From Candidatus Hadarchaeales archaeon (lineage in GTDB: Archaea > Hadarchaeota > Hadarchaeia > Hadarchaeales > Hadarchaeaceae), in assembly GCA_038823825.1 (NCBI GenBank), contig JAWBCC010000004.1:1-32000 (forward strand): a stretch of DNA of 32,000 nt, in the 5' to 3' direction. Both the position numbers and the translations under genes were made by a program. The notes beneath the pieces were generated by a model that searched no databases, was not told the DNA's origin, and saw only the letters and a program-made list of their open reading frames with translations. This document shows positions 1 through 32,000 of the stretch, in pieces. Within the stretch, counting starts at the first letter, position 1; each line of letters begins with the position of its first letter.

Positions 1-479
1 GAAGGATAGATAGCTCCTTCCTCGTAAACTGTCTCCCCAGAGAAGGCACACTTGGCTTCAGCGACCTCAAACTTGTTCAGTCCTATATGTCTTCTATCAC
101 CCAATCCATAGCTTCCAAACTGCCGGAGGGAAAGCAAAACGTGTGGAAGATATCGCGAATATTCTCCGAGGAGAAGTAGTTTGACCTCAATTTCTGCTCC
201 TTCTTTGAAATCCATAGGCTCTCCAAAGAATGGAGGAATGAAGATGATGGGACGTGGTGGGGGACTTTTTCCTTTTTTTGCATATGGATTCTCATAAGCT
301 GCGTAGAATAGACAATTCTCCCTAAACTTACAATCCTCACACTCATGCATGGGTCGGTAACAAACGATCTTCCTCAGATGTATTCCAAATCCACCTCTAA
401 AAGCGGATCCCATCCAGTAAGGTAAACTAGTGGGCCTTTGAAAGCGAAGCCGTAAGATCAAGGAAGTTAACTTCAGCAC
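1..479 (-). CDS. cas6: Cas6-family crRNA endoribonuclease (RAMP), N-terminal part only; gene runs off the window start
   Basis: Absent from the ORF track because it has no in-window stop. My minus-strand translation in the frame of ATG 413 is open from ~585 down to position 1. It reads ..LKLTSLILRLRFQRPTSLPYWMGSAFRGGFGIHLRKIVCYRPMHECEDCKFRENCLFYAAYENPY..PRPIIFIPPFFGEP..VKLLLLGEYSRYLPHVLLSLRQFGSYGLGDRRHIGLNKFEV. This is the GSxxRGxFG / C-x2-C / CxxY block I associate with PF10040-type Cas6. Start is uncertain (GTG 479, TTG 482 or ATG 413). The listed ORF 83..346 is the wrong frame of the same DNA. Confidence 0.6.
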   Translation of the reverse strand, partial: MLKLTSLILRLRFQRPTSLPYWMGSAFRGGFGIHLRKIVCYRPMHECEDCKFRENCLFYAAYENPYAKKGKSPPPRPIIFIPPFFGEPMDFKEGAEIEVKLLLLGEYSRYLPHVLLSLRQFGSYGLGDRRHIGLNKFEVAEAKCAFSGETVYEEGAIYP

Positions 480-588
480 CAAGAAAAAAGAGAGGGGAAG
501 TAGAAAAAAGGTTTTGGGATAGCGGTTCGGAGGTCCATCCTCTTCACAAATATCTCCTTGGAAATTAAGAGGAAAATTCCTCAAATTT

Positions 589-1380
589 TTATGACATCCT
601 CGGCCTTCTCCTTTCGCAGACTTTTCCTCCGCCATATAATCCTAATCTCATGAAAGTTTTCCAAAGTAGAAGTCCCATAGGTGTTATCTCCAACTCATCT
701 CTCTTTCGCTCTATCCATCCAAGTCTTTCCGCTTCAGAAATCACATCCTTTGGGAATTCTCTTTCTAATTGTAGCAGGTGTGCTTTCATATTTCTACACA
801 TGTGATTCATTAATCTTTGGAATTTCTCTTTCCTTCTCAGCCGAACCGGCATAGCGGGGAGCCTTACCACCTCCCTAAAGGATTCATGAATATACAAGAC
901 TGGAGCTCCGATCCCAGGCAAGTTGGAAGCCAAAAGCGCTATAGCAGTTTCAGGTTTGAATCCACCAGTTGCGTGGACGTAAACTGTGTCGTTTTGGAGA
1001 TAATGCGCCCTTATCAATTCTACAACCTTTTCAAAAAGTTTGGCCAATCCATGACGGAAGTTCTTTGGATCTCCGAGCCCGCTGATTTCCACCGATTCCA
1101 CGTAAATTCTCAATTTTAGTTGAGACAAAAAACTTTGAAGAATCTTTGCGCAGAGTCTCCCTTCCTCTGTGTCAGAGTGTAGCAGATACACGTAGTGCTG
1201 TTTGTCTTTCTTTTCCTCCAAGAGGGGAAGAAGTGTGTTCAATTCGGCACTGGCTTTTCTAGGATCTCGTTTGACAAAAGAGAGAAGTTCCCCCTCTGAG
1301 GGCTCTTTTCCTATTTCCCTTCTCACATTCGCTAGTAGGGAGGTTCCTGTGGTCACTATGTGGGCATTTATCGTCAACAT
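589..1380 (-). CDS. CARF-domain protein with C-terminal winged-helix-like region (APE2256/Crn1/Csa3-like; ring nuclease or cOA-responsive regulator)
   Basis: 263-aa ORF. N-terminal TTGTSLL and later ATGGFKPE are the two signature ligand-binding loops of CARF Rossmann domains. The Ser/Lys positions resemble those reported as catalytic in Crn1 ring nucleases. The C-terminal ~70 aa (GWIERKRDELEITPMGLLLWK) look like a wHTH. It sits between cas6 and csx1. Confidence 0.6.
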   Translation of the reverse strand: MLTINAHIVTTGTSLLANVRREIGKEPSEGELLSFVKRDPRKASAELNTLLPLLEEKKDKQHYVYLLHSDTEEGRLCAKILQSFLSQLKLRIYVESVEISGLGDPKNFRHGLAKLFEKVVELIRAHYLQNDTVYVHATGGFKPETAIALLASNLPGIGAPVLYIHESFREVVRLPAMPVRLRRKEKFQRLMNHMCRNMKAHLLQLEREFPKDVISEAERLGWIERKRDELEITPMGLLLWKTFMRLGLYGGGKVCERRRPRMS

Positions 1381-1422
1381 TTTTTATCTACCAAGAGGGT
1401 TATTAAAGATTGAGTTTAAACA
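1381..1422. promoter_or_regulatory. 42-bp divergent promoter region between the CARF-wHTH gene and csx1
   Basis: Only 42 bp separate the two divergent start codons. It contains TTTTTTATC (1380-1389) and TTATTAAAG (1401-1409) A/T boxes. Spacing implies leaderless or near-leaderless mRNAs in both directions. Confidence 0.3.
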
Positions 1423-2724
1423 ATGCGATCCATCCTGATATCCAGCTGGGGAAAGCCTTGGAGAACAGGGGGAGAATTCAGTTGGGAGAAGGTGGAATAC
1501 AGGCTGAAGGAAATCTCAAAGACCTCTAGGAGTTCTCTCCCCGTCCTCGTCGAACACACCAAACCAGAGAGGATAGTGATAGTGGTTTTGGACACTGTTG
1601 CAGAGAAAGTATGCTCAGACTACCAGAAACTCTGTAAAATGGTGGAGAAGCGTTACCTCGACTTCATACAAAAGGAGCTCGAAATCTCGGAGGAAGTGAA
1701 AGTGATTGTTGCTCCTGGTGTTGGAAACTTTAAGCTGAAGTTTAAGGGAGAGATGATGGATTTTTACCACTATGTCTTTTTCGAGCTCTCGAGAGAGTTG
1801 ATAGGACTGGAAAAACAATGTGAAGTTCATCTTGACATCACTCACGGGTTGAACTTCGCCCCAGTTCTTCTTCATGAAGCTTTGGAGCACATCCTTGGTA
1901 TTCTAGCGTACACCAAAAACATTAAGTTTTCCATCTACAATGCTGAACCTTTTATTCCGGGAACTAGGAAAAAATCATCCTTAACAATACACCGTATTGA
2001 ATATGGGGACGTGTATCCCAGCTTGGGCCCTAATAGAGTAGGCGGGAAAGGAGAAGCCCGCTTTCTCGCGGTCAGAGAGGAACATAAAAAGGATACAGAA
2101 TTTTGTAAAAAAATTTCAAAAGTCGCCAAAGTTTCCAATAGCAAAGAACTCAATGCCTTTCTCAGTGGAATAGTGAACGGCCTCCCGCTTTGCCTTTACA
2201 CCTTTTGTCCCGATCCTCAACGGCTGGAGAAAAAGTTGTCTTCGGCCGTGAAAGAGTGGAGGAAAAACGTGGAAATAAGATTCGGAGAAGTTGAGAGGAA
2301 AGTAAGCTTCACCCCTGATTTCACAAATTGCGTGAAGCTTTGGCTCGCTGCCAAGTCCTTTAACATCAAAAGGAAAGAAGCTGTAGTTCTGGAAGAGCTG
2401 AAAGAAAAGATGAGAAAGATATTTGGGTATGAGCGTTCGAAAGAGGCATTGATCTCCCATGAACTAGCAAAGATAAAGGAGGAAGCGGAAGCTAAGAAAA
2501 AAGAACTTAACAAATGGAAGTTGCTCAGAACTCTCTTTTCTAGTGAACAAATCTCTCCTTCCTTCGACCGGCGCAACTTTTTGGCACATGCTGGATTAGA
2601 GTATAACGTCACGGAACTGCGGTACTCAGAGAAGCTGGAGCTTCGATACAGAAAAAATCAACGGAAGGAAATAGCGAGCCATCTGGAAGGATTGCTCCAC
2701 AAAAAAGACGGGGCTTCCGGTTGA
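1423..2724 (+). CDS. csx1: Csx1-family CARF-HEPN ribonuclease (cOA-activated effector)
   Basis: 433-aa ORF. The N-terminal CARF part has the Csx1-typical DITHGLNF motif. The C-terminus carries the HEPN R-x4-H motif RNFLAH (R384..H389, nt 2572-2589). It lies adjacent to a type III effector operon. Confidence 0.75.
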   Translation: MRSILISSWGKPWRTGGEFSWEKVEYRLKEISKTSRSSLPVLVEHTKPERIVIVVLDTVAEKVCSDYQKLCKMVEKRYLDFIQKELEISEEVKVIVAPGVGNFKLKFKGEMMDFYHYVFFELSRELIGLEKQCEVHLDITHGLNFAPVLLHEALEHILGILAYTKNIKFSIYNAEPFIPGTRKKSSLTIHRIEYGDVYPSLGPNRVGGKGEARFLAVREEHKKDTEFCKKISKVAKVSNSKELNAFLSGIVNGLPLCLYTFCPDPQRLEKKLSSAVKEWRKNVEIRFGEVERKVSFTPDFTNCVKLWLAAKSFNIKRKEAVVLEELKEKMRKIFGYERSKEALISHELAKIKEEAEAKKKELNKWKLLRTLFSSEQISPSFDRRNFLAHAGLEYNVTELRYSEKLELRYRKNQRKEIASHLEGLLHKKDGASG

Positions 2725-3232
2725 GTTCCCGAAAGGGCTTCCCTCCTCACCCTTCGATTTCTTGGAGCTGATCAAGTACCAGCTAATCCTTCTCGTGAAC
2801 GAATACGTTGGATGAAAGGAAGATCTCAGATTTTTCTTGCAAGGGGAGCGGGAGGATTGTTGAGAGCAAACTCGTGAGGCTTCCTGACAGGTCGATGAGA
2901 TCAGGAAAAGGGGAGTTGCAAGGGTAGGTGGGAACCGCAGAGTATCACCGAGAAAATCGGCGAGGTCGGCGCTGGTTGCTTTCGGTTGGAAAGGTTCTGG
3001 GGGCCGGATCCAAGTTCTCCTTTGGAATGGATTTCTTTGAATTCGGCCAACCAAGTAACATCACAAGCAATACTTTCTGACCTCGCGGTAACCACCTTTC
3101 TGCTCACCTTTGGATGGAGTCAACCTCTAACCTTTTCCTTATTTTCTCTAATAAATAAGTCTTGAAAGAGTTAGAAGAGTACTAGGCTGCCTTTCCGGAT
3201 CCTTCCGTCCCATAGGGTTAAAGGGAGCCGGG

Positions 3233-3342
3233 ATTGCAATAGAGGATCCCTGAAACTGGGAATTGAAAGCCATCCAGGCTGGTTGTTCTCCATTTTTTAT
3301 CAACTGTTGCAATGGAGGATTCCCTGGAAATGGGATTAAAAG
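3233..3342 (+). CRISPR. Degenerate mini-array: psi-repeat (3233-3269), 36-nt psi-spacer (3270-3305), psi-repeat (3306-3342)
   Basis: ATTGCAATAGAGGATCCCTGAAACTGGGAATTGAAAG and GTTGCAATGGAGGATTCCCTGGAAATGGGATTAAAAG are both 37 nt. Both align to the reverse complement of the main repeat, GTTGCAGTGAAATGCCCCTGAAAATGGGGATTGAAAG. The first matches 27/37 ungapped and 20/22 in its 3' half. Spacing is 36 nt, and the hairpin is preserved by a compensatory C-G to T-A change. See finding. Confidence 0.7.
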
Positions 3343-3499
3343 CTCGTTATCAGCAGAGGATCGATGATGAGGCGAGATTACAAGCTTCGCCCCGTCTGCC
3401 AAGCGTTATAGCAAAGACCCTGAAAGTTAAGGAATAGAAGAGTCGCCATGAGTGATTGGGGTTTTAGACTTTTGAGAAATTTGAAACCTGAAACGTAAG

Positions 3500-3510
3500 T
3501 TTTTTTAAGG
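3500..3510 (+). promoter_or_regulatory. TATA-like box of the effector operon
   Basis: TTTTTTTAAGG is centred ~23 nt upstream of the cas11 ATG (3528), consistent with a leaderless or very short-leader archaeal transcript. Sequence pattern only. Confidence 0.3.
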
Positions 3511-3527
3511 ATAGCACTAAATACTAA

Positions 3528-3932
3528 ATGATGCCTCCAACAGAGGAGGATTTGATAAACTGGGGTACCGAAATAGGAACTTTAGCCTTCTCCGAGAAGA
3601 TAGAAAAGAGCCAGCTCGAAAAGCTGATTGCTTCACTTGAAAGCGTGAAAGATCCTCGTCTCGCTCTATATGTAACAGCTGCGTTTGCTTTAAGGCAGTC
3701 CCAGCGAGAAGAGCGAGGGAAGGCTCTTCTCACGAGGAAATTCGCGGAGCGGGTGGCATCTATTCTTCAACAAATTTACGAAGCCAACGGAAGCAAAACA
3801 GAAGCTCGCAAAATGCTTAGGTTTGCAAAGTGGATTGTGGAGGCCTCCACAGGGAGGCAGATCAGACCAGTTAAAACCCTTAAAGAATTCATTGACAGTT
3901 TGTCTGTGGAGGATGTAGGTGCCAGATTATAG
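3528..3932 (+). CDS. cas11: Type III small subunit Cas11 (Csm2/Cmr5-like)
   Basis: 134-aa, apparently all-helical protein and first gene of the operon. KSQLEKLI, LALYVTAAFALRQ and MLRFAKWIVEA resemble Csm2 family blocks. Size and position fit a small subunit. Confidence 0.55.
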   Translation: MMPPTEEDLINWGTEIGTLAFSEKIEKSQLEKLIASLESVKDPRLALYVTAAFALRQSQREERGKALLTRKFAERVASILQQIYEANGSKTEARKMLRFAKWIVEASTGRQIRPVKTLKEFIDSLSVEDVGARL

Positions 3933-4602
3933 AGACTTCGACACGCTTAAGAGTCTTACCAAAATCAGGGGGACCCTTATAAACCATACTCCGCTTCGCG
4001 TGGGGACGGGAAGGGAGGCGCCTCTTGAGGCAACGGTTGACATAGCCGTTTTCAGAGTGGGGGAAGTGCCCTGTATACCAGGATCAAGTCTGAAGGGGGT
4101 TTTACGGACCGCGGCGGAGACCCTCGCACGCTCTTTTGGAATTACCCCCCATCCTCCCTGGGACCTTCCGAAAGCCGAGAAGAAAGGTGACTTTTGCGAG
4201 ATTTGCGGGATTTTTGGGAATCAGGAGTTAATGAGCCATATAAAGGTCTATGACGCATATCCTCAAGGTGAAGCACAAATCTTCGTCAAGCCTGGAGTCG
4301 CGATTGATAGAAATTTCGGAAGCGTAGCACACGGATCTTTTTTCGAGGAGGAGTTGGTGGCCCCGGGTTGCAAGTGGAACTTTCGGGTAGATATCATAAA
4401 CATCCCGGTTTTCGAGGAGAGTACGGACAAGAGAGGGAAAATCTTGGAGACGCTCTTCCGTATGTTCACAACTACGGGACTGCATGTCGGGGCGAGGAGC
4501 ACAGTGGGGTCCGGCCTAACAGTTTTGGAGGACGTGAATTACGCCACGTATATCTTAACCGAAAAAGGGCTCGTTTTGAAAAAAGAGGGTAGAGTGCAAT
4601 AA
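3919..4602 (+). CDS. cas7: Cas7-family RAMP (Csm3/Cmr4-like backbone subunit)
   Basis: GTG start overlaps the cas11 end by 14 nt. Motifs are PLRVGTG..TVDIAVFRVGEVPCIPGSSLKGVLR, CEICGIFG and a C-terminal G-rich loop GARSTVGSG. An Asp (VDIAV) sits where the catalytic Asp of Csm3/Cmr4 lies. Confidence 0.8.
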   Translation: MPDYRDFDTLKSLTKIRGTLINHTPLRVGTGREAPLEATVDIAVFRVGEVPCIPGSSLKGVLRTAAETLARSFGITPHPPWDLPKAEKKGDFCEICGIFGNQELMSHIKVYDAYPQGEAQIFVKPGVAIDRNFGSVAHGSFFEEELVAPGCKWNFRVDIINIPVFEESTDKRGKILETLFRMFTTTGLHVGARSTVGSGLTVLEDVNYATYILTEKGLVLKKEGRVQ

Positions 4603-4603
4603 C

Positions 4604-5425
4604 ATGCAATGGATTTCACATGACAACATTCGTAGGGAAACTTCCTTCAACTTTATTCTGACAAACGAGGCTCCTTTAAGAATCGGATGCGGCGGAGAGC
4701 CTCCACTTGAAGCACTATCCGATCTCGCTGTTCTTAGAATTCCTTCCGAGTTCGGGGAAGTGCCATATATTCCGGGATCCAGCCTGAAGGGAGTCTTCAG
4801 AAGTTTTTGCGCGAAACTCCTTGCGCGGAAGGGGCTGAGGGTCTGCGAGTTGTCCGGAAATAGATGCGAGGTTGGGCGAGAGAGGAACATCGAACAGTTT
4901 GCGGAGCAGGCTTGTCTTCTGTGTAAAATTTTTGGTACGCAAGGGTACAGGGGGCTTGTGAGCTTTTCTGATGCCTTTCCTTGGAATGGCCAGCAGCTCT
5001 ATCCGTTCAGACTGGGTGTAAGAAGGGGAATTCGAATCGGCAGGAAATCCGGAAGAGCACAGAACCTTTTTGATGTTGAGTATGTAGAGCCGGGTGCAAA
5101 GTTTAAGTCAGGCATTCGTTGCCTCAACCTACCTAACTTTGCGCTCGGCCTGCTCTCGAGGGCCCTCCTTTGTCTACACGAGGGGGAGGTGAAGGTTGGA
5201 GGGTTCAAGACGAGGGGCTTCGGAGAGGTGAGGCTGGAAGAGGTCGAGATCAGAAATCGGGATGTCGGGGGAACCGGGAAGAAGATGACCGCTCTGGACC
5301 CGCAGGACAGAGAGATCGAGGTCGGGGAAATGGAAGTGGAGAACGATTGGTTAGTGGCAAGCGGGGATGCGGCTTGGAAGATTCTGAAGAAGCTGGCTCA
5401 ATGGTGGGAGGAAGCCAAGCTATGA
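4604..5425 (+). CDS. cas7: Cas7-family RAMP (Csm3/Cmr4-like), second paralog
   Basis: Motifs are PLRIGCGG..LSDLAVLRIPSEFGEVPYIPGSSLKGVFR, CLLCKIFGTQG and GGFKTRGFGEV. It starts 1 nt after the previous stop. Confidence 0.8.
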   Translation: MQWISHDNIRRETSFNFILTNEAPLRIGCGGEPPLEALSDLAVLRIPSEFGEVPYIPGSSLKGVFRSFCAKLLARKGLRVCELSGNRCEVGRERNIEQFAEQACLLCKIFGTQGYRGLVSFSDAFPWNGQQLYPFRLGVRRGIRIGRKSGRAQNLFDVEYVEPGAKFKSGIRCLNLPNFALGLLSRALLCLHEGEVKVGGFKTRGFGEVRLEEVEIRNRDVGGTGKKMTALDPQDREIEVGEMEVENDWLVASGDAAWKILKKLAQWWEEAKL

Positions 5426-6333
5426 GGAGGTTCAACGTAATCCAAGAACAGCCGAGGACGAGGGGAAGGTTTACGGGACTTTGCGGGGACCTCCAAGTTT
5501 CCATCGAGGTGGTAAGCGGACTTCATGTGGGCTCGGGTCAACTTCCAATAAAAGTAGATGAGGAGAAACTAGCCCAGACCATAGAACTTGACTACTGGTC
5601 CTTTCCCTTGGTCAATGAGAGGGCTGTCATACCGGGCTCAAGCGTGAAAGGGAACGTCAGGGCAAGGCTGGAACTTTCCTTTAAGGAAAAGGATGGCTGG
5701 TTCAGATCTTGTTTCACGGAGACGGGAAGGTTCCAAAAAGGCCCCTCGAAGGACGGGTCTTGGAGGCATTTCAAGATATGGGAGCCGTCGGTGAAGCAGA
5801 ATAGAATCGTTCCTAGGGAAGGAAAAGGGTCGCAATGCGATTTCGTGAAAGGAAAGCAGGAGAGAGTCTGCCTTCTCTGTGATCTTTTTGGGACAACCGG
5901 TCTGATCGGTCTGCTCGAGTTCAGCGACTTTATTCTCAGCGAAGGCAGGCTCTCCCCCCAGAAATTTAAGTACGGGTTAAAATTGTTGGTTGCGGAGATC
6001 GGCTCAGTTTTCACTGGGAAGGTGTGGTTCATGAACCTGAAGCCGGAAGAATTGGGACTGGTTTTATGGGGAATGGGTCTCAGGGATGGGAGAATCGGGA
6101 GGGGAGTTCTCATGGGAAGGCTGAAGTATGTGGGGCCGATTGGAAAGGTAAGATACAGACTAGACACATTTAAATTATCCCAGTTCTCGGAGCAACTGAA
6201 GTTGGATTCGGTTGAGATCAAAGCAGGCGACGAGGTGCAGGCCGACGACCAGCTCGCGAAGGAGCTTGTGGAGTTGGCAAGGCGCACGTATGGTGGAGAG
6301 CTTGAGGATATAGATGAGGTGAGCCTAAAATGA
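5422..6333 (+). CDS. Cas7-type RAMP, third paralog with large insertion
   Basis: I trim the listed ORF 5170..6333 to ATG 5422, which forms an ATGA overlap with the upstream stop at 5423-5425. The 84 codons upstream are low-complexity and overlap cas7-2 out of frame. Motifs are LHVGSG, VIPGSSVKGNVRARLE and CLLCDLFGTTG. Confidence 0.7.
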   Translation: MRRFNVIQEQPRTRGRFTGLCGDLQVSIEVVSGLHVGSGQLPIKVDEEKLAQTIELDYWSFPLVNERAVIPGSSVKGNVRARLELSFKEKDGWFRSCFTETGRFQKGPSKDGSWRHFKIWEPSVKQNRIVPREGKGSQCDFVKGKQERVCLLCDLFGTTGLIGLLEFSDFILSEGRLSPQKFKYGLKLLVAEIGSVFTGKVWFMNLKPEELGLVLWGMGLRDGRIGRGVLMGRLKYVGPIGKVRYRLDTFKLSQFSEQLKLDSVEIKAGDEVQADDQLAKELVELARRTYGGELEDIDEVSLK

Positions 6334-8933
6334 CCGCAAACATTTTCCAGAAAGTTGAGTGGCCGTATCCGGTTTACAAGTCCTTCATCGTTCCCTACCG
6401 GGAAAACGGCACTCTGTCGGTCAGGAAATTGAGCGAGAAAGATGTCGAGGAATGGGGGAAGACCCTAGAGCTTGCAAAGGACTTCATCACGCGGGCAGTC
6501 AACGCACTGGGGGTGAAGGAAGAGGCGAGGCTCGAACTCGTCGGCGATTTGCTGGTTCTCTTCCTTAAAGTTCCCCTTCTCCGCGAGCCGATCTCGCTTC
6601 TCCCAAGCCCGCTTAAAGCCTATCTCGCTTGGAAGCTCGCGCTCGAATCGAGACTTAAGGAGTTCAGAGACAACCCTATTGAATTCGCCAGTCATCTGTA
6701 CACGATTTACAGGGAGTTCGGGCCGCAGCTCGAGGAATTGTTGAAAATCGTCGAGGAGGCTAGGGAAAAGGTTGAGAGATGCTGGTTCCATCTGCCTGCG
6801 GACACCCGCCCAGTAGCCAACTGTGCGGGTCTCATCCCGCACCTGCTCACGACTTCTGCGCTCTCCTGGGCTCTCGCCATACAGCGGGGTTTGGAAAGGA
6901 GAAAAGCGGCGTTGATCAGGCTTTCGGCTCTCCTCCACGATGTCGGCAAGCCCTTCGCCCCAGAGGAGCATGTCACGCGTTCAGCTGAAATCGCGAGATG
7001 GTTTACCGACTTCTTGGAGCCGGGCGAAAGGGAGGAGATCGTGAAGTTCGTGATGGATCACCACCGGCCCGAAACCAAGGAAGGAGAAATAATTAGGAAG
7101 GCGGACATATTGTCCTCCGCTACAGACCGGATAAGGGGATATCTTCAGGAGATCATCTCGGAAAGGCTTGGAAGACGACCGGAAATCGAGGAGCTTGAGG
7201 GCTGGGATTTCTGGGTAGAGCTCGAAAAAAATTCTCCTGGCTCCATAAGGTCGCTCAGCGAGGAATTCGTCGAGAAGGTTCGGAGGGATACAGGGGAGGG
7301 GGAAAATCTTTTCGTCAGAACCCTCCCGCTCCCACCCGATTACAAATACGCCCCGGTGGGGGAGATCGGGTTTGGATGCGTCGATTTGGGAGGGATCCAG
7401 AGATTTATCCGAACCCCAACCGAGCTGAAGGCGGTCGCGGCCGCCAGCTACGTGATCGAAACGGCGGTTTTGGTTCACATTCCAGCCTTCATCCAGCGAG
7501 AGCTTAAAGAGCTTGAGCAGGTCTGGTTCCCGATGGAGGCGTTCCTGTATTCCGGCGGGGGCAACCTGTATTTCGTCTTCCCGAAGAAACTGGAGGGAAA
7601 GATCAAGAAGGCTGTCGAGAAGTACACCAGTGTTCTTGCAAAAAACAAAATTTCCCTTGAGCTCAGAATGGCAGCTACCCCGTTTACAGCTTTCTTCCCG
7701 GATCTGCTCAAACATATGGCGGGGGAGATGGGCCTCCAGAAGATCTCCCCGCCTAAAGAGACGCAGGTGGAGAGGGGCGATGTGAAAAAGTGCAAGTGCT
7801 GCTTTACAAGGATTGCGGAGGTCGGAGACTACTGTAAGGTTTGCAACCAGTTAATAGATCTCGGGGGCAACTTTCATTTCAGAGCAAGGTGGGAAACGGA
7901 GATCTCGCTCCTGGAAAGAAAATCGCCCGCCCAGATTTTCGGCAGCTGGGAGGACGCTTCAGCCAGACTGATGGAAATTATCGCCGGTCACAATCTGGAG
8001 GAGATTCGAAGGGGTGTTGAGCAGAGAAACTATGCCGTTCTGAAGGTGGATGGGGTCTGCATGGGAGCTTTCATGGCCTCAGCCATCTCCATAACAGACG
8101 CCTGCGAGAGGAGCGCGAGAATAGACATCTCCCTCAAGAAGGCCTTTGAGGATTCTGCCCGCGAGCTTTACACTGCCCTGCGCGAGAAGGATGAGGAAGA
8201 AGCGAGAAAGTCCATCGCGAGACTGGAACTCGGACTGCTGTACATGGGAGGGGACGACTCCCTCGCGCTGATGAGCTCCTGGTACGCACCCATCTTCACC
8301 CATTCGCTCGTCTCCAGGTTCAGGACTTATATGGGGGAGGTCAGGGGACTTTCGGCTGGGCTGGCGGCGGGGGGTGCGAAGACGCCGGTCTGGTCCCTGA
8401 TAGATGCTGCAGATGAGCTGGAAAGAGAAGCGAAGAGCAGGACGAGGGAAATGGTGAGTCAAGGGGCCATTTGCTACGATATTTGCGAGGTTCCTCTCTC
8501 CTCCACCGCCGTCCGTCACCGGAGAAAAGAGCTGGAAGAGAGGAAGATGACTCTTCAGCCCTTCGTGGTTGAAAATGGAGGGAGGCTGGGCGAGATCCTT
8601 CAAAAGCTTTCCGGTGGGAGCTCGCGCGGAGACTGGTACAGGTGGGCACTGGAAACCTCGAGGGAAGAAGATAATGATGCTAAGAAGCTTGCGAAAAGAG
8701 TTAGGGCTTGCATCAAGGAGGCTGTTGGGGCTGCAAAGGGAATTCTGGGTGAGGAGGCGGACAAAGAGCTGCTGAACGAGATTTCAAAACTCTACATGAG
8801 AAGACAGCAGGTTAGGTTGGAAAAGAGAGAGGAATGGAGGGTGGCTGTGGATGCGTGCGCGGAGGGGTGGGGAAAGGTGGCTTTCGGCGACATTGAATTG
8901 CTGATCAAATTTGCACTGGGGGGAATTACGTGA
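6330..8933 (+). CDS. cas10: Cas10 large subunit with HD nuclease domain and intact GGDD cyclase Palm domain
   Basis: 867 aa. HD-type motifs are H171 (LIPH), H203-D204 (LLHDVGKP), H244-H245 (MDHH) and D259 (KADILSSATDR). Palm 1 is GFGCVDLGGIQRFI (D352). The Zn finger is CKCC..x..CKVC. GGDD lies at aa 640-643 (nt 8247-8258). It has an ATGA overlap with the upstream gene. Confidence 0.9.
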   Translation: MTANIFQKVEWPYPVYKSFIVPYRENGTLSVRKLSEKDVEEWGKTLELAKDFITRAVNALGVKEEARLELVGDLLVLFLKVPLLREPISLLPSPLKAYLAWKLALESRLKEFRDNPIEFASHLYTIYREFGPQLEELLKIVEEAREKVERCWFHLPADTRPVANCAGLIPHLLTTSALSWALAIQRGLERRKAALIRLSALLHDVGKPFAPEEHVTRSAEIARWFTDFLEPGEREEIVKFVMDHHRPETKEGEIIRKADILSSATDRIRGYLQEIISERLGRRPEIEELEGWDFWVELEKNSPGSIRSLSEEFVEKVRRDTGEGENLFVRTLPLPPDYKYAPVGEIGFGCVDLGGIQRFIRTPTELKAVAAASYVIETAVLVHIPAFIQRELKELEQVWFPMEAFLYSGGGNLYFVFPKKLEGKIKKAVEKYTSVLAKNKISLELRMAATPFTAFFPDLLKHMAGEMGLQKISPPKETQVERGDVKKCKCCFTRIAEVGDYCKVCNQLIDLGGNFHFRARWETEISLLERKSPAQIFGSWEDASARLMEIIAGHNLEEIRRGVEQRNYAVLKVDGVCMGAFMASAISITDACERSARIDISLKKAFEDSARELYTALREKDEEEARKSIARLELGLLYMGGDDSLALMSSWYAPIFTHSLVSRFRTYMGEVRGLSAGLAAGGAKTPVWSLIDAADELEREAKSRTREMVSQGAICYDICEVPLSSTAVRHRRKELEERKMTLQPFVVENGGRLGEILQKLSGGSSRGDWYRWALETSREEDNDAKKLAKRVRACIKEAVGAAKGILGEEADKELLNEISKLYMRRQQVRLEKREEWRVAVDACAEGWGKVAFGDIELLIKFALGGIT

Positions 8934-9544
8934 TAGAGTTTGAGGTCGAGGTCAGACCTGTCGGGCTCTTCACGGTTGGTGGGGGGACGGTCGAGGTCTT
9001 CGGGCCAGACGTTCCCTTCATAAAGGAGAGGGGAAAGATTTTCATTCCAGGTTCGACCTTCAAGGGTCTACTGAGGTCGGCTGCATCAAGAGTAGCTGAA
9101 ACGTACGGGTTTTCCTCGTGTGGCAACATAAGGCCAGAGGAACTCTGCGGATCCTGCGACGTCTGTAAACTTTTCGGATCCATAAGATCGCAGGGAAAAC
9201 TCATCGTAGGGAATTTGGAGGCTGTCGAAGGATATGAACTCCTCTGGTTCACGAGGGTCAGGATTAACGACAAAAGCAACAAGGCCGAGGAAGGGGGACT
9301 CTTCACCCAGGAGCACTCATATGGAGGGAGCTTCAGGGGGATGATAAGGGTCATGGAGGATGGGGCCGAGCTTCTGGGACTCCTGCTCCTCGCACTTGCG
9401 GAACTCAGAACGGGGAGGGCGGGAAGAAGATCCCTCCTCGACCTGAAGATAGGCAAGACAGCCGGGCTTCAGGGGAAAGTGGAGGGAAGATGGCTCAAAC
9501 TTGTGAATGAACTCGAGAAATTTTTGTGGGAGGGGAAAATATGA
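8930..9544 (+). CDS. cas7: Cas7-family RAMP (Csm3-like), fourth paralog
   Basis: GTG start in a GTGA overlap with the cas10 stop. Motifs are FTVGGG..GPDVPFIKERGKIFIPGSTFKGLLRSAA and CGSCDVCKLFGS. Confidence 0.75.
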   Translation: MIEFEVEVRPVGLFTVGGGTVEVFGPDVPFIKERGKIFIPGSTFKGLLRSAASRVAETYGFSSCGNIRPEELCGSCDVCKLFGSIRSQGKLIVGNLEAVEGYELLWFTRVRINDKSNKAEEGGLFTQEHSYGGSFRGMIRVMEDGAELLGLLLLALAELRTGRAGRRSLLDLKIGKTAGLQGKVEGRWLKLVNELEKFLWEGKI

Positions 9545-10614
9545 AGTTCTACGAGGTCCGGATTGAGCTTAGATCTCCGGCAATCATAACCTCCCGCAGG
9601 ACCGAGCACGGATTTAAGTCAGCTCTCGAGTTTATACCCGGAACAACCTTGAGGGGGGCAATTCTATCCTCCCTTTACTATCACGATAAAATCTCAAGGA
9701 ACGAGCTCGAAAGAGAGGCGAATGAACCCTCCCTCATCTGCACGCCTGCCTATCCACTCGTCGACGGGCAGCAAAGCTGGCCTGCCCATCCCTTCTTCTT
9801 TAAGTGTAAACTATGCAAACCGGAGAAGAATTCTTACGAGAATCGGGGAAGGGAGGCTCGCATAAAGATTGAGAAGGGGGAAGAACCAACCATTCCGACA
9901 AGCTGCAGATATGGTCATGTGAGCCTCGAAAGCCTGCATCCGGGACCAGTTCTTCCAAACGGTAAGAGAGTGAGAGTCAGTTTTACCTCTTCCGTGTGTG
10001 CTGGTGTAAACAAGGACAGGGGCTCGGTTGAGGGGGGCATGCTCTACGAGTACGATGCGCTTGAAAGCGGGCAAATGTTCTGGGCCTATCTCGCCACCCC
10101 GTACGAAATCCCTAATCCACTGGAAATCTGGATCGGAAGAGGGGTGACGAGAGGATTCGGGGAGGCCCGGCTGAGTCTATGGGAGCTGGACATGAAAAAG
10201 CTCGAAGAAGACTGCAGAAAGGCTTCCACCGATGGGATTCTTGTGTTGTATGCTCTCTCCCCCCTTCTGGGAGGCGGACAGAGAGCTACCCCTTTCCCGA
10301 CCGTGATTGAGCTAGGACCGATAGGAAATAGAATCGGTAGCCCTGCTGAGGGTTCCCTTCGGATAGAAAAAGTTTATGGAAGAGCTGGGCCATACGAGGC
10401 GGGATGGGACATGCTCAGGGGGAGGAGCAGGCCGACCTTTTACGGTGTGTGTTATCCGGGGAGCATCCTGAGGGCAAGAGTGGTTGGGAATGTGAGTTGG
10501 GAGGCCATTGCCTCTTTGGGAATCCTGGGAACCGTGGAGAAATGGGGGGACGAGACATCGTGCTGCGTGAACCAGCTCCTCCCGCTGGCGGGGCATCCGG
10601 TGGAGGGAACATGA
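9541..10614 (+). CDS. Cas5-group RAMP (Csx10/Cmr3/Csm4-like partner of Cas10)
   Basis: Trimmed to ATG 9541 (ATGA overlap). Motifs are FIPGTTLRGAILSSLY and WIGRGVTRGFGEARL (glycine-rich loop). At 357 aa with two RAMP-like halves, its position after cas10/cas7 fits a Cas5-like subunit. The Csx10 assignment is from memory of family features, not a search. Confidence 0.55.
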   Translation: MKFYEVRIELRSPAIITSRRTEHGFKSALEFIPGTTLRGAILSSLYYHDKISRNELEREANEPSLICTPAYPLVDGQQSWPAHPFFFKCKLCKPEKNSYENRGREARIKIEKGEEPTIPTSCRYGHVSLESLHPGPVLPNGKRVRVSFTSSVCAGVNKDRGSVEGGMLYEYDALESGQMFWAYLATPYEIPNPLEIWIGRGVTRGFGEARLSLWELDMKKLEEDCRKASTDGILVLYALSPLLGGGQRATPFPTVIELGPIGNRIGSPAEGSLRIEKVYGRAGPYEAGWDMLRGRSRPTFYGVCYPGSILRARVVGNVSWEAIASLGILGTVEKWGDETSCCVNQLLPLAGHPVEGT

Positions 10615-11489
10615 GCCATCTATTGCCGTTGAAAAATAGAGTGATTGGGAGGCTGGAGTTTGAAGGTAGATCGCTCTTGCATATTGGGACCGGGGGAGAG
10701 GAGGTCAGAAGGGAAATCCTTAAAATCGGGGAGAAAGTCCTGATTCCTGCATCTTCCGTCAAGGGTGCCCTCCGAAAGCTAGTTGAGCAGGTTGCGAGGA
10801 CCATAGAAGTTGTGGACTTTCCAGATGTGTTCAGGATAGGGGAAGGGAAGCTTGAGTGCAAGGAGAGAACCGATGAGGCAATCCAATGGTTACTGCAACA
10901 AAGGGGGATCCTCTCCTTGCTACGCTCGCTTGGCTTAGAGGATGAGCTAGAAAGGCTGCAAGTAAAAAGTGAAGAGGATTGGGAGAAGCTTAAACCACTG
11001 CCAGAAAAGCGTGAAACATTAAAGAAGATTGCGGAGGAGTACGCGACGGTAAGACATCCCCTGTATAGGCTTATGGGAGGGCAGAAAATCGCCTCGAAGC
11101 TAAGATTTCTAGATATTCCCTTAGAAGCAAGCATCCAAGAGAAAGCTGGAGTTGGGATCGACAGAAAGAGCGGGAGGGCGAGCGAGCACCACCTATACTT
11201 CTTGGAATCCTTGAAGCCTTCGAGGGTGAGCATATGGTTTATAGCCGACAATCTCCAGCCTGCCAGCTTGGAGGCCAAACTGCTCGCAGGGACTCTTAGT
11301 TTGATTAAGTCGGTGGGGCTTTCGCTTGGAGCGAGGAAGAGCGTAGGGATGGGTGAGTTAGAGCTGAAGGATGGCGAATTTTGGATTGCCGACCTGGAGA
11401 GAGATGATGGGACAAAGCTGGCTAATCCCTTCACTGGAGAGAGGCTGGACTTGGACAGTTTTATAAATTGGCTGAATCCTGGTACGTGA
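10611..11489 (+). CDS. Cas7-like RAMP, fifth paralog (Csm5/Cmr6/Cmr1-like capping subunit)
   Basis: Trimmed to ATG 10611 (ATGA overlap). Motifs are LHIGTGG, VLIPASSVKGALRK, GVGIDRKSGRASEHHLY and GARKSVGMGEL. No Asp sits at the Csm3 catalytic position. It has a long helical insertion (aa ~70-150). Confidence 0.65.
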   Translation: MSHLLPLKNRVIGRLEFEGRSLLHIGTGGEEVRREILKIGEKVLIPASSVKGALRKLVEQVARTIEVVDFPDVFRIGEGKLECKERTDEAIQWLLQQRGILSLLRSLGLEDELERLQVKSEEDWEKLKPLPEKRETLKKIAEEYATVRHPLYRLMGGQKIASKLRFLDIPLEASIQEKAGVGIDRKSGRASEHHLYFLESLKPSRVSIWFIADNLQPASLEAKLLAGTLSLIKSVGLSLGARKSVGMGELELKDGEFWIADLERDDGTKLANPFTGERLDLDSFINWLNPGT

Positions 11490-12312
11490 TTTTCGGGGAT
11501 TTAAGCGGGAATTCTTCGGGGCCTCTGAGGAAGCTGGTCGGGAGCTAAAGGGGCATCGAAGGAGCTCATAAAGGAGAAACTTAGGGCTCAGGAAGCAAAG
11601 GATATGCGGTTTGAGAGCAACGGTGAATCGGTTGAGGTACGTAGGATCATGAAGAAATATCTGTATAAACTTTGGGAGAGGCTAGGGAAAAGTTTCAGCC
11701 ACCTTGCGATGAAGATTGGGTGAAGGAGGTATATTTGTCGAAAAATTGGTACGACTTTCTATGCGCCTAAAGACAAGGAAATTTGGGTGAACTTAATCGC
11801 TGAACAAATCAAGTCAATTTCGCTCTTCTCTTGGGTGGTGTTTCACAGCCACTGCGGCGAGGTACTACTGTATTTTCAACACTACATCTCCCTTCTCCAT
11901 CCCGAATAACTCGAGTTGAAAGACGTTGCCATGGCGAGCACGGTCGAAAAGATTTTGAGCAAGAGGTTGGAACGAATTCCCATTTTTCGAGCTACAAGTA
12001 GGGGAAACCCTTATGGAGCTGCGTGAGGGGTTTGAGAGAAGAGAGAGCAAGAAGGGACGGTGAAAATCGTCGGAAGGGAAGAAATGATACCAAGGTTTCG
12101 GAGATTTCTGGCCTTCGAAAGAGTTAGAAAAGGACCCTTTTTGATAAGGTTGCGAGCCTCATGAATAAAATGAGTCGGAAACTTCAGCCAGTGAATGGAT
12201 TGGGCGAGAAATAAGGAAATCCTGAGCGAGTTGTAACTATACTCGATCCTCTCGCTCTTCACGAAGTAATACTCGACCTCTACAAGCCCCTCTTCGAGGT
12301 TATGGCCTTCCC

Positions 12313-13449
12313 CTCCGAAAAGTCTCCTTCAGGGGCATCCTACTAAACTTAGCACAATCTCCTCCGCTTGGATATCCGTATTGGGACTTTCAATCCCCAT
12401 TTTCAGGGGCATTTCACTGCAACTTTGGGACAAGAAGCGAAAATTTTCTTCCACCTGAACGCTTTCAATCCCCATTTTCAGGGGCATTTCACTGCAACAT
12501 TTACTGAAGTGTTAAGTTCTTTAGGTTATAAAATCTTTCAATCCCCATTTTCAGGGGCATTTCACTGCAACAACAGGGAAATTGAGGGATGACATTTATC
12601 TCTACGTCTTTCAATCCCCATTTTCAGGGGCATTTCACTGCAACCGTTAAGTCAAACGCAAACGCAACGGTCCCGCTAACGCTTTCAATCCCCATTTTCA
12701 GGGGCATTTCACTGCAACTTTGATACCAACAAGATGAGATATGCGACTATTGTGGTCTTTCAATCCCCATTTTCAGGGGCATTTCACTGCAACAATTATT
12801 ACTTCACCGCCAGCTCCTCCGTCGATGTGCTTTCAATCCCCATTTTCAGGGGCATTTCACTGCAACTTTCTATGACAATATGAACACTTTGCGAGAAAAC
12901 AGCTTTCAATCCCCATTTTCAGGGGCATTTCACTGCAACATTACCTCCGCACGCGCAGGATAGTATATAACTATATTACTTTCAATCCCCATTTTCAGGG
13001 GCATTTCACTGCAACTCACAAAACTCTCTCCTATGATAGCCTGTTATTTTATCTTTCAATCCCCATTTTCAGGGGCATTTCACTGCAATTGAAATACTAA
13101 ACAGAATACCTTTCAAAATCAAGCTTTCAATCCCCATTTTCAGGGGCATTTCACTGCAACGCGTTCGAAGGGAATAACGTCGGCAGGAATAGTTTCCTTT
13201 CAATCCCCATTTTCAGGGGCATTTCACTGCAACAATCGTGAGAGCAAAAGAAGGACTTCAAATTAGTTCCTTTCAATCCCCATTTTCAGGGGCATTTCAC
13301 TGCAACTTAAAGAGGATAGAAGCAGAGCTTTTGGAATTAAGCTTTCAATCCCCATTTTCAGGGGCATTTCACTGCAACAAGATGCTCTCGGAGATTGCAA
13401 AAGCTTAAATATCTTTCAATCCCCATTTTCAGGGGCATTTCACTGCAAC
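12313..13449 (-). CRISPR. CRISPR array: 15 intact 37-nt repeats (12387-13449) plus one degenerate terminal repeat (12313-12348); 15 spacers of 34-39 nt
   Basis: The plus-strand repeat is CTTTCAATCCCCATTTTCAGGGGCATTTCACTGCAAC. Its reverse complement, GTTGCAGTGAAATGCCCCTGAAAATGGGGATTGAAAG, ends in the canonical archaeal 8-nt tag ATTGAAAG just after a CCCC-N7-GGGG hairpin, so transcription is from the minus strand. Repeat 10 (13053-13089) ends in T instead of C. The decayed copy at 12313-12348 (~22/37 identity, 38-nt spacing) marks the trailer end. Confidence 0.95.
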
Positions 13450-13577
13450 CCCCGCTCTTCTTTTCATGTTTGGCCGGCTTTCCTTAAAAATCTATGTGAA
13501 GACTTTTTGAACTTCGATTTTTGCATAGGGGGTTTATAAAGAAGTTCACAAAGTTTCGCCTTTTACCGAAAGCCTAG
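13450..13577 (-). promoter_or_regulatory. CRISPR leader with TATA-like boxes
   Basis: 128 bp lie between the first repeat (in the minus-strand sense) and the 3' end of tRNA-Phe. It contains TTTATAAA (13533-13540) and TTAAAAAT (13485-13492). The leader side is inferred from the tag orientation and the trailer-end repeat decay. Confidence 0.5.
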
Positions 13578-13651
13578 TGCGGAGGGGGGGATTTGAACCC
13601 CCGACATTCGGATCTTCAGTCCGACGCTCTCCCAGGCTGAGCTACCTCCGC
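13578..13651 (-). tRNA. tRNA-Phe (anticodon GAA)
   Basis: Hand-folded as GCGGAGG-TA-GCTC-AGCCTGGGA-GAGC-G-TCGGA-CTGAAGA-TCCGA-ATGTC-GGGGG-TTCAAAT-CCCCC-CCTCCGC-A. It is 74 nt and CCA is not encoded. Confidence 0.9.
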
Positions 13652-13732
13652 CAATTTCTTTTCATGCACCATTGCTTAAAATTCTGATGGAAAAAGCTTT
13701 TAGGGAAAGCAATAGATCAAAACACGAAAAAA

Positions 13733-15571
13733 ATGAAAAAATTTCCGATTGTGGCTGCTGTTCTGCTTGTGATCGTTTTCTCTTTCATGATCTATCTAAC
13801 AAGGAAACCTGTCGAAAAATTGCCATACACCTTCACCCGGGACTGGCTCAGGAAAGGAAACATTTGGGTTTTCGACCAACCACCACCGGAATATCTTGAG
13901 GCGCTGGGAGCAACCGGCACTGCTTTCTCCGTCTACTATTCCGGTTTCAACGAGTATGAGTGGAATTATGTGAAATCTCTACATCACCGTGGCTTTAAAG
14001 CCACTGCCAATCTTCCTCTTGGGCAGGCTACCATTACCGAAAACATCGAGCTCAGAGAAAATGTCTGCAAGAGAAACATTCACAACCAGCCAATTCTTCT
14101 GCTCGGACTAGAAGGAATTTACAACGCATGTGGGAATAATCCGCTCTGGCGTGATTTTCTCATGAAGAGGATAGCCGAGCTGGCGCAAGGAGATGTGGAC
14201 GGAATACTTCTCGACGAACCGGGGGATATCGGGGATTGTTTCTGTGACCACTGCATGCGAGCCTTTAACAATTACTTAGCTGAACATTACACGTCCGAAG
14301 AATTACAGCGGTTTTTTGGGATAACTGATCTCTCATCTTTCAGCTATCGGGAATATCTGCTGAGAAATGGGGGAACCCAATGGTGGGACGATCCCAATCC
14401 AAACCTGCAAATGGCCTATCTAAAATTCAGGTATTCGGAAAGAGTGAACTTCATTCGCAACCTCATTCGGCAAGCCAAAGAGGCCGCGGGCTGGGACATT
14501 CCCGTTACGGCCAATGTCTACGAGTTTTCACCGAATCACCAAATTTTCGTTCCCCTCCTCGACTTTGTAATCTACGAGATGCCGATAATCCCGGAAGCCC
14601 ACCCTGACGTTTCTTATCTTAGATCGATCCCTGGCAAACATTTTGTAACTTATCTTCTGGCCGAAGCTCTAGATCCAGAGAAGCCATTCTCAGCTTTCCC
14701 GGATGTCTTTGACTTACTCCACCTCTCCAGAGACTTGGAGAATGAGCAATGGCTGTGGAGATACTGGTTGGCAGAAGCGAGAGCCTGCGGCGCCTCCTTC
14801 ATGATACCATACAAAGCGTACGTTTATGGAGGGGAAAGTGATTACACGCTGGATGTCGAGGAGGTCTCTCCCTACACGAAATTCTTTGCCGAAAATCCGG
14901 AATATTATGAAAACTTGGAAAGAATTGCAACCGTTGGACTACTTTTTGATCTTCACTCCACACTTTTCAATAAGTTTACCTGGCTTACCTACAACGCATG
15001 GTCGAGCTTCGAAAACATCGGAATAACCCTCCAAGAAGCCCATGTTCCCTTTGAGGTAATTTACAGAGGCGATGGGGTTTTCGTGCAGAAATCTTGTTCA
15101 CTTAGCGAATTACGGAGGTATCGGGCGATCATAATACCTAAAGATTACGATCTCGATCAAGACTTCCTGAACATTCTGCAGCAATATTCAGCCAGCGGAG
15201 GCATAGTCATAAGACGCGACAACTTGGCTGATGACTCCCAAATAGTTTCAGAGCTGAGAAGACTCGGAATCGATCTCGGGGTGGAAACAAATGCCACAGA
15301 TGCTCTCTCGCTTATCATTTACCGTAGAGGAGATTCGCTCTTGATCCATATGATAAACTCTAGATACGACCTACAGGCGCGCGATTTTTCGAGTTTAACA
15401 AATGTAGAAATAACGCTGACGATTCCAGATGGGGTAACGCTAGATGGGAAACTCCTTAGAGTCGTAAGCCCGGATTCAGATAACATAACTCTGGGCTTCG
15501 TGATACAAGATAGAAAGGCGAAGTTCACATTGCCCTATCTTCACTGCTATTCCGTGGCATTCTTCGAGTGA
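13733..15571 (+). CDS. N-terminally membrane-anchored glycoside-hydrolase-like protein (function uncertain)
   Basis: 612-aa ORF with an N-terminal hydrophobic anchor (FPIVAAVLLVIVFSFMIYL). The block DGILLDEPGDIGDCFCDHCMRAFNNYL resembles TIM-barrel glycosidase-like families. The neighbours are a sugar kinase and GH92. Confidence 0.4.
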   Translation: MKKFPIVAAVLLVIVFSFMIYLTRKPVEKLPYTFTRDWLRKGNIWVFDQPPPEYLEALGATGTAFSVYYSGFNEYEWNYVKSLHHRGFKATANLPLGQATITENIELRENVCKRNIHNQPILLLGLEGIYNACGNNPLWRDFLMKRIAELAQGDVDGILLDEPGDIGDCFCDHCMRAFNNYLAEHYTSEELQRFFGITDLSSFSYREYLLRNGGTQWWDDPNPNLQMAYLKFRYSERVNFIRNLIRQAKEAAGWDIPVTANVYEFSPNHQIFVPLLDFVIYEMPIIPEAHPDVSYLRSIPGKHFVTYLLAEALDPEKPFSAFPDVFDLLHLSRDLENEQWLWRYWLAEARACGASFMIPYKAYVYGGESDYTLDVEEVSPYTKFFAENPEYYENLERIATVGLLFDLHSTLFNKFTWLTYNAWSSFENIGITLQEAHVPFEVIYRGDGVFVQKSCSLSELRRYRAIIIPKDYDLDQDFLNILQQYSASGGIVIRRDNLADDSQIVSELRRLGIDLGVETNATDALSLIIYRRGDSLLIHMINSRYDLQARDFSSLTNVEITLTIPDGVTLDGKLLRVVSPDSDNITLGFVIQDRKAKFTLPYLHCYSVAFFE

Positions 15572-15645
15572 AAAAATTCGATGTCAATGATTATGCCGAA
15601 TGTTTTTCCGAGAAGTTTTTTAGGGGAAGAACCTACTTGAAACCG

Positions 15646-16608
15646 ATGAAACTCGTCGCTGGAATTGATATTGGAGGAACAAAAGTAAAGTGTGTTGTCG
15701 CGGATGAGAAAGGTCGATTTCTGGTTTCTCTGAAAGAGCCAATCGATGTGAGAAGTGAGAGAGCAATCGTCGAACAACTCTTCACGATGATCTCGCAGGC
15801 TTGCAAGAAGGCAAAAATCGAAAAACTAGCAGCGGTTGGCATAGCCTCAGCCGGTCCAATGAACTTGGCGAAGGGCGAGCTGATGAAACCAACCAATATA
15901 CCATTTCCAAGGGTCCCGCTCGTCCGACCTCTAGAGGAAGAGCTGGAGATTCCCGTATGTCTGCTGAACGATTGCTCGGCGGCCGTGCTGGGTGAAGCCA
16001 TCTTTGGAGCCGGGAAGGGGGAAGAAAACGTCGTGTACGTCGGGATCGGGACGGGAATAGGTGGGGGTGCAATCGTTGACGGTCATCTTCTCTTCGGGAA
16101 AGATGGAAACGCGTGCGAAATCGGACATATCGTTGTAGATCCAGCCGGTAGGCTCGAGTGTGGTTGCGGAAAAAGAGGACACTGGGAAGCCTACTGTTCT
16201 GGTAAAAATATTCCAAACTTCGTAAGGATGAGGCTTGAGGAGATGGGCGAGAAATCTGACCTATCGGAGCTCGGTTCAAAGGAGATATATCAGAGAGCGA
16301 GAAGCGGAGATAAACTCGCTCTCAAACTCGTCATGGAAATAGCGGAGTTAAACGCAGTGGGTCTAGCCGACGTCGTTAACGTGTATGACCCGTCTATTCT
16401 CACGCTTGGAGGGAGTGTCGCGCTGAAGGATTCCGACCTTGTCGTCGAGCCCGCGAAGAAGCGGATAGCCAAATATCTGAGAAACAGAAAGCCGAAAGTT
16501 GTGACGACACCACTCGGCGAAGATGCTGTCCTCTTCGGAGCAGTTGCGCTGGCCCTTAATCCAGAAGTCTTGCCGAAAAAGTTTAGGCATGCCTCAAGAT
16601 TCTTGTAA
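15646..16608 (+). CDS. ROK-family sugar kinase (glucokinase-like)
   Basis: Motifs are KLVAGIDIGGTK, LLNDCSAAVLGE, VGIGTGIGGGAIVDG and the ROK Zn motif CEIGH..CGCGKRGHWE. I prefer ATG 15646. The track start 15568 is a GTG overlapping the upstream stop and adds 26 non-conserved-looking residues. Confidence 0.8.
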   Translation: MKLVAGIDIGGTKVKCVVADEKGRFLVSLKEPIDVRSERAIVEQLFTMISQACKKAKIEKLAAVGIASAGPMNLAKGELMKPTNIPFPRVPLVRPLEEELEIPVCLLNDCSAAVLGEAIFGAGKGEENVVYVGIGTGIGGGAIVDGHLLFGKDGNACEIGHIVVDPAGRLECGCGKRGHWEAYCSGKNIPNFVRMRLEEMGEKSDLSELGSKEIYQRARSGDKLALKLVMEIAELNAVGLADVVNVYDPSILTLGGSVALKDSDLVVEPAKKRIAKYLRNRKPKVVTTPLGEDAVLFGAVALALNPEVLPKKFRHASRFL

Positions 16609-16617
16609 GGTGTCCAA

Positions 16618-17031
16618 ATGATCGAGATTATTTTTATAATTGCCGGATTCCTCTTTGGAATCTTCCTGGCTTCAAAATACTACCAATGGAAGTTTAGAAC
16701 TATGCTTGAAAGATGGAGAATGGAGTTCGAAGAAAAGTTGAAAGCGGAGATTCTGGAAAGGAGTCGGGCGGTTTTGAAAGGAAAAATAGGAGAACAGCTT
16801 GCCCCGCTTCTCCCTGCCTTCAAGCATGAGCCGGCTGATGCACGCTTCATCGGCTCCCCGGTAGACTACATCGTCTTCGAGGGATACAAGGAAGGTGAAC
16901 CACAAAAAATAATCTTCTTGGACGTAAAAACTGGAAAGAGCCGAGAGCTCACGCCGATCGAAAGAAAGATCAAAAAGCTAATAGATGAAAAAAAGATCGA
17001 GTGGGAGACAGTAGAAATCCCTGAAGTTTGA
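16618..17031 (+). CDS. Membrane-anchored endonuclease related to archaeal Holliday junction resolvase (PF10107-like)
   Basis: An N-terminal TM helix (IIFIIAGFLFGIFLA) and a coiled segment are followed by DARFIGSPVDYIVFEG..KIIFLDVKTGKSRELTPIERKIKKLI. This matches the D..(E/D)VK restriction-endonuclease-fold pattern of that family. Confidence 0.55.
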   Translation: MIEIIFIIAGFLFGIFLASKYYQWKFRTMLERWRMEFEEKLKAEILERSRAVLKGKIGEQLAPLLPAFKHEPADARFIGSPVDYIVFEGYKEGEPQKIIFLDVKTGKSRELTPIERKIKKLIDEKKIEWETVEIPEV

Positions 17032-17034
17032 AAA

Positions 17035-17409
17035 TCACCAGCTTTCTCCAAGAAAATCCACGATGAAACATGCATTGTATGTAGCCTCGATCCCGTTTGC
17101 TCTGCAGAACTCAATCGCCCTTTCTGACTCAGATCCTGGTTGCATCCAGACTTTTGTTATGCCAAGTTCTCTGCACTCCTCGACAATCTTCTCCGTCACC
17201 CGCGGTGGAACTACCGTTATCACAAGATCCGGCTTGACCGGCAGATCTTTCAGAGAGGAGTAACATTTTTCTCCATCGACTTCGGGATAATTGGGATTTA
17301 CAGGAAAGACATCGAATCCAAGAGATTTTAGCTTGTTGTAAATTCTCCACCCCCACTTTTCTCTGTTAGGAGAGGCGCCGACCACAGCTATTTTCTTCGG
17401 CAGGGTCAC
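17035..17409 (-). CDS. CoA-binding domain protein (YccU/COG1832-like)
   Basis: The block KKIAVVGASPNREKWGWRIY..GFDVFPVNPNY..VDGEKCYSSLKDLP..DLVITVVPP..GITKVWMQPG is the typical small CoA-binding Rossmann protein. Confidence 0.7.
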   Translation of the reverse strand: MTLPKKIAVVGASPNREKWGWRIYNKLKSLGFDVFPVNPNYPEVDGEKCYSSLKDLPVKPDLVITVVPPRVTEKIVEECRELGITKVWMQPGSESERAIEFCRANGIEATYNACFIVDFLGESW

Positions 17410-17446
17410 AATATCACCTTAAACTCGGAAGATAAAGAAATTCCAG

Positions 17447-19492
17447 ATGCGAGACAAAATTATCCTGACCGCTTTAATAATCACCATTCTGACTCTCACT
17501 CTGTTCAAAAATATCCATGCCGAAAGCATGCCTGCTCCCGAGAATCTTGCCGACTATGTCAATCCTTTCATTGGGGTAGGTGAGGACGGAAGGACTTTCC
17601 CAGCAGTTTCCCTTCCGTTCGGTTTTACCCAGTGGACTCCACAGTCACCTAAGGAGACCGAAAGAGCAGAGATTCCCTACTGGGGAGAAAACACTATAAC
17701 TGGGTTCAGAGGATCACATGCCCCGCAGGGTTCCTGGATGCTCGACTACGGATGTCTGACAATCCAGCCACAAGCCGGATCTCTGAAGCTCACACCCGCC
17801 CAGAGAGAGGTCAGAATGGAAAACGTTGAAGCGCATCCGGACTACTGGTCATGCATCCTGATAGATCAGTTCGGAATAAAAGTTGAGATAACAGCGACGA
17901 TGCATTGTGCTATTTTTAGGCTGACTTATCTCGGATCAGGAGCAGCGTACGTTCTGGTGGACGCACATGCGGGCGGACAAACCTTTGTTATTCATGAGAA
18001 CTCCGAGATTCTCGTACATAATGTGCAACACGGGTATGGTAGCTCGATCGAGGGTTTTCATGTCGTCCGATTCGAAAAACCCTTCCTGCAGTCTTCGGCG
18101 GCTTCTGGAGAGCTCGCACACGCAGACTATGCAGTGCAGTCCGGCGATGTGATACTCCTGAAGGTCGGAACGTCTTTCATAAGCTATGAACAGGCGAGAA
18201 TGAACTTAGCCCTAGAAATTCCCGGCTGGGACTTTGAAAACGTGAGGAGGACCGCGAGAGAAATCTGGAATAAAGAACTAGGACGCATAGAAGTGGAAAG
18301 CGAAAACCAAGAGGACCTCGTGAAGTTTTACACGGCTCTCTATCACTGCCTGCTGGAACCGAGCCAGCTTTCCGAGTATGGAAAATACTACAGTGCCTTC
18401 GACAACAAAATCCACGAGTGTGCGTGGGGAGAATACTACAACGATTTTTCGCTCTGGGACACGTTTCGGGCCGAACATTCCCTCCTGATACTCCTCAAAC
18501 CAAGAGAAGCGGAAGATATGTGCCAGTCGCTTACCAGAATGGGGATCGAAGGTGGGTGGATTCCGAAGTGGCCCAACCCAGGATATTCTGGAATAATGAT
18601 TGCGACGCATGCTGATTCCGTCATTGCCGAAACATACCTGAAAGGACTTGTTCGATTTGATGCCGAAACTGCATATATGTTATGCTACAAACACGCGACG
18701 CGTCCGGGGCCGTCGTTCTTCGAGGCGAGAGAGGGAGTCGAATATTACACAGAACTGGGATATGTGCCGGCCAACGTCATGGGGGAAGCCACCTCGATCA
18801 CAATTGAGTCCTCGTACGACGATTATGCGCTGGCAATGTTTGCACTGGCTCTCGGAAGGGAAAACGAACACAGATACTTCCTCGAGAGATCCAGATACTG
18901 GAGGAACGTTTACGATCCAAATGCACCGGGTGAACCCGGAAATCCTTACAGAGGATACGTACGTGGCAGAAATCTAGATGGATCTTGGACGAATCCTACA
19001 GATTTTTCTCCAACTCAGTGGTATTCCTACATCACTGAAGGAACGCCATTTCAGTACACTTGGCATGTGATGCACGATGTGAAGGGTTTGATAGACGCGA
19101 TGGGCGGTAGAGACATCTTTAACGCAAAACTCGATTGGTTCTTTGATCACTCAGTGTGGAGGAAGGGGAACGACTGGTCAAGCTACTACTGGCACGGAAA
19201 TGAGCCCTGTCAACATGTAGCTTACCTTTACAACTGGTCGGGTAAACCTTGGAGGACACAAGAACTTGTCAGAAAAATCATGGAGACCAGATACTGGACG
19301 ATAACTGGAAAGATAGGGGGACTCTGTGGCAATGAGGATTGCGGTCAAACATCTGCCTGGTTTGTTTTCTCGGCGATGGGATTTTATCCGGTCTGCCCAG
19401 TCGGTCTTCACTACGAAATCGGTAGTCCCCTCTTTAAAAAATCATCGTCCATCTGCCCGATTATCATTACGGCGGAAGAGATTTCACAATAA
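17447..19492 (+). CDS. GH92 alpha-mannosidase, signal peptide plus catalytic region, terminated prematurely by a frameshift
   Basis: It has an N-terminal signal/anchor. GH92 blocks are VNPFIGVGEDGRTFPAVSLPFGFTQWTPQ and GLCGNEDCGQTSAWFVFSAMGFYPVCP..YEIGSPLF. After the A6 run at 19436-19441 the frame gives a nonsense tail (SSSICPIIITAEEISQ), while the conserved GH92 C-terminus continues in another frame. Confidence 0.8.
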   Translation: MRDKIILTALIITILTLTLFKNIHAESMPAPENLADYVNPFIGVGEDGRTFPAVSLPFGFTQWTPQSPKETERAEIPYWGENTITGFRGSHAPQGSWMLDYGCLTIQPQAGSLKLTPAQREVRMENVEAHPDYWSCILIDQFGIKVEITATMHCAIFRLTYLGSGAAYVLVDAHAGGQTFVIHENSEILVHNVQHGYGSSIEGFHVVRFEKPFLQSSAASGELAHADYAVQSGDVILLKVGTSFISYEQARMNLALEIPGWDFENVRRTAREIWNKELGRIEVESENQEDLVKFYTALYHCLLEPSQLSEYGKYYSAFDNKIHECAWGEYYNDFSLWDTFRAEHSLLILLKPREAEDMCQSLTRMGIEGGWIPKWPNPGYSGIMIATHADSVIAETYLKGLVRFDAETAYMLCYKHATRPGPSFFEAREGVEYYTELGYVPANVMGEATSITIESSYDDYALAMFALALGRENEHRYFLERSRYWRNVYDPNAPGEPGNPYRGYVRGRNLDGSWTNPTDFSPTQWYSYITEGTPFQYTWHVMHDVKGLIDAMGGRDIFNAKLDWFFDHSVWRKGNDWSSYYWHGNEPCQHVAYLYNWSGKPWRTQELVRKIMETRYWTITGKIGGLCGNEDCGQTSAWFVFSAMGFYPVCPVGLHYEIGSPLFKKSSSICPIIITAEEISQ

Positions 19493-19614
19493 TCGCTCAT
19501 AACAATTCAAAAGAGAACGTTTATATTCAGTCGGCCAAACTAAACGGAAAACCGCTTAACAGACCTTGGCTTTGGCACTGGGAAATAGCCGCCGGCGGAA
19601 CGCTTGAGCTCTGG

Positions 19615-21654
19615 ATGGGTCCTCAACCGAACTATGAATGGGGGGTCAATCCAGACGACATGCCTCCCTCTGGAGAGTATATTCCATGGACTCCTTTAGA
19701 ATGTAAGAGTTTAGAGGCGCCTGAAAAAGTAGAAATCGGGAAAAATTTCCAAGCGACAATCAGAGTGAGAAATCCGCTTCCGGCGACCGTTGTCGGATAC
19801 ATCGTTGTAAAAATAGATAACGAAAACATGCTGAAACCTGTGATTGTAAGAGGAGAGGAAAATCTCGTAGTTTTTGACTGTCTGTTCTACCGGGCGGGCG
19901 AACATGTTATCTCCGTCGAAAATCATTACGTAATAGTTAGAGCTGAGCCTTTCCCCACTATTTTGAGATTCCCTCCATGGAGAAATGTAACCAAGGGACT
20001 TGTGGAGGAAAATAGTTCTCTGAAAATCGAGCCTATTCCGTCACAAATTGTCCGAGATTTGTCGGGGAACGGAAACAATGGAGTATTAGAGATCTCTTCG
20101 AACGCAGAACATGAGGATCCGCTAATAGTCAAAGATGGAACGAACTGGGTTTTCGAGTTCAATGGTGTAAACGATATTATAACCGTGCCGTCTTCCTCTT
20201 CTCTAAACTTGGGTTCTGAGTTCACGATCTCGGCATGGATATACTACGTGCACACGCCGGGGATTCACAGAATCATCAGTAAGTGGGGTGCGAACTACAG
20301 CCAGAAATCCTACCAGCTTTGGATTGCCGGGAGCGGATGGGGAGGACCCAAGGATGAAGTTATCTTGGAAACCCGAGATGGCGGAGTGGTGAACACCAGA
20401 TACGTGATGCCAAGTGAGGAGTGGCATCTGCTGACATGGGTTCACTCAAGAAGTGATGGATTCGACAGACTATTTATCGACGCCCAGTTGGTTTTCGAGA
20501 GAAGCGTAATCGCTGATCCAAGCCCCTCCGATCAATCGCTCGGCCTAGCAGGACAAACAGGAATCGAGCAATCGCGGCGCTTCAACTTCAGGGGCAGGAT
20601 GGATGACATAAGGATTTATCGCAAGGCTCTGAATTCTCAAGAAATCCAAACTTTATTCTTGGGCGGACTAGTGGAAGACCAAGCGCTTGTTGCTAGGTGG
20701 GACGCGGACGATCCCGCCTGCTTCGCAGGTGGTTCCGAAAGCTGGAATTCTGGATGGTTCGAGTTCGGATTTCCTGTCAAACTCATCTCGGTAGAATACG
20801 GGGTTGTTCGATCAATTGATGAAAATGTATACCTCACGCTATTATTGGATAACCAGTATGCGGTCGGGGTCTTCGGACCCATTTCTCTCGAAGGAGACAG
20901 AAAGATCTGGGTGGAAAACATCATCACAGAGAAGCTGTCTATAATCCTCGAACTTCAGACATCAAATTCGATACATTCGCCTAAAGTTAGAAATTTCTCC
21001 TTGGCAATGGAACCAGCTGAAGCTGCCCGCTTCATTTTCGAGAATCTAAACGTAGAACCACATGAGGTTCTTTCAGGAGAACCTGTGACGATTTTCGTTG
21101 ACATCAAAAATGTTGGAGATCTCGCCGGCACTTGCAGGATTGAACTTCTGATCGACAACGATGTTATCGACAATATCGACATCACACTGCAGCCAGGAGA
21201 AGCTAGAAGGGTGTATTTTACTCAGAGCCTAACGACGCCCGGAAAGCATACGGTTACCATCGGGGAGCTGAGTGTAGAATTCAATGTAGTCTCCTTTGAG
21301 ACGAAATTCATCATTCTCGGATTGAATGTTTCAAAAGAGAGGGTGAAGAAAGGCGAAAAGCTTGAAGTGATCGTGGTTGTTAAAAATTCTGGTAACACTT
21401 CTGGCACTTACGAAGTTATTCTGAAAGTGGATGGTGTGCAGGTTGAAAATATGCTTGTCTCGCTCGGCCCTTCCGAAAACATTGAAATCAGTTTTCGGAT
21501 TCGAATTTACAAAGCTGGAAAACATGTCGTTTCTGTCGATAATCTGGCCGAAGAGATCAACGTGTACGAGGAAAAAGATCTGACCTCAATAGTCGTGGGG
21601 GTTGCTGCAGCGCTTCTTGCAATCGCGCTGGGCTTAAAGTTCTTTTTCCGCTAG
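19615..21654 (+). CDS. Continuation of the GH92 gene: GH92 C-terminus, LamG/ConA-like lectin domain, two CARDB-like domains, C-terminal TM anchor
   Basis: This frame is open from 19438. Nt 19441-19614 encode IIVHLPDYHYGGRDFTIIAHNNSKENVYIQSAKLNGKPLNRPWLWHWEIAAGGTLELW, a typical GH92 end. LamG-like blocks follow (DLSGNGNNG, FTISAWIY, WHLLTWV, GRMDDIRIYRKAL). Then come two CARDB-like repeats (GEPVTIFVDIKNVG.., GEKLEVIVVVKNSG..) and a hydrophobic tail IVVGVAAALLAIALGL. Confidence 0.75.
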   Translation: MGPQPNYEWGVNPDDMPPSGEYIPWTPLECKSLEAPEKVEIGKNFQATIRVRNPLPATVVGYIVVKIDNENMLKPVIVRGEENLVVFDCLFYRAGEHVISVENHYVIVRAEPFPTILRFPPWRNVTKGLVEENSSLKIEPIPSQIVRDLSGNGNNGVLEISSNAEHEDPLIVKDGTNWVFEFNGVNDIITVPSSSSLNLGSEFTISAWIYYVHTPGIHRIISKWGANYSQKSYQLWIAGSGWGGPKDEVILETRDGGVVNTRYVMPSEEWHLLTWVHSRSDGFDRLFIDAQLVFERSVIADPSPSDQSLGLAGQTGIEQSRRFNFRGRMDDIRIYRKALNSQEIQTLFLGGLVEDQALVARWDADDPACFAGGSESWNSGWFEFGFPVKLISVEYGVVRSIDENVYLTLLLDNQYAVGVFGPISLEGDRKIWVENIITEKLSIILELQTSNSIHSPKVRNFSLAMEPAEAARFIFENLNVEPHEVLSGEPVTIFVDIKNVGDLAGTCRIELLIDNDVIDNIDITLQPGEARRVYFTQSLTTPGKHTVTIGELSVEFNVVSFETKFIILGLNVSKERVKKGEKLEVIVVVKNSGNTSGTYEVILKVDGVQVENMLVSLGPSENIEISFRIRIYKAGKHVVSVDNLAEEINVYEEKDLTSIVVGVAAALLAIALGLKFFFR

Positions 21655-22080
21655 CAACCTGAATTTGAAAACATAACGTCCGTCCTTTCGTATGCGCCAG
21701 GCGTCGACCAATCTGAAAAATCCATGATATTTCCAGATTCCCGGGGCGATCTTCTCATAAACTTTTACCCGCTCTGCTTTTCTTTTACCCAATTTAAAGG
21801 CCTTCACGGCCTCAAAGAAAAGACCGTTCTGCGTCAGCTTTCTGGATTTCGTCGTATACGGTTGGTCTATGCTCTTTGGGTCTGGACATCCTTTTCTCCT
21901 GAAGGCATTATGACCTTCATAAATGAGAATCTTGCCCGCTTCTTCCCAAAAATCCTCATAGGGTACATCTGATGAAGTATTCATCAAGATCACGCTGTAG
22001 TTTTTCTTCAACCGATAGTACATTCCACGGCGCAATCTTTTGCCTTCACGGCTACACATTTCTTGATAGGATATCTGCAC
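21634..22080 (-). CDS. Small stand-alone SRA/PUA-like domain protein (possible modified-base reader)
   Basis: 148 aa. The layout YSVILMNTSSDVPYEDF..GKILIYEGHN..DQ..TQNGLF..RVKVYEK..GIWKYHGFFRLVD..DGRYVFKFRL parallels the SAD/SRA (YDG) domain block order. The assignment is from pattern memory only. Confidence 0.35.
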   Translation of the reverse strand: MQISYQEMCSREGKRLRRGMYYRLKKNYSVILMNTSSDVPYEDFWEEAGKILIYEGHNAFRRKGCPDPKSIDQPYTTKSRKLTQNGLFFEAVKAFKLGKRKAERVKVYEKIAPGIWKYHGFFRLVDAWRIRKDGRYVFKFRLLAEKEL

Positions 22081-22105
22081 AATTCTTGGATGTATTTTAG
22101 ATTGT

Positions 22106-22807
22106 TTAAATCGATTTATGATGCAGAATACGCAGGAGTGGTATTTCCTCCATTTGATTTCGACCTACCATCTCCCAGATGATTCCTCTAGGCTTTGGAT
22201 GTTTTTTCTCGGTCTCGATTAGGCGTTCGGGTGTGGCGATGATATCGACCGGAACATCGTGAGGCTCAACCGGTACGCTCTCCACGATCTGCAGCTCGTG
22301 GACGGTTGTGGCAACTGGTGTGCTTTCTTCGGCAGCTCCACATTCCCTCAGAATTGCAAACTCTAGATCTCCGAATCCCCCTCCTTTCCCGATTCTCCCA
22401 CCACTCAAATCTACAGCAACTGAACCTTCCACAATGAGGTCCACTTTCAGATCCCATGGCATTATCTCCCTTCCGAATTTCATCGCTCCGCCTATCGTTG
22501 CGGCCTCGCGCGGATTTACGGCTCCGGAAACCTCGATAAAACCTATGCGCAATCTGGGGGAAGCCATCACAAGTCTTTTTCCGTCTATCAGCACGGCTTG
22601 CCTAACCGGAAGTTGTGGAGAATCTGGACTGACCAAGACGACCTCTGCACATCGGTACTGTCTTGATGAGCAAAGCCGTTCAGCGGCTTTCTCACTCCCG
22701 ATGAAGTTAGGAATCCTGCCCTCCACCGGTTTCGGGAATCTCGCAACCCCGGTCTCTTCGAGAATCCTCCAGATTTTCCTTCGGATTTCCATCTTCTGAG
22801 ACCTCAT
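22106..22807 (-). CDS. 5-formyltetrahydrofolate cyclo-ligase family protein
   Basis: Motifs are IRRKIW..L, VVLVSPDSPQLPVRQ, GKGGGFGDLEFAIL and HDVPVDIIATPE. I trim the listed ORF (22969) to ATG 22807 (MRSQKMEIRRK). The upstream 54 codons are hydrophobic junk that would cover the divergent promoter. Confidence 0.65.
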   Translation of the reverse strand: MRSQKMEIRRKIWRILEETGVARFPKPVEGRIPNFIGSEKAAERLCSSRQYRCAEVVLVSPDSPQLPVRQAVLIDGKRLVMASPRLRIGFIEVSGAVNPREAATIGGAMKFGREIMPWDLKVDLIVEGSVAVDLSGGRIGKGGGFGDLEFAILRECGAAEESTPVATTVHELQIVESVPVEPHDVPVDIIATPERLIETEKKHPKPRGIIWEMVGRNQMEEIPLLRILHHKSI

Positions 22808-22892
22808 CCTATAATACTCGACGCAAATGGAGGAGTTTTGTTTAATTAAACCAAAAGGTATAAATAAAGGTATTATACCAAAAAGTATACTG

Positions 22893-24014
22893 ATGGGTAT
22901 AAAACCTGCGGAGGAGCTGGGAAACCCGTTCTCGTACGGGAAAGCGGTGAGTGGAAAGCAATTCATCAACCGTGAGAAAGAACTCGAAGAACTGAAAGCC
23001 CACGTGAAATCTGGAAAGAGCGTGATAATCTATTCCTCCCGCGGCATGGGGAAAACCTCTCTGCTTAAAGAGTTCTTCAGAAGACTGAACAAACCGTACG
23101 TTCCGATCTTGATTGACATGTTCGGAACCCCGAGCAGAGAGATCTTGGCCAGAACGCTTGTAGAGAATGTTGCGAATTCCGTGTATGGAACTCTTGAAAA
23201 AATAAGGAAATCTCTGGGCGATTTTCTCCGAAGAACGAAGATAGACATGGTTCTCACTCCGGACGGTAAAATCAGGTTTGAATTCTCCAGGACCCCCGTG
23301 CAGGAAGATATCAGCGAGGTTTTGGATCTGCCTGAGAGAGTTGCTGAGAAGCATGGACTGCAAATCATCTTGGCCTTTGACGAATTTCAGGAGATAAGAA
23401 ATTTAGACGGTGAAGAAATGGAAAAACTCATGAGGTCGAGATTCCAGCACCATAAGAATGTAGTTTACATCTTTACTGGAAGCAGAAGACATCTCTTGGA
23501 TGAAATATTCAGCGAAGAACGCAGGGCCTTTTACAGATTCGGCAGACCCATGGAACTGGGACCAATTCCGCGAGATGAGTTTTCACGTTACATAACCGAC
23601 TGCTTTGAGAGAACTGGTGGGAGAATAAGCGGGGAAGCGGTTGAGCGTATACTCGAGATAACAGGATGTCATCCGTCCTTCACTCAGCAGCTTTGCTATG
23701 AACTCTGGTTTATGTCGAGAACGGTCGAGGAAAAATCGACCGTGGAGAAAGCCGTCGAAAACATAATTTTCCACGAGAGGATTCACTACTTGCAAATTTG
23801 GGAAAATCTGACATATTTGCAGCGCAGACTTCTGGAAGGTCTCGCAAAGGAAGAGATCGGACCATACTCAATGGAGTTTATCTCGAAGTACGGCTTGAGA
23901 TCACCCGCCCATGTGAGGAAAGCCCTCAAGTTGCTCGAAAAGCGCGGTCTCGTCGAGAAAAACAAGATCTCGGACATTTTCTTTAGGGAATGGATCAAAA
24001 GAGGCATGCCATGA
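22893..24014 (+). CDS. Archaeal AAA+ ATPase (Arch_ATPase PF01637-like) with C-terminal wHTH (DUF234-like)
   Basis: Motifs are NPFSYGKAVSGKQFINREKELEEL, Walker A SSRGMGKTSL, Walker B ILAFDEFQEI and a C-terminal LQRRLLEGLA..VRKALKLLEKRGLVEK. I prefer ATG 22893, because the track start 22827 would run through the A/T boxes TTTAATTAAA and GGTATAAATAAAGG. Confidence 0.65.
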   Translation: MGIKPAEELGNPFSYGKAVSGKQFINREKELEELKAHVKSGKSVIIYSSRGMGKTSLLKEFFRRLNKPYVPILIDMFGTPSREILARTLVENVANSVYGTLEKIRKSLGDFLRRTKIDMVLTPDGKIRFEFSRTPVQEDISEVLDLPERVAEKHGLQIILAFDEFQEIRNLDGEEMEKLMRSRFQHHKNVVYIFTGSRRHLLDEIFSEERRAFYRFGRPMELGPIPRDEFSRYITDCFERTGGRISGEAVERILEITGCHPSFTQQLCYELWFMSRTVEEKSTVEKAVENIIFHERIHYLQIWENLTYLQRRLLEGLAKEEIGPYSMEFISKYGLRSPAHVRKALKLLEKRGLVEKNKISDIFFREWIKRGMP

Positions 24015-24086
24015 AAACGTGCCTTCACTCTCGGGATTTAATGTATCATTGTAATAATTTAAAAATCCAGTTTTTTTGAAGAGAGC

Positions 24087-24782
24087 ATGCTGACGAAGTA
24101 TGCGGCAACTGTCAAAAACCTCAGAGGGGTCCTCCTTTTCTTTGAGCAAGAGGATGCGGCCAGCAGCATCGAGTGGTTGATGAAACATTTCCGCTATCGG
24201 AATCTTGGAATTCCGCCGAGTCTCGGAGAAAAAATCGAAATCAAAAAGCCTTTTGTCGAGCTCATCTATCCGAGCGGAGAACTCAAAAAACTCGTTGAGC
24301 TTCTGACAAACATGAGAATCGAAAGAAACGCAGCGGAAGCAGTTGTGCTCGCCTCGGCTTATATCAGTCCCATTTTTGCCCTTGATGAGAAATCTGTGCG
24401 TTTTCTTAGACCTCTCGAGGCAGGAAGCGTGCGGACGTCGAAAAAACTAACGAACAGAGATATGAAGCTTCATCTGCGGATTGCTGACTACACGGTGCTA
24501 GACTTCTACAGCTGGAGTGTGGAGAACGCGGAAAGATTTTGGACATGCCATGAGGTCGAAAAGCTGTTGAATGAAAGAAAGAAGAAAATTGAAAAGGATG
24601 CGAAAAGGTACTGGAGAATCAGCGGAGAAGGGAAGAAATTTCTCATGTATCTCGACTCCCTGCAGTTCATATGTGAGAGGAAAGGTCTGGAGAAATTAAG
24701 AAAGCTTGATCCCTCTTGGGCTTCAGCGGGACTCGCTATTGGAGCAGCCATTTGTACTCCTAAAGAGTTTATCCACGAATGA
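24087..24782 (+). CDS. Hypothetical protein, no recognisable motif
   Basis: 231-aa ORF with normal composition and an A/T box (TAATAATTTAAAAAT) upstream. It lies 72 bp downstream of, and co-oriented with, the ATPase. Confidence 0.4.
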   Translation: MLTKYAATVKNLRGVLLFFEQEDAASSIEWLMKHFRYRNLGIPPSLGEKIEIKKPFVELIYPSGELKKLVELLTNMRIERNAAEAVVLASAYISPIFALDEKSVRFLRPLEAGSVRTSKKLTNRDMKLHLRIADYTVLDFYSWSVENAERFWTCHEVEKLLNERKKKIEKDAKRYWRISGEGKKFLMYLDSLQFICERKGLEKLRKLDPSWASAGLAIGAAICTPKEFIHE

Positions 24783-24872
24783 CCTGTATCACCCACCATC
24801 AAAATTTGAATCTCTCAATGACGGATGTTTGGTATTTAACCTTTGTAAAGAAAGATTTCTCTGCTACTTTGA

Positions 24873-26168
24873 TTATTTCTGAATGATGTCCCTCGCGATG
24901 AGATCTCTGTACTGCTCTGCTTCCCTGATTAGGCGATGCCTGCCGTTGCTGACGAGAACAATGGGTGGTCTCGGTCTCATGTTGTACTGGTGGGATAAGC
25001 TGGTTGTGTAAGCGCCCGCACAGAAAACGGCAAGAATATCACCCTCCTCGACCGGAGGGAGCCTGACGTTCCGACCGATGACGTCACCACCGAAGCAGAG
25101 AGGACCAGCGATGTTCACTCTTTCCCTCGGTTTCATTACAGCTTTGTTTGCGAGAATCATTTTGAACCTGTACACGCCCATAGCTGCTCTGAGAAGAATG
25201 TTCGATCCTCCGTCGACAATCACCCATTTGCTCCCGTCGGGCGTTCTCTTCACGACACCAACTTTGAGAAGACAGACGCCTGCGTCGGCTAGAATATATC
25301 GCCCGGGCTCGAAGATGAGAAGAGGCTCGCTCAACCCGTACTTTTTCACGTTCGATTTCACGGCTGAGATGACCGCTTCTGCATATTCTTCAGCCGTTGG
25401 TGGATGCTCTCCCTCGTACTCCACGCCGAGACCTCCACCGAGATCAACCAGCCCAAGCTTGATTCCGCTTTTGCTCAGATCCGCTAGAAGACGGAAAATT
25501 CTGTTTATCGCGAAAACAAAAGGTCGCGTAGAGGTGATTTGAGAACCAATGTGCATGTGTACCCCTTTGAGAGAGATGTGTTTCGATCCGGCCGCTCGCT
25601 CGAAAGCCTTCCTCGCCTCTGGAATGTGGATCCCGAAATGGCTGTACTCCGCTCCCGTTACGAGATCCCTGTGCGTCCGGACTTTCACACCCGGATTAAC
25701 CCTTATGCAGATGTTGGCGAGCCTGTTAAGCCGTTTGGAGATTTTCTCAAGCTTCTCAAGTTCGGAGAGAGAATCCACGTTTATTAGAATCCCTTTCTTC
25801 ACTGCCAGCTCTAGTTCCTCCTGGCTCTTGTTCGCACCGTTGAAGACGATATCCTCAGGCTTAGCACCAATCCTGAGCGCGCTTAGGAGTTCATACTCAG
25901 AGACTACCTCAAAACCGGCTCCTTCTTCCTTGAGGATTTTGAGAATGGCTAAAGAGGGATTTGCCTTCACCGCGTAGCAGACCTTAACCTTCTCGTACCT
26001 TTTCTTCAGGGCGCCTAGAAACTCCCTGAAGCGTTTTCTAACACGCTGCTCGTTTATAACGAAGAGGGGGGTTCCATATTTTTCTGCGAGTTCGAGAGCG
26101 TCAACTCCGCCGATTTTGAGATAACCGTCCTCCCCGTATTCAAGATGATTTCTGATCGTCCAGCTCAT
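24873..26168 (-). CDS. lysA: PLP-dependent Orn/DAP/Arg decarboxylase family, most like diaminopimelate decarboxylase
   Basis: Motifs are YGTPLFV, CYAVKANP (PLP lysine), HMHIGSQI, DLGGGLGV, EPGRYI, GPLCFGGD and AGAYTTSLSHQYN. The length of 431 aa is typical. Confidence 0.7.
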   Translation of the reverse strand: MSWTIRNHLEYGEDGYLKIGGVDALELAEKYGTPLFVINEQRVRKRFREFLGALKKRYEKVKVCYAVKANPSLAILKILKEEGAGFEVVSEYELLSALRIGAKPEDIVFNGANKSQEELELAVKKGILINVDSLSELEKLEKISKRLNRLANICIRVNPGVKVRTHRDLVTGAEYSHFGIHIPEARKAFERAAGSKHISLKGVHMHIGSQITSTRPFVFAINRIFRLLADLSKSGIKLGLVDLGGGLGVEYEGEHPPTAEEYAEAVISAVKSNVKKYGLSEPLLIFEPGRYILADAGVCLLKVGVVKRTPDGSKWVIVDGGSNILLRAAMGVYRFKMILANKAVMKPRERVNIAGPLCFGGDVIGRNVRLPPVEEGDILAVFCAGAYTTSLSHQYNMRPRPPIVLVSNGRHRLIREAEQYRDLIARDIIQK

Positions 26169-26273
26169 TCATGAACATTCCGCGTGAAGTTTAATCAGGT
26201 TTTCGAAATCTCCGGAGTTTTCAATTTAGACTAATGTCTCTGCCAAATTTTTGCTTTTCTTGTCTTCCGAAAG

Positions 26274-26361
26274 TGGTGCGGGGGAGGGGATTTGAACCCC
26301 CGAACCCCTTCGGGACCAGATCTTGAGTCTGGCGCCTTTGACCTGGCTCGGCCACCCCCGC
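26274..26361 (-). tRNA. tRNA-Leu (anticodon CAA), class II with long variable arm, CCA encoded
   Basis: Hand-folded as GCGGGGG-TG-GCCGAGCCAGGTCAAAGGC-G-CCAGA-CTCAAGA-TCTGG-(variable arm TCCCGAAGGGGTTC)-GGGGG-TTCAAAT-CCCCT-CCCCCGC-A-CCA. Confidence 0.9.
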
Positions 26362-26401
26362 CCAATTAATTTTTTCATACTTGCGGTTATAAGTTCTCCA
26401 G

Positions 26402-27571
26402 ATGCCGTTCGAAACTTCGAAGGCTTTTGAACACATCGACAGACTTGCCTACGGGATAGGCCCCCGCATCTCGGGAACAAGAGGAGAATCCCTATCTGCA
26501 GATTACATCCAAAATTATCTCAAATCAATCGGACTTGAAACCCGCAGGCAGGTCTTCATCTTCACAGACAGACGTGCGAGGAGAAAAATCTTCTCAATCA
26601 TCCTGGCAGTCTCCCTCCCGTTCATGCTCCTCTTCCCACCTGAGATATCCATCCCCATGTGGTTTTCCTTGCTTGCTCTCACCTTTTTCGCGCCGCTACC
26701 ACGCAGGCGTGGAATAAATATAATCGCCAGAATTCGTGGAAAACCTCCGGTCGTCGCCCTGTCAGCCCATCACGATTCTGCAAAACGCTCAAAGATTAAG
26801 AAGAAGCTATTCCCGATCTCGATTTCCATCGCGACCATCGCCGTCCTCATCCGTCCAATCTCTGCATACTGGGCCTTGCTCTGGCCACCCTGCTTCATTC
26901 TTTTAGCCGTGAACGCTCTCTTCATGCTCAAACGCGAAGAGCTTTCACCAGGCGCGAACGACAATGCGAGTGGCGTAGCCGTCCTCCTCGAAGTCGCCAG
27001 ATGTCTCCGTGAAATTCAAGATCCGCCCGAAGTTTTCTTTCTCTTCACCGGAGCCGAGGAACAGGGGCTCGAGGGCATGAAAAACATTCTCAAGGAGAAA
27101 ATTATTCCGAGAGGAACACCAATCTTAAACATAGACACCGTGGGCTTTGGAAGTCAGATTTACTTCATCGAAGGGAACGGTCTTCATAGAAGACTGACGA
27201 CAAGTTTTGAATTGAACAAAAAACTGGAGGAAACTGCTGCCAGACTCCAACTCAAAATCCTTCCTTGGTGGTCTGTCTACGCCAAACATGACCACATGCC
27301 TGCGATATCAGCCGGCCATCCTTCTACCACCATTACCCTTGACAGCCCCGACCAACAGACCGACAAAAAGGCTGTGGAAAAAGGTCTGATAAACGCCAAA
27401 AAAAGGAGCTATAAGTGGTTGCACACGAAAGACGATCTTCCGGACAAGTTGGACGTAAACGCGGTTGAAACGGCTGGAAATCTGATCCTCGAGTTCCTAG
27501 GCGTTAGAACACAGCAGACTCAACTTGATTTAAGCAAATCAGAGAATGTTGAAATGGAGGTGAAACCGTGA
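26402..27571 (+). CDS. M28-family metallopeptidase with hydrophobic (TM-like) insertions
   Basis: Metal-ligand blocks are LSAHHDS, PGANDNASGVAVLLEVAR, FTGAEEQGLEG and WLHTKDD. Hydrophobic stretches are IFSIILAVSLPFMLLF, MWFSLLALTFFAPL, FPISISIATIAVLI and ALLWPPCFILLAVNALFML. Confidence 0.65.
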   Translation: MPFETSKAFEHIDRLAYGIGPRISGTRGESLSADYIQNYLKSIGLETRRQVFIFTDRRARRKIFSIILAVSLPFMLLFPPEISIPMWFSLLALTFFAPLPRRRGINIIARIRGKPPVVALSAHHDSAKRSKIKKKLFPISISIATIAVLIRPISAYWALLWPPCFILLAVNALFMLKREELSPGANDNASGVAVLLEVARCLREIQDPPEVFFLFTGAEEQGLEGMKNILKEKIIPRGTPILNIDTVGFGSQIYFIEGNGLHRRLTTSFELNKKLEETAARLQLKILPWWSVYAKHDHMPAISAGHPSTTITLDSPDQQTDKKAVEKGLINAKKRSYKWLHTKDDLPDKLDVNAVETAGNLILEFLGVRTQQTQLDLSKSENVEMEVKP

Positions 27572-28059
27572 AAATCGGGATAATCTCCGACACACACGAT
27601 AGACTCGAAGCTGTCGAAAAGGCCGTTGACCTCTTTAACACCGCTGGTGTCGAGGTCGTCCTACACGCCGGCGATCTCGTCTCCCCTTTTGTGGTTCCGA
27701 GACTCGCAAAGCTAAAAGCAAAACTCTACTACGTCTGGGGAAACAATGACGGTGATAGGCTGCTCGTCAGCAAAAGAATGGCCGAATTCGGGATGGAGCC
27801 GCCCACGGAGATAGCCCTGCTGAACATTGCCGGAAAGAGAATCGCTCTCCTACACGGAACTAGCGAACTCATCGTTGAGGCTCTGGCTAAATCTATGCAG
27901 TTTGACATCATTGTCAGGGGACATACGCACAAGGCAGAGGTCATACGGGGAAACTGCCTCGTCATAAACCCCGGGGAAGCCTGCGGCTACTTGACGGGTA
28001 AAAGAACGGTAGCAGTTCTTGAAACAGATACAATGGACGTTCAGCTTCTCGAAATCTAA
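27568..28059 (+). CDS. MJ0936/YfcE-family metallophosphoesterase
   Basis: Motifs are KIGIISDTHD, LHAGDL, GNNDGD, LLHGT, RGHTH and INPGE. The GTG start forms a GTGA overlap with the upstream stop. Confidence 0.75.
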   Translation: MKIGIISDTHDRLEAVEKAVDLFNTAGVEVVLHAGDLVSPFVVPRLAKLKAKLYYVWGNNDGDRLLVSKRMAEFGMEPPTEIALLNIAGKRIALLHGTSELIVEALAKSMQFDIIVRGHTHKAEVIRGNCLVINPGEACGYLTGKRTVAVLETDTMDVQLLEI

Positions 28060-28080
28060 ACTTCGGGAGGTAAGTGATCC

Positions 28081-29076
28081 TTGATAGAAATAGCGATAGT
28101 TGCTCTCGGCTTCTTCGTAGCTTGGAACATCGGAGCGAACGATACCGCAAACTGCATAGGCACGGCTGTAGGTAGCGGGATAATAACAAAAAAACGTGCT
28201 CTTCTAATCGTCGCCTTTTTTGTTCTACTGGGAGCCTCTCTCGAAGGCTGGAAAAACATGAAGACCGTTGGGGAAGGAATTCTGATACCCGGAGTCGGTG
28301 GAAATCCGCTTGCAGATCCTTCTCTCTCCTTTCTCGTTATCGCTATACTAGCTGCGGCAGGTTCCTGGGTTCTTCTCGCAACTTTCTTTGGGATGCCGAT
28401 CTCAACATCCCAGTCCATGATCGGAGCAGTTTTAGGAAGCGGAATCTTCCTCTCCCTAACCCGCCCGGAAATCGGAGTCGGCGTCAACTATCGGAAAATA
28501 GGCGGAATCGCTCTCTCTTGGGTTTTAAACCCGATGTTCGCGGCTTTAATCGCGACGCTCCTGATGATCATTCTACGAAGTCTCATAAGAACAACAAGAG
28601 GTCTGCTCGCGATCAACAGAATCCTGACCATCCTCATCTTAATTTCCGCAGCCTACAGCGCCTATACTCTTGGAGCAAACGACGTTGGAACATCGACTGG
28701 AGTGATATACGCCAAAATGGGGTGGTCGACGAGATTAACAGCAGTCTTCGGAGCTCTGGCTTTGATCGTTGGTGCGATAACTTTCAGCTCCAGAGTTATA
28801 GGAACTGTAGGGAAAGGAATAGTTCCCCTTGACGCCATCAGCGCCTTTGCTGCACAGTTCGGGGCAGCCATGACAGTCTGGTTTTTCGTTCAGCTGGGAA
28901 TTCCTGTTTCAACTTCGCAGGCGCTCGTAGGTGGCATCGCAGGCGTTGGTCTTGCGAAAAGGTCTTCGATGATAAACAAGCGAAATCTCTTGAAAATCTC
29001 GGTGGCTTGGGTGGCTACACCATTAATTGTCTGCTTGATATCCCTTCTGTTCTGCCAACTTTTCTCGTTGGTATAG
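28081..29076 (+). CDS. Inorganic phosphate transporter, PiT (PHO4) family
   Basis: Motifs are WNIGANDTANCIGTAVGSG, PISTSQSMIGAVLG, GANDVGTSTG and PVSTSQALVGGIAGVG. It is polytopic and hydrophobic throughout, with a TTG start. Confidence 0.8.
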   Translation: MIEIAIVALGFFVAWNIGANDTANCIGTAVGSGIITKKRALLIVAFFVLLGASLEGWKNMKTVGEGILIPGVGGNPLADPSLSFLVIAILAAAGSWVLLATFFGMPISTSQSMIGAVLGSGIFLSLTRPEIGVGVNYRKIGGIALSWVLNPMFAALIATLLMIILRSLIRTTRGLLAINRILTILILISAAYSAYTLGANDVGTSTGVIYAKMGWSTRLTAVFGALALIVGAITFSSRVIGTVGKGIVPLDAISAFAAQFGAAMTVWFFVQLGIPVSTSQALVGGIAGVGLAKRSSMINKRNLLKISVAWVATPLIVCLISLLFCQLFSLV

Positions 29077-29080
29077 ATTT

Positions 29081-29767
29081 TCATGTCGTGAGTGTTAATC
29101 CGAGAATAGCTATGGAATCGCTCATGTCCTCCGCTCTGTCGGCTATATTTCCCATTCTTCTTATTATTTCCGCAAGCTGTACAACGCTTAACGGTTTGAA
29201 TAGTTTCTCCATCTCGTAAAGTTCCTCAACTATCTCGTGCTCTATCAAATCGACCTCGTGTTCTAGGTCATCCACACTCCTCGCGATTCTGATCGCTTCA
29301 TCCACATTTCTCTCCAGAGCTTTCACAGAATTGCTGAGCATTTCCGCCGTCTGCGTTATAACGCCGGCCATCGTCATAAACTTCTCCTTCCATTGAGCTA
29401 CTCGCTTATTTTTCGCCGAGAGCGATTTTAACTCCTTAATCAGACTCTCCCTGAGAAGAAGAGTACGCATTGCACCCTCCGCCGTGTCCGCTACCCTGTC
29501 TAACCTCTCCGCCAACCACGCCAAGTCCCCTCGGAAAGCCGGGATGAAAGCTCCTCTTGTGAGCAGAGTGATAAAATCCCTTCTACCCTTGTCCGCTCTT
29601 GTCTCTAAGCTTGAGAGTTCCCTTCCAAGCTTTTCCGCCTTTTCCAAGTTCCACTCTTTAAAGTAAGCCCGCACAACCTCCTCGAACTTCTTAACAACCT
29701 CCAGAACTATCTCCGAGTTGTTCTTCAAAATCTCAAAAGCTTGCTTTTCCAGTTTTCCACCAATCAC
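29081..29767 (-). CDS. PhoU-related phosphate-transport regulator (DUF47/TIGR00153-like)
   Basis: 228-aa all-helical protein, convergent with and 4 bp from the PiT gene. The DUF47-PiT pairing is a well-known gene neighbourhood. Recurrent E..D..E.EVD helical motifs are present. Confidence 0.6.
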   Translation of the reverse strand: MIGGKLEKQAFEILKNNSEIVLEVVKKFEEVVRAYFKEWNLEKAEKLGRELSSLETRADKGRRDFITLLTRGAFIPAFRGDLAWLAERLDRVADTAEGAMRTLLLRESLIKELKSLSAKNKRVAQWKEKFMTMAGVITQTAEMLSNSVKALERNVDEAIRIARSVDDLEHEVDLIEHEIVEELYEMEKLFKPLSVVQLAEIIRRMGNIADRAEDMSDSIAILGLTLTT

Positions 29768-29807
29768 GAGATCACCTCAGTCCAATCACCATTTTGAGCC
29801 GCATCTT

Positions 29808-30290
29808 TTATAACCTGCGCCTCTTCTTCACTCTTTTGGAAAGAACATGCCCGCAGACCTCGCACACCTTGTTTTTTCTTTCGTAAACTCTGCCACAGCT
29901 CGGACAGAATTTTTCCCACTCCCTAACTTCTTTTATTCCTTCCGTTGTGATCGGTCTGATCGAAACTCCCATGATCGCCGCCACATTCTGAAGCGCGTAA
30001 TCGTCCGTAACAAGCGTTGCCTCAAGGTCTAACGCCAGAGCTAGCAGCTTTGCATCGGTTTCGGATATTACGTTGCACGTTCTGACACAAATTTCTTTGA
30101 CCTTCTCTAGCGAACTCTCGGAAGGGGAAAGAATCTTTACGGTTCCAGAAAGAAGCCCAGCTTCCAACCTAGACTTCGTTAACAGACCCTTCGCCTCATT
30201 CAAAACTTCATCAATCGTGAAAAACTCTCCCCTTCCGGTTAAAACTAAACCGCCCACCAGCGCAGAGGTGTCAAGTACATACCTTTTCAC
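29808..30290 (-). CDS. nob1: Archaeal Nob1-like endonuclease (PIN domain plus C-terminal zinc ribbon)
   Basis: The PIN N-terminus is KRYVLDTSALV. Other motifs are TDDYALQNVA and the zinc ribbon CPSCGRVY..CEVCGH. I prefer GTG 30290 (GTGA overlap with the nadK stop) over ATG 30326, which would overlap nadK by 40 nt. Confidence 0.65.
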   Translation of the reverse strand: MKRYVLDTSALVGGLVLTGRGEFFTIDEVLNEAKGLLTKSRLEAGLLSGTVKILSPSESSLEKVKEICVRTCNVISETDAKLLALALDLEATLVTDDYALQNVAAIMGVSIRPITTEGIKEVREWEKFCPSCGRVYERKNKVCEVCGHVLSKRVKKRRRL

Positions 30291-31081
30291 AGAATCTTTT
30301 CCAGACTCCGGCAAAATTCTCCCCATTTGAAAAACTTTGCCCCACTCTCAGATGCAGATATTTTTACCACACTTCCGTGGGGTAGCCTTGCTCTCTCCAG
30401 CCCGTCTACTATCAAAAGCCCCTCCTGCCCGGGCAAACAAACTTCGACATCAACTCTGCTTTTAGCTGGGAGCACTATGGGCGGGATAGGCTTGCTGGAT
30501 GGGCAAATTGCTGTGACCACAATGCATTCCACGCCCGGGAATATTATCGGACCTCCCGCAGCTCTGGTGTACGCGGTACTTCCTGTGGGAGTTGAGACGA
30601 TGACACCATCTCCACGGAAACTGAATATCTTTTTACCATCGACAGAGACCTTCAGCGTGACAGTTTTGCCCGGAACTGCGGAAAATATCACGACATCGTT
30701 CAATGCCTCGGGAATTTTCTCACCGAATTCAACCTTCAGCCTGGTTCTCTCCACAACTTCAAGCTTTTTCTCCAGCAATAGCTCAACGGCGCGCTCAGCC
30801 TCGTCTTTTTTCACTTCCGCCAAGAATCCCCGATCGCCCATGTTGATGGCAAGGATGTGCGCGTCTTGAGCCAGGGCATGCGCCCTTAGAACCGTCCCGT
30901 CACCTCCGAGCGTTATCACAACTTCCGCCTCTGAGATATCCGAAGCTTTCTCACCCAGAGCTCGTGCAGTTCTTTCGTCAAATAACAGCTCATGCAGCGC
31001 TGGGATTTTCTCTTTCAATTTTTTCGCCAATCTGACAGCTTCCTCTATTAGCGGATTTATCACGATTCCGATTTTCATCAA
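30287..31081 (-). CDS. nadK: NAD+ kinase
   Basis: Motifs are VVITLGGDGTVLRA, NMGDRGFLAEV, ALNDVVI and DGVIVSTPTGSTAYTRAAGGPI. Confidence 0.85.
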   Translation of the reverse strand: MMKIGIVINPLIEEAVRLAKKLKEKIPALHELLFDERTARALGEKASDISEAEVVITLGGDGTVLRAHALAQDAHILAINMGDRGFLAEVKKDEAERAVELLLEKKLEVVERTRLKVEFGEKIPEALNDVVIFSAVPGKTVTLKVSVDGKKIFSFRGDGVIVSTPTGSTAYTRAAGGPIIFPGVECIVVTAICPSSKPIPPIVLPAKSRVDVEVCLPGQEGLLIVDGLERARLPHGSVVKISASESGAKFFKWGEFCRSLEKIL

Positions 31082-31170
31082 GCCGTAATATGCTTAGAAG
31101 AATATTAAACTCTCGGAACTTCAGCAAACTTTTAAAGACACAAAAAAGGAAAGAAAAAGAGGTGAACAAA

Positions 31171-31563
31171 GTGGGAGTCGAAATCACGGAAGTCGGAAAA
31201 CTGAAGGAAGGAAGGTTTGTCGTGATAGACAACGAGCCCTGCAGAATAGTTGGTTTTACAACCTCTGCCCCGGGAAAGCACGGACACGCGAAAGCAAAGA
31301 TCGACGCGATAGGTATCTTTGACGGTCAAAAACACACGATCGTGAAGCCAACGAGCGCCAAAATCGAGGTCCCAATAATCGAGCGTGGAACCGCGCAGGT
31401 TCTTGCAGTTGTTGGAAATAATGCCCAGTTGATGGACCTCACGACATACGAAACTTTTGAGCTACCGATTCCCATGAACCTACGCGGAGAAATCAGAGAA
31501 GGGGTGGAAATAGAGTACATTCAAGCTCTCGGGAGAAGAAAAATTGAAAGAATAAAAACTTGA
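31171..31563 (+). CDS. eif5a: Translation initiation factor 5A (aIF5A)
   Basis: The block KEGRFVVIDNEPCRIVGFTTSAPGKHGHAKAKIDAIGIFDG contains the hypusine-site loop PGKHG. I prefer in-frame GTG 31171 (130 aa, typical size) with TTTTAAAG ~40 nt upstream. The track start 31090 adds 27 basic, non-conserved-looking residues. Confidence 0.8.
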   Translation: MGVEITEVGKLKEGRFVVIDNEPCRIVGFTTSAPGKHGHAKAKIDAIGIFDGQKHTIVKPTSAKIEVPIIERGTAQVLAVVGNNAQLMDLTTYETFELPIPMNLRGEIREGVEIEYIQALGRRKIERIKT

Positions 31564-31577
31564 AAAATTCTTGAGTT

Positions 31578-31769
31578 CTACAGATCGCAGGCTCTCAATG
31601 TCTTTCTGTTGTTTTCTGAAGCTCTCTTAGCAGCTTTCTTAACAGCATCTTCAATCATGCTGTCCAATCCCTTAAAGAAGTCCTCGCTCGCTCTGACTCG
31701 CAGTTTCTTTAGAAGCTCTCTAACAGCAGATTTCACAACATATGCCACAACATCACCTCTGATTTTCAC
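31578..31769 (-). CDS. Small histone-fold-like protein (DUF1931/archaeal histone-like)
   Basis: 63 aa. The layout VKSAVRELLKK..RVRASEDFFKGLDSMIEDAVKKAAKRASENNRKTLRACDL mirrors the helix-loop-helix order and the ..GRKT(I/L)...D ending of histone folds. Weak, memory-based call. Confidence 0.35.
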   Translation of the reverse strand: MKIRGDVVAYVVKSAVRELLKKLRVRASEDFFKGLDSMIEDAVKKAAKRASENNRKTLRACDL

Positions 31770-31784
31770 TAGATTTCGGGTTAT

Positions 31785-32000
31785 TTAAAGATGCCGTGTT
31801 TTGAGCCAGGAAATGAATTTTTCCTCCTCTTCGGCGGGCATTGAATAGCTGTGCTCCATCGTTGGAAACTTCTTTTCTTTGGTCTCCTGTCTAAATTCTC
31901 TCAGCGCTCTTGAAATCTCCTTTCCAACTTCTGCATATTTTTTAACAAATTTCGGGACCTTTTCCGTTACCCCAATCAAATCGTGGAGAACGAGCACCTG
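31785..32000 (-). CDS. panB: Ketopantoate hydroxymethyltransferase (PanB), C-terminal part; gene continues past the window end
   Basis: The block QVLVLHDLIGVTEKVPKFVKKYAEVGKEISRALREFRQETKEKKFPTMEHSY matches the conserved PanB C-terminus. The frame stays open through position 32000. Confidence 0.65.
   Translation of the reverse strand, partial: QVLVLHDLIGVTEKVPKFVKKYAEVGKEISRALREFRQETKEKKFPTMEHSYSMPAEEEEKFISWLKTRHL

Follow-up and report, generated by a model that had tools for sequence, protein, structure and literature searches.

Why should two divergent copies of a CRISPR repeat stand at the head of the effector operon of a type III-D-like locus that carries a regular array further downstream? 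The locus lies in a 32,000-nt stretch of DNA (hereafter the window) from a Candidatus Hadarchaeales archaeon MAG, in which the pair of repeats, with the 36 nt between them, had been predicted to form a mini-array encoding a regulatory RNA of the CreA or CreR kind. The following features of the window are relevant to this question.

1–413, minus strand: 5' part of a divergent, intact cas6 paralogue, the gene of which runs past the left edge of the window
1423–2724, plus strand: csx1, the gene of a CARF/HEPN ancillary nuclease (TIGR01897, E 1.6e-74)
2745–3062, plus strand: cas6 pseudogene remnant, the frameshifted last third of the orthologous cas6 (from alignment with L003 and L001)
3233–3269, plus strand: psiR1, a degenerate CRISPR repeat with the hairpin TCCC-TGAAACT-GGGA and an intact ATTGAAAG tag
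3270–3305, plus strand: psi-spacer of 36 nt, with a T6 run at 3293–3298
3306–3342, plus strand: psiR2, a repeat more degenerate than psiR1, with the hairpin shifted by +1 and the tag ATTAAAAG
3497–3512, plus strand: TATA-like box TTTTTTTAAGG of the effector operon, downstream of the mini-array and some 20 nt ahead of the operon's ATG
3528–11489, plus strand: type III-D-like effector operon (NCBIfam and Pfam matches; gene calls on L026)
12307–13449, minus strand: main CRISPR array, with 15 repeats (12387–13449) and a degenerate sixteenth, terminal repeat at 12307–12348
13450–13576, minus strand: leader of the main array, with TATA-like boxes, adjoining tRNA-Phe

The orthologous loci used for comparison fell into four groups: the window with L013, L026 and L027 (99–100% identical), L003 with L004, L009 and L030, L001 with L002, and L005 with L006, L008 and L015. 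No further relatives with a RAMP1 identity between 77% and 58% were present in the protein database.

The coordinates of both repeats and their separation by 36 nt were exactly as predicted. Compared without gaps with the sense strand of the main repeat, GTTGCAGTGAAATGCCCCTGAAAATGGGGATTGAAAG, psiR1 is identical at 27 and psiR2 at 23 of the 37 positions (10 and 14 mismatches, respectively), and on both strands of the window these were the top two matches outside the array, with the next best reaching 22/37. A covariance model (R1) was trained on five repeats from bona fide arrays of this repeat family, with the psi copies excluded. It gave 40.2 bits (E~5e-8) for psiR1 and 26.3 bits (E~1e-4) for psiR2; outside the regular array repeats, the next match, at 15.5 bits, was the degenerate repeat that terminates the main array. 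The Rfam family CRISPR-DR47 matches psiR1 at 26 bits, i.e. under its gathering score, and the pair was not reported by TRF, as expected from the prediction that standard repeat finders would miss it. The period of 73 nt lies within the range of the main array (71–76 nt), as does the length of the psi-spacer (34–39 nt in the main array). The unit thus comprises two direct repeats of the locus's own repeat family, placed at a typical spacer length. A further repeat-like sequence at 3405–3440 (psiR3), spotted by eye, reached only 8.5 bits (E~3) with the R1 model and was not counted.

A chance similarity of two unrelated sequences to the repeat, for which nothing speaks except the shortness of the sequences, is refuted by the E-values of an independently trained model, by the correct spacing and shared orientation of the two copies, by their rank as the best two non-array matches in the window, and by the existence of an orthologous copy in L003. 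As had been proposed, psiR1, the psi-spacer and psiR2 form a unit that is genuinely derived from CRISPR, with two repeats around one spacer, far beyond chance.

The repeats of this unit are also a distinct variant, again in agreement with the prediction. The two copies are identical to each other at 25 of 37 positions without gaps (31/37 with gaps), and the near-identity of repeats that characterizes a canonical array, such as the main array, in which 14 repeats are identical and the other one has a single mismatch, is not found in them. The 4-bp hairpin of the family is the minimum-free-energy structure for both psiR1 and psiR2. The claim that the hairpin is placed directly before the tag holds for psiR1, where both are intact, but not for psiR2, where the hairpin is shifted by one position and its closing A is at the same time the base with which the mutated tag begins (ATTAAAAG instead of ATTGAAAG). 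Similarly, replacement of the outer C-G pair by T-A is indeed seen in both copies, but the same T-A closing pair is common to the L003 orthologue, which indicates one inherited variant and not two independent compensations.

The unit is oriented as the effector operon and is located 185 nt upstream of its ATG, as was originally noted. The operon comprises a 134-aa small-subunit-like gene, Csx7-type RAMP genes, an HD-Cas10 gene (6330–8933), a Csx10-like gene and a further RAMP gene. A Cas10 with an HD domain, a Csx10 Cas5-like protein and multiple Csx7-type Cas7 RAMPs, which together define type III-D, are therefore all represented, in a consistent gene order (matches to TIGR02581, TIGR02674 (weak, 27 bits), TIGR02578 and HD, all under curated cut-offs). 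The 134-aa protein matched no Pfam or NCBIfam family, and the designation cas11-like refers only to the position and size of its gene; a 100% identical protein is encoded in the Candidatus Hadarchaeales MAG contig JAWBDA010000002.1 (GCA_038822855.1). The amino-acid identity of this gene (3528–3932, plus strand) to its L003 and L001 counterparts (79–81%) is lower than the nucleotide identity (85–89%) and no higher than the identity at four-fold sites (83–86%), which implies a dN/dS near or above 1, i.e. unusually fast evolution.

The degenerate terminal repeat at 12307–12348 fixes the polarity of the main array, the leader of which is on the right side, from 13450 onward. The gene of tRNA-Phe (13577–13651, minus strand) directly abuts this leader. 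The main repeat differs from the repeat of the sister lineages at 4 positions, all of them in the 5' half.

Immediately upstream of the mini-array, the locus has been rearranged. In the sister lineages, csx1 is followed by an intact cas6 and then by the small-subunit gene. The window has lost approximately 920 nt by a deletion that removed the csx1-cas6 spacer together with the first two-thirds of cas6, and the remnant, which retains about 87–88% nucleotide identity to the L003 cas6, is fused to the 3' end of csx1 (region 2697–3062). The same deletion is present in L013, a contig 99.4% identical. The paralogue beyond Cas_APE2256, on the opposite strand, is intact: the full gene (L026 6041–6883, minus strand; window position 1 corresponds to L026 6471) encodes 280 aa with AF_1859_N and Cas6 domains, and shares only 52% amino-acid identity with the Cas6 of L003 and L001. 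Destruction of the orthologous gene combined with the presence of this second, divergent one looks like a cas6 replacement.

A canonical array is preceded by a leader with a promoter adjoining its first repeat, and this the mini-array does not have. The 60 nt upstream of psiR1 did not significantly resemble any of the family's leaders (P>=0.14), while real family leaders match one another at P<0.001. A scan for sigma-70-type promoters, which is not relevant to archaea, detected no site upstream of psiR1. A TTAAAGG motif located 10–16 nt upstream of psiR1, common to the window and L003, resembles the local TATA boxes, and transcription of the mini-array from this motif is possible. The T6 run of the psi-spacer, a feature uncommon but not exceptional among real spacers (3/109), could act as an archaeal termination signal and give the transcript a defined 3' end. 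The A/T box TAATAAATAA (3149–3158), which had been put forward as an upstream element, is not conserved: the segment of about 50 nt that holds it (3137–3190) is missing in L003 and, in part, also in L001. Large indels are abundant between the cas6 stop and psiR1, and only small ones occur in 3343–3527.

The effector operon has a box of its own. The TATA-like sequence TTTTTTTAAGG is present in the window, L001, L003 and L005, i.e. in all four Hadarchaeales lineages, and probably represents the operon promoter; its distance of only about 20 nt from the ATG suggests a leaderless or short-leader mRNA.

These observations bear on the question of whether the unit is a still-working minimal immune array, in which an old spacer would be expressed by read-through or from a cryptic promoter against an unsampled virus or plasmid. 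The repeat-spacer-repeat geometry is canonical, psiR1 should be processable in principle, an intact cas6 paralogue is available in the genome, and the counterpart of the unit in L005 is a normal, leader-bearing small array. We nevertheless consider this reading unlikely, since the leader is absent, the repeats differ both from the main repeat and from each other, the orthologous cas6 has been lost to deletion and frameshifts and the Cas6 that remains shares just 52% identity with it, neither half of the spacer has a protospacer in IMG/VR, and, as described below, the unit is being lost in the sister lineages.

Comparison with these lineages was calibrated with the four-fold degenerate sites of six flanking genes, which are 72–87% identical between the window and L003 or L001, but only 47–60% identical when the window is compared with L005. 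For the segments of interest, the identities of window and L003 were as follows.

psiR1: 86–89%
psi-spacer: 83%
flanking non-coding DNA: 83–86%
cas6 pseudogene remnant: 88%

The identities of psiR1 and the psi-spacer are thus close to those of the flanks, the pseudogene and the four-fold sites, which means that the mini-array is no better conserved than neutral sequence. In addition, the whole L003 group (L003, L004, L009, L030) lacks a 27-nt segment which includes the last 23 nt of psiR2, with its hairpin and tag, and retains psiR1, the spacer and the first 14 nt of psiR2. In L001 and L002 the entire mini-array has been deleted. Every cas gene, cas6 included, is intact in both of these lineages. 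The original prediction had named loss or unconstrained decay of the element at related loci as evidence against itself, and truncation in one sister lineage and deletion in the other are what the alignment of the orthologous loci revealed.

Both lineages that retain the unit have an intact psiR1 hairpin and tag, and the 5 differences between them all lie outside the 8 stem positions, an outcome for which we calculate a chance probability of about 0.27. The two lineages are only about 20% diverged, which leaves the comparison of neutral identities with little power, and weak selection on the mini-array could hide behind such values. Taken as they stand, the alignments give no sign of maintenance of the mini-array by selection.

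How does the predicted regulatory function fare against this background? As a type III counterpart of CreR or CreA, the unit would be transcribed and cut by Cas6 at psiR1; the tagged product, taken up by the III-D complex, would bind or cleave a partly complementary host RNA (cas mRNA or toxin RNA) without activation of Cas10. The psi-spacer was compared with a range of possible targets. In an ungapped Watson-Crick scan of the window, the best site paired at 21/36 positions, which is within chance, and no match above the shuffle null was found in the promoter and 5' region of the operon (3343–3560), where the target of a CreR-type RNA would be located. When G:U pairs were tolerated, total pairing remained within the shuffle null, although a run of 21 pairs with the mRNA of a RAMP gene (5324–5359) exceeded mononucleotide shuffles. 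This duplex was rejected as a target: it contains only about 9 contiguous Watson-Crick pairs, the rest being G:U padding in a purine-rich coding sequence, and it is weakened by the substitutions in the L003 spacer against an unchanged target. The psi-spacer of the L003 lineage pairs at 23–24/37 positions with the csx10-like gene (L003 12728–12764; window 10371–10407, plus strand), with both ends matching; this too is within chance, and the pairing is not maintained between lineages, as the window's own spacer reaches only 18/36. An 11-mer match at the start codon of Cas_APE2256 (1378–1388, minus strand) is likewise within chance, with about 0.4 such matches expected.

Beyond the window, approximately 300 kb of related loci contained nothing protospacer-like for the psi-spacers. 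The few IMG/VR matches of the two 18-nt halves of the psi-spacer did not extend, and neither did those of the 18-mers of the L005 spacer. The search of related loci and viruses suggested in the original prediction thus yielded no match beyond chance. No co-variation of the psi-spacer with any of the candidate targets was found between lineages, and conservation of the unit together with its target in related loci, which is typical of CreR, was not observed. As regards toxins, an adjacent small toxin gene with a promoter matched by the psi-spacer, as in CreTA, was not found, and there is no complementary site nearby. The small ORFs at the unit (3171–3293, minus strand; 3312–3437, plus strand) are changed in frame or truncated in L003 and L001; those overlapping the unit, among them the 40-aa gene calls of L004, L009 and L030, show no conservation of frame and were regarded as spurious.

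Several properties of the unit remain in favour of a regulatory RNA: the intact hairpin and tag of psiR1, repeats that are degenerate as in CreA and CreR, the position at the head of the effector operon, the possible TATA-like motif TTAAAGG, the RAMP-gene pairing that exceeded mononucleotide shuffles, and retention in the L003 lineage of psiR1 and the spacer with loss of psiR2, which fits a guide needing the 5' handle only. Against these stand the shortness and instability of that pairing, the lack of a match in the operon promoter and 5' region, neutral conservation and deletion of the unit in L001 and L002 with intact cas genes, the lack of a conserved small toxin ORF nearby (the frames of the small ORFs differ between lineages), and the fact that the mini-array is not recurrent across the III-D family. 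Moreover, no functional type III crRNA-like regulator was found in the literature searched. The CreA/CreR-like role originally predicted, with neither a recognizable leader nor a target in the part of the genome and the viral sequences searched, is thus very unlikely. Were it true, RNA-targeting type III systems would join those with CRISPR-derived self-regulation (CreR/CreTA).

A related and highly improbable variant is that of a domesticated guide. In this case, an RNA of about 38 nt with the tag AUUGAAAG (from 3262), transcribed from the TTAAAGG promoter or by read-through, cut by Cas6 at psiR1 and ended at the T6 run, would silence, within the III-D complex, an endogenous or mobile-element RNA encoded elsewhere in the genome. 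This would be the first crRNA-like regulator or antitoxin acting through an RNA-targeting type III effector.

The hairpins and the T-rich tracts could also matter in themselves. As a structural or processing element, the unit would provide Cas6 sites (the hairpins) or terminators (the T-rich tracts), and would insulate csx1/cas6 transcription from the operon promoter or titrate Cas6. In the sister lineages the unit is placed directly between cas6 and the TATA box of the operon, T-rich tracts upstream of psiR1 accompany the T6 run of the spacer, and between the window and L005 the repeats seem to have been preserved better than the spacer (27–30/37, against about 53% for neutral sites). However, orthology of the window and L005 units is not demonstrable, the similarity of the L005 repeats is explained by an active array of the same repeat family with a leader of its own, and the deletion in L001 and L002 had no visible consequence. 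We therefore hold such a role to be very doubtful.

The origin of the unit becomes apparent when the III-D family is considered as a whole. In 8 of 12 other lineages, an ordinary CRISPR array is located about 60–750 nt (usually less than 500 nt) upstream of the cas11-like gene. It runs in the sense of the operon in six lineages (L005, L010, L011, L019, L032, L041) and in the opposite sense in L017/L018 and L035–L037; no upstream array was found in L012, L033, L038/L039 and L040. The clearest example is L032, in which repeats of the same family run toward the operon and end in a degenerate terminal repeat, followed within about 60 nt by a TATA-like box and the ATG. In the hadarchaeal lineage L005 (77% identity), the position corresponding to the mini-array is occupied by two good repeats and a possible third, with a canonical leader that is nearly identical to the leader of the downstream array of L005 and similar to that of the main array of L001 (P<0.001). 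This counterpart is a genuine small array. Homology of the psi-spacer to the L005 spacer was not significant (P=0.085 for the window, P=0.78 for L003), and it is for this reason that orthology of the two units is not demonstrable. The more specific idea that the mini-array is the trailer end of a larger array was dropped, as this is inseparable from a whole small array that lacks its leader and the upstream-leader homology was not significant.

The upstream array of L005 is composite (55–4650). It contains 54 repeats of one type, then a degenerate and a hybrid repeat, a 346-nt gap with a second leader, and the small array, whose repeats are of a second type, the one also seen in the array downstream of the operon. 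One III-D locus is thus served by two repeat families. In L001, a canonical leader with a single perfect repeat is placed beside cas4 in the adaptation module (4690–4790), and looks like an "empty", one-repeat array.

Taken together, the data are best explained if the mini-array is a vestigial remnant of the family-typical upstream CRISPR array, drifting neutrally and being deleted in the sister lineages, a reading to which, on the basis of these sequence comparisons, we assign a probability of roughly 0.67. According to this explanation, the mini-array would be what is left of the ordinary array that in this family is typically found just upstream of the small-subunit (cas11-like) gene, usually transcribed toward the operon. 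In the clade of the window, only two repeats and one spacer would have survived, with no recognizable leader, downstream of the position of the orthologous cas6. The remnant would have drifted at the neutral rate since before the sampled sister lineages split, and would since have been removed by deletions. Its descent from the upstream array is suggested by position, orientation and repeat family, and we infer that it now has no selected function. If read-through or a cryptic promoter transcribes the region, psiR1, with its Cas6-type hairpin and 8-nt tag, could still give rise to an orphan crRNA. An origin from an array would in itself be compatible with a function, by analogy with functional CreA and CreR, for which a derivation from degenerated mini-arrays is itself proposed.

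If the remnant is what we propose, the locus offers a well-documented case of CRISPR array death: the same unit is complete, half-deleted or gone in three close lineages, and a more distant one (L005) still has a leader-bearing small array at that position. It may also be a useful negative control for surveys of mini-arrays. Positional "conservation" among close relatives can reflect common descent, and should be calibrated against synonymous-site divergence before function is inferred.

The view that nothing comparable had been described for type III systems was inaccurate, since type III mini-arrays were already counted by Shmakov et al. 2023 (PMC10120712), who observed them beside 10–16% of type III loci (16% for III-D). 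These showed no positional conservation, no enrichment in Cas10 clades and no targets, and were judged "likely degraded, non-functional CRISPR repeats". The present unit, recognized here by covariance-model scores where those authors used a 16-bp BLASTN threshold, has the properties of such degraded mini-arrays: it is a repeat-like pair at spacer distance, separate from the main array and beside a III-D operon, for which neither a target nor conservation beyond common descent was detected, nor a position kept across the clade.

The unit also resembles CreA (the antitoxin of CreTA) and CreR. In the papers searched, the work on CreR, CreTA and crlRNA concerns types I and V; there, in types I and V-A, one or two degenerate repeats flank a psi-spacer inside the cas locus, much as they do here. 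Those guides direct DNA-binding effectors to a nearby promoter by partial, PAM-flanked complementarity and are conserved together with their target. In contrast, the effector encoded in the window is an RNA-targeting type III complex, no target, adjacent toxin or excess conservation was found for the unit, and sister loci have lost it. Another parallel is provided by the degenerate terminal (trailer-end) repeats of ordinary arrays, which are old and diverged from the consensus, e.g. the repeat at 12307–12348, the repeat that ends the L032 array and the part of the L005 array nearest to the operon, although in the present case the rest of the array is no longer attached. Unlike the mini-arrays of Shmakov et al. 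2023, the remnant is found not beside the main array but between the cas6 position and the effector operon, and its probable origin can be traced to the upstream array typical of the family.
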